A stretch of DNA of 59,317 nucleotides, the filler included. It is 5 parts of 5 records of this genome, joined end to end, with 100 filler letters (N's around TTAATTAATTAA, not from the genome) between each part and the next. Parts side by side here need not be neighbours in the genome. Positions count along the whole stretch, not along the records: positions 1 to 25,342 come from SRR20825006_1904; 4 more parts are not named here. One strand, written 5' to 3'. Under the pieces are notes generated by a model that worked only from the letters and a program-made list of their open reading frames with translations, ran no database searches and was not told the origin of the DNA. Made by a program: the position numbers and the translations under genes. Below, in pieces: positions 1-59,317 of the stretch (its first letter is position 1; each line of letters begins with the position of its first letter).

Positions 1-13
1 GATGTGTTGGTTT

Positions 14-41
14 TCGAAACTCGCTTCTCGTGACTCGAAAC
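14..41. repeat. Degenerate heptamer tandem array (tcgaaac/tcgcttc/tcgtgac/tcgaaac)
   Basis: 7-bp periodicity read directly downstream of hldE. Confidence 0.55.
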
Positions 42-47
42 TGGGTT

Positions 48-75
48 GTTCGCGCCTCAAGCGACGCCCCCACAG
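48..75 (-). repeat. REP-like element (GTGG-type)
   Basis: Minus strand CTGTGGGGGCGTCGCTTGAGGCGCGAAC: GTRG head, short palindrome and GCGAAC tail, like the REPs at 24895 and 34875. Confidence 0.6.
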
Positions 76-92
76 ACGCTTCGTAGAAAAGG

Positions 93-1520
93 TCAGTCCT
101 GACGAATGCGTTCAACGATCTTGGTGGTAGAAATGTCATCGATAAAATCGAGCACCTTCACCTCGCCGCCATAGCCTTTCACAAACTCGTGACCCACGAC
201 CTGATCCACGCTGTAGTCACCGCCTTTCACCAGCACATCCGGCTTGATGGATTCCAGCAGCGGCTCCGGTGTATCCGTATCGAACGACACCACCCAGTCC
301 ACCGCTTCCAGCGCGGCCAGCACGGCCATGCGGCGCTCAAGCGGATTAATCGGCCGGCCCGGCCCTTTCAAGCGGCGAATCGATTCATCACCGTTGACGG
401 CCAGCACCAAGCGATCCCCCTGCCGACGAGCCGTATCCAGATAGCCCACGTGGCCAGCATGAATGATGTCGAAGCAGCCATTGGTGAACACGATTTTCTC
501 CCCCTGGGCGCGGGCATCCTCGATGGCGATCAACAGCTGTGCTTCGGTCATCACTCCACGGCCCAGCCCACCTTCCTGGTGCACCGCCCGGCGCAGCTCT
601 GGCGCAGACACCACGGCAGTACCCAGTTTGCCGACCACGATACCGGCGGCGATATTGGCCAGCGCGACGGCATCTTCCATGGCAGCACCCGCCGCCAGCG
701 ACACCGCCAGCACGGAAATAACGGTATCCCCGGCGCCGGTCACATCAAACACTTCCCGGGCCCGGGCCGGCAGGTGCAGTTCTGGTTGGCCATCGCGGAG
801 CAGGGTCATGCCTTTCTCGCTGCGCGTGACCAACATGGCTTGCAGATCCAGATCACGGATCAGCTGCTGGCCCTTGGCAATCAGGTCCTGCTCATCCTTT
901 ACTGCCCCTACCACAGCTTCAAACTCACTCAGGTTCGGCGTCAGCAGGGTCGCCCCGCGATAGGGCTCAAAATCGGTACCCTTGGGATCCACCAGCACCG
1001 GCACACCCGCTTCACGGGCCAGCGCAATCAGGCCGGGACAATCACGCAGGGCGCCTTTGGCATAATCCGACAACACCAGCGCCCCACAGTGAGATAACTG
1101 CTGCTTTACCTGCTCGGCAAACGGTGCTGGGTCCTGGTTGTGGAACGCTTCCTCAAAATCCAACCGCAGCAGTTGCTGCTGACGACTGATCACCCTCAAT
1201 TTGGTAATCGTGGGCAGCCCGTCCACTTTCTGGAAGTGACAGCCCACTTCCGCCGCCACCAGCCGCTCTTCCAGAATCGAGGCGGCTTCATCATTGCCCG
1301 TCACCCCGACCAGCTCTGCACGGGCGCCCAGGGCGGCCATGTTCAATGCCACGTTGGCGGCACCACCGGGGCGGTCTTCCAGCTCGGTAACGCGCACCAC
1401 CGGCACCGGTGCTTCCGGCGAAATGCGGCCGGTGGGGCCGTGCCAATAACGATCAAGCATGACATCGCCAGCCACCAGAACGCGGGCCTGGGCAAAAGAG
1501 GGAATTTGCGGGTTTTGCAT
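93..1520 (-). CDS. hldE: Bifunctional D-beta-D-heptose 7-phosphate kinase / heptose 1-phosphate adenylyltransferase
   Basis: [26 protein letters not shown] and [14 protein letters not shown] motifs; start moved to ATG 1520 behind a GGAGA RBS. Confidence 0.97.
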
Positions 1521-1709
1521 CAATGTCTCCAAAAGACAACAGAGCCGAATTGCCCGCAATTGTAGCATAGCGGTGGAGGCAAACAGGTTCTAACAGTACA
1601 CTTCGCGGCACGCCGCTACCTGCTGACCAGGCACAACAATTACGCATCGCCACGCTGTCAGGGTATCATTCAGCAACTCTTGGCCAATTTCGGAGCAACA
1701 GGACACTCT

Positions 1710-2876
1710 ATGCCGCCACTGCCCCCCAACATCATGCAAGGTCGCTGGTTACGCTGGTGGCTGACATTGTCATTTGCGGTGATGTTCAGCGGCGTATTCC
1801 TGTTCAACTCCCGCATCGGCCTGCTCAACGTGCTTGATGTGCTGTTCTTTCTGCCCGGGCTGACCCTGCTTACCCGCGCGGTGGTCAGTGGTGACCACCG
1901 GCTGATGACCTCGCCCTTTCTGGTTCCGCTCTATCTATTACTCGCCTGGGCCCTGCTCAGCCTGGCCTGGGCAGAGGAACCCAACTCCTCGCGGACGGTG
2001 CGCGGCGTGGTGCAAATCGTGGTCATGGTGGGCCTGTTCCGCTGGCTGCACCTCTATTTCCGCAACACCTTCAAGCAAGCCATGGCCAACGGTGCTCTGT
2101 GCGCCATGGTCGTGGCCACGGTGGTGATGGTCAGCTATTACACCACCCAGCCGTTCAGCAGCCCTCTGTTCAGTGAGCCTGCCAACCTGATTTTCCGCAT
2201 GCCTTCCCTTGATCCCTCCCTGGCGCTGATGGCCATGGTGGCACCAACCTTCATCCTGCTGGCCCAAGGCATGGAAGAAGGCGCCTCAGGGAAAGGCGGA
2301 CGCCGGCTGGTCGGTGCTGCGATCGGGTTTGGTTTCTTGTGTCTGACGTCGTTACCGCTGGGGTTGATGAGCCTCATGCTCGGCATTGCCTGGCTGATCA
2401 GCCGCGGTCCGCGCCGCTTGCTGAGCCTGATCCCGCTGGTGGCGGCCCTCTACCTGATGGTAGAAGGCAGCCACAGCGTGACAGTGATCAACTACTTTAC
2501 CCACCCTCTTATTGGTAACGGGTTGAACCATGAAACCCTGAACGGTGTGCTGGCCCATGATGGCGGCCACTTACGCACACTGGCGCACCCGCGCAACATC
2601 TTCCTGCTACTGATCCACGGGCTGGGGCTGATTGGCCTGGTGCTGTTCATTGCGAGCTGGGCAAGCCCACTCACCGCACTACTGCAACGACAGATCAACT
2701 GGCATGAGAATGCCGCCTACACCATTGCTGTGGTGCCCGGCCTGTGCATGACATACGCGGCCGGCGCTTATTTGATGGTGCCATTTCAGGCCAGCTGGCT
2801 GAGCCTGTGGTTGCCGCTGGCGCTGTTGCTGGCTCGCCTCAGCGAACGCCCTGCCATCCGCCCGAACAGCCGCTGA
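1710..2876 (+). CDS. O-antigen ligase (WaaL/Wzy_C)-like polytopic membrane protein
   Basis: Many TM segments; HPLIGNG and HPRNIFL..GLGLIGL motifs; LPS context. Confidence 0.7.
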   Translation: MPPLPPNIMQGRWLRWWLTLSFAVMFSGVFLFNSRIGLLNVLDVLFFLPGLTLLTRAVVSGDHRLMTSPFLVPLYLLLAWALLSLAWAEEPNSSRTVRGVVQIVVMVGLFRWLHLYFRNTFKQAMANGALCAMVVATVVMVSYYTTQPFSSPLFSEPANLIFRMPSLDPSLALMAMVAPTFILLAQGMEEGASGKGGRRLVGAAIGFGFLCLTSLPLGLMSLMLGIAWLISRGPRRLLSLIPLVAALYLMVEGSHSVTVINYFTHPLIGNGLNHETLNGVLAHDGGHLRTLAHPRNIFLLLIHGLGLIGLVLFIASWASPLTALLQRQINWHENAAYTIAVVPGLCMTYAAGAYLMVPFQASWLSLWLPLALLLARLSERPAIRPNSR

Positions 2877-2883
2877 GAGCCTC

Positions 2884-3798
2884 ATGGGAAAACGTACCAA
2901 CCGCCCCTCACGGCTCTCCGATCCTCGCCTTTATCCAAGCTGGGTTGGTGCTGGCCTGTTCTGGCTGATCGGGCAACTGCCCTGGAATCTGCTGCTCGCA
3001 GCAGGACGAGGCCTTGGCCGTCTCGCCTGGCATCTGGCAAAAAACCGCCGCCATGTTGTGCAAACCAACATCCGACTTTGTTTTCCTGAATTAACCCCGC
3101 AAGAACAGGAAGCATTAGCCCGCCGCTGCATGATCAGCACCGGTGAAGCCATTCTGGAAATGGCCGGCAGCTTCAGCAACCACCGTATCAAGCTGGCTGA
3201 GCGGCTGTCCATCAAAGGCATGGAGCACATCAGGAATGCCCAAGCGGCGGGGCAGGGGGTGTTATTGCTGGGCATGCACTTTAACAGTGTGGATGTGGGC
3301 TCGCGCCTACTGAGCTACGCCCTGGATATTAATGCGGTCTACCGCCCCAACGACAACCCGGTGATTGACCGCCTGATTAACAAAGGCCGTCAAAAATACG
3401 TGGAAGGGGTCGTTGATCGCATGGACATCCGCCAAATTGTGCGCCTGCTGAGAAACGGAAAAGTTGTCTGGTACGCCCCGGATCAGGACTATGGCACCGC
3501 CCATGCGGTCTATGTGCCTTTCTTCGGCATCCCTGCCGCCACTATCACCGCCACCAGCCGCATCGCCCGCATGGGCAAGGCCGCAGTCATCCCCTGCGCG
3601 CACTATCGCTTACCCGGCGGCCGCTACGAAATCGAATTCGGCCCGGCGCTGGAAGACTTTCCCTGCGGTGACGATGAACAGGACACCGCTCGCATCAATA
3701 GCACCATTGAAGGCTACGTGCGCAAATGCCCGGAGCAGTATCTGTGGGTGCACAAGCGGTTCAAGCACCAGCCCGCTGGCCAGCCGAAGCGTTATTAA
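2884..3798 (+). CDS. lpxL: Lipid A lauroyl/palmitoleoyl acyltransferase
   Basis: MHFNSVD (HxxxxD), WYAPDQDYG and PEQYLWVHKRFK motifs. Confidence 0.9.
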   Translation: MGKRTNRPSRLSDPRLYPSWVGAGLFWLIGQLPWNLLLAAGRGLGRLAWHLAKNRRHVVQTNIRLCFPELTPQEQEALARRCMISTGEAILEMAGSFSNHRIKLAERLSIKGMEHIRNAQAAGQGVLLLGMHFNSVDVGSRLLSYALDINAVYRPNDNPVIDRLINKGRQKYVEGVVDRMDIRQIVRLLRNGKVVWYAPDQDYGTAHAVYVPFFGIPAATITATSRIARMGKAAVIPCAHYRLPGGRYEIEFGPALEDFPCGDDEQDTARINSTIEGYVRKCPEQYLWVHKRFKHQPAGQPKRY

Positions 3799-4958
3799 TG
3801 AGTTCACTTGAAACCCGTACCGACCGTTTTTTTTCTGTCTGGCTAATCATCGGATTCCTGCTCTATGCGTTTGGTTTTTTCCTCGCACCATCCAGCAAGG
3901 CGCAATATCTAACCCTTTATATTGGATTAATTTTGCCGGCCCTGTATTTCTCCTTCTTTCACTTCAAGCAGTATTTCCTGGAAAATGACAAGACCCTCCT
4001 GTGGATCCTGTTTATCACTGTCGCCTTGTACCTCCCCTCTGCCTGGGCAGACGGAGATATACTGGACACGCTCCGAAAGAACCTTAAAGGGGTCTTGTTC
4101 GTTGTATGCCTGTCAATCGCGGTACGGCACACCTACCTCACATCGCCACGACTTATTGGGCAATTGCCTGCTGCGCTTCTCGGCTGCGGGGCAATCGCGC
4201 TCGCCCTGTTCTATATTAAATTGGCGCAATCAGGAGTCGTGAGCGGAGGCGTACCAGGAATGGGCAACCTTGGAGAAAATCCCAACGAGACCGGGCTCGC
4301 GCTTTCAGTTGCATTGATTATTCTTGCTAGCTCCATGGCTCGCAAACCGTCCCCAGCAGGCATGCTACTTTGCCTGACATTTCTCATTGCCATTTATCTG
4401 GCCTATAGCAGGGCCGCTCTCTTGGGGCTCGCCGTTACACTGCCGTTCATGCTACTCCACCAATACGGCAAACCTCGGGCCGCCACGACCTTTCTTGTAT
4501 GCTGCAGTGTAGGCGCCATCGCCGTAGCAGGAATGATGCTGATGGGAGAGCTGGACGCCGACAAACTCCTGAGCCGGCGCCCCAGCCTGTGGAAGGATTT
4601 TCTTTCGCACAATTCCGGCTTTCACTGGGCCTGGGGGGCCGGCCTGCCAGGCAGCATTACGGTTTTCTCGGAGATATTGCAGCGCAAGCTTGAACCGCAC
4701 AGTCTGTATTTCGCCCTAGGCCTAAGAGGAGGAATTCTTGCAATTACACTATTCCTTGGACTGGTGCTTGCAGCTGTCATTAGACATGGCATCAAACCCT
4801 CTTCAAATAGCGTCTGGCTCTATATACTGATGTTCGGCATGATTACCCAATGTTTTGAGGGCGTTTATCCAGTAAGGCCGCCGAACAGCTTCTGGCTGTA
4901 TACTTGGCTTCCACTCTTTATGTTGTTGCTTACTACCAACAAGAATCCGGATCGCTGA
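3798..4958 (+). CDS. Second O-antigen ligase-like membrane protein
   Basis: TAATG overlap with lpxL; ENPN, YSRAALLG, R..LW and PHSLY..GG motifs. Confidence 0.75.
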   Translation: MSSLETRTDRFFSVWLIIGFLLYAFGFFLAPSSKAQYLTLYIGLILPALYFSFFHFKQYFLENDKTLLWILFITVALYLPSAWADGDILDTLRKNLKGVLFVVCLSIAVRHTYLTSPRLIGQLPAALLGCGAIALALFYIKLAQSGVVSGGVPGMGNLGENPNETGLALSVALIILASSMARKPSPAGMLLCLTFLIAIYLAYSRAALLGLAVTLPFMLLHQYGKPRAATTFLVCCSVGAIAVAGMMLMGELDADKLLSRRPSLWKDFLSHNSGFHWAWGAGLPGSITVFSEILQRKLEPHSLYFALGLRGGILAITLFLGLVLAAVIRHGIKPSSNSVWLYILMFGMITQCFEGVYPVRPPNSFWLYTWLPLFMLLLTTNKNPDR

Positions 4959-5735
4959 ATGTCTGCGCAAATACAACGCTATAATATTCTTGCTATTGCG
5001 CAACCCGCCGAGGTCCAGCGCAGAAGGCATCTGGACGAAATGCTGTCGTCTCTTGGCATGCAGTATCAGCTTGTCAAAACATCACCACCGGTGCCTCAGA
5101 GCCAGTGGCACGAAGTCGGTTTCGATCATGAAAAATCTCGCTCTATCCTGGGACGAGACCTTTCCTGCGGAGAAATCGGCTGCTTTCTCAGCCATCGCAA
5201 TGCCTGGAAGGTTGCAGCCAATGCAAACTCGCCCTCCTTGATACTGGAAGGCGATGCAAAACTGGACCAGGATTCGCGAAATGTCTGCCAACTGCTCGCC
5301 CAGCGCGCCAGAAGCTGGGAACTGGCCATGCTGTATTACTCCAAATGCGTACCTTCTGTCTGGCAGCAACAACGATTGGACGATACGTTCCGATTAGCGA
5401 AGTTTGCCAACCGACGGGCATACTGCCTGGCAGCCTACATGGTCACCCCTGAAGGGGCGCAAAAACTACTGAATATGAGCGAAACATTTTACTTGCCGGC
5501 CGATGATTTTGTTTCCGGGGGATGGATCAGAAAAGACCTGGATATGTATGCCGTGATTCCTCAGGCGGCCGACCTTTGTGAAATTCAATCGTGCCATTCC
5601 AACCTGGAAGTCGGACGGCAAAAAAACAAGAAGCGCAAACACAAGAAAAAAGATAACACTCAACTTCTACGCCGGCTGGAGCTCTATCTGAGAGAGCTGG
5701 GCCAGCGATATCGCTGGCCACGTAAAAGCCTTTAG
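4959..5735 (+). CDS. Glycosyltransferase family 25 (LPS biosynthesis)
   Basis: [20 protein letters not shown] and [17 protein letters not shown] motifs. Confidence 0.85.
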
Positions 5736-6256
5736 GGCGACCCTCCCTGGTCAAGCGCCTTGATAACTCGAGCGGGAACGCCACCGACTAACGTCAGGGC
5801 CGGAACCGGACGATTGACCACCGCTCCCGCTGCCACAACCGCGCCATCCCCGATTTCGACACCCGCAGTAATTATCGCGCCAGCACCGATCCATACATCC
5901 TTGCCGATAGTAATGGGCGCACCGGTAGTGCCGCGGCGACCCTTTTCATTCAGATAAAGGCTGTGTTGCGCGCCCTCGAAACATACACGCGGCCCGATAC
6001 GACACCGCTCTCCCAGTGTTATCGACGCTTTCGGACAAGCAAACCGCACCTCGGTATTAATAAAGCAGCCCTTGCCAATATGCACCTTCCCGGCCCCTCC
6101 GATGGGACGAAGCGTCACAGGTCCATACACCGTCGAACGGCCCTGCATATCCATGCCTGCAGCCTTGAGCAGTAGCCAGCGAATCTTGTCGCTGAACTTC
6201 AACCGCGGAAGATGATTAGCCAGCCCCAGAAACAGAAACTCCCGCCACTGCTGCAT
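5732..6256 (-). CDS. Hexapeptide-repeat O-acetyltransferase
   Basis: [42 protein letters not shown] motif. Confidence 0.85.
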
Positions 6257-6258
6257 GG

Positions 6259-7035
6259 CTATAACCCCCTTGCCCTGAAATAACGGCGCCGCTTGCCCAC
6301 AAAACGAAACTTTTGCTCAAGATGCTTCCAGAATTCCGAGGAATCCGAATACCGACAAGGAAAGTCGTTCGCTTCGATACCCTCAAGACATTCCTTCCAC
6401 TGGTTATCTTCCTCGTAACCATGCTCGACCAGATCGGCCAGCAGCTGAGGATAACGCTCCACCTGCTGCTTGAGACGTGGCAGGTGCTCTTTCCAACCAG
6501 CAATCCTGGATAAATCCACCTCACGTACGCCGCCGAGCGCGTTCTGTGCATCCTCACCTGCGCGGGCAACTTCATGGAAGCGATTGAAATCGTGCGCACG
6601 CGACAGAAAGGGAAATTGCGCTTCTATTTGCGCCTGTACCTTCATGGGATCACGGACCAGATCCTCATAACGCAGCAACAATACACGAGGGTGTTCGGCA
6701 ATCGCTGCCGCACCTTTCTCCGCCCGCTTCCATACCGGGTAATTGCAAAAGTACATGCCTGGCCAGGCCTTGTGCATGCTGCAAATCACCGAGCGGGGAT
6801 CGCGCAACATGACGATCACATGCAAGGCAGGGTCACGCTCAAGCAGCGGCGCCATCCACAACACATCATTGGGTTTCTTGGAAAGGCGTAATCCCTGTTC
6901 ATGGGGCGCCACCTTGAAAATGGTTTCTTCATGATCAGAGTGCCCCTGATGGGGGTAGCAGGCCACCAGCATTTCCGCCATCAATGTCGTGCCACTGCGC
7001 GGACAGCCCACCACATGGAGATTGATCGCATTCAT
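6259..7035 (-). CDS. Sulfotransferase-family protein
   Basis: 5'-PSB loop GCPRSGTTL, 3'-[11 protein letters not shown] and LRYEDLV..P. Confidence 0.8.
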
Positions 7036-7985
7036 TTACCTGCTCCCAGAATCTTTAACCGGTCACGCCAGGTGATCGAAGGGGCCGGCTGAATCTCTGC
7101 CGACAGCAGCGCCGGAAATGCTGCCGCCCGGTCGACCCAGCGATGCTGCCTTGTCACCAACGCCTGCCCTGCACGGGCTATACGCTCTGCTGCCGGAGAA
7201 TCTGACGCCAGCCAGGCAAGCTTCTCCTCCAGCTCTTGCTCGCTGTCATACAGGACCACATTTTCACCTTCGACAAAACCCAGTGCAGCCTGCTCCTGCT
7301 CGGGCTGGCGCCAGGCAACCAGCAAACAGCCTGCTGCCATGGCTTCAAAATTCTTGATCATATACTCGCCGAAACCGATATCCGCGCTGACAAAACAACG
7401 GATCTGGTTAAGCAAACGGTTATAGGGTTCACCAGGGTCCGCACGCAACAACGCCACCCGCCCCAGCTTCTCTTGGCGCAGAAGGAACCGTTTGCGCTTC
7501 TTGTATACCTTGTTCTTCACCCTGCCCACGAAAGCGGCAACCTCTGCTCGCGGGATACCGAGATCGGTAATGACCTTGTTGTCATAACCCTTGGGCAAAT
7601 AGCAGGCATCAATGCCTTCGCTTCGTAACTGGTTCGCCAGTTGCGATCCAGACACAATAATCCGGACCTCACCGATATCTCGCAGCACAGAAGGATAGCG
7701 TTTGTACCATTCACTGGAAGACACATTGTTCTGACACACATCGTGATCAAACACGACCAGCCCGGGGGCTCGCTTCAGACACTGGTAGCGTTTACCAAGA
7801 CGACGCAGATTTGTGTCTGCGATAACCCTGTCGTAACCGCTGAAATCTGCCCCATTGAAATACGACTCAAGACCGTGCTCCCGTGTCACTTCCACATGAT
7901 CGAAGTCAAACACTTCCCGGGCCGCCTCCCACAACGGGCGCGTCACCATCAACTTGCCATCGGTGGACACAATCAGGGTCTTCAT
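7032..7985 (-). CDS. Glycosyltransferase (GT-B, Glyco_trans_1_2-like)
   Basis: EYMIKNFEAMAAGC..GENVVLY..IARAGQ..H.W motif. Confidence 0.8.
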   Translation of the reverse strand: MKTLIVSTDGKLMVTRPLWEAAREVFDFDHVEVTREHGLESYFNGADFSGYDRVIADTNLRRLGKRYQCLKRAPGLVVFDHDVCQNNVSSSEWYKRYPSVLRDIGEVRIIVSGSQLANQLRSEGIDACYLPKGYDNKVITDLGIPRAEVAAFVGRVKNKVYKKRKRFLLRQEKLGRVALLRADPGEPYNRLLNQIRCFVSADIGFGEYMIKNFEAMAAGCLLVAWRQPEQEQAALGFVEGENVVLYDSEQELEEKLAWLASDSPAAERIARAGQALVTRQHRWVDRAAAFPALLSAEIQPAPSITWRDRLKILGAGK

Positions 7986-9409
7986 AACCAGCTCTCAATC
8001 GATTTCAGTCGGGCCTGATAATAACTTTCGAATTCCTGCTCTGCCCCTGCTGCCAGTGCCTCACGGGGCTTCCAGCTCTCAAACAACCGCCTACGCTGTG
8101 CCTCCAGAGCGTGAGGCAGTGCGCCCCCCGGGAAGCGCACCATGCCATCCAGATCGATAACCTGCAGGACACCATCAACAAAAAGAAAATTAGTGTACTT
8201 GCTATCCCCATGACTGAAACGCATCAAAAGCATGGTTGCGAAAAAGTCGGCCATCTGCCTGAGCGCTTTCTCCCGGAACGGCCCGCCTTCTTCACAAATC
8301 TCAGGCAGCATGCGCCCATTTACATGTTCACAGACAAGATATTCTCTGCCCGTCAGCCCCTTACTTTTCTCCGACACGAAGCACAATGCCCGGGGAGTAT
8401 GAACATGCACAAGCGTCAAATAGCTCGCATTCATCCAGGAATTCCGTGCCCGACTGCGAAACTGTCTGGCCAGTCTTTTGGCAAAATTCTTCAGGTTATA
8501 GCGCTTGATCACTACCGGCTCTGCGCCGATATCGACACGCCATACCGTGGCGCTGTTTCCATCCTTGAGGTTCTCACTGCCGGGTAAAGTGTTATCCAAT
8601 CCCCTCTCCAGCAAGCCCTTCACTTTTTCCAGGTCGCCACGTCGACACATACCCGTAAGGCCTGGCACATGAAGCTCCGCAAACTCGGTGCAGTCGCGCA
8701 AGGATTTCTTGACCAGTTTGCGCAAGCGCTTGTCACGGACCCCCGCCAGCTTTCGGGCAATGTCTCTGGCACTGAAAATACCGCCATACCAACGAGCGAC
8801 CCTGTCAGCAGAGGGCAAAGACAAAGGCGGAAACTGGGCCAGAAGCAGGGCAAGATTATCCAAAGCGGCGCGAGCAGAGGGCGGGCCTTCTGACACCTGG
8901 ATATCACCCGCATCAATTACGTACCAGTTATCACCATGCTGAATAAAATTATTCAGATGGATATCCCGCTGCAGCGCCCCGGCCTTATGCATCCGGGCAG
9001 TCAACTCCACCAGAGACTGCAGCAAGACCTGATGCCCGGGCTCATCCGCCTCCTTCAGGACGATGCCCGCAGAACGCTCACCCAAATGCTCGAGCAACAA
9101 CATCGCCCCCTGGTCTTCCTCTTGAGCGACCAGAATATTGGGGGCAGGAATTCCTCGTTGTTGCAGATCCTCCAGAACACGCTTTTCACGGCTGAATTCC
9201 GTTATGGATCGAGAGGCCCGCGAAAAAATCTTGATGACGACCCGCGCCCCCGCTGCAGTCTGCCCTGCATAAATGGCTCGCCTTGAAGGCATGAAACGCA
9301 GCAGCTTTTCCACCCGAATTGCCGACTCACCCACTATCAGGGTCGCGGGCAACCCCGGCGTGCGGGTCGCCAGCAACATCTCCACAGAAACCTCAGGTGC
9401 TACCGCCAT
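7982..9409 (-). CDS. Tandem-domain LPS kinase (Kdo/WaaP/InaA family)
   Basis: Two kinase-like halves: QRDIHLNNF..IDAG and HGDSKYTNF..IDLD. Confidence 0.8.
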   Translation of the reverse strand: MAVAPEVSVEMLLATRTPGLPATLIVGESAIRVEKLLRFMPSRRAIYAGQTAAGARVVIKIFSRASRSITEFSREKRVLEDLQQRGIPAPNILVAQEEDQGAMLLLEHLGERSAGIVLKEADEPGHQVLLQSLVELTARMHKAGALQRDIHLNNFIQHGDNWYVIDAGDIQVSEGPPSARAALDNLALLLAQFPPLSLPSADRVARWYGGIFSARDIARKLAGVRDKRLRKLVKKSLRDCTEFAELHVPGLTGMCRRGDLEKVKGLLERGLDNTLPGSENLKDGNSATVWRVDIGAEPVVIKRYNLKNFAKRLARQFRSRARNSWMNASYLTLVHVHTPRALCFVSEKSKGLTGREYLVCEHVNGRMLPEICEEGGPFREKALRQMADFFATMLLMRFSHGDSKYTNFLFVDGVLQVIDLDGMVRFPGGALPHALEAQRRRLFESWKPREALAAGAEQEFESYYQARLKSIESWL

Positions 9410-10254
9410 CAGATATCTTTCCCCGGGTGCTCGTTGAATTGCAGAGGCAACCGGGGTTCTACCTCAAAATAGCGGCGATAGATTTTTTCTGCCTCGCGAC
9501 GCGCAGCGCCCCAGAGCGACACATCCTCCAGAGCCTGACGTAATGGCAAACCGGAATAAACCCGAATGAAACGCAATATATCCCGCCGCGTCATGCCGAA
9601 GCGGGCAGTAGAGAAATACAGCCCGCCCAGATCCTTTATCTGCCAGCGTCGCGGCACTTTGCTGCGAACCTGAGAGCGATGAAGGTCGATAAGATACATA
9701 CGCCCAGTTGCCACTTGCTGCTGCACATCCTCCTCGGGCATGAGAAAGTGCGCAAGATAGAAATCCCGGTGGTTGATACCGGCCTGATGCATGATCCGGG
9801 CAATATCCGCAACCCTCTCAATCAGGGCGCGCTTGAACTGCGTCGGCATCTCACCGGCTTGCACCCAGCGCTCCCCCACTTCTTCCAGACTCAGCGTTTT
9901 GGTAAGATCATCGGTAACGATAAACGATTCAATCGAAGCCGGGTTGACACCGCGACTTCCAAACGCCGCCACGGTCATGGTGTCCAGTCCAGCGGCACGA
10001 ACCGCATTAATGGCTCTTACTTCATCCATGGCGCCCAATACCGGCAATTTACCCTGGGTGAAGTTCTTGAAAATTTCTTTCCAGCCGATGCCACCGTGGT
10101 ATTTGAGAAAATAGCTGCGCCCATCACCATGAAAGCGAAGTGTTCTCCGTCCCTCACGGGCCCGGAAAATATCACCGTCCTGCCGGGCCGCCTCGGCAAA
10201 GGGATCACCCTCACCCCAAAGGGCATCAATATCCTCGCGCAAAAACAGTTTCAC
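9409..10254 (-). CDS. waaP: LPS core heptose(I) kinase
   Basis: GRRTLRF, YFLKYH.GIGWKEIFKN, NHRDFYLAHFL and IDLHR; GTG start overlaps the waaG stop. Confidence 0.92.
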   Translation of the reverse strand: MKLFLREDIDALWGEGDPFAEAARQDGDIFRAREGRRTLRFHGDGRSYFLKYHGGIGWKEIFKNFTQGKLPVLGAMDEVRAINAVRAAGLDTMTVAAFGSRGVNPASIESFIVTDDLTKTLSLEEVGERWVQAGEMPTQFKRALIERVADIARIMHQAGINHRDFYLAHFLMPEEDVQQQVATGRMYLIDLHRSQVRSKVPRRWQIKDLGGLYFSTARFGMTRRDILRFIRVYSGLPLRQALEDVSLWGAARREAEKIYRRYFEVEPRLPLQFNEHPGKDI

Positions 10255-11342
10255 CGGCCAACCTCCACGGCATCGACTACGTTCTGCGCCAGACGATAAA
10301 GCGCCGGCGAGGAGCCATACTCCAGCCCCGCCGCCTGCCATCCCCCCGGCACACTGCCTATCATTTTCTGTAGCGTCTGGTTGAGATCGCGCTGGCTAAA
10401 CGGCGACGGGATCACTTCTCCGGAGCCCGCCTCCTTCACATAACAAGCATAACCGCAGGTATCCGTCGTCAATACCGGCAGACCCGCCACAGTGGCTTCT
10501 ATCAACACCATACCCGCGGATTCCCGGTAGGCTGGATGCAACAACAAATCTGCGGCTTGCATGAGTGCCGGCACATCGTCACGGGGACCCAACACGACAA
10601 CCCTGTTTCGGATGGTTTCGTCCACGCCACTCAGGTATGGCTCGGCATCGTCGTTCCCGACGATCATTAACTTCGTGCTATCAGGCAATTCCGCAAACGC
10701 CGCCAGCACCCGATCCAGGCCCTTCACCTTGAAACCAGACCCCAGGAAGAGGATAAGCGACTCGTTATCGGCGACAGCCAGCTCGCGACGAACCTGGTTT
10801 CTGAGTTCCTCATAATTCTCCGGGCGGCGTCGATCCGGCTCAATGCCGGGCGGCAGCACCTGATAGCGGGAAGCAGGCAGAGGGTAATGATTCAGGTACT
10901 GATCCCGCTGATCGTCATTGAGAAAAAGCAAATGGGGGCCCGTGGCCGCCATTACCTGCTCTTCCAGTTTGAGATAGGCAGCATAGCGGGGTAGCCAACG
11001 GACAAGGGGGAACTTGCCCGCCACGTGAGCAGCAAAGCAACTGTCAGCAGCAAAATACACATCCAACCCGGGAAGGCGGTTAAAGCCCAGCACCCGGTCA
11101 TAGCCCCCGGCTTCGACCGCCCGCTGTACGGCGCCCGCAAAACTGGCCATACGTCCATGATTGCTTCGCCCGGACACAGGTAGAACATGAAGGTCCACGC
11201 CCTCAATGAAATCCCCCTGCCATTCACTGACGAGGGCCTCAACCTCGTGACCTCGGGATACCGCTTCACGGGCAATACGGGCAAAATCCCGCTGCAAGCC
11301 GCCCCAGGGGAAATAGTGATAGAGCACCATCGCCAGCTTCAC
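10251..11342 (-). CDS. waaG: LPS core glucosyltransferase (GT4)
   Basis: YFPWGGLQRDF, GSGFKVKGLDR and HPAYRESAGMVLIEA motifs. Confidence 0.92.
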   Translation of the reverse strand: MKLAMVLYHYFPWGGLQRDFARIAREAVSRGHEVEALVSEWQGDFIEGVDLHVLPVSGRSNHGRMASFAGAVQRAVEAGGYDRVLGFNRLPGLDVYFAADSCFAAHVAGKFPLVRWLPRYAAYLKLEEQVMAATGPHLLFLNDDQRDQYLNHYPLPASRYQVLPPGIEPDRRRPENYEELRNQVRRELAVADNESLILFLGSGFKVKGLDRVLAAFAELPDSTKLMIVGNDDAEPYLSGVDETIRNRVVVLGPRDDVPALMQAADLLLHPAYRESAGMVLIEATVAGLPVLTTDTCGYACYVKEAGSGEVIPSPFSQRDLNQTLQKMIGSVPGGWQAAGLEYGSSPALYRLAQNVVDAVEVGR

Positions 11343-12364
11343 GGGTTCTGCCTCCGCAGCGTCCGCCAGACCGCAGCCGGCTTCAAGGTACTGAAACAGG
11401 GCGGCTCCACACCCTTACCCAGCTCCCCACGGTAAGTGCATTTCTCCTGCACGCAGGGCGCGCAGGGAAAATCCGCCGCCAATGACGAAGCACGCATGCC
11501 CAGCACCCCGGTCAGCATCGGGTCGGTAGGGCCATACAGAGCCACACCCGGCAAGCCGGCAGCGGCGGCCAGATGTGCCAGCCCGGTATCCACGGCGATA
11601 AAGGCATCCCAACTCAACAGTTTGTCGGTCAGCGCATCCAGCCCCATTTTGGGCAACACACAAACGCGCTCCAGCCCCGCGGCCAGCCGTTCGGCACGAG
11701 CCTTTTCTTCGTTATTACCCCAAGGCAGATGAACACGGTGGCCGTCGCTACTTGCCAACTCAAGGAGCTGACGCCAGAAGGCTTCCGGGTAATGTTTGGT
11801 GGGCCAGGTAGTGCCATGACAGAACACCAGTTCTGCCGGCTCGCTCAAGGGCGTTGGCACATGCTCACGGGGTAGCCCATAGTCTGGCGCGGCATCGGGA
11901 AGGGCGTAACCCAGAGCCAGGGAAAACAATTGGCGAACCCGCTTAATGGCGTGCTGGCCTCGAGCCACAGGGAGCGGATGATCCAGTACTCTGGCCGACA
12001 CCCCCTCCCGCGCAGAGTGCTTATCAAGACCGAATTTGGGACCACGGGAGAGGCGCGTAACAAACGCGCTTTTCAGCAAGCCCTGGGCATCAATCACCGC
12101 ATCATAGGAGGTTGACTGAACGGCGGACTTGAAAGCCGCCCACTCCCCGGAGCGGCGCGCCTTGATGGGATGCTTACGCCAGCGGCGCAGGGCACAGGGA
12201 ATGACAGTGTGAACGGCAGGGTGACGGCGGGCCAGGTCGGCAAAGCTGTCTTCCACCACCCAGTCCACCTGCAGATCAGGAATGGCAGCCCGCGCATCGG
12301 TGAGAGCCGGCAGGGTATGGATCACATCCCCCATGGAGGAGGTCTTGATCAGAAGCACACGCAT
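11339..12364 (-). CDS. waaC: LPS heptosyltransferase I
   Basis: IKTSSMGDVIHTLPALTD, DAQGLLKSA and VDTGLAHLAAA motifs. Confidence 0.95.
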   Translation of the reverse strand: MRVLLIKTSSMGDVIHTLPALTDARAAIPDLQVDWVVEDSFADLARRHPAVHTVIPCALRRWRKHPIKARRSGEWAAFKSAVQSTSYDAVIDAQGLLKSAFVTRLSRGPKFGLDKHSAREGVSARVLDHPLPVARGQHAIKRVRQLFSLALGYALPDAAPDYGLPREHVPTPLSEPAELVFCHGTTWPTKHYPEAFWRQLLELASSDGHRVHLPWGNNEEKARAERLAAGLERVCVLPKMGLDALTDKLLSWDAFIAVDTGLAHLAAAAGLPGVALYGPTDPMLTGVLGMRASSLAADFPCAPCVQEKCTYRGELGKGVEPPCFSTLKPAAVWRTLRRQNP

Positions 12365-12367
12365 GAA

Positions 12368-13156
12368 TTAGCGACCTACCTTGTCTTTAAACTTTCGCTC
12401 CAACCGGTCCAGAAGTGAGCGTCCAGCAGCACCTCCCAAGGGTTGAGCAAGGTATTCCCGCAGAAATCTCAGCCTGTCCCGATCAGACAAGCCTTTTGTT
12501 CGCCTCGCCAGACTTTCGAGATCCCGCACACGGGGGCGCCAGTGCTGATAGTGCGGCCGGCAACGTTCCAGGTCGATAAACCGGGTATCATATCGCTGCC
12601 GCAACTCAGACCAGGCAACAAAAACATGCTTGGGATACAGATTTTGATGAGCCAGCCCTTGCTCATGCAGCAACCGAACTGCTGCCGCCACATCCCGAAT
12701 CAATGCAACCCGACGCCCCAAAGGCAGCTGGCGAAAAGGCGCACTGTCCAGACTTTGAAAGTTCTCCAGGCCCAGACTCACCAGCATGGCTTCCTTGTCC
12801 CCGCTCACATTGTTCGCAGAAAAAAACAACGGCTCTACCACGGGCACACCCATCTGCCAGCAACGCATCATGGCCTTGTACTCCTGATACAGTGTTGCCT
12901 GGCCGCGAAATGGGTGCCTCACACTGCGCCGCACGTAGTTGCGCTGGTGTTTGATATACACCCTTTTCTCAACACCGTCGGGATCAGTGACCACAGCACT
13001 AAAAACCTGGCTCAGCCCGCGTCCCCTCCGATTCGGTTTGTCGACCAGAGTTCTGTCCAGAGCCAACCAATCATCAATGGTTGTGAGGCCACATCCTTGT
13101 AAAGCCTGTCGCCAGTGGGGGTGGAAATAACTGGCGCTCAATTCCGTTTCTATCAC
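12368..13156 (-). CDS. LPS kinase, InaA family
   Basis: VDKPNRRGRG.S.V, KHQRNY, H.NLYPKHVF and IDLERCR motifs. Confidence 0.8.
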   Translation of the reverse strand: MIETELSASYFHPHWRQALQGCGLTTIDDWLALDRTLVDKPNRRGRGLSQVFSAVVTDPDGVEKRVYIKHQRNYVRRSVRHPFRGQATLYQEYKAMMRCWQMGVPVVEPLFFSANNVSGDKEAMLVSLGLENFQSLDSAPFRQLPLGRRVALIRDVAAAVRLLHEQGLAHQNLYPKHVFVAWSELRQRYDTRFIDLERCRPHYQHWRPRVRDLESLARRTKGLSDRDRLRFLREYLAQPLGGAAGRSLLDRLERKFKDKVGR

Positions 13157-14208
13157 TCATCTCCAACCAATTGCTCCAGAGCCTCAATAACCTGCGACGG
13201 TGGCAGTTGGCGCAAGCAGTTCAAGTGACCCAGCGGGCATTCACGCTCGAAACAGGGGCTGCACTCCAATCCCAATCGTACCACTGCCACCCGGTCGCCC
13301 AGGGGAGGCGTAAAGCCGGGAGAGGTGGAGCCGTAGACGGACACCAGTGGCCGCTTCAGGGCGGCCGCAATATGCATCAGGCCAGAATCATTACTGACCA
13401 CCGCCATGGTGGCCGAGAGCAGGTCCACAGCCTGCTCCAGGGATGTATTCCCCGCCAGCACCACCGCATGTTCATCGGCGCCATTCGCCAACGACCCGAC
13501 GATAACATCGGCCACGGGCTGGTCTTTTCCGGAACCAAAGATCCATACCTGCCCGCCACGCTCGATCCAGTACTGGGCCACTGCAGCATAATGATGCTCC
13601 GGCCAGCGCTTGGCCGGACCGAATTCAGCCCCGGGACACAGCCCCAGCACCGGGCGGTCCAGGTTCAGATTATGCGCCGCCATCGCCCCATTGCGCGAAT
13701 CGTCACTGACCTGCAAGTGCGGGGCGGTAATATCTTCCAGCCCCGGAACCGGTGCGCCTTCCGGCAACGCCAGCGCCACAAAGCGCTGCACCATCAAGGG
13801 GTAGCGTTGCTTGTCCAGTTTGCGCACATCGTTGAGCAGCCCATAGCGCATTTCGCCGCGCCAGCCGGTGCGCACCGGGACCTTCGCCGAAAACGGCACC
13901 AGCGCAGACTTGAGCGAATTGGGCAGCACATAACTTTGCTGATAGTGGCCGCGCAAGGATTTCCCCAGTGCGTGCCGCTCCCCAAGACGCAAATCGCCAT
14001 GGTCAAACGGCAACGCCAGCGCCTCACGCACTTCAGGCATGCGTGACAGCAGCGGCCGGCACCAGGTCGGCGCCAGCACATCGATAGCACAATCGGGGTA
14101 TTGATGACGCAGTTCGGAAAACAGCGTTTGCGCCATCACCATGTCGCCGACCCAGGACGGGCCGACGACAAGGATGGCGGAGGGCGAGTCGGTCAAGGTA
14201 GCCGGCAT
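13153..14208 (-). CDS. waaF: LPS heptosyltransferase II
   Basis: GPSWVGDMVMAQ, CPGAEFGPAKRWP and NDSGLMH motifs. Confidence 0.96.
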   Translation of the reverse strand: MPATLTDSPSAILVVGPSWVGDMVMAQTLFSELRHQYPDCAIDVLAPTWCRPLLSRMPEVREALALPFDHGDLRLGERHALGKSLRGHYQQSYVLPNSLKSALVPFSAKVPVRTGWRGEMRYGLLNDVRKLDKQRYPLMVQRFVALALPEGAPVPGLEDITAPHLQVSDDSRNGAMAAHNLNLDRPVLGLCPGAEFGPAKRWPEHHYAAVAQYWIERGGQVWIFGSGKDQPVADVIVGSLANGADEHAVVLAGNTSLEQAVDLLSATMAVVSNDSGLMHIAAALKRPLVSVYGSTSPGFTPPLGDRVAVVRLGLECSPCFERECPLGHLNCLRQLPPSQVIEALEQLVGDE

Positions 14209-14216
14209 CCGCCTGT

Positions 14217-15143
14217 TTAGCTCACGTAAGTGAGCCAGTCTCCATAGTCGTCATCCAGCTTGCCGCGCACCAGATCGAAATACACCGCCTGCAATTGCTC
14301 GGTGACCGGGCCACGCTTGCCTGCACCGATGATGCGGCCGTCCAGCTCACGAATCGGCATCACTTCAGCGGCAGTCCCCGTGAAGAAAGCCTCATCGGCG
14401 ATGTACAACTCGTCGCGGGTAATCCGCTTTTCGCGCACCGGGTAACCGCGCTCTTCGGCCAACTGAATGATGGTTTTGCGGGTAATGCCATCCAGGCAAG
14501 AGGTCAGTTCCGGGGTGTAGATGATACCGTCACGAACCAGGAACACATTCTCACCGGAGCCTTCCGCCACATACCCTTCGTTATCCAGCAGCAACGCCTC
14601 ATCGGCACCGCCGGACAGCGCTTCGTTCAGCGCCAGCATGGAGTTCATGTAGTTACCGTTGGCCTTCGCCTTACACATGGTGATGTTCACATGGTGACGC
14701 GTATAGCTGGATGTGCGCACCTTGATGCCCAGCTCCAGTGCCTCCGGTGACATGTAGGACGGCCATTCCCAAGCCGCCACCATCACATGCACTTTCAGGT
14801 TGTGGGCACGCAGGCCCATGCCTTCGCTACCGTAAAACGCCATCGGGCGCAGGTAGGCGTGAGGCAAATTATTTTCACGAATCGCTGACAGATGCGCCTC
14901 GTTGATCTGCTCCTTGGTAAAGGGCAGCTTCATGTTGAGAATATGCGCACTGTTGAAAAACCGGTCGGTGTGATCCTGCAGGCGAAAAACAGCCGGGCCG
15001 TTTGCCGTTTCGTAGGCGCGCACGCCCTCAAAAACGCCCATGCCATAATGCAGGGTGTGCGTCAGCACGTGCACCTTGGCCTCCTGCCAGGGAACCAACT
15101 CGCCATCCAACCAGATAAAACCGTCTCTTACAGCCATCGACAT
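14217..15143 (-). CDS. ilvE: Branched-chain amino acid aminotransferase
   Basis: LHYGMGVFEGVRAY, AEGSGEN and FTGTAAEV motifs. Confidence 0.97.
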   Translation of the reverse strand: MSMAVRDGFIWLDGELVPWQEAKVHVLTHTLHYGMGVFEGVRAYETANGPAVFRLQDHTDRFFNSAHILNMKLPFTKEQINEAHLSAIRENNLPHAYLRPMAFYGSEGMGLRAHNLKVHVMVAAWEWPSYMSPEALELGIKVRTSSYTRHHVNITMCKAKANGNYMNSMLALNEALSGGADEALLLDNEGYVAEGSGENVFLVRDGIIYTPELTSCLDGITRKTIIQLAEERGYPVREKRITRDELYIADEAFFTGTAAEVMPIRELDGRIIGAGKRGPVTEQLQAVYFDLVRGKLDDDYGDWLTYVS

Positions 15144-15185
15144 GGCAGTGATACTCCCAGAACTAAGGACCCTTGAGCGAACGCC

Positions 15186-18050
15186 CTACAGGTCGAACCA
15201 ATGCTTCCAGATCGCTCGCACGCCTTCACGCAAATCGCGGAATTGAGTGTCGTCGACAATGGATTTCTCTTTGCGCAACGAGGCGCGATGAGCCGCGGAC
15301 CGGTAAGCCAGGTAGGCTTCCCGCAGCAGGCCGGCATCCTGTGCCGACATAATGTCCAATGCGGCCAGTGTTTCCAGCAAGCGCACATTATCGGTGAAGC
15401 GGGTCAGTTCACCGTGGGAGGAGGCCCATCTCAGAACCCCGTATTGCACCATAAATTCGATATCAACGATACCTCCCGGATCCTGCTTGAGGTGAAAAGT
15501 GTCCGGGGTTTTGTCGGCCAGGTGATCCACCATCTTGGTCCGCATGGCCAGCACGTCTTCGCGGAGTTTGTCCTGCGGGCGCGAATCACACAGCACCTGA
15601 TGGCGAATATCGTTAAAGCGGGTACGCGCCCGGCTGCAACCGGCCACCACCCGGGCACGCACCAGCGCCTGATGCTCCCAGGTCCAGGCATCGTTGCGCT
15701 GGTACTTTTCAAACGCATCCATGGAACTCACCAACAGCCCGGCACTACCGGACGGACGCAGGCGCGTATCCACTTCGTAGAGCTGGCCGCTCATGGTGCG
15801 CGTGCCGATGATATGCACGATGCGCTGCCCCAAGCGGGCATAAAACTGCTCGTTAGAGACAGATTTTTCCCCGTCGGTCATGCCGCCACTGGCCGCATCG
15901 TGAAGGAACACCAGGTCCAGGTCGGAATTGTGTCCCAGCTCGATGCCTCCCAGCTTGCCATAGCCCACCACCACAAAATCCGGGCTACAGGGCTGGCCAT
16001 CATCCCGCGACGGGCGACCGTGGCGCTCGACCATGGGCTCCCAAGCCAGCATCACCACCTGATTGAGAATACTCTCGGCCAGCCAGGTCAGGTAATCGCT
16101 TACCTTCATCAATGGCAGCACTTCGGTCACTTCCGACGCCGCCACCCGCAACAGATGGGCCTGCTTGAAATTACGCAGCACCTCCATCTGTTGTTCCAGG
16201 TCATCTTCTGCCACCCGCAACAACTGCTGGCGCAGCTCGTCATCCAGCTCTGCCCGTTCCGGCGGCGAGTAAAGGGTGCGCACGTCGAGAAGCTCGTCGA
16301 GCAACACCGGGTGACGGGTGAGTCGCTCGGCAATCCAGGGGCTGGCGCCAGACAATTTCACCAACTGGGTCAGCGCGCTGGGGTTTTCCACCAGCAGTGC
16401 AATATAGGCACTGCGGCGCAATACCGCTTCCACGAAGGCGATCAAACGCGTGGCCGTCGTTTCACCATGCCCCTGGTAGCCCAGGGCTTCGAGCATCAAC
16501 GGCATCAACCGGTCCAGCCGCTCACGGCTGATGGTCTGCATGTTTTCTACCGACCGACTATTGCGGAACACATCCAGCTTGGCATAAACGGCATCGGCAT
16601 CCTGCACACCGATGGCACTGAGCTGTGCTACCGCAGCATCGTCATCCAGCTCGCCCAACCACAGATCCAGCAGCTCCTGATCGGCCCCCTGGGCGGCATC
16701 GGTTTCCTGTTCCGGGTCGGCAATCACCTGGCTGAAATGATGGCGCACACTTTCCCGGTAACGGCGCAGCTTGCGCTCAAAGGCGGCACGGGCAGAAAAA
16801 CCCATGGCAAACGTCAGCCGCTGCCAGCCCAATTCGTCATCCGGCAAGCGCTGAGTCTGCTTGTCCGCCACCGCCTGCAGGCGGTGCTCCACATCCCGCA
16901 GGAACAGGTAGGCCTCGGTGAGCTCATCGGCCACATCGTCGGGCAGCAGCTCCAGCTCCACCAGTTGCGGCAAAACCTTGATCAGATTCGGCTCACGCAG
17001 GGCTGGCAGCTGACCACCACGAATCAGCTGAAACGCCTGCACAATAAATTCCACTTCGCGAATGCCACCGGCGCCCAGCTTCACATCGGCCTGCATGCCC
17101 TTGCGATTCACTTCCCGCTCGATCAGGGACTTCATTTCCCGCAAGGACTGGAAAGCGCCGTAGTCGATATAGCGGCGATAGACGAAGGGATTCAAGCGCT
17201 TGATCAGGCGATCACCCGCCTGCAGATCGCCAGCCATGGGACGCATCTTGATCAGCGCATAACGCTCCCATTCACGGCCCTGGGTCTCGTAGTAACCCTC
17301 CATGGCATCAAAGCCGATGGCCAGCACGCCACTCTTGCCCCAGGGGCGCAGACGCATATCTACCCGGAAAACAAAACCGTCGGCAGTGGTCTGATCCAGC
17401 GCCTTGATCAATTGCTGGCCCAGGCGAACAAAGAACTGATGGTGGGTTAGCGCGCGGCGCTCGCCTTCTATTTCACCCTCGTGCTCGTAGGCAAAAATCA
17501 GGTCGATATCGGAAGACAGGTTCAGCTCGTGGGCGCCCAGCTTGCCCATGGCCAGCACCACCAGCCTCACGGGGTTACCGTCCGGGTCCAGCGGTGTACC
17601 ACTGCGCTCACAGGCCCAGCCGTACAGCACCGACAGCGCCTCGTCGATAAGGCTATCCGCCAGCAACGACAGGTCCGCCACGGCACTGTGGTAATCGCCG
17701 ATCCGAGCCAGATCTCGCCAGACAATGCGCACCATATGACGATGACGCAGACGGCGCAGGGCCCGTTTGAGGCTGTCCTCGCTGTCGCATTGCGCCAGCA
17801 GGGTGCGAATTTCCTCTTTCAGGGACGACGCCGCCAGCGCCTGGCTAAGGTCACTGGCCAGCAGCCACTCCCCCAGCCCCGGATCGCGCTGAAACTGGGC
17901 CGCCACGTAGTCAGAGCCCGCCCATACACGGGGCAAGTCGGCCAACAGGCCATCGGGGATACGGTGCCCGGATTCGACAAAGTGCATCCAGTGCTGGCTG
18001 ACCAGCACCGAGAGTTCATCCGGCAGGGAGTGATATTGGGGTTCATTCAT
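15186..18050 (-). CDS. glnE: Glutamine synthetase adenylyltransferase/adenylyl-removing enzyme
   Basis: Two NTase domains, GKLGAHELNLSSDIDL and GKLGGIELGHNSDLDL; 954 aa. Confidence 0.97.
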   Translation of the reverse strand: MNEPQYHSLPDELSVLVSQHWMHFVESGHRIPDGLLADLPRVWAGSDYVAAQFQRDPGLGEWLLASDLSQALAASSLKEEIRTLLAQCDSEDSLKRALRRLRHRHMVRIVWRDLARIGDYHSAVADLSLLADSLIDEALSVLYGWACERSGTPLDPDGNPVRLVVLAMGKLGAHELNLSSDIDLIFAYEHEGEIEGERRALTHHQFFVRLGQQLIKALDQTTADGFVFRVDMRLRPWGKSGVLAIGFDAMEGYYETQGREWERYALIKMRPMAGDLQAGDRLIKRLNPFVYRRYIDYGAFQSLREMKSLIEREVNRKGMQADVKLGAGGIREVEFIVQAFQLIRGGQLPALREPNLIKVLPQLVELELLPDDVADELTEAYLFLRDVEHRLQAVADKQTQRLPDDELGWQRLTFAMGFSARAAFERKLRRYRESVRHHFSQVIADPEQETDAAQGADQELLDLWLGELDDDAAVAQLSAIGVQDADAVYAKLDVFRNSRSVENMQTISRERLDRLMPLMLEALGYQGHGETTATRLIAFVEAVLRRSAYIALLVENPSALTQLVKLSGASPWIAERLTRHPVLLDELLDVRTLYSPPERAELDDELRQQLLRVAEDDLEQQMEVLRNFKQAHLLRVAASEVTEVLPLMKVSDYLTWLAESILNQVVMLAWEPMVERHGRPSRDDGQPCSPDFVVVGYGKLGGIELGHNSDLDLVFLHDAASGGMTDGEKSVSNEQFYARLGQRIVHIIGTRTMSGQLYEVDTRLRPSGSAGLLVSSMDAFEKYQRNDAWTWEHQALVRARVVAGCSRARTRFNDIRHQVLCDSRPQDKLREDVLAMRTKMVDHLADKTPDTFHLKQDPGGIVDIEFMVQYGVLRWASSHGELTRFTDNVRLLETLAALDIMSAQDAGLLREAYLAYRSAAHRASLRKEKSIVDDTQFRDLREGVRAIWKHWFDL

Positions 18051-18090
18051 GGGCGGCTATTGTCGTACGGCGAGGGGAAAGCTACAAGCA

Positions 18091-18159
18091 TGACGCCTGA
18101 CGCCTGACGAGAGCTCGGTTTTTTGGCGTCACGCTTCCGGCATCGGGCATCAGGCGTTC
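18091..18159. repeat. Inverted pair of heptamer arrays (tgacgcc x2-3 ... ggcgtca/ggcatcg/ggcatca/ggcgttc)
   Basis: 7-bp periodic units read directly; the second block is the approximate reverse complement of the first. Confidence 0.65.
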
Positions 18160-18161
18160 AT

Positions 18162-19973
18162 TCAGCCCATCAGGATATCCTGTGACGGCGTGACCCGCAT
18201 AACCTCTTCAATGGTGGTCAAGCCTTTCGCCACTTTCATGGCCCCGCTGATACGCAGCGGCTTCATGCCCGATTTCAGCGACGCCCGGGTGAGGGTTTCC
18301 AGGTCTGCGCCACGGGTGATGTGATTCTTCAGGGTGGTGCGCAACGGCATGGTTTCATACACCCCCATACGGCCCCGATAACCCGTGCCCCGGCATTCCA
18401 GGCAGCCCACCGGCTGATACAGTGTCTCCGGCATCTTCATCTTGAAGGGGCGAACCAGCTCATCCCAGGCCAGCGGGTCCGTTTCACTGGGCGCCTTGCA
18501 GTTCGGGCACAGGGTTCGCACCAGCCGCTGTGCCATCACCCCCAGCACCGTGGCACTGATCATGTAGGGCGGCACGCCCAGGTCAATGAGGCGCGTCACC
18601 GAGGACGGCGCGTCATTGGTGTGCAGGGTCGACAGCACCAGGTGGCCGGTCAGCGCCGCCTGAATGGCCATATCGGCGGTTTTCAGGTCGCGAATCTCAC
18701 CGATCATGATGATATCCGGATCCTGACGCAGCATGGCCTTCACCCCCTGGGCAAAGTCCACATCAATATTGGCCTGGATCTGCATTTGGTTGAAGCTGGG
18801 CTCCACCATTTCGATGGGATCTTCAATGGTGCAGACATTCACCTCACTGGTGGCCAGCTGCTTGAGAGTGGAATACAGCGTGGTGGTTTTCCCCGAACCG
18901 GTGGGGCCGGTCACAAAGATGATGCCATGGGGATGGCTGGTCATCTGGTTCCAGGTATCGTGATCCTCTTTGCTAAAGCCCAGCTGCTCGAAGCTGCGCA
19001 CCAGCACGTCCGGATCGAACACCCGCATCACCATCTTTTCCCCAAACGCGGTGGGCAGCGTGGAGATACGCAGTTCGATCTCATCCCCTTCCGGCGACTT
19101 GGTTTTCAATCGCCCATCCTGGGGTTTGCGCTTTTCCGCCACGTTCAGGCGGCTGAGGATTTTCAAACGGCTGGTCACCGCCGCCATGATGGCCGCCGGC
19201 AATTCATACACATCGTGCAAGACACCATCGATGCGAAAACGCATCTTGCCGGTTTCCCGGCGCGGCTCCAGATGAATATCACTGGCCCGCTGGGAAAACG
19301 CGTACTGCAGAATCCAGTCCACAATATTGACGATATGCTGATCGTCCGCGTCGTGATGCCCCTTGCCCACTTCCAGCAACTGCTCGAAGTTGGTAATGCC
19401 CGACATTTCCTGGCCGGTATTGCCAGCGGCGCCGGCGATGGAGCGGCTCAGGTTATAGAACTCGATCCGGTAGCGGCGCATTTGCTCCGGGTTGACCAGC
19501 ACCACCTCCAGTTCACGATCGCGCAGCACCTGCTGCAAATGGGGTTGCCAGTCACGCACAAAAGGCTGATCGCAGGCCACCACCACCTTGTCACGGTGCA
19601 CTTCCACCGCCACGATGCCGTGGCGCTCGGCGAAAGCGTAGCTCATCACATTGGTGACCTGATCCACATGCACCTTGAGCGGGTCAATGTTGTATACCGG
19701 CAAACCGCTTTTGGCCGACAGCCACTGGGTCAGAAAGTCCACATCCAGCAACTGATGGGTATCGGTCCGGTCCGTGAGGCGGTATTTGGCCAGCACCTGA
19801 ATGGCGTGCCAATTCAGCTCTTTCTTCTCGCGCGGCGTGGTAGAGATGACGTTGAAGTCTTCCTGGCTGACGCGGCCTTCATCCAGCAACTCGCGCATCA
19901 ACCAGCGCACATCAATCAGCAGGCCGTCCAACTTGGCGGGATCAGCGGGGGCGTTAGCGCTCACTTTCGTCAC
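18162..19973 (-). CDS. GspE/PulE/PilB-family secretion ATPase (stand-alone)
   Basis: ASDIHLEP, Walker A GPTGSGKTT, RQDPDIIMIGEIRD, His box and CPNC..CLEC; GTG start is approximate. Confidence 0.9.
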   Translation of the reverse strand: MTKVSANAPADPAKLDGLLIDVRWLMRELLDEGRVSQEDFNVISTTPREKKELNWHAIQVLAKYRLTDRTDTHQLLDVDFLTQWLSAKSGLPVYNIDPLKVHVDQVTNVMSYAFAERHGIVAVEVHRDKVVVACDQPFVRDWQPHLQQVLRDRELEVVLVNPEQMRRYRIEFYNLSRSIAGAAGNTGQEMSGITNFEQLLEVGKGHHDADDQHIVNIVDWILQYAFSQRASDIHLEPRRETGKMRFRIDGVLHDVYELPAAIMAAVTSRLKILSRLNVAEKRKPQDGRLKTKSPEGDEIELRISTLPTAFGEKMVMRVFDPDVLVRSFEQLGFSKEDHDTWNQMTSHPHGIIFVTGPTGSGKTTTLYSTLKQLATSEVNVCTIEDPIEMVEPSFNQMQIQANIDVDFAQGVKAMLRQDPDIIMIGEIRDLKTADMAIQAALTGHLVLSTLHTNDAPSSVTRLIDLGVPPYMISATVLGVMAQRLVRTLCPNCKAPSETDPLAWDELVRPFKMKMPETLYQPVGCLECRGTGYRGRMGVYETMPLRTTLKNHITRGADLETLTRASLKSGMKPLRISGAMKVAKGLTTIEEVMRVTPSQDILMG

Positions 19974-20131
19974 TCTTTCTACTCTCCCAAATTCTTCACA
20001 GCACGCGGGCGGCGCCCGCACCACAACGGAGAAACACAAACACAGCCCCGGTGAACCGGGGTCATCTCATTATTCTGGCGTAGCCAAAGGCGGGCTATCA
20101 GCCTCTTTACTGTAACCCTAACACTGAACCC

Positions 20132-20160
20132 CTGACAGCCCCGTCCGCTTTCTCTATACT
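20132..20160 (+). promoter_or_regulatory. Putative sigma70 promoter of TIGR00153-pit
   Basis: CTGACA-17 bp-TATACT. Confidence 0.55.
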
Positions 20161-20173
20161 CGCGACCCAATTC

Positions 20174-20191
20174 ATGACGGAACTGTGACAT
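20174..20191 (-). promoter_or_regulatory. Pho-box-like site downstream of the promoter
   Basis: Minus strand ATGTCAC-AGTT-CCGTCAT: two half sites with 11-bp periodicity. Confidence 0.5.
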
Positions 20192-20285
20192 CGTTGTCAC
20201 CGGCCCGCCGCCGCTACCCGCCAGCAGCGAATAGCGGCATCATGGGAAGCTGTTTCCAACCCTAAAACTTGGACCCGAGGCGCCT

Positions 20286-20966
20286 ATGTCCTTTGGAAGC
20301 TCCATTGCCGGCCTGTTCGGCCGCTCGCCAATCAAACCCCTGCAACAGCACTACGACACCGTTCACGACTGTGCCCGCACACTCGCAGACTTCTTCGCTG
20401 CCGTGACCGAAAGCGACTGGGACAAAGCCCGCGCCGCCCGCAAACGCATCGCGGAGCTGGAAAACCAGGCCGACGAGCTGAAGAAAGAATTTCGACTGAA
20501 CCTGCCCAAAAGCCTGTTTTTACCCATGCCCCGCACCGATCTGCTCGACCTGATCAGCGTGCAGGACAAGGTGGCCAACAAGGCCAAAGACATCTCCGGG
20601 CTGATGCTGGGCCGACAGATGACGATTCCCGCGGTACTGGCTGATGTCATGCTTAGTTATGTACAAGGCGCCATCGACACCTCCGCTCAGGCCCAGAAAG
20701 CCATCAATGAACTCGATGAGCTCATCGAAACCGGCTTCAGTGGCCGCGAAGTCCAGATCGTGGAAGAGCTCATCGAAGAGCTGGACCGGCTGGAGCGCAA
20801 CAACGACGAGCAGCAGATCACCATCCGTTCCACCCTGTTCAAGCTGGAAAGCGAACTGCCCCCGGTGGATGTCATTTTTCTCTACAAGATCATCGAATGG
20901 GTAGGCGATCTGGCTGATCGCGCCCAGAAAGTGGGCGGCCGCCTGCAGATGTTGGTCGCACGCTAG
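20286..20966 (+). CDS. TIGR00153/DUF47 phosphate transport regulator (PhoU-like)
   Basis: FGRSPIKPLQQH, LE..ADELK and QDKVAN motifs; directly upstream of pit. Confidence 0.9.
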   Translation: MSFGSSIAGLFGRSPIKPLQQHYDTVHDCARTLADFFAAVTESDWDKARAARKRIAELENQADELKKEFRLNLPKSLFLPMPRTDLLDLISVQDKVANKAKDISGLMLGRQMTIPAVLADVMLSYVQGAIDTSAQAQKAINELDELIETGFSGREVQIVEELIEELDRLERNNDEQQITIRSTLFKLESELPPVDVIFLYKIIEWVGDLADRAQKVGGRLQMLVAR

Positions 20967-20976
20967 GAGAGTTCTT

Positions 20977-22245
20977 ATGGAGTGGATGTTAGAGCACAGC
21001 TATCTGATGCTGCTGCTGGCCGGGGCCTTCGGCTTCCTGATGGCCTGGGGCGTGGGTGCCAACGATGTGGCTAACGCCATGGGCACCTCAGTAGGTTCCG
21101 GCGCCTTGACCGTGAAACAGGCGGTAATGATCGCCATTGTCTTTGAATTCTGTGGCGCCTATCTCGCCGGTGGCGAAGTGACCGCCACGGTACGCAAGGG
21201 AATCGTGGATGCCGGCGTCTTTGCCGAATTCCCCCACTATCTGGTCTACGGGATGATGTCCGCGCTACTGGCCGCCGGCATCTGGCTGATCGTGGCCTCC
21301 TGGTTTGGCTGGCCCGTTTCCACCACCCACTCCATTGTCGGCGCCATCGTCGGCTTTGCCGCCGTAGGCGTGGGTGTGGATGCGGTCCACTGGGGCAAGG
21401 TAGGTAACATCGTCGCCAGCTGGGTCACCTCACCGCTTCTCGCCGGCTTTATCTCCTTCGCCCTGATCAAGAGTGTCCAGAAACTGGTTCTCAGCCAGGA
21501 CGATCCGTTCCAGCGAGCCAAGCGCGTGGTGCCCTTCTATATGTTCCTGGTGGGCTTCGCGATTAGCGCTGTCACCTTGCTGAAAGGGCTCAAGCATATC
21601 GGCCTGGATATCAGCTATGGCGCCAGCCTCGGTTGGTCCGCAGTGGGGGGCCTTGTGGTCGCCCTGATCGGCGCAGCCTTCCTCAGTCGCATTCAACCGG
21701 ACCCGGAAGCCGATAAGGATTTCCGCTTCCACTCCGTGGAGCGCATCTTTGCGGTACTGATGATTTTTACCGCCTGTGCCATGGCTTTTGCTCACGGCTC
21801 CAATGATGTGGCCAACGCAGTGGGGCCACTGGCCGCCATCAACAGCGTCATCGTCAACGAAGGCATGATCGGCGGGGAAGCCACCATGCCGGGCTGGATT
21901 CTGCTGGTCGGCGCCATGGGCATCGTCTTCGGGCTGGCTATTCTCGGCGCCCGGGTCATGGCCACGGTGGGCAAGAACATTACCGAGCTGACCCCCAGTC
22001 GGGGCTTTGCTGCCGAGCTCGGCGCTGCCGGCACCGTGATCCTGGCCTCCGGCACCGGCCTGCCCATCTCCACCACTCACACCCTGGTGGGGGCGGTACT
22101 GGGCGTAGGCATGGCCCGGGGCATCGGTTCGCTCAATTTGCGGGTGGTGAGCACCATCTTCACCTCCTGGGTCGTTACCCTGCCCGCCGGCGCCTTGCTA
22201 TCGATCCTGTTCTTCTACTTCTTCAAGGGACTGTTTGGGGCATAG
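20977..22245 (+). CDS. Inorganic phosphate transporter (PiT family)
   Basis: GANDVANAMGTSVGS, GSNDVANAVGP and PVSTTHS motifs. Confidence 0.95.
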   Translation: MEWMLEHSYLMLLLAGAFGFLMAWGVGANDVANAMGTSVGSGALTVKQAVMIAIVFEFCGAYLAGGEVTATVRKGIVDAGVFAEFPHYLVYGMMSALLAAGIWLIVASWFGWPVSTTHSIVGAIVGFAAVGVGVDAVHWGKVGNIVASWVTSPLLAGFISFALIKSVQKLVLSQDDPFQRAKRVVPFYMFLVGFAISAVTLLKGLKHIGLDISYGASLGWSAVGGLVVALIGAAFLSRIQPDPEADKDFRFHSVERIFAVLMIFTACAMAFAHGSNDVANAVGPLAAINSVIVNEGMIGGEATMPGWILLVGAMGIVFGLAILGARVMATVGKNITELTPSRGFAAELGAAGTVILASGTGLPISTTHTLVGAVLGVGMARGIGSLNLRVVSTIFTSWVVTLPAGALLSILFFYFFKGLFGA

Positions 22246-22249
22246 AGAG

Positions 22250-22347
22250 ACGCCTCACGCTTCACGCAGCAGGCAACACGCTAACGCCGCCCTTCGGGCG
22301 GCGTTTTTGTTTAACATCAAGCGTCCGGCATCTGGCCTCAGGCGTAA
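22250..22347. repeat. Heptamer arrays flanking the pit terminator
   Basis: acgcctc/acgcttc/acgcagc/aggcaac/acgctaa before the hairpin; agcgtcc/ggcatct/ggcctca/ggcgtaa after it. Confidence 0.6.
22283..22312 (+). terminator. Rho-independent terminator after pit
   Basis: AACGCCGCCC-TTCG-GGCGGCGTT followed by a T tract. Confidence 0.85.
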
Positions 22348-22405
22348 TTCGCTGGCTATACTGACCAATCAACCACTTACCACCCCAATTTCAGGGAAAC
22401 ACGCC

Positions 22406-23725
22406 GTGCCCAGCATCACTCCCGACAGCCAGGTTCACTGGTTCCGCAATTCGTCCCCGTATATCAATGCGCACCGGGGCCGAACCTTTGTGGTCATGCT
22501 GTCCGGGGAGCTGCTGGACGGCCCGCGCCTGCCTACCCTGATTCACGATCTGGCACTGCTCAATAGCCTGGGCATCAAGCTGGTACTCGTCCATGGCGCC
22601 CGCCCACAAATTAGCGCCCGGCTGGCAGAATCCGGTATCGAGTCCACCTTCGAGCAACACATGCGCATCACCGACAGCGCCGCGCTGGATAGCGTCATGG
22701 CGGCGGTCGGCGCATTGCGCCTGAAGCTGGAAGGCCTGTTCTCCATGGGGCTGGCCAACTCCCCCATGCATAACGCCAGCATCCGCCTGGTCAGCGGCAA
22801 CTTCGTGGTGGCCAAACCGGTAGGCGTGCGCGGCGGTTTCGACTATCAACACACCGGTGAAGTGCGGCGCATCGACGTGGATGCCATTCGTCAGCAACTG
22901 GGTAACGGTAACGTGGTGCTCCTCTCGCCGGTTGGCGGCTCGCCCACCGGCGAGCTGTTCAACGTCAACGCGGAAGAAGTGGCCTCCACGGCCGCCATCG
23001 CCCTGGGCGCCGACAAGCTCATCATCATGGGCGAGCACCTGCGCCTGGCCGATCCGCAAGGCGACCTGGTGCGCGAACTCAGCCCCCAGCAAGCCGGCAA
23101 ACTGCTGGCCGGCGATCAGTACGAAGATAACGGCGTGGACCGGCAACTCACCGCCGCCTGCCACGCCGCCAGCAATGGCGTGGCCCGGGCCCACCTGCTC
23201 GATGCCCAGGTGGACGGCGCCCTGATCAAGGAACTGTTCACCCGCGACGGCTGTGGCACCCTGGTGACGAGGGAAACCTACGAAACCATCCGTGGCGCGC
23301 GCATTGAAGATGTCGGCGGCATTCTCGAATTGATCGAACCACTGGAAGAAGACGGCACCCTGGTGCGCCGCTCAAGAGAGCTACTGGAAAACGAAATCCA
23401 GCGCTTCGCCATCATCGAACGCGATGGCATGGTTATCGCCTGCGCCGCCCTCTACCCCTTCCCCGAAGACAAGACCGGCGAACTCGCCTGCGTCGCCGTT
23501 CACTCCAGCTATCGCAAAGGTCAACGGGGCGCCCAGGTACTCGCCTACCTGGAACGTCGGGCACGGGAACAGGGCCTGCACAGCTTGTTCGTGCTCACCA
23601 CGCTCACCGCGCACTGGTTTCAGCAACAGGGGTTTGAAGCGGCGGGAGTCGATGCACTGCCGGGAGCCCGGCAGTCGCTGTATAACTGGCAGCGGAATTC
23701 AAAGGTGTTTGTGAAGGGGCTTTGA
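22406..23725 (+). CDS. argA: Amino-acid N-acetyltransferase (N-acetylglutamate synthase)
   Basis: WFRNSSPYINAHRGRTFV, ELFTRDGCGT, C-terminal GNAT and YNWQRNSK; GTG start. Confidence 0.96.
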   Translation: MPSITPDSQVHWFRNSSPYINAHRGRTFVVMLSGELLDGPRLPTLIHDLALLNSLGIKLVLVHGARPQISARLAESGIESTFEQHMRITDSAALDSVMAAVGALRLKLEGLFSMGLANSPMHNASIRLVSGNFVVAKPVGVRGGFDYQHTGEVRRIDVDAIRQQLGNGNVVLLSPVGGSPTGELFNVNAEEVASTAAIALGADKLIIMGEHLRLADPQGDLVRELSPQQAGKLLAGDQYEDNGVDRQLTAACHAASNGVARAHLLDAQVDGALIKELFTRDGCGTLVTRETYETIRGARIEDVGGILELIEPLEEDGTLVRRSRELLENEIQRFAIIERDGMVIACAALYPFPEDKTGELACVAVHSSYRKGQRGAQVLAYLERRAREQGLHSLFVLTTLTAHWFQQQGFEAAGVDALPGARQSLYNWQRNSKVFVKGL

Positions 23726-23740
23726 AGGTTATCGACGGTT

Positions 23741-23830
23741 TTCTAACGCCGAGCGCAGCTGCAGCCATAAGTGGCGGCCTGTTTTTTAGGCCGTTGCTTA
23801 TGGCTGTCAGACTGGCGCGATTTGTTAGGC
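23741..23830 (-). mobile_element. Integron attC site (90 bp)
   Basis: Minus strand R'' GCCTAAC, 5-bp spacer, L'' GCGCCAGT, inner stem CAGCCATAAG/CTTATGGCTG and GGCCT/AGGCC, L' GCTGCGC, 5-bp spacer, R' GTTAGAA; the ORF stop TAA lies inside R''. Confidence 0.9.
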
Positions 23831-24307
23831 GCTGCACATGAGGCAATAATCCCAGCGGTCTCCCCGCTTAAACCGCAAAGGATTTGCCTTGCATGAAGAG
23901 CCGTGCGAAAACTCTAAAATGACTTCATCTTTATCTTCTATCCTGCCCACCTTGTATTGGCACGTGATGTCTTGTTCGTATTCGTGATTTTTATATGCCT
24001 CTAATTCTGAGCCCCCAAATGTAACAGAGGGGCACGATTCAGACTCCGAAGCAGTGACTGTAAGGTAGCCAGGATATTCATGCGTAAACGGAACCAAAGG
24101 AACGACAGGTCCAGCCACGAAGAGGCGAGATTCCGCTACACTTCCAGCAGACAATACAGAAAGACCACAGTCGTAGCTCGCACGCCCGCCCTGGATCTCC
24201 CATCCCTCACCGTCTATCGCCACGTAGCTACGATCTCGAATCGCAGACGAGCAGCCTATACAAAAGATGACGATTATTATCAGAGCGTACTTCATGTTTT
24301 CGCCTAA
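23747..24307 (-). mobile_element. Single integron gene cassette
   Basis: Core site GTTAGGC (24308-24302), 6 nt upstream of the ATG, is the exact complement of the attC inverse core GCCTAAC; cassette runs from G|TT to G|TT. Confidence 0.85.
23825..24295 (-). CDS. Cassette-encoded hypothetical lipoprotein (156 aa)
   Basis: MKYALIIIVIFCIGC signal/lipobox; more AT-rich than its neighbours; bounded by the core site and attC. Confidence 0.8.
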   Translation of the reverse strand: MKYALIIIVIFCIGCSSAIRDRSYVAIDGEGWEIQGGRASYDCGLSVLSAGSVAESRLFVAGPVVPLVPFTHEYPGYLTVTASESESCPSVTFGGSELEAYKNHEYEQDITCQYKVGRIEDKDEVILEFSHGSSCKANPLRFKRGDRWDYCLMCSA

Positions 24308-24673
24308 CAGGTATTAGGAAGCCAGCTCGAATATCCAATGAACGCGCCGGCTTGATATCACAGTTATAAATTCTTCATATCGAAAAAGAAAACCTTGTTT
24401 GTGAGCATGTTACACAGCCCAAACTGGCCGCATGATTCAATATGTTGACCTCTTCGTTTGCCCGGACCAATAACACTGTCCAAACGCCAGATATTCCCTC
24501 TCCGCTTTAACGCTTCCATTCTTCCTCACAAACACCGCATAAAGGTTCGGTGGCTCCAAAGGAAAGCCAGAACACTTAATGTTGTGGCCGCAAGCCGGAA
24601 GCCTCTTCCATGCGATTGCTCTTAGGCTTTCGTGTTTAACGGGAAAATTCAGCCTATCTCAGCAACTTACAAA

Positions 24674-24699
24674 AATATGTAAGCCAAATCCTACATATT
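24674..24699. promoter_or_regulatory. Imperfect palindrome resembling a GacA/UvrY box
   Basis: AATATGTAAG-CCAAAT-CCTACATATT (9/10 arms); core TGTAAG-N6-CCTACA versus consensus TGTAAG-N6-CTTACA. Confidence 0.4.
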
Positions 24700-24894
24700 C
24701 AACTGTCGCGCGGGTGAAAAACGGCGCTTTGCGATCCTGGGTATCGCAGCGATAGTCGCCAGTCTCATCGACACCGTTCCCGCCGCCTCCAGACTGCACT
24801 ATCTACGACCTCCGCTGCGCAAACTCCCGCAACAACAGCAAAGTGCACCAGCGCGCGACAATAATCTTTATGGCATTGCCATACCCACCGTCGA

Positions 24895-24922
24895 GTTCGC
24901 ACCTCGAGAGGTGTTCCTACAG
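24895..24922 (-). repeat. REP element (GTAG-type), single copy
   Basis: Minus strand CTGTAGGAACACCTCTCGAGGTGCGAAC, close to the REPs at 34875/34991. Confidence 0.75.
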
Positions 24923-25006
24923 GGGCAGTGACTAGCTACAGCCCGGGCCCTCTCTGGGTTACAATGCTCGGCTTACGTTCCGCTATTGACCATTAACGAG
25001 GTTCCC

Positions 25007-25342
25007 ATGCCGCAGTATCGCTCCCGTACCACCACCCATGGCCGCAACATGGCTGGCGCCCGTGCCCTGTGGCGCGCAACGGGCATGAAGGACGGGGACT
25101 TCGGTAAGCCGATTATTGCCATCGCCAACTCCTTTACCCAGTTCGTTCCCGGGCACGTGCACCTGAAGGACATGGGCCAGCTGGTGGCCGGTGAAGTGGA
25201 GAAGGCCGGGGGCATCGCCAAGGAATTCAACACCATTGCGGTGGATGACGGCATCGCCATGGGCCACGACGGGATGCTCTACTCCCTGCCCAGCCGCGAC
25301 ATCATTGCCGATTCCGTGGAATACATGGTCAACGCCCACTGC
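25007..25342 (+). CDS. ilvD: Dihydroxy-acid dehydratase, 5' part (truncated by contig end)
   Basis: [42 protein letters not shown]. Confidence 0.96.
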
Positions 25343-25442
25343 NNNNNNNNNNNNNNNNNNNNNNNNNNNNNNNNNNNNNNNNNNNNTTAATTAATTAANN
25401 NNNNNNNNNNNNNNNNNNNNNNNNNNNNNNNNNNNNNNNNNN
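25343..25442. other. Artificial contig spacer (Ns + TTAATTAATTAA)
   Basis: 100-nt N run with an all-frame stop linker. Confidence 0.99.
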
Positions 25443-25471
25443 GATGCTCTATCCAGCTGAGCTACGGGACC
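25443..25471 (-). tRNA. 5' part of a tRNA, probably tRNA-Arg (truncated by contig end)
   Basis: GGTCCCG-TA-GCTC-AGCTGGATA-GAGC-A-TC: acceptor 5' strand and D arm with the Arg-type GGATA loop; anticodon not visible. Confidence 0.8.
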
Positions 25472-25521
25472 TTGTATGTTGTCTCGACGAGGTATGCGTT
25501 TGCCTCATCGGATATCAATGA

Positions 25522-25550
25522 CGTTTAACCTCGCCATGCGCGGCTGTCAA
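25522..25550 (-). promoter_or_regulatory. Putative sigma70 promoter of the tRNA
   Basis: TTGACA-17 bp-TAAACG on the minus strand, about 50 nt upstream of the tRNA 5' end. Confidence 0.55.
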
Positions 25551-25705
25551 CCTCTGGCGCGCGGTCGCGCCATCGAGGCGACCGTTTTGAAGAGAATCGC
25601 CCTCCCCTGCGTCTCTACAAAACACCGAAGAGGCTGGCCCTCGCCACCTAAAACAGTCATAAAAGATGCCGTCAATATGGCTCGACAAGCACCATCAAAG
25701 GACTC

Positions 25706-26845
25706 ATGACCATGAATCGCACCGCTCTCTCGCTCCTGATCGCCGCCATGTGCGCCCTGCTCACCACCAACGCCAGCGCCAATGACGCCGTCTTTGGCGG
25801 CACCGGCGCTGACCTCGTGCCGCTCGAAGAGAAGACGCTCAAGATGGCCTCCGAGGATATCCTCATCGAAGAGGTCGGGCCGAAGGGAAAGTGGAAGAGC
25901 AATCACTGGGAGATCAAGGCGACCTACGTCTTCGAGAACCCCAGCGATACCGCGAGGAAGGCGACCTTTGGCTTCCCCGAGGCCAGCTGTGACCCGGAAG
26001 AGACCCCCTGCAACATCCGCGACGAAAAACGCGACAACACCTTCTACAACATGAAGACCACGGTCGACGGCAAGAAGGTCAAGGTCAAGCTCGGCAAGGT
26101 CTCCAAGAAGAACGCCTGGGCGCCAGAGCTTGGCCGCGTGCACCTGTTCGAGGTCAAGGTCCCCGCCAAATCGAAAATCACCGTCGTCCATCAGTACGAG
26201 ATGGGCATGTCCGGCTCGTTCATGCAAGAGAACGCGCTAGAGTACGTCACGCGCACCGGCTCGCTCTGGAACGGACCGATCGGGAGCGCGCGCTTCACCA
26301 TCCGCGTCAAGGATCGCCCCTGGGGATTTCACTACCCCGAGACCTACGACCTCGAATCCTTCACGACCAGAAAGGTAGGCAAGCACTACAAGACCGAGAT
26401 CGTCTTCGCGATGAAAGACTGGACGCCCACACAAGACCTCGCGCTCACGCTCGCCTCGGATTACATCACGCACCAAAAATGCCCCTCGATCCTGATGCAC
26501 GCAGACGCCCTGCGTGATGAGAAGGGAGGGATCGATCTCGAGTACGCCAAGGAGACCTTCGAGGACCTCTCGAAAGAAGATCTGCGCATGTGTCGAAACA
26601 TCCCCTACGCCCACCACGGCTACACCTTCAAGGATAAGAAGCTCGACACTCTCTTTTACCCGAAGAGCATCTCCGAGCCCGCCACCAAGTCCAACTGGGC
26701 CTCGCTCGGGCAGCTCGGGTTGGTCAAAGAGAAACACCGCGTCGTCACCTTCGCCAAGTCCTCCAACTACTCCTCGGAGATGCTCTCCAAGAACGAGCTC
26801 ACCTACGTGCGCGCGATCAAGGCCGTCGAGAAAACACGGGACTGA
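25706..26845 (+). CDS. Secreted protein, DUF4424-like N-terminal region plus C-terminal YARHG domain
   Basis: Signal peptide; M.SEDI..Y.F.N..GFP and Y..RTGSLWNGPIG motifs; RNIPYAHHGYTFKD. Confidence 0.75.
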   Translation: MTMNRTALSLLIAAMCALLTTNASANDAVFGGTGADLVPLEEKTLKMASEDILIEEVGPKGKWKSNHWEIKATYVFENPSDTARKATFGFPEASCDPEETPCNIRDEKRDNTFYNMKTTVDGKKVKVKLGKVSKKNAWAPELGRVHLFEVKVPAKSKITVVHQYEMGMSGSFMQENALEYVTRTGSLWNGPIGSARFTIRVKDRPWGFHYPETYDLESFTTRKVGKHYKTEIVFAMKDWTPTQDLALTLASDYITHQKCPSILMHADALRDEKGGIDLEYAKETFEDLSKEDLRMCRNIPYAHHGYTFKDKKLDTLFYPKSISEPATKSNWASLGQLGLVKEKHRVVTFAKSSNYSSEMLSKNELTYVRAIKAVEKTRD

Positions 26846-26923
26846 CAGGTCGCCATATCCTGGCTGCGAGCGCTGGCCAGTGATAATCTCTCTCTCCGTG
26901 TGAACCTCCAGAAGAGGCCAGGC

Positions 26924-28078
26924 ATGCGCGCCCACCTTGTGCCCCGACAACCGACCTGCGCCAACAGGCGCTCGCTCATCGCGGCGCTCGCGCTTTTGGC
27001 ATCGACCGGGTGCGCCACGAGCGAGGTCGAGGACGCGCAGCAAGACCCTGGCATCGTCATCATCCAGGATATGGGCTCGGGCCTCGAGGATATGCGCGCT
27101 ACAACCAGCGATGATATGCCCTCCTCGCCAGACCAGGATATGAGCACGGTCACGCGAGACATGCGCGCCGATGTGCCGGACGCTGGCGAGGATATGTCGA
27201 CGCCGCCAGCTCCCGACATGGACGAGGTGCGCACATGTCAGGCGGATAACCAGTGCGTCATCGGCTCCTACTGCGACCTCACCCAGAACATATGCGTCTC
27301 TGATTGCCTCGAGCACGAGGACTGCCCCGCAGGCTGGACCTGCGAGGACACACGAGGGCGCTGCGAGGATCACGCCGATGACTGCGGTGATGATGTCTGC
27401 GACTCGTTCGAGGATTGCGAGATATGTCCGGCCGACTGCGGGTGTGGCCCAAACCAAGACTGCGACCAGGGGGTCTGCGTTTGCCAGGACACCTGCTCGC
27501 CCGGCGCGACCGAGTGCGACGCTGGCGGCACGCGCTCTTGCACCGCTGACGAGGAGGGGTGCCTCGAGTGGTCCGCCACGACCCCATGCCAGGGAAGCTG
27601 TATGAACGGCATGTGCAGCTGCATGGCGGCCTGCGGCTCCAGCGAATGCGGCATGGATGGCTGCGGAGGGAGCTGCGGCGCGTGCACCTTTGCCTGCGGC
27701 GCTGGCGACCTCTGCACCAGACAACTGACCATCAACTACGTCGAGACGAGCTGCTCTGCCGATTGCCAGGATGCCTTCGATCCGACAGACCCCTTCCTCA
27801 AGCTCACGATCGCTGGCCAGACCTACAGCAAGGACGAAGGCGCGCGCGACCGATGCGGTAACACGAGGACGGCTGAAAACTGGATCGTGGGTGACGCGAA
27901 TCACACCTTTACCTTTGCCCAGCTCCAGCAAGTCACCGTCGAGGTCTACGACGCGGACACCTTCAACAGCGACGACCTCTGTGCGCGCTGGACCAACGTC
28001 GACCTGACCGCACATGGCACCCAGACGCTGGTCAGCGACGATGGGCTCGTGCGCGTGAGCTTGAGGATCAACAAATGA
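26924..28078 (+). CDS. Cys-rich lipoprotein with xDM linker repeats and a C-terminal C2-like domain
   Basis: Lipobox LASTGC; seven xDM motifs; EGF-like Cys repeats (CGMDGCGGSCGAC); DPFLKL..VTVEVYDADTFNSDDLC. Confidence 0.75.
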   Translation: MRAHLVPRQPTCANRRSLIAALALLASTGCATSEVEDAQQDPGIVIIQDMGSGLEDMRATTSDDMPSSPDQDMSTVTRDMRADVPDAGEDMSTPPAPDMDEVRTCQADNQCVIGSYCDLTQNICVSDCLEHEDCPAGWTCEDTRGRCEDHADDCGDDVCDSFEDCEICPADCGCGPNQDCDQGVCVCQDTCSPGATECDAGGTRSCTADEEGCLEWSATTPCQGSCMNGMCSCMAACGSSECGMDGCGGSCGACTFACGAGDLCTRQLTINYVETSCSADCQDAFDPTDPFLKLTIAGQTYSKDEGARDRCGNTRTAENWIVGDANHTFTFAQLQQVTVEVYDADTFNSDDLCARWTNVDLTAHGTQTLVSDDGLVRVSLRINK

Positions 28079-29382
28079 GCACACGAGGTACGCCTGGACA
28101 CGCCGTCGATGTGCATATCGACGGCGTGCCCTTCTACACCTTCTTGCAGGAACAATTCGACGCCGCTCAGGATCGAATCTGGGGCGTGATCTCGTTTATC
28201 GAGCCAAACTTCACGATGCCATGCGGCGAATCATTCTTTGACATGGTTCAGCGCGCCGCCCTCCGCGGCGTCGAGGTCAGGTTGCTCTTCTGGCACAACC
28301 TGAACTTCCCCTCGCATCACCTGTTCAATGACACTCACGAAAACCGCGCGATGCTCTACAAGCGCGCACCAGGTGTCCAGGTTCGATGGGATCACTCGCC
28401 CACCAAAGCCCACTGCCACCATCAAAAGGCATGGCTCGTCGATGACACGGGGATGATCGGTGGGATGGTCATGAGCCACAGCACGCTCGCCAACCGCTCG
28501 CATGATCCTCCAAACAAACACGACATCTTCTGCTCGTACCGAGGCCCACTCGTCGCCGAGCTCGAGGAACATATCGCGCTGCGCTGGAACCACTCGCGCG
28601 ATCCAGAAGAAGGCTCCCCCTTCACCACGCTCGAGACCAACGCGCTCATCCTGCCCGAGAACTCAGACCATGCGCCCGCTGGTGACACGAGGGTCGCTCT
28701 CCGCCGTAGCATCGCACCGGGGCTCTATGGCAACGAGGAAGGTGTCACCGAGATCTGGGAGGATTACCGCGAGGCGATAAGACGCGCCGAACGCTTTATC
28801 TACATCGAGAACCAACACCCAGGCGAAGAGGCGATCCTTGGCGACCTGCGCGCCGCGCTCGAGCGCGGCGTCGAGGTTCTGTACGTGGTCCCCGGAGAGC
28901 CGATGCTGGCCATCATTCACGAGCGCGCCCGGTACGCGCGCGTGCAGCAGCGCCAGGAGCTCCCCTCTCGCTACACCTCGACGTTTCGAGCGCTGACCGA
29001 GCTGGGTGACTTCGATAACTTCACGCTCGCCAAGCTCGTCGCGCGCGAGCACGAGATCTACGTCCACGCAAAGATCTGCATCGTGGATGATTGCTGGATG
29101 ACCATCGGCTCGGCCAACCTCGTCGACCTGAGCATGTGCGCCGATCACACCGAACTCAACCTCTCGGTTTACGAGGATCGCGCGTTGATTCTTGCCACGT
29201 TGCACGACCTGCTCGACGAACACACCGGTCAGTTGGACAGGTCTGACGAGCGAGAGAACACAGGAGTTCGTTACGTGCGCGAAGCGAGCGCCCTCGCGCG
29301 CGAGAACGCCGCCGCGAGCGCCCGCGGCGGCGTGACAAGAGGGCACCTGCGCGCGCTCGACCCGAAGCGCTACCCCCTCTAA
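28075..29382 (+). CDS. Phospholipase D family protein (two HKD motifs)
   Basis: HHQKAWLVDD, AIRRAERFIYIENQ and YVHAKICIVDD..IGSANL; ATGA overlap with the upstream gene. Confidence 0.9.
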   Translation: MSTRGTPGHAVDVHIDGVPFYTFLQEQFDAAQDRIWGVISFIEPNFTMPCGESFFDMVQRAALRGVEVRLLFWHNLNFPSHHLFNDTHENRAMLYKRAPGVQVRWDHSPTKAHCHHQKAWLVDDTGMIGGMVMSHSTLANRSHDPPNKHDIFCSYRGPLVAELEEHIALRWNHSRDPEEGSPFTTLETNALILPENSDHAPAGDTRVALRRSIAPGLYGNEEGVTEIWEDYREAIRRAERFIYIENQHPGEEAILGDLRAALERGVEVLYVVPGEPMLAIIHERARYARVQQRQELPSRYTSTFRALTELGDFDNFTLAKLVAREHEIYVHAKICIVDDCWMTIGSANLVDLSMCADHTELNLSVYEDRALILATLHDLLDEHTGQLDRSDERENTGVRYVREASALARENAAASARGGVTRGHLRALDPKRYPL

Positions 29383-29390
29383 AGCAACGA

Positions 29391-30917
29391 CTACTCTTCC
29401 TCGAGCGCGGTCGCGAGGATCTCCCTCCAGGAACGCACGGCCTCGGAGTGGATCGCTGCCGTAGAGAGCCACTTCTTGCCATCGGCAAACCGAGATCTCG
29501 CCTCGACGTTCTCGATACGCAAAGGTTCGCTCGCATCATTGTAGATGCTCCCATCCGAGAGGCTGATGCTGAAGTTCACGTCGACCTCGAACCACCAACC
29601 TCTTCCGCCGGGTATACACCAGACATCGTAGGCGAACCCGTTGTCGCCTTCGTCTCCTGCGTGGGTGAAGAAGTAACCGTTGGTGATCTCGGCTGCTCCG
29701 TCGGGCATAAACGCATCCTTCTTCGAGAAGAAGGGGTGATCGAGTTGAGCGAAGGGAGGCTCGTGGTCGAGAGCACCCATGGCTTTCTGCCACGACTTTA
29801 GCTTCCTGACCCCGATCGTCGCAGGGTGCGCCACGCAAGCATATTCGACGTCTTTGATGATGACCTCCCTCCCCTTGTCGTCGAACGCCTGCCCCTCCTC
29901 ATCGAAACGAAACGGGAGCTTGCCTTGCGAGAAGACAAGCCCACAAAGCGCCGTATTGCCCGAGGTGATCGAAGCCCTGATTTTCCAGATGGGGAGTTCG
30001 ATTTGCAGAACCATCGCGTTCTTTGCCGCCGAGCGCACCAGCCCGAGGTCAGGATCGAGCAGCTCGTCGATCTGCGACGCATAATAACCCGTGCAGCGAT
30101 CGAGGAAGGATTTGCTCGAGAGCCCTTGCTCCTTTGCCGCCTGGGCAAACAGCGCCGCGGCCTTCCCGTGCGCGCTGTAATGAGGCGACATCTCCATCAC
30201 GACCTCGCCGAGCGAGGTCATATGCTCGCGAGAACCCCAATACGACTGGATCTCCATGATCTGCTGCACGCGCGCGCTGCGCCCCGAGCTCGACATCGAC
30301 TGCGCCCTGTACTGGTCCATCTCGATGTCATCGAGCTTCCCGAAGAAGGCCACCTGCAAGAAGGCCCACTTGTGTGGCGACTTCTCACCATCGTTCTTCC
30401 ACGCCTCATAGATCGCCTGGCTCCAACGCTGGCAATCCTCATCATCGAGGAGCTGTCGCATACGCTCGAGGCCAGGATCATCGAAATCGCCTGCGCTCTC
30501 GCGCATCCAGACGATCAGGCGTTTGCGGTCATCCTCGTCGAGGACCTCTCCGGTGCGCCATCGCATATCACCGAGGTCTGTGCCCGAGAGAAACTTGGGG
30601 AACTTGAGCTTCTTGTGCTCGGCGAGCGTACTCTTTGCCGCGTCGACGTAGAAGGATGTGCGCTCGCTCCCGGCGAAGACGAACAGCGCCGTCAGTGGGC
30701 TCTTGCCGATGACCTCGGCGTCTTGCTTGAACCAATGCGTTGGCGCGAAGGTCGGCAAGTCCTCGGGCCAACGCGACAGGTGCCCCTTGCAGTACTCGAC
30801 CACCTCGGGGAGCGGTTCGCTCCCGAACCAGTCGAGCAATCCTCGCCTCAACAACCGCCAGGTTTCGTGCGAAGGGTTGTGTTGTAGAATCTCTCGAATG
30901 TCTCCAAAACCAGCCAT
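29391..30917 (-). CDS. Hypothetical protein, DUF4132-like region
   Basis: 508-aa ORF with a GGAGG RBS; W..GE.SPHKWA and HP..W..EPPFAQL.HP motifs resemble DUF4132 proteins (recognition only). Confidence 0.55.
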   Translation of the reverse strand: MAGFGDIREILQHNPSHETWRLLRRGLLDWFGSEPLPEVVEYCKGHLSRWPEDLPTFAPTHWFKQDAEVIGKSPLTALFVFAGSERTSFYVDAAKSTLAEHKKLKFPKFLSGTDLGDMRWRTGEVLDEDDRKRLIVWMRESAGDFDDPGLERMRQLLDDEDCQRWSQAIYEAWKNDGEKSPHKWAFLQVAFFGKLDDIEMDQYRAQSMSSSGRSARVQQIMEIQSYWGSREHMTSLGEVVMEMSPHYSAHGKAAALFAQAAKEQGLSSKSFLDRCTGYYASQIDELLDPDLGLVRSAAKNAMVLQIELPIWKIRASITSGNTALCGLVFSQGKLPFRFDEEGQAFDDKGREVIIKDVEYACVAHPATIGVRKLKSWQKAMGALDHEPPFAQLDHPFFSKKDAFMPDGAAEITNGYFFTHAGDEGDNGFAYDVWCIPGGRGWWFEVDVNFSISLSDGSIYNDASEPLRIENVEARSRFADGKKWLSTAAIHSEAVRSWREILATALEEE

Positions 30918-31145
30918 AACACCACCTCCTCGAGCATCGCTCGTGGGTTGTCCAATTCACGTATCCAGTAGTAATCTCCAGTGTATGCCCTACCACGAAC
31001 AAATCGATCGCGCTGCGAACATTTACTCGCGCTATCCCACCATGTTTCCCTCGAACTGCACCGAATCCGACGTCCGTTTTGTCACCCTCGCGCCTCCGTA
31101 TATACGGACCCGGCAACGACCCATCCATCCAAGAGGACACGAGTC

Positions 31146-31730
31146 ATGAGACGAACAAGGAAGACATTGACGGCGCTCTCGGTCGCCATCGCCATCGCGT
31201 TCTCGATGACGGCGACGGCGCAGTTCGGCTGCGTCCTGAACGATGACTTCCTGCGTGATTCTGACGTCTTCCAGTGTGAAGACAACGGAGATTGCGGCGA
31301 GCCTGGGTATGAGTGCAACCCATCCACGAACAGGTGTGAGCGCGCGTGGGCCGATTCCTTTTGTGAGGATCAGGACGACGATGGGTATGGCGTCGGCGAA
31401 GTTCGGAACGAATGTGCGTTCACGGCAGAAGATCCCGATGACACCGATGCTTCGATTAACCCAGGCGCTCATGACATCTGTGATGGAAAGGACAACGACG
31501 TGGATGGAGAGGTGGACGAGCTCCTCGATTGCTCGGAAGGAGGCGATCGCGACTGTTATACACAGCTCCAGATCCCTCGAGAGAACACGCTATTTTCCTG
31601 CATCGAGGACCGATGTGTGTTGCTGCCCGCGAACTCGACCGGCGAGTGCGAAGGTGTGCGGCTGAGATGTGAGGGCGGCGTTTATGATGATTCTGAGGCA
31701 GTCGCCAGGGGATGCATTCCCCCGGAGTGA
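31146..31730 (+). CDS. Secreted Cys-rich protein with a MopE-like putative metal-binding motif
   Basis: Signal/lipobox-like AQFGC; DQDDDGYG..DPDDTDASINPGAHDICDGKDNDVDGEVDE. Confidence 0.75.
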   Translation: MRRTRKTLTALSVAIAIAFSMTATAQFGCVLNDDFLRDSDVFQCEDNGDCGEPGYECNPSTNRCERAWADSFCEDQDDDGYGVGEVRNECAFTAEDPDDTDASINPGAHDICDGKDNDVDGEVDELLDCSEGGDRDCYTQLQIPRENTLFSCIEDRCVLLPANSTGECEGVRLRCEGGVYDDSEAVARGCIPPE

Positions 31731-31749
31731 TGCGATCCTGGAAAGAAAT

Positions 31750-31779
31750 AGGCGCCCGGTGTGAAAACACCGGGCGCCT
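31750..31779. terminator. Terminator hairpin between convergent gene and tRNA
   Basis: AGGCGCCCGGTGT-GAAA-ACACCGGGCGCCT, a perfect 13-bp stem. Confidence 0.8.
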
Positions 31780-31788
31780 CTTTAGAAA

Positions 31789-31815
31789 TGATCCCGACAG
31801 GGTTCGAACCTGTGA
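31789..31815 (-). tRNA. 3' part of a tRNA (T arm and acceptor 3' strand), truncated by contig end
   Basis: TC-ACAGG-TTCGAAC-CCTGT-CGGGATC-A; no encoded CCA; can pair with the GGTCCCG 5' strand at 25471. Confidence 0.8.
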
Positions 31816-31915
31816 NNNNNNNNNNNNNNNNNNNNNNNNNNNNNNNNNNNNNNNNNNNNTTAATTAATTAANNNNNNNNNNNNNNNNNNNNNNNNNNNNN
31901 NNNNNNNNNNNNNNN
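31816..31915. other. Artificial contig spacer
   Basis: 100-nt N run with TTAATTAATTAA. Confidence 0.99.
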
Positions 31916-32059
31916 AGTTGAAAGTTCAAAGTGTAAAGTTCAAACACGACACTGGCGTTATGCCGAATTGAACGGCAAATGCTTCGCGCTGCATCGCAGG
32001 CAAGGCTTTTACGGATCCGTCGAGCCCGCACCGCACTTTTCAACTTTGAACTTTCAACT
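31916..32059. repeat. Inverted repeat built of heptamers
   Basis: AGTTGAAAGTTCAAAGT (31916-31932) and its exact reverse complement (32043-32059). Confidence 0.75.
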
Positions 32060-33370
32060 GCCCTTCATTACCTTTTCAATCTCTGCCACGTCCTTGGGCA
32101 CCTCGTGGCTAAGCACTTCGCAGCCGGTTTTGGTCACCAGCACATCATCCTCGATGCGGATGCCAATGCCCCGCCATTGCTCGTCCACTGTGGTGTCATC
32201 CGGCGCCACATAGAGCCCCGGCTCCACGGTCAGCGCCATGCCCGGCTCCAGTTGGCGCCATTGTTCCTGAATGCGGTAATCACCCACGTCATGCACATCC
32301 AGACCCAGCCAATGGCCGGTGCGGTGCATGAAGAATTGTCGGTAGCCTTCCGTTTCCACCAGCTCGTTGAATTCCCCTTTCAACAGACCCAGGTCGATCA
32401 ACCCCTGAGTCAGGATATTCACCACCTGCTCGTGGGGCACGTTCCAGTGGTTGTCCGGGTGGGTGGCTTCGATGGCCGCATACTGGCTGGCCAGCACCAA
32501 CTCATACAGCGCCTGCTGAGGCTTGCTGAATGTGCCATTCACCGGAAAGGTACGGGTAATATCGGACGCATAGTGTTCCAGCTCGCAACCGGCATCCACC
32601 AGCACCAGATCACCGGCTTTCAGCTTTCCGGTGTTTTCGATGTAATGAAGAATGCAGCTATTGGCGCCGCCACCGACGATGCTCGGGTAGGCCGGGCTGC
32701 GCGAACCGTGGCGCATGAATTCGTGGATGTATTCTGCTTCCAGCTGGTATTCCATCATGCCCGGTTTGACCGCCTGCATGGCGCGCACATGGGCGCCGGC
32801 AGAAATGCTGGCCGCCTTGCGCATCAGCTTGCCTTCGGCGGCGGATTTGAACAGCCGCAGGTCGTGCAGATGATGGGCCAGCGCCACGAATTCACCCGGC
32901 GGATGCGCGCCACTGCGCACTCGTTCGCGGATACTGTTGACCCAGCCCATCAGGCGCCGGTCGAATTCGCTGTCGTGGCCCAGATCGTAATAGACCCGCT
33001 CGCTGCCTTCGATCAGGCCCGGGAGAATTTCATCAATATCGCTGATCGGGAATGCATCGTCCGCATCATATTCGGATACCGCACCTTCCGGCCCGGCCCG
33101 GTAGCCGTTCCAGATTTCCATGGTGCGATCACGGTCGCGACAGAACAGCACGTACTCACCATGCTCCCGCCCCGGCAGCAGCACCATCACCGCTTCCGGC
33201 TCTGCAAAGCCTGTGAGGTACCAGAAATCGCTGTTCTGCCGGTAGGGGTACTCCACGTCCCGGTTGCGGGTACGCTCCGGGGCCGCAGGCAGAATGGCAA
33301 TACTGTTGGGCCCCATGATGGTCATCAGTTCCTGACGACGACGGGCGAATTCCTGGCGACTGATACTCAA
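32054..33370 (-). CDS. pepP: Xaa-Pro aminopeptidase
   Basis: YRQNSDFWYLTGF.EP, DITRTFP, HWLGLDVHD, TVEPGLY and GIRIEDD motifs. Confidence 0.96.
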   Translation of the reverse strand: MSISRQEFARRRQELMTIMGPNSIAILPAAPERTRNRDVEYPYRQNSDFWYLTGFAEPEAVMVLLPGREHGEYVLFCRDRDRTMEIWNGYRAGPEGAVSEYDADDAFPISDIDEILPGLIEGSERVYYDLGHDSEFDRRLMGWVNSIRERVRSGAHPPGEFVALAHHLHDLRLFKSAAEGKLMRKAASISAGAHVRAMQAVKPGMMEYQLEAEYIHEFMRHGSRSPAYPSIVGGGANSCILHYIENTGKLKAGDLVLVDAGCELEHYASDITRTFPVNGTFSKPQQALYELVLASQYAAIEATHPDNHWNVPHEQVVNILTQGLIDLGLLKGEFNELVETEGYRQFFMHRTGHWLGLDVHDVGDYRIQEQWRQLEPGMALTVEPGLYVAPDDTTVDEQWRGIGIRIEDDVLVTKTGCEVLSHEVPKDVAEIEKVMKGS

Positions 33371-33386
33371 AACGACTCCTTAAATA

Positions 33387-33430
33387 ACGCAACAGGCGGC
33401 ACGCTTCACGCAACTCACGCAACTCACGCA
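33387..33430. repeat. Heptamer/nonamer tandem array (acgcaac/aggcggc/acgcttc/acgcaac-tc)
   Basis: Periodicity read directly; shares the acgcttc unit with the array at 22250. Confidence 0.6.
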
Positions 33431-33457
33431 AAAAACCAAACGCCTGGTCCCCACCAC

Positions 33458-34048
33458 TTAATGGCGGGTTGGCGGTGTTTTATCCGCCGGGGCCGACTCT
33501 GGCTTGCCCTGATGGCGCATGACCAGCTCAGTGTAAATCATCAGGGCCGACATCCGGCAGTGCTCGGCCACCTGCTCGAACATGTCTTCCTCGGCGTCGC
33601 CGTCATCATCGGGCGTGGCCACCTGGCTGATAGCCGCCAGATCTGACAGGGCTTCCTGTACACCCGGCGACAGGTCCTTGTCGTGGGTGTTGGCCGAGCC
33701 GGTACCGAAACCCACCAGAAAGCCTTCGCTCCACTGGGCCAGTGCGGCCACCCGCAAGCCCAGGTCATCCTCATCCGCCGGCAGCAGCAGGTTCAGCTCC
33801 AGACCGGTGCCCTGATAACCGCCGTGCAACTGATCCCGAACCGTCAGCAAGGCACCATTCATCTCGGCACCGAAACCCTCCGGCATATCCACGTGGGCAG
33901 CCAGCACCCCAAGCAGTTCCTCATTGTGGCCGCCGTGCCCGGTGGCCAGCAGGCCGGCAATCACCCCCTGCAATTCACTGGGAGAATGCTTTACGCCAGC
34001 CACAGCCAGCCCCTGGACGAGAACCTCAAAATCAATATCGTTGGACAT
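33458..34048 (-). CDS. UPF0149 family protein (YgfB-like)
   Basis: PSELQG.IAG, LLLP.D..R..AL..W.EGFL.GFG; upstream of pepP. Confidence 0.88.
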   Translation of the reverse strand: MSNDIDFEVLVQGLAVAGVKHSPSELQGVIAGLLATGHGGHNEELLGVLAAHVDMPEGFGAEMNGALLTVRDQLHGGYQGTGLELNLLLPADEDDLGLRVAALAQWSEGFLVGFGTGSANTHDKDLSPGVQEALSDLAAISQVATPDDDGDAEEDMFEQVAEHCRMSALMIYTELVMRHQGKPESAPADKTPPTRH

Positions 34049-34282
34049 GCGTCTTTCCGTTTTCAACAGCCGGTGATCCGCTGGCGCGGCGGCCCCGGGA
34101 AGCAGAGTTGGGGATTACCTGAGAAGTGTGTGCTAAGTGGCTATCACACTTGAATTTCATTGACCCTTACAGACCCCACACCTATAGTACAAAAAGCCTG
34201 CAATCCGGGTGGGGGCGCCATCACCGGAAAATACCGGTAAGGTGCAGGGGAGCTACCTTAGGCGAACAGCGACCATTTTGCC

Positions 34283-34495
34283 ATGACGACGGAACAACAA
34301 CTGAGGCAACTGGAAGCCCGAGTCGATGACCTGCTGCGCATCAGCGCGCGGTTGCGTCAAGAGAACCAGGCCTTGCAAGATCGCGAGAGCAAACTGGTGG
34401 AAGAACGGGCCCAGTTACTGAAAAAAAATGATGCGGCCCGCAGTAAAGTCGAGGCCATCATCTCGCGTCTGAAATCTCTCGAGCAGGAATCCTGA
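34283..34495 (+). CDS. TIGR02449 family coiled-coil protein (ZapB-like)
   Basis: LEARVDDLL..ERAQLLKKN..ARSKVEAIISRLK.LEQ; upstream of zapA. Confidence 0.85.
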   Translation: MTTEQQLRQLEARVDDLLRISARLRQENQALQDRESKLVEERAQLLKKNDAARSKVEAIISRLKSLEQES

Positions 34496-34546
34496 ACGTG
34501 ATCGCCTGCCTGACTCTGACCCACAGCCAATGCGGTGTAATCCGGA

Positions 34547-34858
34547 ATGTCTAACGAAAACTCCCTGGTAATTCACCTACTGGACAAGGAGTATCGCGTC
34601 GCCTGCCCCGCCGGGGAACAGGACAACCTGCTGGCGGCCGCCCGTTATCTGGACGAACAGATGCGCGAAGTACGTGATGCCAATGTGATCGGCCTGGAAC
34701 GCATTGCCATCATGACGGCCCTGAACATGAGCCACGAACTGCTCCGCGCCCGCCAGAGCGTCTCCCAGGATTCCGAAAGCGAAGCCCGCGTGCAGGCCCT
34801 GCTCGGCCGCCTGGAAGATGAAATACAGGCCTTCGAAGACGCCCGCCGGAAGCTTTAA
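34547..34858 (+). CDS. zapA: Cell division protein ZapA
   Basis: LLDKEYRVACP..AARYLD..M..GLERIAIMTALN motif. Confidence 0.92.
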   Translation: MSNENSLVIHLLDKEYRVACPAGEQDNLLAAARYLDEQMREVRDANVIGLERIAIMTALNMSHELLRARQSVSQDSESEARVQALLGRLEDEIQAFEDARRKL

Positions 34859-34874
34859 CTGTTCTCCGCCTCGC

Positions 34875-35020
34875 CTGTAGGAGCACCTCTTGCAGGTGCG
34901 AACCGAGCATAACGAGACCACACAGAAACAGCTAACTACACGCGCTCAGAGAACCCCATTGAGCCGCCAGCGATTTACACGCTTACACGGGGTTCGCACC
35001 TGCAAGAGGTGCTCCTACAG
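34875..35020. repeat. REP doublet (REPIN-like): perfect 30-bp inverted repeat
   Basis: CTGTAGGAGCACCTCTTGCAGGTGCGAACC (34875-34904) and its exact reverse complement (34991-35020). Confidence 0.88.
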
Positions 35021-35093
35021 CGGCTTCGCATCCTGACCAAGAACCACCAACGAAATCCCTGCCCTGTCAAGACTGACCCACCCCCCGCACCCC

Positions 35094-35102
35094 TGATATA
35101 AT
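35094..35102 (+). promoter_or_regulatory. Extended -10 promoter of 6S RNA
   Basis: TGATATAAT (TGn-TATAAT), 8 nt before the 6S start. Confidence 0.7.
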
Positions 35103-35110
35103 GATCTCAA

Positions 35111-35295
35111 GTGCTTCCTGGCCCGTGCGCCAGAGGGTCAAGTCCCCTTGCCGATAATGTACTACCCGGGGGCATATATTGCCTTGTCCGTGTGCATGTC
35201 CGCCTATTGAGCGGAAAGCCTGAGGGCAAAGCTGCTGCCTCCACCTTGAACCTTCGGTTCAAGGGTCAAACCCGCAGCGGCGGGCCGGGAAGCAC
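35111..35295 (+). ncRNA. ssrS: 6S RNA
   Basis: Between zapA and fau; complementary ends GTGCTTCC/GGAAGCAC; CCTTGAACC-TTC-GGTTCAAGG element; about 185 nt. Confidence 0.9.
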
Positions 35296-35305
35296 CCTTT
35301 ATTAT

Positions 35306-35340
35306 CGCCTGACGCCGGATGCCGGATGCCTGACGCGAAA
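35306..35340. repeat. Heptamer array (cgcctga/cgccgga/tgccgga/tgcctga)
   Basis: Same unit family as 18091; overlaps the fau start codon. Confidence 0.6.
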
Positions 35341-35925
35341 ATCCCCACCACGCGGCAACGCCAGCAATTGCGCCGCCAGTTCCGACAGCGCCGCCGCGCC
35401 CTGCACATCGGTCAACGCCGCCGCGCCAGCGCCCGTTTCGGCCCCGCACTGGCCCGTGCCATACAACACCGTCCTGCCCGCCACGTCGCCATTTACCTGC
35501 CCAACGACGGCGAACTGGATGTGCGCCCCGCCCTGCGCCACCCTCGCTTTCAGCAGGCCTCCACCTATCTGCCTTTTGTTGACAACCTGCGCCCCGGACA
35601 CCTGCAATTTCGCCTCTGGCAGCATCATCACCCCATGCGCCCCAATGCCTACGGCATTCACGAACCCGCCCTGCGCTACCGCGGACGGGCCCTGTGGGCG
35701 CTGGATGTGATTATCCTGCCTGCCGTGGCATTTGATGAGGCAGGGTATCGACTGGGCATGGGCGGGGGCTACTACGATCGTACCCTGGCACAACTGGCAC
35801 GGCATCCGCGCCGGCCACGGCTGGTGGCCGCCGGGTACGATTTTCAGAAAATGGAGCGAGGTGAGCTACCGGTGGCCCCGTGGGACCAACCGGTGGACAG
35901 CGTGGTTACTGCTGCGTCTGAGTAA
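35326..35925 (+). CDS. fau: 5-formyltetrahydrofolate cyclo-ligase
   Basis: YLPNDGELD, YGIHEP and AFDEAGYRLGMGGGYYDRTL motifs; downstream of ssrS. Confidence 0.92.
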   Translation: MPDAKIPTTRQRQQLRRQFRQRRRALHIGQRRRASARFGPALARAIQHRPARHVAIYLPNDGELDVRPALRHPRFQQASTYLPFVDNLRPGHLQFRLWQHHHPMRPNAYGIHEPALRYRGRALWALDVIILPAVAFDEAGYRLGMGGGYYDRTLAQLARHPRRPRLVAAGYDFQKMERGELPVAPWDQPVDSVVTAASE

Positions 35926-36055
35926 CGGTAATGCCTGCACTGTCAGCGTAACGCTGGTAATCCGGTTCATTTCCACCATGAGTCAGGCTGCTGACCAGCA
36001 CACCCAACCCGAAAACAACCGCCAGTAGCACCAGGGCGTCCGGCTTTTTCTTCAT
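35906..36055 (-). CDS. Small membrane protein, 49 aa (below the ORF-track cutoff)
   Basis: MKKKPDALVLLAVVFGLGVLVSSLTHGGNEPDYQRYADSAGITVTQTQQ; GGGGA RBS; own AT-rich upstream region. Confidence 0.65.
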   Translation of the reverse strand: MKKKPDALVLLAVVFGLGVLVSSLTHGGNEPDYQRYADSAGITVTQTQQ

Positions 36056-36305
36056 TGTTCTATTCCCCAAAATGGTACAGCAATATGAAAAAAGTGACCC
36101 AAAAGTATTAACAAGATTGTCACCTTAGTCTGATTCAACAGCATAAAATGCCAAGTGGGTCAAAATTTGATCATTTCCAAATGTAAAGTCAAGCAGTTAG
36201 CGCTGCTTGCTGACACTTCTTAACAGAACCCCCCGCTAACTCTCCAATGTCGCAGGGCGCATTCCACGTCAAGCCAACATCTTCTACATGCCGAAGACAA
36301 TGTAA

Positions 36306-36318
36306 AATCAACAAGTTA
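36306..36318 (+). promoter_or_regulatory. IHF-consensus site
   Basis: AATCAACAAGTTA matches WATCAANNNNTTR. Confidence 0.45.
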
Positions 36319-36396
36319 GCGCTCATCGGGCGAAAAGCAGGAGCACTGACAAACTCCGCAACGGCTACGCCGATTAACTGACCGGTTAAACCGGCG

Positions 36397-37914
36397 TTAG
36401 TTCAAAAATAGCCGGTACGCAGGGTTGTCGCTTTCTTCCACCATGGGATAGGGCACCTTTTTGAGGTCGGCCAATAGCCCGGCCTGCTTGCCCTCCTCCA
36501 CCTGGAAGCCCACCAGCACACGGCCATAGGCCGCACCATGGTTGCGGTAATGGAACAGGCTGATATTCCATTTTTCGCCCAGCGACTGCAGAAATTTCAT
36601 CAACGCCCCCGGGCGCTCCGGGAATTCCACCCGAAACAGTCGCTCCTGCAAGTCCTGACGTGAGGTATGGCCTCCAACCAAATGGCGGATATGCAGCTTG
36701 GCCATTTCGTTGCCACTCATATCCACCACCGGATAACCGCGCTCCTGCAATTCGCTCATCAACGCCTGCAGCGCCTCACCGCCCGGGCGTAACTGGATGC
36801 CCACAAAAATATTGGCATCGCGGTCATCACTGTAACGGTAGTTGAATTCGGTGATTCCTCGCCGGCCGAGAGCCTGACAGAATGCCCGGAACGCACCCGG
36901 CTTCTCCGGAATGGTCACCGCCAGGATCGCCTCGCGCTGCTCACCCAACTCGGCACGCTCTGACACATGACGCAGGCGGTCAAAATTCACATTGGCGCCA
37001 CTTTGAATCGCTACCAGGGTCTGGTCACGCACATCGTGCTTCGCCACCCAGTTTTTCAAACCGGCCAGTGCCAACGCACCGGCAGGCTCACAAATCGCCC
37101 GGGTATCTTCAAAGGCATCCTTGATGGCCGCACAGATTTCGTCTGTGCTGGCGGTGATCACCTCATCCACGTGGTCGCGCAGCACCTTGTAGGTTTCCTT
37201 GCCGATCTGCTTCACCGCCACGCCGTCGGCAAACAGCCCCACTTCAGGCAGCGTAACCCGGCGCTTTTTCTCCAACGCCGCTTTCAGGCAGGCCGCATCC
37301 TCCGGCTCTACGGCGATCACTTTCACATCCGGGCGCACGTATTTCACATAAGCCGCCACGCCAGCCGCCAGGCCACCGCCGCCCACCGGAATGAAAATGG
37401 CATCCAGATCGCGACTTTGCTGGCGCAGAATTTCCATGCCCACGGTGCCCTGCCCGGCAATCACATCCGGGTCATCGTAGGGGTGAACAAAGGTCAAATT
37501 GTCGCGGGCCTGCAACTTCAATGCATGGGCCAGCGCTTCATCAAAACTGTCGCCGTGCAGCACCACCTTGCCGCCATGGCGACGCACGGAACTGACCTTG
37601 ATGTCAGGGGTGGTGCGCGGCATCACGATGGTTGCCTTGATACCCATGGACGACGCGGCCAGTGCCAGCCCCTGGGCATGATTGCCCGCCGAAGCGCAGA
37701 TCACCCCGCGAGCTAGCTGCTCCTGTGTTAGCTGACACAACTTGTTATAGGCGCCACGCAGCTTGAAGGAGAACACCGGCTGAAGGTCTTCACGCTTGAG
37801 CAGCACCCGGTTGCCAATACGTTTGGAAATCAACGGCGCTGCATGAATGGGAGTTTCCACCGCCACGTCGTAGACGCGGGATTGCAGTATCCGTTTAACG
37901 TATTTGTCCAACAT
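36397..37914 (-). CDS. ilvA: Threonine ammonia-lyase, biosynthetic
   Basis: KREDLQPVFSFKLRGAYNK, SAGNHAQG, and two ACT-like domains (FPERPGAL, FHYRNHG). Confidence 0.97.
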   Translation of the reverse strand: MLDKYVKRILQSRVYDVAVETPIHAAPLISKRIGNRVLLKREDLQPVFSFKLRGAYNKLCQLTQEQLARGVICASAGNHAQGLALAASSMGIKATIVMPRTTPDIKVSSVRRHGGKVVLHGDSFDEALAHALKLQARDNLTFVHPYDDPDVIAGQGTVGMEILRQQSRDLDAIFIPVGGGGLAAGVAAYVKYVRPDVKVIAVEPEDAACLKAALEKKRRVTLPEVGLFADGVAVKQIGKETYKVLRDHVDEVITASTDEICAAIKDAFEDTRAICEPAGALALAGLKNWVAKHDVRDQTLVAIQSGANVNFDRLRHVSERAELGEQREAILAVTIPEKPGAFRAFCQALGRRGITEFNYRYSDDRDANIFVGIQLRPGGEALQALMSELQERGYPVVDMSGNEMAKLHIRHLVGGHTSRQDLQERLFRVEFPERPGALMKFLQSLGEKWNISLFHYRNHGAAYGRVLVGFQVEEGKQAGLLADLKKVPYPMVEESDNPAYRLFLN

Positions 37915-38070
37915 GGAGGGTTCCGGGCTCATTCTGTGAAGGGAAAGGAATAGTCTAGGGGCTGGCCGCCACAAATGCGATAGGTCGGGGTCGAGTCAGG
38001 GGCGCCGCTGGCCTATAATTGGCGCACCTTTCACGGTCGACACACACCCACACTACGACAGGACAGCCTC

Positions 38071-38724
38071 ATGGATCAGGATGCGCTGAAAAAGCAGGTG
38101 GCTGAAGCCGCGCTGCGCTTTGTCCCCGAAGGGGAAATCATCGGCGTGGGCACCGGCTCCACCGCCAACTTCTTTATCGACGGACTGGCCTCTCTGAAAG
38201 ACCGCATCAAGGGCGCGGTAGCCAGCTCGGATGCCACCGCCGAGCGGCTCAAACAGCATGGCATCGAGGTCATTTCATTGAATGACGTGGGGAACCTATC
38301 GGTGTATGTGGACGGCGCAGACGAAGTGAACAGCCACCGGGAAATGATCAAAGGCGGCGGCGGCGCACTCACCCGGGAAAAAATTGTCGCCGCCGCAGCA
38401 CGGGAATTCATCTGCATTGTGGATGCCTCCAAGCAGGTGAAACGCCTCGGCGCGTTTCCGCTACCGGTAGAAGTGATCCCCATGGCCCGCTCTTATGTGG
38501 CCCGTAAACTCGTCGCACTGGGTGGGCAACCGGAATACCGCGAAGGCTTTGTTACGGACAACGGCAATATCATTCTGGACGTCCACAACCTGGATATCAC
38601 CAACCCGATTGAACTGGAAACCACGCTCAACAATATTGTCGGCGTCGTCACCAATGGCCTGTTCGCCAAGCGGCCTGCCGACGTGGTGCTGGTAGGCGAA
38701 AATGGCACCGTGAACCAATACTGA
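38071..38724 (+). CDS. rpiA: Ribose-5-phosphate isomerase A
   Basis: GVGTGST, DGADE and [12 protein letters not shown] motifs. Confidence 0.97.
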
Positions 38725-38774
38725 GACGACAGAAACCGTTAAAAACTGTTCATCAATCAATGCTCAAAAGAACC

Positions 38775-38808
38775 AAAAAAAGGCCGCGAATCGCGGCCTT
38801 TTTCTTTT
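38775..38808. terminator. Bidirectional Rho-independent terminator
   Basis: A-tract-GGCCGCG-AAT-CGCGGCC-T-tract between convergent genes. Confidence 0.85.
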
Positions 38809-38821
38809 CCCGGAAAGAATA

Positions 38822-39349
38822 TTAATCCCAGAAGTTATACCAGGATTTTTCTTTCTTCTCAGCGTCCGCCTTGGCATCCGCTTTCGCCTCCGCATTGACA
38901 CCTGCGGCACCCGCTTTCATTTCAGCGTTGGCATTGGCACCAGCCCCTTGCGCATTATTCATGGCATCTTCATGACGTTGACGCGCGGCGTCACGGTTCT
39001 CTTCCATTTTTTTCATGTTGGCTTCGTGCTTGGCCCGGGCATCATCACCCATGGCGTTTGCGTCATCCTTCATGGCATCACGCTTTGCCTTGGCGTCTTC
39101 TTTCATCGCGTCATGGCGGGCTTTGACATCGCTCTCCATTTGATCGCGCTGCGCCCGCGCATCTTTTTCTGCCTGCTTGGCATCTGCTTTTGCCGCATCT
39201 CGCTGGTCACGAACAGTCTGTTCAGCAGCATCGGCATCTGCCTGAGCATTCACGGCAGCATTGACGCCTGCATTCAGGTCTGCCATGGCAGCCTGACTCA
39301 ACAAGACCGCACCGGAAGCAGCGGCCAACATCCATTTACTGTTCATCAT
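38822..39349 (-). CDS. Secreted Ala/Asp/Lys-rich helical repeat protein
   Basis: Signal peptide (AMA|D); 11-residue repeats; C-terminal KSWYNFWD. Confidence 0.75.
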   Translation of the reverse strand: MMNSKWMLAAASGAVLLSQAAMADLNAGVNAAVNAQADADAAEQTVRDQRDAAKADAKQAEKDARAQRDQMESDVKARHDAMKEDAKAKRDAMKDDANAMGDDARAKHEANMKKMEENRDAARQRHEDAMNNAQGAGANANAEMKAGAAGVNAEAKADAKADAEKKEKSWYNFWD

Positions 39350-39450
39350 AGACTCCTTGTAAAAACACAAAATTCCCTAGTCAGGAACCGTGAATCCACA
39401 TTGTTACAAAGCTGCAACGGGCTCAAGTAACAAAGCGTAAAAAAATGGCT

Positions 39451-40410
39451 TTACGCCAGATACTCGTCAATAATCGCGAAAATTTTACGTCTGAACGCTT
39501 CATTCTCATTGGCAAGTTGGTGACGAGCCCCGGGCAGCATACGAATATCGGGGCTTTCAAATTTTTTCTTGATCATCTCCAGGTTGTATTGCCAATCAAC
39601 CGTTTCATCCTTGTCCCCCTGAATCACCACCGGCGACACCTTTATTCGCGACGCTTTTTCAAAACCCGGCATCCATTTCTTCAGGGCGCTCACCCAGATG
39701 GCGGAAATACGCCGCGCCTGCAACGGGTCCCTGTTTTCCAGAAAATCGAGGAAATCCGGATCGTTGGAATTGATGGTAAAAACCCGTTTCAGGGTTTTGG
39801 CAAACGGGCTGACCACGGTGTGTAACCAGCGCGCGGTTCCCCACTTGAACGGTCGCACCAGAGGTGCCAGCAGAATGACCTGCTCAAAAGGGTTTTCATC
39901 ACCCTCACCACGGCTGACCAGGTAATCCATCACGATGGCACCGCCGGTACTTTGGGCAATCACATGCCAGGGCTTGGGAAAAGAATTGGTAGCCAGTGAC
40001 AGACATTGCTCCAGCACGTCGCGGTAGGTACGGAAATCGTCGATCACGGCCTGCGGGCCGGTGCTCAGACCATGGCCCGGCAAATCATAGGCCAGCACCG
40101 CATAACCCAGTTCCAGCACATGTCCGATTACATGCCGGTACAATCCCACATGGTCAAAGTAACCGTGACAGATCAGCACCGTGCCACGGGACTGATGGGG
40201 CGGCCTGGGTCGCCAGCCATGCACGGAAAGCATATGCCCCGCCGCCTCGAAATAACCGAAGCCATGTTCCAGGTCCGGCAGGCGATCGGCAAAATTGAGA
40301 CCGTAGTACGCCACATAGCGCTGGCTGGATTCACTCAGCGGGTCGAAAGCCTCCCAATTCAAGGGCTGCCACTGCTGAATAATCTGATCGCGATCGAAAG
40401 GGTTTGCCAT
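39451..40410 (-). CDS. Alpha/beta hydrolase (lysophospholipase-like)
   Basis: HGYFDH, DLPGHGLS, nucleophile AQSTGG, QGDKD and RHQL.NE motifs. Confidence 0.88.
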   Translation of the reverse strand: MANPFDRDQIIQQWQPLNWEAFDPLSESSQRYVAYYGLNFADRLPDLEHGFGYFEAAGHMLSVHGWRPRPPHQSRGTVLICHGYFDHVGLYRHVIGHVLELGYAVLAYDLPGHGLSTGPQAVIDDFRTYRDVLEQCLSLATNSFPKPWHVIAQSTGGAIVMDYLVSRGEGDENPFEQVILLAPLVRPFKWGTARWLHTVVSPFAKTLKRVFTINSNDPDFLDFLENRDPLQARRISAIWVSALKKWMPGFEKASRIKVSPVVIQGDKDETVDWQYNLEMIKKKFESPDIRMLPGARHQLANENEAFRRKIFAIIDEYLA

Positions 40411-40480
40411 AGCCGGTAACGGGTCTCCACGGTTTACTCACGGCACCTGCCGATAATACGGGCCTGGGAGGAATCACACC

Positions 40481-41125
40481 ATGCATCTGACAGCCGATAC
40501 ACTCAAGGATTTGCCCCGCGGGGAGCGGGTCAATCTGGTCAATAGCCTGTCCGGCTTCAAAAGTGCCAACCTGGTGGGCACCCGCTCCAAGAGCGGGCAG
40601 GAAAACCTGGCCATGGTTGGCTCCTGTTTTCATCTCGGGGCCGACCCGGCCTTGATGGGGATGATTCTGCGTCCGCATTCGGTGGATCGGCATAGCCTGG
40701 AATACCTGCAAGACACGGGCGTTTATACGCTCAACCAGGTCCATGCTGACATCCTTGAAGCTGCTCACCAGACCGCCGCCCGTTATCCCCGGGAGATCTC
40801 CGAGTTTGCTGCTACCGGGCTACGCTCGACCTATCTTCCCGACTTTTCCGCCCCCTTCGTGGCGCAAGCGCGGATAAAACTGGGGATGGCAGTGAGGGAA
40901 GTGCAAACCCTGGCGATGAACAACACCGTGCTGGTGATCGGTGCCATCGAACATATCCTGCTCCCCGACGAGGTGCTGGGCGATGATGGCTTTGTGGATA
41001 TTGAACAGGCCGGGACGGTGGCCCTGTCGGGACTGGACAGCTACCACCGCAGCCAACGTATCGGCCGTCTGAGCTATGCCAAGCCGGACCGGCCGGCACA
41101 CTGGCTGACAAACCACGAAGACTGA
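40481..41125 (+). CDS. Flavin reductase-like FMN-binding protein
   Basis: NSLSGFKSANLVGT..NLA..H.GADP..RP and SGLDSYH..RLSYAKP motifs. Confidence 0.85.
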   Translation: MHLTADTLKDLPRGERVNLVNSLSGFKSANLVGTRSKSGQENLAMVGSCFHLGADPALMGMILRPHSVDRHSLEYLQDTGVYTLNQVHADILEAAHQTAARYPREISEFAATGLRSTYLPDFSAPFVAQARIKLGMAVREVQTLAMNNTVLVIGAIEHILLPDEVLGDDGFVDIEQAGTVALSGLDSYHRSQRIGRLSYAKPDRPAHWLTNHED

Positions 41126-41452
41126 TCAGGCGGCGGGCGCTGCCTGAGTCAATGCCAGCCAGCCCCACCAGCCGGTTAACATCAGGATCGGCAGCGCCAG
41201 CAGCAGCCCCCATAACACCAGCCGATTGGCCCAGGGGTTCAGCGTCGGGTGACGCAGCGCAAAACACGGAGACGCCGGCACGGGCAGCAGCAAAATCGCA
41301 ACCCCCCATAGCCAGCGCCGCTGACCGAATGCTGTCAGCATCAAACTGAGCCAGCCCATCCACAATATGCCCACCCCCACCGCAGACAACATGGCCAGCG
41401 GCAACGCCAACCACTGGTGCTCAATATAAAATTCCAGCAATGTATTCAGCAT
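41126..41452 (-). CDS. Hypothetical membrane protein
   Basis: 108 aa with three hydrophobic segments; start uncertain. Confidence 0.65.
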   Translation of the reverse strand: MLNTLLEFYIEHQWLALPLAMLSAVGVGILWMGWLSLMLTAFGQRRWLWGVAILLLPVPASPCFALRHPTLNPWANRLVLWGLLLALPILMLTGWWGWLALTQAAPAA

Positions 41453-41644
41453 GGCCCGCCATTATTGCGATCAGAGAAGAGAGGATTCAGTGCATTGTCC
41501 TCTTCCCCCACAAGCAGTCAACGCGCGTAGCCATGCCAATGGCGCCAACCTTGCTCCAGATCAAGTTGACCACAATGCGGGAACCATATCGGTCGGCACG
41601 CAGACTAACGGCTAAAGACCCATTCCGAACCACAAGGATCCACC

Positions 41645-42073
41645 ATGAACGCATTCCGTCTCCCTCTTCTGCTGACCGGTACCGTACTGGCACTGGCTGC
41701 CTGCACCGGCCAACCCACCAGCGGGGCGCACACCATGATCGAAGAAAACCAGTTACGGGGAGATGTCTGGTCCGTCACCTCACTCAACGGTGAGCCCGTA
41801 GGTGACGCCACCCTAACCCTGAATTTTCATCAGCCCGGCCAGCTGGCCGGAAAAGCTGCCTGCAACAACTACATGGCCAGCTATGTGCAGAACAAGGACA
41901 GCTTCACCATCCAGACCGGTGGCATGACCATGAAAGCCTGTCCGCCCCCGCTGATGGACATGGAGCGGCAATTTGTGGATGCCCTCAAGGGCATCAATCA
42001 CGCCAAGCTTAACAAGCAGGGGCATCTGATTCTGACCGGCAGCGATGGCATCAGGATTGAAGCCAGCCGGTAA
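41645..42073 (+). CDS. META-domain lipoprotein (HslJ-like)
   Basis: Lipobox LAAC; GKAACNNY..Y and TMKAC..E..F..L motifs. Confidence 0.88.
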   Translation: MNAFRLPLLLTGTVLALAACTGQPTSGAHTMIEENQLRGDVWSVTSLNGEPVGDATLTLNFHQPGQLAGKAACNNYMASYVQNKDSFTIQTGGMTMKACPPPLMDMERQFVDALKGINHAKLNKQGHLILTGSDGIRIEASR

Positions 42074-42156
42074 AAAGGCCACGTGAATTAGAACGGCATA
42101 ACACCCGCCAAAGCCGCTTGGTAGCGACGCCGAAAAACAAAAGGCCGCACCCAATT

Positions 42157-42256
42157 NNNNNNNNNNNNNNNNNNNNNNNNNNNNNNNNNNNNNNNNNNNN
42201 TTAATTAATTAANNNNNNNNNNNNNNNNNNNNNNNNNNNNNNNNNNNNNNNNNNNN
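42157..42256. other. Artificial contig spacer
   Basis: 100-nt N run with TTAATTAATTAA. Confidence 0.99.
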
Positions 42257-42457
42257 GTTCATCCGGTTCAAACAGCGCAGGAAGGTGGACTTGCCACAGC
42301 CCGACGGACCGATAAAGGCGGTGACGGTTTTATCTTTGATCTCGACGTCCACGTCTTTGATCGCGTGGGTGTCGCCGTAAAAAACCTGTACGCCTTTGGC
42401 CGAGATTTTGGTGTCGTTCATGTCCACGTCTCTTTTCACAATTCGCATATCGTTCAT
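42257..42457 (-). CDS. pstB: Phosphate ABC transporter ATPase, 5' part (truncated)
   Basis: [22 protein letters not shown]. Confidence 0.94.
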
Positions 42458-42470
42458 GGCTCAGACCTCA

Positions 42471-43829
42471 TTACCAGCGACGCTCAAAGCGGCGACGCAG
42501 AATGACGGCGATGATGTTCATCGTCATCAGGAACAAAAGAAGGATGATGATGCCGCCCCATGCCCGTTCATAATAGGCGGGATCGGCACGTTTGGCCCAT
42601 TCGTAAATCTGGGCCGGCATCGCGGAGTTCGGATCAAGAAAGCCGGAGGCGATCCCGTCGGGCATGTTGGAGGCGATAAAGCCCACCATCCCGATCAACA
42701 GCAAAGGTGCGGTTTCGCCCAAAGCCTGAGCCAGACCGATGATGGTCCCGGTCAAGATTCCCGGCATCGCCAAGGGCAGCACATGGTGGAACACCGATTG
42801 CATTTTCGAGGCCCCAACCCCCAAAGCGGCATCGCGGATCGAGGGCGGCACAGCTTTCAATGAGGCGCGGGTCGAAATGATGATCGTTGGCAGGGTCATC
42901 AGCGTCAACACCAAACCACCGACCAAAGGCGCGGATTGCGGCAGGTGTACGAACTGGATGAACACGGCCAGACCAAGGATACCGAAGACGATCGAAGGCA
43001 CCGCCGCGAGGTTCGAGATATTGACCTCAATGAGATCGGTAAAGCGGTTTTGCGGCGCGAATTCTTCGAGGTAGATCGAGGTGGCCACACCGATGGGCAG
43101 CGACAGCAAAAGCACCACGATCATCATGAACAGCGAGCCCATCATCGAGACCCCGATCCCGGCCTGTTCCGGCCGACTTTCGGACGCGTCGGAACCTAAG
43201 ATGAAATCAGCGTTAAAGGTGGTTGCCATCAACCCGGCTTTTGCCATCGCATCGGCGATGTCGAGATGTTCTGAATCGAGGTTTTTGTCGCGGATCAAAG
43301 CATCGCGGGTCACGCGGCCTTTGAAATAGCCATCAACCCGCGAGGAGGCCAAAAGGCGGAACTCGACCGATGTACCAACGAGCGAGGGATCTGCCAAAAC
43401 CGTATCGCGCACTTGGGCAGCCACAGAGGAGGACAGGAGTTTTTCAACATCCTTTTCCTTTTTGAACGGGATGGCGATCCCCGCGTCTTTCAATGCCGTG
43501 ACCAAAGCGTTGGTCACCACCGGCTTGTAGCCAAAGGTGGAGACTTTCGACATTTCAGCGACATCGCGGTTGCCGGTTTTGTCCAAAGCAGACTCGGTCA
43601 ACTCCACCGGAATGGTGATGAAGGTCTGTTTGAATGCCGGAATGCCGTTGGAGAAAATCGCGACAAGCAAAGCGATAAGGAAGAACAAGCCAACCGCAAT
43701 CGCGGCCACGCCATAGGCTTTGAACCGGACCTCGGATTGGTTGCGCCGTTTGGTGCGTTTGGTTTCGTCATAGAGCGAGGAGGTGCTCTTTTGCGGGGTC
43801 GGTTGCGTATTTGCGGTCATATCGGACAT
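42471..43829 (-). CDS. pstA: Phosphate ABC transporter permease PstA
   Basis: IYLEEFAP, NLAAVPSIVFG, AQALGETAP and RRRFERRW motifs. Confidence 0.95.
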   Translation of the reverse strand: MSDMTANTQPTPQKSTSSLYDETKRTKRRNQSEVRFKAYGVAAIAVGLFFLIALLVAIFSNGIPAFKQTFITIPVELTESALDKTGNRDVAEMSKVSTFGYKPVVTNALVTALKDAGIAIPFKKEKDVEKLLSSSVAAQVRDTVLADPSLVGTSVEFRLLASSRVDGYFKGRVTRDALIRDKNLDSEHLDIADAMAKAGLMATTFNADFILGSDASESRPEQAGIGVSMMGSLFMMIVVLLLSLPIGVATSIYLEEFAPQNRFTDLIEVNISNLAAVPSIVFGILGLAVFIQFVHLPQSAPLVGGLVLTLMTLPTIIISTRASLKAVPPSIRDAALGVGASKMQSVFHHVLPLAMPGILTGTIIGLAQALGETAPLLLIGMVGFIASNMPDGIASGFLDPNSAMPAQIYEWAKRADPAYYERAWGGIIILLLFLMTMNIIAVILRRRFERRW

Positions 43830-45301
43830 TAGTCATACTGCTCCCGGTATTTGCGCACGATATAGAGCGCGAAGATGTTAAGCGCGAGGGTGATCACAAA
43901 CAACGTCATCCCCAAGGCAAAGGCCACGAGGGCTTCGGGCGAGGAGAAATCGGCGTCCCCCGTGAGCTGCGACACGATTTTGGCGGTCACGGTGGTCATC
44001 GCCTCAAACGGGTTGGCGGACAGGCGCGCGGCGGCCCCTGCCCCAAGCACCACGATCATGGTTTCCCCGATGGCGCGCGAGGCGGCCAAAAGGATCGCAC
44101 CGACGATGCCCGGCAAAGCGGCCGGCAGGATCACCTGTTTCACCGTTTCGGATTTGGTCGCACCAAGGCCTAAGGAGCCATCGCGCATCGCCTGAGGCAC
44201 GGCGTTGATGATGTCATCAGACAGCGAGGAGACGAAGGGGATCAACATCACCCCCATCACCAGACCTGCGGTCATCACGGCGGTGCCGCCCTTCATCCAA
44301 TCAACGCCAAGCGCGCCACCGTCACCGAACAGATTGACCAAAAGCGGCCCGACCGTCAGCAAAGCGAAGAGACCGTAAACGATGGTCGGGATGCCTGCGA
44401 GCACTTCGAGCAAAGGTTTGGCGATCGCACGCACTTTCGGACCGGCGTATTCCGACAGGTACACCGCGGCGAAAAGCCCGATCGGAACCGCCACCGCCAG
44501 CGCGATGAAGGAAATGTAGAACGTGCCCCAGAACAGCGGCAGGATACCAAGCTCGGAACCGCCGCCAAAGGAGGGCGACCATGTCAGCCCGAAAAAGAAA
44601 TCCTTGGCCGGATAGAGTTTGAAAAACTCGATGGTATTGGAAAACAGCGACAGCACGATGCCAAGCGTGGTGAGGATGGCGATGGAGGCTGCGCCGATCA
44701 ACAACGCCAGAACCACTCTTTCGACCGAATTGCGCGAGCGTTGCTCTTTGTTGGTGCGCAGATAGGACAGCACAAAACCCAGCACAGCCGCGCCCAAGAC
44801 CAGCGCAGTCATCAACCAGAGACCGCCATTGGACAGGGTGCGATATTTCTGTGCGGCTTGCAAAACATAGGGTTCCACATTCGACCCAAGCGCCACACCG
44901 ACCGCGCCCAGACGCGCACGCACATCGGTGAACTCGGAGCGAATATCGCGGGCTTGCTCATGGGTCATCGCCCCTTCGGCGACTGCCACATCAAGCCCCT
45001 CCGCCACCCGGCGCACATCCGACATCACAAGATTCAAAGAGCCAGCGTCCGTATAGGCGCGCTCAGGGATCAAAGAGGTCACCTGGCTTTGAATGACCAT
45101 CGGTTGCGCGATCAACCAGATCACCATGACGGCAAAGCCGGGGATCAAAGTCGCGAACAAAACGTTGGCACCATAATAATTGGGCAAAGAATGCAACTGA
45201 CGGATATCGCCATGTGCATCTTTGAGCGCACGCATGCGCCCCAGTACAAATCCGATAAGGCCAAGGGCCAGAACCAGAACGAAAAGCCACAGAATGGGCA
45301 T
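43829..45301 (-). CDS. pstC: Phosphate ABC transporter permease PstC
   Basis: YLSEYA, AGIPTIVYG, SRAIGETMIV and VRKYREQYD motifs. Confidence 0.95.
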   Translation of the reverse strand: MPILWLFVLVLALGLIGFVLGRMRALKDAHGDIRQLHSLPNYYGANVLFATLIPGFAVMVIWLIAQPMVIQSQVTSLIPERAYTDAGSLNLVMSDVRRVAEGLDVAVAEGAMTHEQARDIRSEFTDVRARLGAVGVALGSNVEPYVLQAAQKYRTLSNGGLWLMTALVLGAAVLGFVLSYLRTNKEQRSRNSVERVVLALLIGAASIAILTTLGIVLSLFSNTIEFFKLYPAKDFFFGLTWSPSFGGGSELGILPLFWGTFYISFIALAVAVPIGLFAAVYLSEYAGPKVRAIAKPLLEVLAGIPTIVYGLFALLTVGPLLVNLFGDGGALGVDWMKGGTAVMTAGLVMGVMLIPFVSSLSDDIINAVPQAMRDGSLGLGATKSETVKQVILPAALPGIVGAILLAASRAIGETMIVVLGAGAAARLSANPFEAMTTVTAKIVSQLTGDADFSSPEALVAFALGMTLFVITLALNIFALYIVRKYREQYD

Positions 45302-45430
45302 AAGGCGCTTCCTTGCAGATTTTGCAGAACAGGTCAGAGCGGGCAAACGGACGGAGTGTAACGCCCGTTCGGATGAAAAGCGGCGCGAGGAGTCCCGCGC
45401 CGCTCCAATGTCAGATCAAAGCCACAAGGC

Positions 45431-46456
45431 TTAGTTCATGGTTGCTTCGTCGGATACAGCCGCTTGAACCGCAGCCAATTCCGGGTCAGACACGAGACCG
45501 TATTCGGCGAGCGGGCCGGACGGGCCAGCCATGTCGTCGGAGACGAAGAACTCAGCATATTCTTTTACGCCAGGGATCACGCCGATGTGGGCTTTCTTCA
45601 CGTAGAAGTACAGCGGGCGGGACACAGGGTATTCACCGGTCGCGATGGATTCGGTGGACGGAACCACACCGGACATGGTCGCAACTTTGAGTTTGTCGGT
45701 GTTGTTTTCGTAGAATGCGAGACCGAACACGCCGATGCCATTGGTGTTGGCGTCGATGCGAGCGAGCGTTTCGGTGTAGTCACCGTCGATGTCGGTGGAC
45801 ACGCCATCGGTGCGCACTTTGAGGCACTCATCGCCTGCGTCCATGCCAGCAGCTTCGAGCAAAGCCGCAGCGCCAGTGGCTTCACAACCCTCGGCAAGAA
45901 CTTTCTCTTCGAACACTTCACGGGTGCCGTGTTTGGTGCCCGGAATGAAGGTTGCAATTTCAACAGCCGGGAGATCGGCGTTGAATTCATTCCACATTTT
46001 GTAGGGGTTGTCGACCAGCGCGCCGTCTACGACCACTTTCGGAGCCAAAGCGTTGAACCAATCGGACGGGGTAAAGGCGGTGAAGGCCGGGCCGTTCAGC
46101 TGGGAGGCGAACACGATGCCGTCATAACCGATGCGGACTTCCATGATGTCGGTCACGCCAGCTTCAGCACAAGCAGCAATTTCTTTTTCGCGGATTTTGC
46201 GCGATGCGTTGGCAATGTCGATGGTGTTTTCGCCAACGCCTTCACAGAAGCGTTTGAGGCCAGCGGAAGAGCCGCCGGATTCAATGACCGGTGTCGGGAA
46301 ATCAAAGTTTTCGCCAAAGGCTTCGGCTACGATCGAGGCGTAGGGAAGAACGGTGGAGGAACCGGCGACTTGCACCTGGTCACGAGCGGCGGCGGCAGTG
46401 GCCGAAACGGCTGCGATCGCGATCGCAGAGGCGGTCAGTTTCACAAAGGACATCAT
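45431..46456 (-). CDS. pstS: Phosphate ABC transporter substrate-binding protein
   Basis: Signal peptide; AGSSTVLPY, NASR and YPVSRPLYFYVK motifs. Confidence 0.93.
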   Translation of the reverse strand: MMSFVKLTASAIAIAAVSATAAAARDQVQVAGSSTVLPYASIVAEAFGENFDFPTPVIESGGSSAGLKRFCEGVGENTIDIANASRKIREKEIAACAEAGVTDIMEVRIGYDGIVFASQLNGPAFTAFTPSDWFNALAPKVVVDGALVDNPYKMWNEFNADLPAVEIATFIPGTKHGTREVFEEKVLAEGCEATGAAALLEAAGMDAGDECLKVRTDGVSTDIDGDYTETLARIDANTNGIGVFGLAFYENNTDKLKVATMSGVVPSTESIATGEYPVSRPLYFYVKKAHIGVIPGVKEYAEFFVSDDMAGPSGPLAEYGLVSDPELAAVQAAVSDEATMN

Positions 46457-46535
46457 TTGCTCCTGAATTTGCTTTATGTCCGAGAGCGACATTGCTCCCT
46501 CAACGGCGGGTTTAGGGGGGTCTCGCAATGGTTTT

Positions 46536-46564
46536 GTGAAACTAATGTAACAGTTTGATGACAG
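46536..46564 (-). promoter_or_regulatory. Pho box (three tandem half sites) upstream of pstS
   Basis: CTGTCAT-CAAA-CTGTTAC-ATTA-GTTTCAC with 11-bp periodicity. Confidence 0.85.
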
Positions 46565-46698
46565 ATGCCGGGAAATTCCTAGACATCTTGGCGATTAGCC
46601 TAGGTAAAGCCGCAAAAAACCCCGCCAATGTGACAGTGCGTTAGGAATTGTGACAGCCTGTTCACCCCTGATTTGCGGGGAAAATCCATAGATTTGGC

Positions 46699-47766
46699 TT
46701 ACTGATAGGGCAAAATGACCGAAAAACAGCTGCCCCGCCCGGTGTGGCTTTCGATCCTGAGCCGCCCGCGGTGGCGGTTTAGAATATGTTTTACAATCGC
46801 CAAACCCAGCCCGGTTCCGCCCATTTCACGCGAGCGATGCGAATCTACCCGGTAGAACCGTTCGGTCAGGCGGGGGATATGTTGCGAGGCGATGCCATCG
46901 CCTTGGTCCGACACATCCACCCGCACAGCTTGCGAACGCATCGTCGGTTCGACCGCATGTGAGGTCAAACAGATGTGCACCTCTTTGCCCGCACCGCCAT
47001 ATTTGATCGCGTTCTCGATCAGATTGGTGAACACTTGCGTCAATTGGTCAAAATCTCCGGGCACCTCTTCGACCCCCTCCACACCCTCAAGCGTCAAGGT
47101 CACATTGCGTGCCCGCGCCACAGGGTGCAAGGTCAGGACCACAGAGCGCAACAGTGCCGAAATATCCACCCGATCCGTCGGACGCACACGGCGTTCGGCC
47201 TCAACCCGGCTCAGCGACAACAGATCGCCGACAATCCGGTTCATCCGCTTGGCCTCGCGGTCCATGATCTCCAAAAACCGGGTGCGCGCGGCAGTGTCAT
47301 CGGCGGCCGGACCCAGCAGGGTTTCGATAAACCCGAGCACCGCTGTCAATGGCGTGCGCAGTTCGTGGCTGACATTGGCCACAAAATCGCGGCGCATGTG
47401 GCCAGCCTCCTGAACCTCGGTCTTGTCCTCAAAGGCGACCGTCACACAGGCAAAATCGCCGACAATCACCGGGCGCACAAACACGTCATAGACCAAATCG
47501 CGCTGACTTTCCGTCACGCGATACACCGCCTCGGCGGGTTCTGAGAGGCGCAAGACGTTTTCAATCGCGTCCAACAACATGGGTTGACGCAACACCGTGA
47601 TGTAATGCCGCCCGACCATGGCGTCGGAAAACAGGGTGGCAGCGAGGGCATTGGCGGCCAAAACCCGTTCGTCGCGTCCAATCACCACCACAGGCAGGGG
47701 CATCGCGCGCGCCATTTCGGTCACCACATCTTCCCCAAAGGCCATTTCTTTTATCACGCTGCGCAT
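46699..47766 (-). CDS. phoR: Phosphate regulon sensor histidine kinase
   Basis: PAS; DFVANVSHELRTPLT; NLIENAIKY; RLTERFYRVD..RSR..GGTGLGLAIVKH; next to pstS. Confidence 0.9.
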   Translation of the reverse strand: MRSVIKEMAFGEDVVTEMARAMPLPVVVIGRDERVLAANALAATLFSDAMVGRHYITVLRQPMLLDAIENVLRLSEPAEAVYRVTESQRDLVYDVFVRPVIVGDFACVTVAFEDKTEVQEAGHMRRDFVANVSHELRTPLTAVLGFIETLLGPAADDTAARTRFLEIMDREAKRMNRIVGDLLSLSRVEAERRVRPTDRVDISALLRSVVLTLHPVARARNVTLTLEGVEGVEEVPGDFDQLTQVFTNLIENAIKYGGAGKEVHICLTSHAVEPTMRSQAVRVDVSDQGDGIASQHIPRLTERFYRVDSHRSREMGGTGLGLAIVKHILNRHRGRLRIESHTGRGSCFSVILPYQ

Positions 47767-47806
47767 GGGATCACTTTCTTTGTCTGCGTGGGCCTACCCA
47801 CATCAT

Positions 47807-47824
47807 GTAACCTGTCTGTGACAA
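47807..47824 (-). promoter_or_regulatory. Pho-box-like site upstream of phoR
   Basis: TTGTCAC-AGAC-AGGTTAC. Confidence 0.55.
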
Positions 47825-47980
47825 CGGGGGCTGTCAAACTGGTGCTTGCTCAAATTCCGTCTCTCAAATTCCCATTTTGCGAATTATTTCGGTTTTGATA
47901 AAAAGATTGTTGCAATTTCGATACTTTACCCGTTTGCTCGAAGAGGACATGAGAGCGTAAACATACAGGACCCCTGCCAT

Positions 47981-48403
47981 ATGGGTACCGTTCGACAGAA
48001 CATTTTTGGCGACATTATCGCTCTGAACCGGGACACGCACCTGAACTCTTCAGGCATGGTCTTGATGGTGGGCGAGCCACTGCTGATGCAAACCCTCAAA
48101 AAGCATTTCCCTGAACGGTCCGGCGTCTTCTTTATCGAATTTGCTGATCTGTCTCGTGAAATCTTAACTGCAATCAACCCGGATAGCGTCGTGGCCCCGG
48201 CCATTTCGGCGCATTTTGATTGTCTGGAATTGGCGGCGTTCCTCAGTTCCGTCGATTACAAAGGCCTGTTGCGCGTCATTGCCAAAGACCTGCCGAGGCC
48301 GGAGATTGTGCGCAACGAAGTGCGGCAGCATTACCCGCATTTGGACTTTGACATCATCATCCCGGTGCGCCCCGTGCCGCGCAATGCCAAGGTGATGCAC
48401 TAA
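47981..48403 (+). CDS. Hypothetical protein
   Basis: P..V.AP....FDC.ELA..L....Y.G..R.....LP.PEIVR.EV pattern recognised from Rhodobacteraceae hypotheticals; start uncertain. Confidence 0.65.
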   Translation: MGTVRQNIFGDIIALNRDTHLNSSGMVLMVGEPLLMQTLKKHFPERSGVFFIEFADLSREILTAINPDSVVAPAISAHFDCLELAAFLSSVDYKGLLRVIAKDLPRPEIVRNEVRQHYPHLDFDIIIPVRPVPRNAKVMH

Positions 48404-48476
48404 CAGGGTGATGCGTCAAAAGACCCTATGAAAGGGCGGAAAAGCCAAACCACCCAGACGAATCTGGATCACGGGC

Positions 48477-49007
48477 TCAGCCAATCGCGACCAATCCGTC
48501 CCGAAACCGGCGGGCATTTTGTTGATAATGCAGCGCAGAGGCGCGCAGACCGGCGATCTGTGCCTCTGTCAGCATCCGCACAACCTTGCCCGGCGCGCCC
48601 ATGACCAGCGATCCATCCGGGATCTCTTTGCCCTCGGTGATCAAGGCCCCTGCCCCGATCAAACAGTTTTTGCCAATCCGAGCCCCGTTCAACACGGTGG
48701 CCCCCATCCCGATCAGGGAATTTTCGCCGATCACACAGCCATGCAACATCGCCTTATGGCCAATGGTACAGCCCGCGCCGATCACAAGCGGATAGCCCAT
48801 GTCGGTGTGCAACACGCAGTTCTCCTGGATGTTGCTGCCCGCGCCGACCTCAATCGCCTCATTGTCGCCGCGCAAAGTGGCGCCGAACCAAATATTGGCA
48901 CCCTCTGCCAAAATCACCTTACCGATGACATTGGCGTCGGGCGCGACCCAGTAGTCGCCATTTTCCGGCAACACCGGCGCGTGATCCTCAAGTGTATAGA
49001 GTGTCAT
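48477..49007 (-). CDS. Gamma carbonic anhydrase family protein
   Basis: [18 protein letters not shown] and GHKAMLHGC motifs. Confidence 0.92.
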
Positions 49008-49651
49008 CCTTCGACCTCCTGAAATTCGGACTGAAGATGGCGAACGAAATTCATCAGCCCCGGTTGTTGTGCTCGACGCAGCCGTTCGGCGGTGATGATG
49101 GTTTTCAGACGCTCAAACGTGGTCGTCAGATCGTCATTGACCAACACATAATCATAGCCATCCCAATGGCTGATCTCATCCCAGCTTTTTTCCATCCGTT
49201 TGGCAATCACCTCGTCGCTGTCCTGGCCACGGGTTTCGAGGCGGCGACGCAATTCGCGGATGGAGGGCGGCAGCACGAAGATCGACAGCACATGATCGCG
49301 TAAAACGGAATTGGCGATCTGTTGCGCGCCTTGCCAATCGACATCGAACAACACATCGCGGCCGGTCTCGATCGCGGCGCGGACGGGGGCCGACGGGGAA
49401 CCGTAGAAATTGCCGAACACATGGGCGTGTTCCAACATCTCGCCGTCGTTGACCATGTCTTTGAACGTGGCCTCATCGACGAAATGGTAATCGACCCCGT
49501 CCACCTCTCCTGGTCGCGGCGCGCGCGTTGTGGCGGAGATGGAAAATCGCAACGAGTTGTCCCACTCCATCAAGGCCCGCGCGAGCGTGGATTTTCCCGC
49601 CCCTGAGGGAGAGGATAAGATGATGAGAAGACCGCGCCGCTCCGCTTCCAT
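49004..49651 (-). CDS. gmk: Guanylate kinase
   Basis: [29 protein letters not shown] and DVDWQGAQQ motifs. Confidence 0.97.
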
Positions 49652-50034
49652 GAAATGCTCCTTTTGTCGTCGCTCTTCCTATATCGGGCGGAGCGCGGCT
49701 TGGCTACTGCTTGGCGATTGTGACGCAATCATGTCGGAATGCGCCAAACTGAGTCTCAAATGCTGCAACTGCACGCCATAATCTTGCCCATATTCCCGAT
49801 CTTGCGCCCCGCGATCTGTCAGCTTTAGCAATAAATTGTGGCAGGGCCGTTGTGCTAAACTGGCGATACATACAATTTTACAGAAGTGATTGGCGCGCGG
49901 ATCGAACTCTGGACGCCCCAAAGTTATACTTTTCAACAGTATGTTTTTGAACGATTTTTCATAATTTTATCCATAGAATCCACATGCAGACGTTAAACTT
50001 TTGGTCACCATGCCCGCGTTCTCTTCTGCGGATG

Positions 50035-50049
50035 TTAACCATTGGTTAG
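50035..50049 (+). promoter_or_regulatory. CtrA-box-like site
   Basis: TTAA-CCATTGG-TTAG (TTAA-N7-TTAA with one mismatch; includes the TTAACCAT half site). Confidence 0.5.
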
Positions 50050-50226
50050 CTTTTTACACCAAATCGGGCAAACTCGTGGCATATTCAGGTCAAGCCAGCG
50101 GTGAAACACTGCAGGCAATGAAATCAGGCGGGACGGTGCCAGAAGAGACCGAACGGCAAGGCACGGCCCGCAGTGGAACGTACAATCGGTGGCGCGATCT
50201 GAGCGCTCGCGAGAATAGGTGATGAG

Positions 50227-50967
50227 ATGAAAATCGAATATGTCAGCGGCTCCAATGTTGTATCTCTTATGCCGCGTCGTAACGACATGCATTTCCCGGC
50301 CCTCAAAACGGTCGAAGCCTATTGGGACGGCCTGCGCAATGGCCGCCCCGTCCCCGCCCGTTCCGAAATTGATCCGCGCGGCATGCAATCGGCGCTCGAA
50401 TACGCCTTTATCCTGGAACGGATCGCTCTGGGCGTGGCGCGGTTCCGCTTGGCCGGGATGCATCTGACCGATCTGATGGGCATGGAAGTGCGCGGGATGC
50501 CGTTGACGGCAATGTTTGTCCCCGAAAGCCGGGCCAAGATTTCCGAAGCTTTGGAAGCGGTGTTTGAAACCCCGCAAATCACCGTTATCACGCTGAAAGC
50601 CGAACGTGGCATTGGTCGCGGCGCGATGGATGCACAGCTTTTGCTCTGCCCGCTCAAATCCGATCTTGGCGACGTGAACCGCGTCTTGGGCTGTATCCAG
50701 TCCAAAGGCGACATTGGCCGTCAACCGCGCCGTTTTGAAGTGGTCGATGTGCAAAGCCGCCCCCTGCTCTCGGACAACCCGACCGAGCAAAGCTTTGCCA
50801 CCACCCCGGCAGGCACCCCGGTGCCCGCAGGTTTTGCCGAGGCGAAAAAGGCCTATGACGATCATACCGCGAAAGGCACAGATAAAAAAACCGACCATCC
50901 CCAAGCCTCGATCCCGCAGCGTCCGAAAGGCAAACCGGTTTTGCGCCTGATCAAGGCCGAAGAGTAA
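50227..50967 (+). CDS. PAS-domain protein (PAS_5/DUF1457-like)
   Basis: AYW..LR.GR.VP.RSEIDPRG..L..AFILE..RFRLAG motif. Confidence 0.85.
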   Translation: MKIEYVSGSNVVSLMPRRNDMHFPALKTVEAYWDGLRNGRPVPARSEIDPRGMQSALEYAFILERIALGVARFRLAGMHLTDLMGMEVRGMPLTAMFVPESRAKISEALEAVFETPQITVITLKAERGIGRGAMDAQLLLCPLKSDLGDVNRVLGCIQSKGDIGRQPRRFEVVDVQSRPLLSDNPTEQSFATTPAGTPVPAGFAEAKKAYDDHTAKGTDKKTDHPQASIPQRPKGKPVLRLIKAEE

Positions 50968-51087
50968 AGAAATCCAGTCATCGTGGGGGTGATCGGCGCG
51001 GCACATCGGTGTCGCGCCTTTTTATTTGCGTGGTGCTGTGCTTGCGTGGTGCTGTGCTTGGGTGGGGCATCTGCCTTGGAGTGCCGC

Positions 51088-51495
51088 ATGACCCACATCA
51101 CCTATGCCATCGAGCCCGACCTGTCCTCAGAGGATTTTCTCGCCGTGCTGTACGGCTCAACCTTGGCCGAGCGGCGTCCGGTCGATGACCCGGCGCGGAT
51201 TGCCGGGATGTTGGCCGGGGCGGATCTGATTGTCACCGCGCGCGACGAGTCTGGGCGCTTGGTCGGTGTGGCGCGTTCGATCACCGATTGGCAGTTTTGC
51301 CTCTATTGTTCCGATCTGGCCGTGCTCACCGACATGCAGGGCCATGGCATCGGCAAGGCGCTTTTGGCGGAAACGGTCAAAGCCGCGCCCAAGGTCAAAA
51401 CCCACCTGTTGCTCTCGGCACCGAAAGCGATGAGCTTTTATCACGCGGCGGGCTATGAGGCGATTGAAAACGGCTTTGTGTTTCATCGCGGCTGA
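51088..51495 (+). CDS. GNAT family N-acetyltransferase
   Basis: LVGVARSITD..YCSDLAV..QGHGIGKAL..FY..GY motif. Confidence 0.88.
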   Translation: MTHITYAIEPDLSSEDFLAVLYGSTLAERRPVDDPARIAGMLAGADLIVTARDESGRLVGVARSITDWQFCLYCSDLAVLTDMQGHGIGKALLAETVKAAPKVKTHLLLSAPKAMSFYHAAGYEAIENGFVFHRG

Positions 51496-51531
51496 GGCAT
51501 TTTAGGCGGTTCAAAAAGCAAACAAAAGCAA

Positions 51532-51556
51532 AAAGCCGGACATGAAGCCCGGCTTT
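51532..51556. terminator. Putative terminator between convergent genes
   Basis: AAAGCCGG..CCGGCTTT stem with an upstream A tract (T tract on the minus strand). Confidence 0.55.
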
Positions 51557-51578
51557 CAACATCTTGATCTTAAAAGAG

Positions 51579-51779
<201 letters not shown>

Positions 51780-51879
51780 NNNNNNNNNNNNNNNNNNNNN
51801 NNNNNNNNNNNNNNNNNNNNNNNTTAATTAATTAANNNNNNNNNNNNNNNNNNNNNNNNNNNNNNNNNNNNNNNNNNNN
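51780..51879. other. Artificial contig spacer
   Basis: 100-nt N run with TTAATTAATTAA. Confidence 0.99.
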
Positions 51880-52695
51880 CGTCTTGATCGGGATCAGCGC
51901 CTGATCGTGGTACATGCACACGGCGGCGTCATAGCTGGCGCGGGCGGTGGCGTGGAACATGGTGTCGGCAGGCAGCGGGCCGCGCAGGTCATAGCCTTCG
52001 GCGGTCATGTCGGCGACGAGTTTGGCGATCCAGTCGATCTCTTCCCGTCCCATGGCACCACCTTCGCCGGCATGGGGGTTCAGACCGGCCACGGCGATGC
52101 GCGGCTGTGGGATGGCGAACTGGCTGCGCAACCCGTCGGCGGTGATGCGGATGGTGTCGCGCAGCAACGTGGGCGTCAACATCTTTGGCACGTCCCGCAG
52201 GGCGATATGGATGGTGGCGGGCACCACCCGCAGCTGTTCCGAGGCCAGCATCATCACAGCACGGTCCGCGCCGGCCAGAGCCTGCAGGTATTCGGTGTGA
52301 CCGGGATAGGCAAAGCCTGCGCCGTCCTGCAGGGCTTTTTTGTGGATGGGCGCCGTGCACAGGGCAGCGGCCCGACCGGATTGCACCAGATCGACGCCGC
52401 GTGCGATCACGTCGATCACCCCCTGCGCATTGGCAGGGTTGGCGGCGCCCGGTGTGTTCGGCGCGGCAAAGTCGTGGGACAGAACCGGCAGCCCACGGTC
52501 CATGACGCCAGCCGCCTGTGACGGATCGTCAATCACGACCACAGGCACGTCGGCGGGCAGATGCGCAGGATTACCGATCCAGAACAGCGGAACCTCGCCG
52601 CGCAGGGCCGCCCAGGCCTTGGCCGCGATCTCGGGTCCGATCCCCGCAGGCTCGCCGCAGCTGATCGCAACCGGCAAAGCGGTTGCGGGCGTCAT
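51880..52695 (-). CDS. pdxA: 4-hydroxythreonine-4-phosphate dehydrogenase (3' truncated)
   Basis: GEPAGIGPE, GHTEYL, GLNPHAGE.G and MYHDQALIPIKT motifs. Confidence 0.95.
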
Positions 52696-53912
52696 TCGCG
52701 TGTGATGCGGGCGTCGGCGCGCAATTCTTCCAACAGGCTGTCAGAATAGCCGGTCAGACGTTGCTGGCGCAGTTGCAGGGCAACCTCTTCACGGCTGGCG
52801 GCCTCATTCAGGCTGGCCGTACGGCCGCACATCATGAGGAACACCAGCGTGTTGCCGTCCGAGCGGGTCAGGGCTGTTGAAACCTCGCCCGGGTCCAGCT
52901 TGGCCAGCTCATAGGCGATGTCCTGAGGGATCTCGCCGGGGGCCTTGCTGCCACGTTCCAGTGCTTCGGGGGGCTGACCTTTGGCAACGCCGTAAAGGTC
53001 GTCACAGACATCGACCTGGGATTGCAGCTTGGCGGCGCGCGCCAGCGTTTCGGGGCTGCGTCCGCCAGCCATGTAATAGGCGGCATATTCGATGGCCGCA
53101 TATTCGGGGCTGGGGGCGCCGGTTTCCTGGATGTCGCGCAGCTGGAACAGTGCCACGGCATTGGGGATCGGCAGCGGGTCGGTCACTTCGCCCGGCGTCA
53201 GGCCCAGCAACACGCCGCGCAGGCTGGGCGGCAGGGTGTTCAGGTCAACCCAGTTCAGCCGTCCGCCATTCCCGCGCGACGCCGTTGCGGAATACTGGCG
53301 GGCATAGTTGGAGAATTCGGCCTCGGACGTGCTGGCAGCGGCCTGTTCGGCGCGCGCCATGGCGCTGGCCTGCTCGTTGGGCGGCGCGGGAATGATGATT
53401 TCCGAGATGAGCACGCGGATACCGCTGTCGCCACTGGTCGCGGACAGGGCGCGGTCGATCTCTGCTTCGGAGACCTGCACGCGGCTGCCGTAGCGGGCGC
53501 GGATCAGTTCGCGCCAAGACAGGTTCACGCGCACAAAGTCGCGGAAGGTCTCGCCTGCGACGCCGGCACTTTCCAGCGCCTTGACGAATTCGTCGGTGCT
53601 CAGGTTGGCGCGGCCTGCGAATTCGGCCAACCCCTCGGCCAACCCTTCGGGGGTCAGCTCAAGCCCGACGGCCTGCGTTGCATTCAGCCGCAGCCGGTCG
53701 TCGATCAGCGCGTCGATCGCGCTGCTGCGGGTGGCTCCCGAGGCATTCAGCACCTGCAAGAACCGCACACGCTGCTGCACTTCGAATTCGGTGATTACGC
53801 TGTCGTCAACTTTGGCCACCGGCGCGAAAAGGTTTTGTGCCGCGACGGGCAGGGCCGTTGTGACGGCCAGGGCCACGGCCAATCCAAATTGTTTCATCGT
53901 TTTCCCGCTCAT
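52692..53912 (-). CDS. surA: Periplasmic chaperone / peptidyl-prolyl isomerase SurA
   Basis: Signal peptide, SurA N domain and parvulin domains (ARQYSA..GGRLNW); between lptD and pdxA; start taken at the ATGA overlap. Confidence 0.88.
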   Translation of the reverse strand: MSGKTMKQFGLAVALAVTTALPVAAQNLFAPVAKVDDSVITEFEVQQRVRFLQVLNASGATRSSAIDALIDDRLRLNATQAVGLELTPEGLAEGLAEFAGRANLSTDEFVKALESAGVAGETFRDFVRVNLSWRELIRARYGSRVQVSEAEIDRALSATSGDSGIRVLISEIIIPAPPNEQASAMARAEQAAASTSEAEFSNYARQYSATASRGNGGRLNWVDLNTLPPSLRGVLLGLTPGEVTDPLPIPNAVALFQLRDIQETGAPSPEYAAIEYAAYYMAGGRSPETLARAAKLQSQVDVCDDLYGVAKGQPPEALERGSKAPGEIPQDIAYELAKLDPGEVSTALTRSDGNTLVFLMMCGRTASLNEAASREEVALQLRQQRLTGYSDSLLEELRADARITRE

Positions 53913-56095
53913 TTCGCCTGCTTCCCGCATGATCTAACGTATTTTTCCGTTCCCTGCGAGACCGAGAAGCCCCGCAAGGTCACTGTAAAGCCCAGATTCG
54001 TCGAGGGCTCAACACTTGTCGAGGAACTATACCGTCGGCTCACGGAGAATTTGGCCGATACGCATTCGTTGTTATAGACCAGCCCGGCCCCCGCATAGGC
54101 TGCCCGGTCGTCCACCAGATCGTAACGCCAATTGGCGCTGGCGGTCCAGCTTTGGTTCAGGTCATAGGCTCCGTCCACCGTCAGTTCCGACACTGCCAGC
54201 GCGCGGTCCTCGGCGGCATCCTCGCCCAGCCAGACATAGCTGCCGCCCACGGTCAGGCGCTGGCCGATCCAGTCGCCGCGCAACTCGGCCTTGGCCACGT
54301 CGAATTTCTCGTTGAACACGGTGCGCCCTGTCAGGGCCAGCCCGTTGGGTGTCTTCCACTGGGCCGCCAGCAGGAAATCGGATGTAGTGCCCGACAAGCC
54401 CGAGGTTTCGGAATAGTCCGGCTCCCCGTCGCGCCGCAGAACCTGTCCCAATGTGAGGCGCGCCTCCCATCCTGCGGGATCAAAGCGCGACCAGTTGACG
54501 CCATAGGCGCCCGCAAGCCCGCGTTCGCGCCGGTCGGGCCGTGGAAACCGGGACAGCGACAACAGGTTGCCTTCGTCGAATTCGACCCGGGTGCTTTCGT
54601 CGTTGGGGACATTCAGGTCATGCCCACCGACATAGCCGACCTGAAAGATCGGCTCGAGCAATACGGAAGAGCCGTCGCCGTTGTGGCGTACGAGCGGATA
54701 GCGCAGGGTCAGCTGCCCCTGTGGCGTCAGCCCCGCATCGCTGCCGGTAAAGACATTGTCTTGGCTCACGTTGATCGCGTCGGCTTCGATACCCAAAGAG
54801 GCCTCGGCGCGCAGACCGCCCGTCAGGGTCCAGCTGCGCAGCCATTCCGCATCCAGGTTGATCCGCTGCACGTCACGCCCGTCGGCAATGCCGTCCAGGT
54901 TCACATCATTGGCCTCGTCCGAGCTGCGGTAATGGGCGTGGGCATTGCCGCTGAACCGCAATTCGCCCCCGAATGCGCGCGGAAAGAACCGTTTTTCAAA
55001 GGTCGCATCCAGCACGTTGGTCGGGATCGTGTCGTTGTCCTCGCTGTCGCGCAGGCTGCGGAAGTTGGTGTAGCTGAAGCTGAGGTAGTCATCACGCTTG
55101 ACGCGGGCCAGTTCAATCTCGCTGGTCAGGCGGTCCTTGCCGGAATAGTCGTAGTCGGTCAGATAGGCATTGTCGGTCGTGGCCTCGATGCTGAAGGTCA
55201 GCACAAAGTCGCGGCGCATGTCGAACCGTCCAGTCCCGAACAGATAGCCACGGGTGTCGCCCGGCTGCAGATCGTCGTCGGACAGCGCGCCGTTGAACTC
55301 GATCCGCCCGGTGCGAAAGGCCTGGCGATAGCGGAATTCCATCGTCTTGGTGTGGCTGGTCAGGTAGGGGGCCAGCGTCAGATCGCGGTGATCGCCGATC
55401 TTGATGAAATAGGGCACCTTGATGCCGGTGCCCAGCTGCGTGTCGCTGTTCAGTGACGGGATCAGAAAGCCCGAGGCGCGTTTCAGCGTCGGGTCGGGCA
55501 GACGCAGGCGCGGTATATAGAACACCGGCACGTTGCCGATGCGAAACTGCGCATTGTCGAAATACAGTTGCCGTTCCTGTTTGTCATGTATCACACGGCG
55601 GGCGCGGATCTGCCACAGGGGCGGGCGGCCATCGTCGCAGACGTGGCACGAGGTCACGGCGGTTTTATAGAGCTGCGTATAGCGGCCGCCGACGCGGTTC
55701 ATCTCGACAGCGGCCAGTTGCAGTTGCTGGTTCAGCACCATGCGGGCGCCGGTCAGCAGGCCGTTTTGCAGATCGCGGCTCAGCTCGGCCTGATCGGCGA
55801 CAATGACAACGTCTTCGCCATCCTCGATGGTGATCGGCCCGGTGATGACCAGCGCGCCGGTTTTTTCGTCATAGCTGATCGCAGAGGCGCGCAGGCGGGT
55901 GGTGCCCTGGTAGGCTTCGACGTTGCCCCGCGCGGTCAGCACGCGATCGCGCGTGACGGTCACGTCATCAGCCACCAGCATCGCAGGTGTGGCGGTTTGC
56001 TGCGCACCGACGGTCTGTGCCACGACCGGCGCATCCATCAGCGGTGTGGCAAGCAAGCTTGCCGCGAGCAGGATATGAGGGAAAGAGCGCGCCAT
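53909..56095 (-). CDS. lptD: LPS assembly protein LptD
   Basis: TSCHVC..PLWQIRA, PDPTLKRASGFL.P, PNDES.RVEFDE.NL and Y.NEC motifs. Confidence 0.93.
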   Translation of the reverse strand: MARSFPHILLAASLLATPLMDAPVVAQTVGAQQTATPAMLVADDVTVTRDRVLTARGNVEAYQGTTRLRASAISYDEKTGALVITGPITIEDGEDVVIVADQAELSRDLQNGLLTGARMVLNQQLQLAAVEMNRVGGRYTQLYKTAVTSCHVCDDGRPPLWQIRARRVIHDKQERQLYFDNAQFRIGNVPVFYIPRLRLPDPTLKRASGFLIPSLNSDTQLGTGIKVPYFIKIGDHRDLTLAPYLTSHTKTMEFRYRQAFRTGRIEFNGALSDDDLQPGDTRGYLFGTGRFDMRRDFVLTFSIEATTDNAYLTDYDYSGKDRLTSEIELARVKRDDYLSFSYTNFRSLRDSEDNDTIPTNVLDATFEKRFFPRAFGGELRFSGNAHAHYRSSDEANDVNLDGIADGRDVQRINLDAEWLRSWTLTGGLRAEASLGIEADAINVSQDNVFTGSDAGLTPQGQLTLRYPLVRHNGDGSSVLLEPIFQVGYVGGHDLNVPNDESTRVEFDEGNLLSLSRFPRPDRRERGLAGAYGVNWSRFDPAGWEARLTLGQVLRRDGEPDYSETSGLSGTTSDFLLAAQWKTPNGLALTGRTVFNEKFDVAKAELRGDWIGQRLTVGGSYVWLGEDAAEDRALAVSELTVDGAYDLNQSWTASANWRYDLVDDRAAYAGAGLVYNNECVSAKFSVSRRYSSSTSVEPSTNLGFTVTLRGFSVSQGTEKYVRSCGKQAK

Positions 56096-56096
56096 C

Positions 56097-57194
56097 CTAG
56101 CCGTCCTCGGCATGCAGCAACAGCCCGAGGGCCAGGAAAATTGCGGCAGCGGGCGGCGCCCAGGCAGCAAAAGCCACCGGGATTTGCCCGTTCTCGCCAA
56201 GAATCTGTGCAAAACTGCGGATGAAATACAAACCGAACCCCAAAAGCACTGCTGCCAGCACCGCCGTTCCGGTGCCCCCGAAACGGGTATGCCGCATGGT
56301 GAAGGCTGCGGCAACAAGAACCATCGCCATCAGGAACAGGGGGCGGGCCAATTCCGCCTGAAACCACACGATCTGGTGGCGCGCGGAAAAGCCGGCCTGC
56401 TCAAGCTGGCGGATATAGGCGGGCATGTCCCAGATCGACACGCCACCCAATGTTCCGAGGGTCTCGCGGATGCGTTCCAGCGTCAGTGTGGACGGCACGC
56501 GCAGAACGGCATGGGTTTCGGAACTGGCTTCGGGATTGACGTCCCCGGTCAGCGGCCAGACCTTGGCATCGCGCAATGCCCATGCGCCGTCGCCCAAGGC
56601 AGCGCTTGCCGCTTCGATGCGGCGTAGCGGGCCGCCCTCGGGCGCATATTCCAGAAATGTCACACCATAAAGAACGGAAGCATCCGAGTTCGACCGCGCG
56701 GCACGGATCACCGTCTGGCCATCCGCGCCACCCTGGCGCAGCCAGACGCCGTCACCCGACACCAGCACCGCAGACCGCCCGCCGGTGCGATAGTTTTCGG
56801 ACAACAGCGCATAGCGTTTTGTGGTGGCGGCCACGATCGGGCCCAACATGGTCACCGCCAGCCCGCCGATCACCAGCGCCACAACCACCGGCGCCACCAG
56901 TGCCCGCAGCGCGGACCGGCCTGCGGCGCGTGTCACCACCAGCTCGGAGCTGCGGGCCAGTCCGATGAACAACACCACCGTTGCCAGGATTATGATCAGC
57001 GGCAGGATCTGGTTGATCGTTTCGGGCGTGTGCAGCAACGTCAGGCCGATGCGGTCGGTCAGGCTGACATCATAGTCGGCAAAGCGGCGGGTCTGCTCGA
57101 TCAGGTCGACCAGCGCCACCAGCGCAAAGAACACTGCCGTCAGCATCAAAAAAGCATAGGCAAAGCGGCGGGCGAAATAGAAATGCAGGATCAT
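56097..57194 (-). CDS. lptG: LPS export ABC permease LptG
   Basis: MILHFYFARRF, RSSELVVTRAAG.S, WLRQG and LLHAEDG motifs. Confidence 0.92.
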   Translation of the reverse strand: MILHFYFARRFAYAFLMLTAVFFALVALVDLIEQTRRFADYDVSLTDRIGLTLLHTPETINQILPLIIILATVVLFIGLARSSELVVTRAAGRSALRALVAPVVVALVIGGLAVTMLGPIVAATTKRYALLSENYRTGGRSAVLVSGDGVWLRQGGADGQTVIRAARSNSDASVLYGVTFLEYAPEGGPLRRIEAASAALGDGAWALRDAKVWPLTGDVNPEASSETHAVLRVPSTLTLERIRETLGTLGGVSIWDMPAYIRQLEQAGFSARHQIVWFQAELARPLFLMAMVLVAAAFTMRHTRFGGTGTAVLAAVLLGFGLYFIRSFAQILGENGQIPVAFAAWAPPAAAIFLALGLLLHAEDG

Positions 57195-58324
57195 GTCGTG
57201 GTCACCGCTTGCCGTCTGCGACGGCGCAAAAGGGACGGGTGGGCGGCCCATGTCAGCATTCCGGCCACCAGCAAGGCCCCCAACAGGGACGGCAAGTACA
57301 TCGTGGGCCACAGGCTGGCATCAGCCAGAACCATCTGCGCAAAGGTGCCGCGCAGCCCGTCAATGCCGATCAGCAGGCCAAAGGCGATCACCGCCTCGCG
57401 CCAGACGCCAAAGCGGGAATAGCCGCCAACCATCAGAGTGGAAAAACCGATCAGCGCCGCGACGATGCAAAACAGCGGTTGGGCAAAGCGGCTGTGCACC
57501 TCTTCGGCAATGTCGCCGTTGCGCGCGCCGGTCTCATCAGCGATGCGGTCCCAGTCGGTCAGCAGCGTCAGCGTGCCCATGTTGCGGATCGACCCGGTCA
57601 CCTCGGTGTCCGTGCTGACCAGCTTTGTGATATCAAAGGAAAAATCCTGAAACTTGGCGGTCGACAGGCGGTTGTCCTTGGTGTTCAGCCGTTGCGCCAT
57701 CCCGTCCACCATGATCAGCGTGGTGCCCGCGTCATTGCGCACCAGATAGGCCTGGGCCGCGGTGTAGATTACCCGTTGTTCGGGGTTGCGGCGGTCCGAC
57801 AGGAACACGCCGCGCAGGACGCCGTCTTCGCCGATGGTGCTGGTGTAAAAGGTAACGTGATCGGCGGGCGACAGGAACGTGCCCTCGGTCAGCAACCGCG
57901 AGGTGACGTTACGCGAGATCTCGGCCTCGCGGATGCTCAGCTGTCCCTGGGCGGCGGGCACCAGCACATGGGTCAACAGCGTCATCATGGCAGTAACGAT
58001 CAGCCCATAGGCCAGCACCGGGCGGGCCAGCCGCCAAGGTCCCGAGCCCGTGGCCTGCATCACCACCAGTTCGGATTCGCCCGACAGCCGGTTGGTCACA
58101 TAGACCGACGCGGCAAAGGTGGCGATGGGAAGCACCGTCACGATCAGCTTTGGCAGGCTCAGCGAGGTAAATTCGAGAAACACCAGCGCCGTCTGTCCGT
58201 CACCGATCAGACGGTCGAACAGAACCACCGCGCGGTTGATCCAGAACACAGCCACCAGCACCAGCGCGAAAAAGCCGAACAAGAGCAGAAACTGCGACAG
58301 CATGTATCTGTCGAATCTGGCCAC
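57191..58324 (-). CDS. lptF: LPS export ABC permease LptF
   Basis: GTG start, ARFDRYMLSQ and NRLSGESELVVMQATG; upstream of lptG. Confidence 0.92.
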   Translation of the reverse strand: MARFDRYMLSQFLLLFGFFALVLVAVFWINRAVVLFDRLIGDGQTALVFLEFTSLSLPKLIVTVLPIATFAASVYVTNRLSGESELVVMQATGSGPWRLARPVLAYGLIVTAMMTLLTHVLVPAAQGQLSIREAEISRNVTSRLLTEGTFLSPADHVTFYTSTIGEDGVLRGVFLSDRRNPEQRVIYTAAQAYLVRNDAGTTLIMVDGMAQRLNTKDNRLSTAKFQDFSFDITKLVSTDTEVTGSIRNMGTLTLLTDWDRIADETGARNGDIAEEVHSRFAQPLFCIVAALIGFSTLMVGGYSRFGVWREAVIAFGLLIGIDGLRGTFAQMVLADASLWPTMYLPSLLGALLVAGMLTWAAHPSLLRRRRRQAVTTT

Positions 58325-58520
58325 ATAACCCCCCGGATGCACATGGTTTGGCAAAGTTGCCAGCAACTTACCCCAAGGTTTCGCGGTGGGGAACCTGTAA
58401 TTCCACCATATTTGCGCCACAGGCAAGTTGGTGCCCGCAGGGCGCTGCGGCTGCTCTGGCCATGTGCGCACGCCCGCGCTAACAGTTGTGCAACCCGATA
58501 CCCCCGCGAAAGGATGCGCC

Positions 58521-59317
58521 ATGACCTCCCAACCCACTCCCATGACCCAAGTCAGCTTTGAGGCACTGGATATCAGCGCGCTGGCCACAGCCACAGGCCG
58601 CGTTGCCGTGGTGCTGGAGGCTGACGGTACGATGGACGCCGCTGGCCGTCGTATCAACAAGCTGACCCGTGGCGCGCTGGCGCGGCTGGCGGCGGGCAAG
58701 GATTTTGCCGATCTCAAACAGGGTGGTCTGATGACCCTTGCGATGCCCGCAGGCATGGCCGCCGACGCTGTGGACGTGCTGTGCCTGTCCCGTCGTCCCA
58801 GCGTGCAGGACGCGCGCAAGGCCGGGGCCGCACTGGCCAAGGTGCGCGGCACCGCCGATATGCTGGTGGCGGCAGGCAGCACGCGCCGTCTGGCCGATCT
58901 GGGCTTTGGTCTCGCGATGCGTGATTATGGTTTTAACGCCCACAAATCCGACGCAAAGCCTGCCGAAGGTGCGGTGCGCATCATGTGTGGCAAGCCTGAC
59001 GAAGTGCAGGCTGAGGCGGCACCTTTGATGGCCGTGGCCGAGGGGGCGTTCTTTACCCGCGATCTGGTGAATGAACCTGCCAACGTGCTGACCACAACCG
59101 AATTCGCCAACCGTCTGGAGGCGATGAAGGATCTGGGGTTGACGGTTGAGGTTCTGGATGAAGAACAGCTTGCAAGCCTAGGCATGGGTTCGCTTTTGTG
59201 CGTGGGGCAGGGGTCGGAAAGCCCCTCGAAGGTGGTTGTGATGCAGTGGAACGGGGGCGCCGAAGGCGACGCACCCCTGGCCCTGATCGGCAAGGGCGTG
59301 GTGTTCGACACCGGCGG
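58521..59317 (+). CDS. pepA: Leucyl aminopeptidase, 5' part (runs off the window; not in the ORF track)
   Basis: Own translation gives RDLVNEPANVL, LGMGSLLCVGQGS and IGKGVVFDTGG; divergent from lptF. Confidence 0.93.
   Translation, partial: MTSQPTPMTQVSFEALDISALATATGRVAVVLEADGTMDAAGRRINKLTRGALARLAAGKDFADLKQGGLMTLAMPAGMAADAVDVLCLSRRPSVQDARKAGAALAKVRGTADMLVAAGSTRRLADLGFGLAMRDYGFNAHKSDAKPAEGAVRIMCGKPDEVQAEAAPLMAVAEGAFFTRDLVNEPANVLTTTEFANRLEAMKDLGLTVEVLDEEQLASLGMGSLLCVGQGSESPSKVVVMQWNGGAEGDAPLALIGKGVVFDTG

Follow-up and report, generated by a model that had tools for sequence, protein, structure and literature searches.

The window analysed here is a 59,317-bp stretch of DNA from the oil-degrading marine genus Alcanivorax, made up of draft contigs chained by N44-TTAATTAATTAA-N44 linkers. 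Contig 1 stops at 25342, within ilvD; the interval between argA and ilvD, which is the address of the cassette described below, is nevertheless complete. argA occupies 22235–23725 on the plus strand as a maximal ORF with AA_kinase and GNAT domains, and ilvD, with its ILVD_EDD_N domain, has its probable ATG at 25007 on the same strand. Reading from argA, the interval contains a minus-strand gene cassette convergent with argA (24308–23741, both core sites included), a non-coding platform (24305..24732, minus strand) whose cassette-proximal end is an attI-like site (24309..24359, minus strand), a variable segment (24733..24935) and the conserved ilvD leader (24936..25006, plus strand; 97–99% identity to the related locus L001). 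The variable segment does not align to L001, which has an unrelated 268 bp in its place. An Rfam gathering search of the whole window returned 6S RNA only, and an E-value search of 23600–25100 gave only sub-threshold chance matches, with no attC family among the hits seen.

The element next to argA is one integron cassette, made up of a promoterless ORF, which encodes a small lipoprotein-like protein, and its own 90-nt attC. The upstream core GTTAGGC (24302..24308, minus strand), which forms the attI x attC junction, is followed by gaaaac and the ATG at 24295 of a 156-aa ORF (23825..24295, minus strand, from the ORF call) whose TAA (23827–23825) lies within the R'' box GCCTAAC. Integron recombination crosses over at G|TT, and the recombination unit, which begins with TT in the upstream core and finishes with the G of R' GTTAGAA, measures 561 bp (23747..24307, minus strand). 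This crossover point agrees with the homology break among the window, L001, L002 and L003. R'' and the upstream core are reverse complements of each other at 7/7 positions, the trace of a circular intermediate that the preliminary description had pointed out. Of 21 consecutive cassettes of relatives, 17 show the same complementarity in perfect form, with the last four bases varying by site, and the other 4 are imperfect; the L003 junction matches at only 5/7 positions by manual count. Judged by this complementarity in the window and in relatives, the cassette was probably inserted as a circle.

The cassette ORF is cysteine-rich and its N-terminus is lipoprotein-like (MKYALIIIVIFCIGC|SS). It matched no family in Pfam, NCBIfam or PADLOC, and tblastn against 63 related loci gave no match. 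Six homologues with 65–99% identity share 37 invariant columns; all are metagenome-derived and unnamed. Atlas look-alikes were labelled 'lipoprotein', weakly (0.91 with low recognition), and we assigned no function from them. An AlphaFold2 model from a 7-row alignment is all-beta and unreliable, with a pLDDT of 49.2.

The attC (23741..23830, minus strand) has every element that had been listed for it. From the ORF side these are R'' GCCTAAC (23830–23824), the 5-nt spacer AAATC, L'' GCGCCAGT (23818–23811), one arm of a perfect 10-bp inner stem (CAGCCATAAG, 23806–23797), its partner (CTTATGGCTG, 23771–23762), L' GCTGCGC (23759–23753), the 5-nt spacer TCGGC and R' GTTAGAA (23747–23741). In attC sites the R'' consensus is RYYYAAC and the R' consensus GTTRRRY, as inverted cores. 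In the window R' closes with A where the consensus has Y, which is what a hybrid core that terminates an array should show. This array runs no further than argA, whose stop codon ends at 23725, 15 nt past R'. The bottom strand of the attC (plus strand of the window) folds as DNA at –28.9 kcal/mol (z –4.9), and 0/200 shuffles fold as well. It carries the extrahelical bases anticipated for such a site, three single-base bulges (T, A and G), each of them on the '' arm, which is 3' on the bottom strand. The extra base reported in L'' is present as an unpaired C, but the bulges number three (G, A and T on the bottom strand) and not one. On the top strand this unpaired L'' base is C in the window and in aadA1, and G in 26/34 members of the site family. 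In its boxes, spacers, '' arm bulges, stems and model matches, the site in the window is an attC.

The model matches come from two covariance models, and a strict attC pattern was also scanned over both strands of the window (59,317 bp) and of 1,135,131 bp from relatives. The pattern gave 3 hits, 3/3 of them in argA-ilvD intervals and on the minus strand. Model R1 was built from seven look-alike sites of similar length from relatives, with the window site left out; this set was preferred to a MAFFT alignment of five sites that differed widely in length and was too poor to model. R1 matches 23741–23830(–) over its full length with 25.1 bits and an E-value of 0.0086 (1.19 Mb, two strands), and of its 26 matches at E<=1 over the 1.19 Mb, 26 fall on the minus strand of argA-ilvD intervals. 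Model R2, a second round trained only on Alcanivorax sites and including that of the window, gives 34 matches, all in argA-ilvD intervals on the minus strand, and 0 outside these intervals in 1.19 Mb. With filters off, R2 gives the window attC 38.7 bits as the sole hit in the window (next 8.6 bits, E 9.2); since the R2 training alignment includes this site, its independent score is the weaker R1 value only.

The Alcanivorax-trained model also recognizes class 1 attCs. With filters off, R2 finds 3/3 such sites at places fixed by annotation on two plasmids, ranking first in each case the attC of aadA1 in R100 (31.0 bits, E 5.6e-6; next 11.8 bits), that of blaIMP-1 (30.4 bits, E 2.3e-6) and that of aac(6')-IIc (14.9 bits, E 0.042). 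Under default speed filters, both R1 and R2 missed the aadA1 attC of R100, which was found only with filters off. Within the Alcanivorax site family, 9/9 pairs of the L-box helix have changed on both sides. Stem cells pair in 92.7% of cases, compared to 65.7% in shuffles (0/500 reach the observed value) and 26–38% when partners are slid. Covariation scores 0.635, compared to 0.167 for shuffles, in an alignment fitted to the model and so favouring structure. In A. borkumensis SK2, sites of a similar kind are classed as attC by IntegronFinder's own model (PMC4889954).

Among the related loci, the argA-ilvD interval can be as short as about 11 bp or as long as about 8 kb. It holds 1–10 attC sites in 10/63 loci, all in cassette orientation. 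Thus the cassette, described earlier as lone, has the only attC in the window, but related loci carry 1–10 sites at the same interval; it appears to be 'lone' in this genome only, at a place where the genus as a whole seems to keep a variable array. As the earlier proposal to compare strains had envisaged, some relatives have different cassettes at the same junction and others have no attC match. The cassettes of relatives encode TIR, ThsB-like TIR, caspase, KAP NTPase, AbiJ, PD-T4-10_B and PIN proteins. Of 18 closer relatives in which the interval exceeds 250 bp, eight lack an attC match there and hold other genes instead, among them those for PIN toxins, a GGDEF-EAL protein and a nucleotidyl transferase. 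L012 and L013, with 133-bp intervals, were considered as empty sites and rejected, as nothing but the ilvD leader is common to them and the window, and they show no core site.

The platform on the ilvD side of the cassette is 85–91% identical to L001, L002 and L003 (type A). Homology among these loci and the window extends for ~430 bp towards ilvD and ends just past GTT, with unrelated sequence on the cassette side. No common coding frame and no Pfam or Rfam match was found in 24305..24732. At the attI-like site, TTCCTAAT-ACCT adjoins the junction and homology ends at GTT. Eight junctions, three of type A (window, L001 and L002) and five of a second sequence type, B (L005, L006, L007, L009 and L050), lead into eight different first cassettes, each junction matching the R'' of its own cassette; L005 carries type A and type B attI sequences in tandem. 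A conserved junction followed by eight different first cassettes behaves as attI. The cassette in the window thus sits at what behaves as the attI-type junction of a chromosomal integron platform, a putative attI. Its placement between argA and ilvD stands as first described, but the insertion does not look arbitrary, being at a conserved attI-like junction that is reused in related species. L015 and L020 were omitted from the eight junctions because their junction 7-mers, which match their own R'' and may do so by chance, are not at a recognisable platform end.

Near the junction, type B platforms carry a pair of direct repeats with a separation of 15 bp; the separation in attI1 of R100 is 19 bp. 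At the type A site of the window, two imperfect GATAT... direct repeats (24359–24346 and 24335–24321) were read by eye only, and a gapless repeat search, which did detect the repeats of type B and attI1, found none. A simple sigma-70 scan of 23600–25100, for a Pc promoter directed into the array, gave no minus-strand site; 24629–24728 is a widely conserved block and a candidate promoter region only.

L001 is from the same species as the window: the 11.4 kb that end at 23759 are 98.8% identical, and from 24936 onwards the identity is 99.3%. The platforms are only 87% identical and the cassettes unrelated. The contrast with the flanks suggests that whole arrays have been swapped by homologous recombination. 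This sole same-species pair suggests allele replacement and provides no example of in-place capture of a cassette.

No intI or remnant of it was found in the 59-kb window or in the 63 loci, in agreement with the preliminary description, which had seen no integrase adjoining the cassette. The best tblastn match of IntI1 from R100 to the window and the 63 loci has an E-value of 1.6, Pfam searches of 12 stop-to-stop frames of 24356–24935 gave no recombinase at E up to 10, and 0/88 interval ORFs of related loci have a recombinase domain. Separately, a tblastn match of IntI1 residues 1–35 to L005 14928–15041 (E 5.1) has a remnant-like place; we regard it as noise, given the stop codons in the stretch and neighbouring ORFs that cannot be aligned. 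No alignment was obtained between the plus-strand ORFs next to type B junctions and IntI1, or among these ORFs. Published tables credit other members of the genus with integron components: Alcanivorax sp. NBRC 101098 has 1 complete integron, 1 In0 and 2 CALINs (IntegronFinder 2.0, PMC9024848), A. borkumensis SK2 is listed with 2 CALINs, at 2058565–2059369 and 2635863–2636371 of NC_008260, and no integrase anywhere in the genome (PMC9024848, PMC4889954), and the IntegronFinder tables give 1 CALIN for A. xenomutans.

How the cassette arrived had been left between insertion in trans and the relic of an integron that lost intI. We lean towards trans action combined with array exchange. In the account that we consider probable, the cassette was captured at the attI-like site by an IntI acting in trans, and exchange of whole arrays by homologous recombination followed. 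An IntI-type tyrosine recombinase would fold the bottom strand of attC and recombine it with the attI-like site at G|TT, which would leave the hybrid cores GTTAGGC upstream and GTTAGAA downstream. The integrase would have its gene at another locus of the genome or on a visiting mobile element, and finished arrays would then pass between strains as whole alleles via homologous recombination in the flanking core genes. Trans action is plausible, as NBRC 101098 encodes integron integrases according to the published tables.

A more tentative possibility, which goes beyond capture in trans, is that the argA-ilvD platform is a working two-part integron, in which an orphan attI and its array are kept by selection in an Alcanivorax clade and the integrase is supplied wholly in trans. 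In such a system, attI types A and B would answer to different integrases. A bolder version, in which a host recombinase other than IntI does the recombination at the platform, is much less likely.

The main rival is an inert relic, in which a complete integron was once present here, intI was deleted and recombination ceased, so that strain differences would reflect old polymorphism, cassette loss and homologous exchange of whole arrays. The absence of intI from 63/63 loci fits this view, as do the decayed terminal R' sites in L002 (GCTAGAA), L006 (TTCATTC) and L009 (TTCACAC), and the low platform identity between the window and L001 compared to their flanks is explicable without an integrase. 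SK2, with CALINs yet no tabulated integrase in its whole genome, points the same way, and its arrays may be inert. However, eight different first cassettes occupy eight junctions in species whose flanks are 84–99% identical. A single early loss of intI is insufficient to explain this, and many independent traceless losses would be unparsimonious. The core pairs that are still perfect in 17/21 cassettes of relatives also count against a relic, the stem cells that still pair speak against long decay, and at least one Alcanivorax genome is tabulated with integron integrases. We hold the relic to be rather unlikely.

It is improbable that a visiting integrase instead used an ordinary attG-type genomic site, with no attI, to leave an off-target SALIN. 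Cassette insertion into ordinary genomic sites has reportedly been shown in E. coli by Loot et al. The 59-kb window has one attC only, and SALINs are not rare, with 3400 counted in 21,105 complete genomes (10.1101/2022.09.11.507474), but the sequence of this junction is conserved up to GTT, other species carry different cassettes there, and the same place is occupied by arrays of up to 10 sites. Least credible of all, and very improbable, is that the hairpin is a terminator or repeated palindrome between convergent genes with a core match by chance: argA and the cassette ORF do converge on it and one terminator-like pattern overlaps it on the plus strand, but that scan is at chance level (1 found, 1.8 expected), the T-run lies in the loop and not past the stem, the site family has attC-specific boxes, covariation and cross-recognition with class 1 attCs, and the models hit nothing outside argA-ilvD intervals.

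Integrase-less attC arrays have been counted in thousands in genome surveys, and it is unsettled if they still capture cassettes or are dead remnants. The argA-ilvD locus offers a clean natural test, with a fixed address between core genes, a conserved junction in two types, states that span from no detectable attC to about ten, and a culturable genus, not pathogenic, that has members with and without integron integrases. The same-species pair, which differs by a whole array allele acquired via flanking homology, suggests that cassettes also move without an integrase. If the two-part integron reading is true, integrase-less arrays would be active capture sites and not debris. For annotation, we recommend that the ORF be called a cassette-borne hypothetical lipoprotein and the interval an integron cassette array.

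With one attC and no intI in the window, the element is of the SALIN/CALIN type. Cury et al. (2016) is reportedly the source for this class. SALIN and CALIN denote, respectively, a single attC and a cluster of attC sites without an integron-integrase (10.1101/2022.09.11.507474). The Alcanivorax element resembles them in having an attC-bounded cassette and no integrase nearby, and differs in keeping, throughout the genus, an attI-like junction that is conserved in two sequence types and has a single fixed position in the chromosome. We found no description of a genus-wide orphan-attI platform at argA-ilvD in the limited literature searched. The closest parallel in position is the sedentary chromosomal integron next to ilvD in Xanthomonas (Gillings et al. 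2005, as cited in PMC12444791), which is likewise described as a genus-wide, vertically kept platform anchored at ilvD, with arrays that differ by lineage. Its integrase is said there to be often inactive, and abrupt drops in identity are read as recombination (PMC12444791). Unlike the Alcanivorax array, which occupies the argA-ilvD interval, upstream of ilvD, and has no trace of intI, the Xanthomonas integron is reported to have its intI or a pseudogene, downstream of ilvD. The shared neighbour may be a coincidence. The defence-type proteins encoded by the cassettes of relatives recall the defence-rich arrays reported for sedentary chromosomal integrons (10.1101/2024.07.02.601686), whereas the window's own cassette matches no defence family.

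The class 1 aadA1 cassette (60-bp attC, attI1; In2 of Tn21, R100) provides a comparison at the level of the site itself. The window attC is longer, at 90 nt, with a long imperfect terminal hairpin and three bulges instead of two, and its cargo is an orphan lipoprotein-like ORF and not a resistance gene, with no intI beside the attI-like site. The two attCs are alike in the order R''-AAnnn spacer-L'' with an extra C, and in a second extra A ~6 nt further in. Both cassettes end in GC-GTTAGAn and lie on the strand opposite to the expected place of intI, and the aadA1 attC is recognized, with filters off, by the model trained on Alcanivorax sites.

The cassette lies on the minus strand of the first contig, where its upstream side reads ...cctGTTAGGCgaaaacATG, with a G at 24308 and the ATG at 24295. 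Its ORF of 156 codons ends in a TAA within GCCTAAC (23830–23824), which is followed on the same strand by spacer AAATC, GCGCCAGT, a long imperfect hairpin containing a perfect 10-bp inner stem, GCTGCGC, spacer TCGGC and GTTAGAA (23747–23741). These elements correspond to the R'', L'', L' and R' boxes of an attC site, in which the bottom strand, with its extrahelical bases, recombines and crossover occurs at G|TT. ORF start, TAA, boxes, spacers and inner stem all read in the minus-strand sequence as given in the preliminary description, and the convergent argA stop, also placed there close past R', lies 15 nt beyond GTTAGAA. argA encodes AA_kinase and GNAT domains, the gene at the opposite flank is ilvD, and G+C falls from ~60% in the flanks to 45–51% over 23750–24800. 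The attC bottom strand, which is the plus strand of the window, folds with extrahelical bases as expected: as DNA it reaches –28.9 kcal/mol (z –4.9, equalled by 0 of 200 shuffles), with three single-base bulges (T, A and G), all on the R''/L'' arm. The top strand folds more weakly (–26.1).

The argA–ilvD interval is complete in the window despite the draft contigs. These are joined by four N44-TTAATTAATTAA-N44 linkers (25343–25442, 31816–31915, 42157–42256 and 51780–51879), and genes interrupted at them, such as ilvD, within which the first contig stops at 25342, are broken because contigs end there and not through biology. The second contig opens with gatgctctatccagctgagctacggga... (25443–25475), by appearance the end of a candidate minus-strand tRNA gene, and encodes on the plus strand a DUF4424/YARHG protein (25706–26845) and a 392-aa protein, rich in cysteine, that matches no family (26900–28078). 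Of the Rfam families, only 6S RNA (SsrS; 35112–35295, plus strand, 97.5 bits) exceeds its gathering score in the window.

An ArgA scan of one genome per species yielded 63 related loci, nearly all from Alcanivorax, Alloalcanivorax and other Alcanivoracaceae, among them an Alcanivorax MAG of the same species (L001) whose ArgA is 100% identical to that of the window. A strict pattern scan, in which a site had to contain RYYYAAC and GTTRR, pair exactly in the L boxes and bulge solely on the left arm, gave three matches in 1.135 Mb of loci plus window, all three on the minus strand in argA–ilvD intervals, and a looser fold-based scan gave many further such sites in these intervals. We then used a covariance model, R1, made from an alignment of seven comparably long sites, all of them from relatives, with a consensus structure of R box, 3-nt gap and L box with one bulge. 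Searched against both strands of the window and 63 loci (1.19 Mb), R1 gave 26 matches at E ≤ 1, every one on the minus strand inside an interval; the match at window 23741–23830 is full-length (25.1 bits, E 0.0086). A second-round model from these 26 sites, R2, gave 34 matches, again all on the minus strand inside argA–ilvD intervals, and with filters off no other window match scored above 8.6 bits. Across the 34 sites, in an alignment fitted to the model and thus favouring structure, both sides of the L-box helix change in 9 of 9 pairs, and 92.7% of cells pair, compared to 65.7% when shuffled and 26–38% with slid partners.

Two class 1 integrons served as controls: plasmid R100 with In2 (intI1, aadA1) and a second integron with blaIMP-1 and aac(6')-IIc. 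Under default filters both models missed the aadA1 attC of R100. With filters off, R2, which had seen Alcanivorax sequence only, recovers all three class 1 sites for which annotation fixes the position: the aadA1 attC (13475–13534; 31.0 bits, E 5.6e-6) as the sole significant match in the 50 kb searched (next 11.8 bits), the blaIMP-1 attC (5979–6105; 30.4 bits) as the best match in its integron, and the site between aac(6')-IIc and qacEdelta1 (5241–5310; 14.9 bits, E 0.042) as the second-best. The aadA1 and window attCs share a plan of RYYTAAC followed by a spacer starting AA, and both have an extra C in L'', an additional A roughly six bases inward of it and a terminal GC-GTTAGAn. The R1 match and the class 1 recoveries support the earlier attC assignment. 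IntegronFinder's authors call similar sites attC in two CALINs (attC clusters without integron-integrase) of A. borkumensis SK2 (PMC4889954).

ilvD is the next gene after argA in most of the 63 loci, and the size of the gap is highly variable. The comparison with relatives that the preliminary description suggested gave different cassettes in this interval. The gaps range from 10–21 bp in 13 loci that branch more deeply and whose gene pair appears operon-like, through 60–133 bp in a few, to ~0.8–8 kb in the remainder. In closer relatives the interval is A+T-richer (42–53% G+C) and holds mostly minus-strand ORFs. Some intervals are without attC matches: that of L004 (11318–19265) contains ordinary-looking genes (GGDEF-EAL, AraC regulator, oxidoreductases), and those of L010, L011 and L014 contain a PIN toxin in a region of which ~660 bp is common to L017, also without a match. 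These five loci seem either to have lost the array through displacement or never to have had one.

On the ilvD side of the cassette, 428 bp (24305–24732) are 85–91% identical to L001 and two further relatives, L002 and L003. In the four-way alignment the homology of this platform reaches ...TTCCTAATAYCTGTT and then ends, continuing as AGGC in the window, ATCT in L001, ATGT in L002 and CTGC in L003. The first ORFs past the junction encode, respectively, 156 aa and 293 aa with no assigned function, 332 aa (DUF2971) and 131 aa (DUF2750). An unrelated junction, type B (...TGAATAcgCTGTT), has the same role in L005, L006, L007, L009 and L050 as the type A junction of the window. In 10 of 11 arrays the first R'' detected has its exact complement upstream, and in 8 of these 10 the complement lies where a type A or B platform ends; those in L015 and L020 may be due to chance, and the L003 junction agrees with its first R'' at 5/7 positions by our own count. 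Type B platforms have two direct repeats near the junction, 15 bp apart, compared to 19 bp in attI1 of R100, with its DR1/DR2 layout. The window's type A platform has two imperfect GATAT... repeats, seen by eye only and not returned by a gapless repeat search. A fixed junction, reused by different cassettes and breaking at GTT, is what an attI does, and from its sequence and reuse we regard the argA–ilvD junction as a putative attI.

Both junction types occur in tandem in L005 (14626 and 15571–15660), each followed by cassettes, with the type A platform near ilvD and the type B junction ~1 kb further in. The most widely kept part of the platform, a ~90-bp block (24629–24728) common to L001–L003, L005, L006, L007 and L009, also occurs in loci with the other junction type; it contains a short palindrome, ATGTA...TACAT, and may serve the array as a promoter or as a regulator site. 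L015 has a 576-aa ORF (7282–9012, minus strand), unmatched in Pfam and PADLOC, with a fragment of the type A platform to one side and ilvD to the other; this places it on the upstream side of the junction, a position in which cassettes would not be expected. Near both ends of the L015, L020 and L050 intervals are inverted copies of a ~110–180 bp repeat, perhaps a small element of a mobile or palindromic type.

Within an array, each R' takes its final four bases from the cassette that comes next, so each cassette should follow the exact complement of its own R''. This complement is 7/7 in 17 of 21 consecutive pairs in the relatives' arrays, a match not explained by consensus alone, since individual sites have different bases at the variable positions. 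Among the four imperfect pairs, the one in L050 (5/7) spans a partial attC match excluded from the tally. The window cassette follows the rule with GTTAGGC and GCCTAAC, in agreement with the circular-cassette signature originally noted.

The original finding of no integrase beside the cassette holds and extends to the 63 related loci. Recombinase domains are absent from all 88 ORFs taken from the intervals of 24 loci, a tblastn search with IntI1 that covered the window together with the 63 loci gave a best E of 1.6, and twelve stop-to-stop frames of the window platform contained no recombinase at E ≤ 10. A weak IntI1 match at a suggestive place in L005 was dropped after inspection. The IntegronFinder 2.0 counts (PMC9024848) list one complete integron, one In0 and two CALINs for Alcanivorax sp. 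NBRC 101098; two CALINs for A. borkumensis SK2 and one for A. xenomutans, each with no complete integron or In0; and none of the three for A. dieselolei and A. pacificus. By these counts the genus has integron integrases, though not in every array-bearing genome.

Identity between the window and L001 is 98.8% across 11.4 kb ending at 23759, inside the last attC, and 99.3% from 24936 on. Platform identity is only 87%, the 200 bp at 24733–24935 have no counterpart in L001, and the cassettes, one in the window and two in L001, are unrelated. Towards the end of argA, in its final kilobase, mismatches become only slightly more frequent. The simplest reading is homologous replacement, in which the whole integron allele would have been swapped through recombination in the flanking genes, with no integrase required. 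Such replacement does not explain the origin of the many different arrays.

The window ORF has several conserved cysteines and a hydrophobic N-terminus ending IGC|SS that, read by eye, looks like a lipoprotein signal. A large protein collection contains only six homologues, all metagenome-derived and conserved end to end; there is no tblastn match in the 63 loci, and Pfam, NCBIfam, PADLOC and AlphaFold2 gave no family, defence model or reliable fold. Among the proteins encoded by relatives' cassettes at this address are TIR, ThsB-like TIR, caspase, KAP NTPase, AbiJ, PD-T4-10_B and PIN proteins. Those at L003 11465–14513, L006 12605–13966, L015 4081–4920 and L001 11418–12065, which include AAA+TIR, look like anti-phage defence genes. 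This cargo fits the storage of defence genes reported for chromosomal integrons (bioRxiv 10.1101/2024.07.02.601686).

A lone attC without integron-integrase is an already named class, SALIN, as clusters are CALINs; Loot et al. (10.1101/2022.09.11.507474) give 3400 SALINs in 21,105 complete genomes. The fixed argA–ilvD address, the conserved orphan junction of two types and the genus-wide spread of array states appear to be undescribed: a literature search of limited coverage, including PMC7725336, gave no account of them. A site in E. coli ilvD is listed as one of six experimental IntI1 hotspots; we note the recurrence of ilvD across these systems and draw no inference from it. The closest comparable system, the Xanthomonas integron next to ilvD, has intI or its wreck, lying downstream of ilvD (PMC12444791), unlike the argA–ilvD array without intI.
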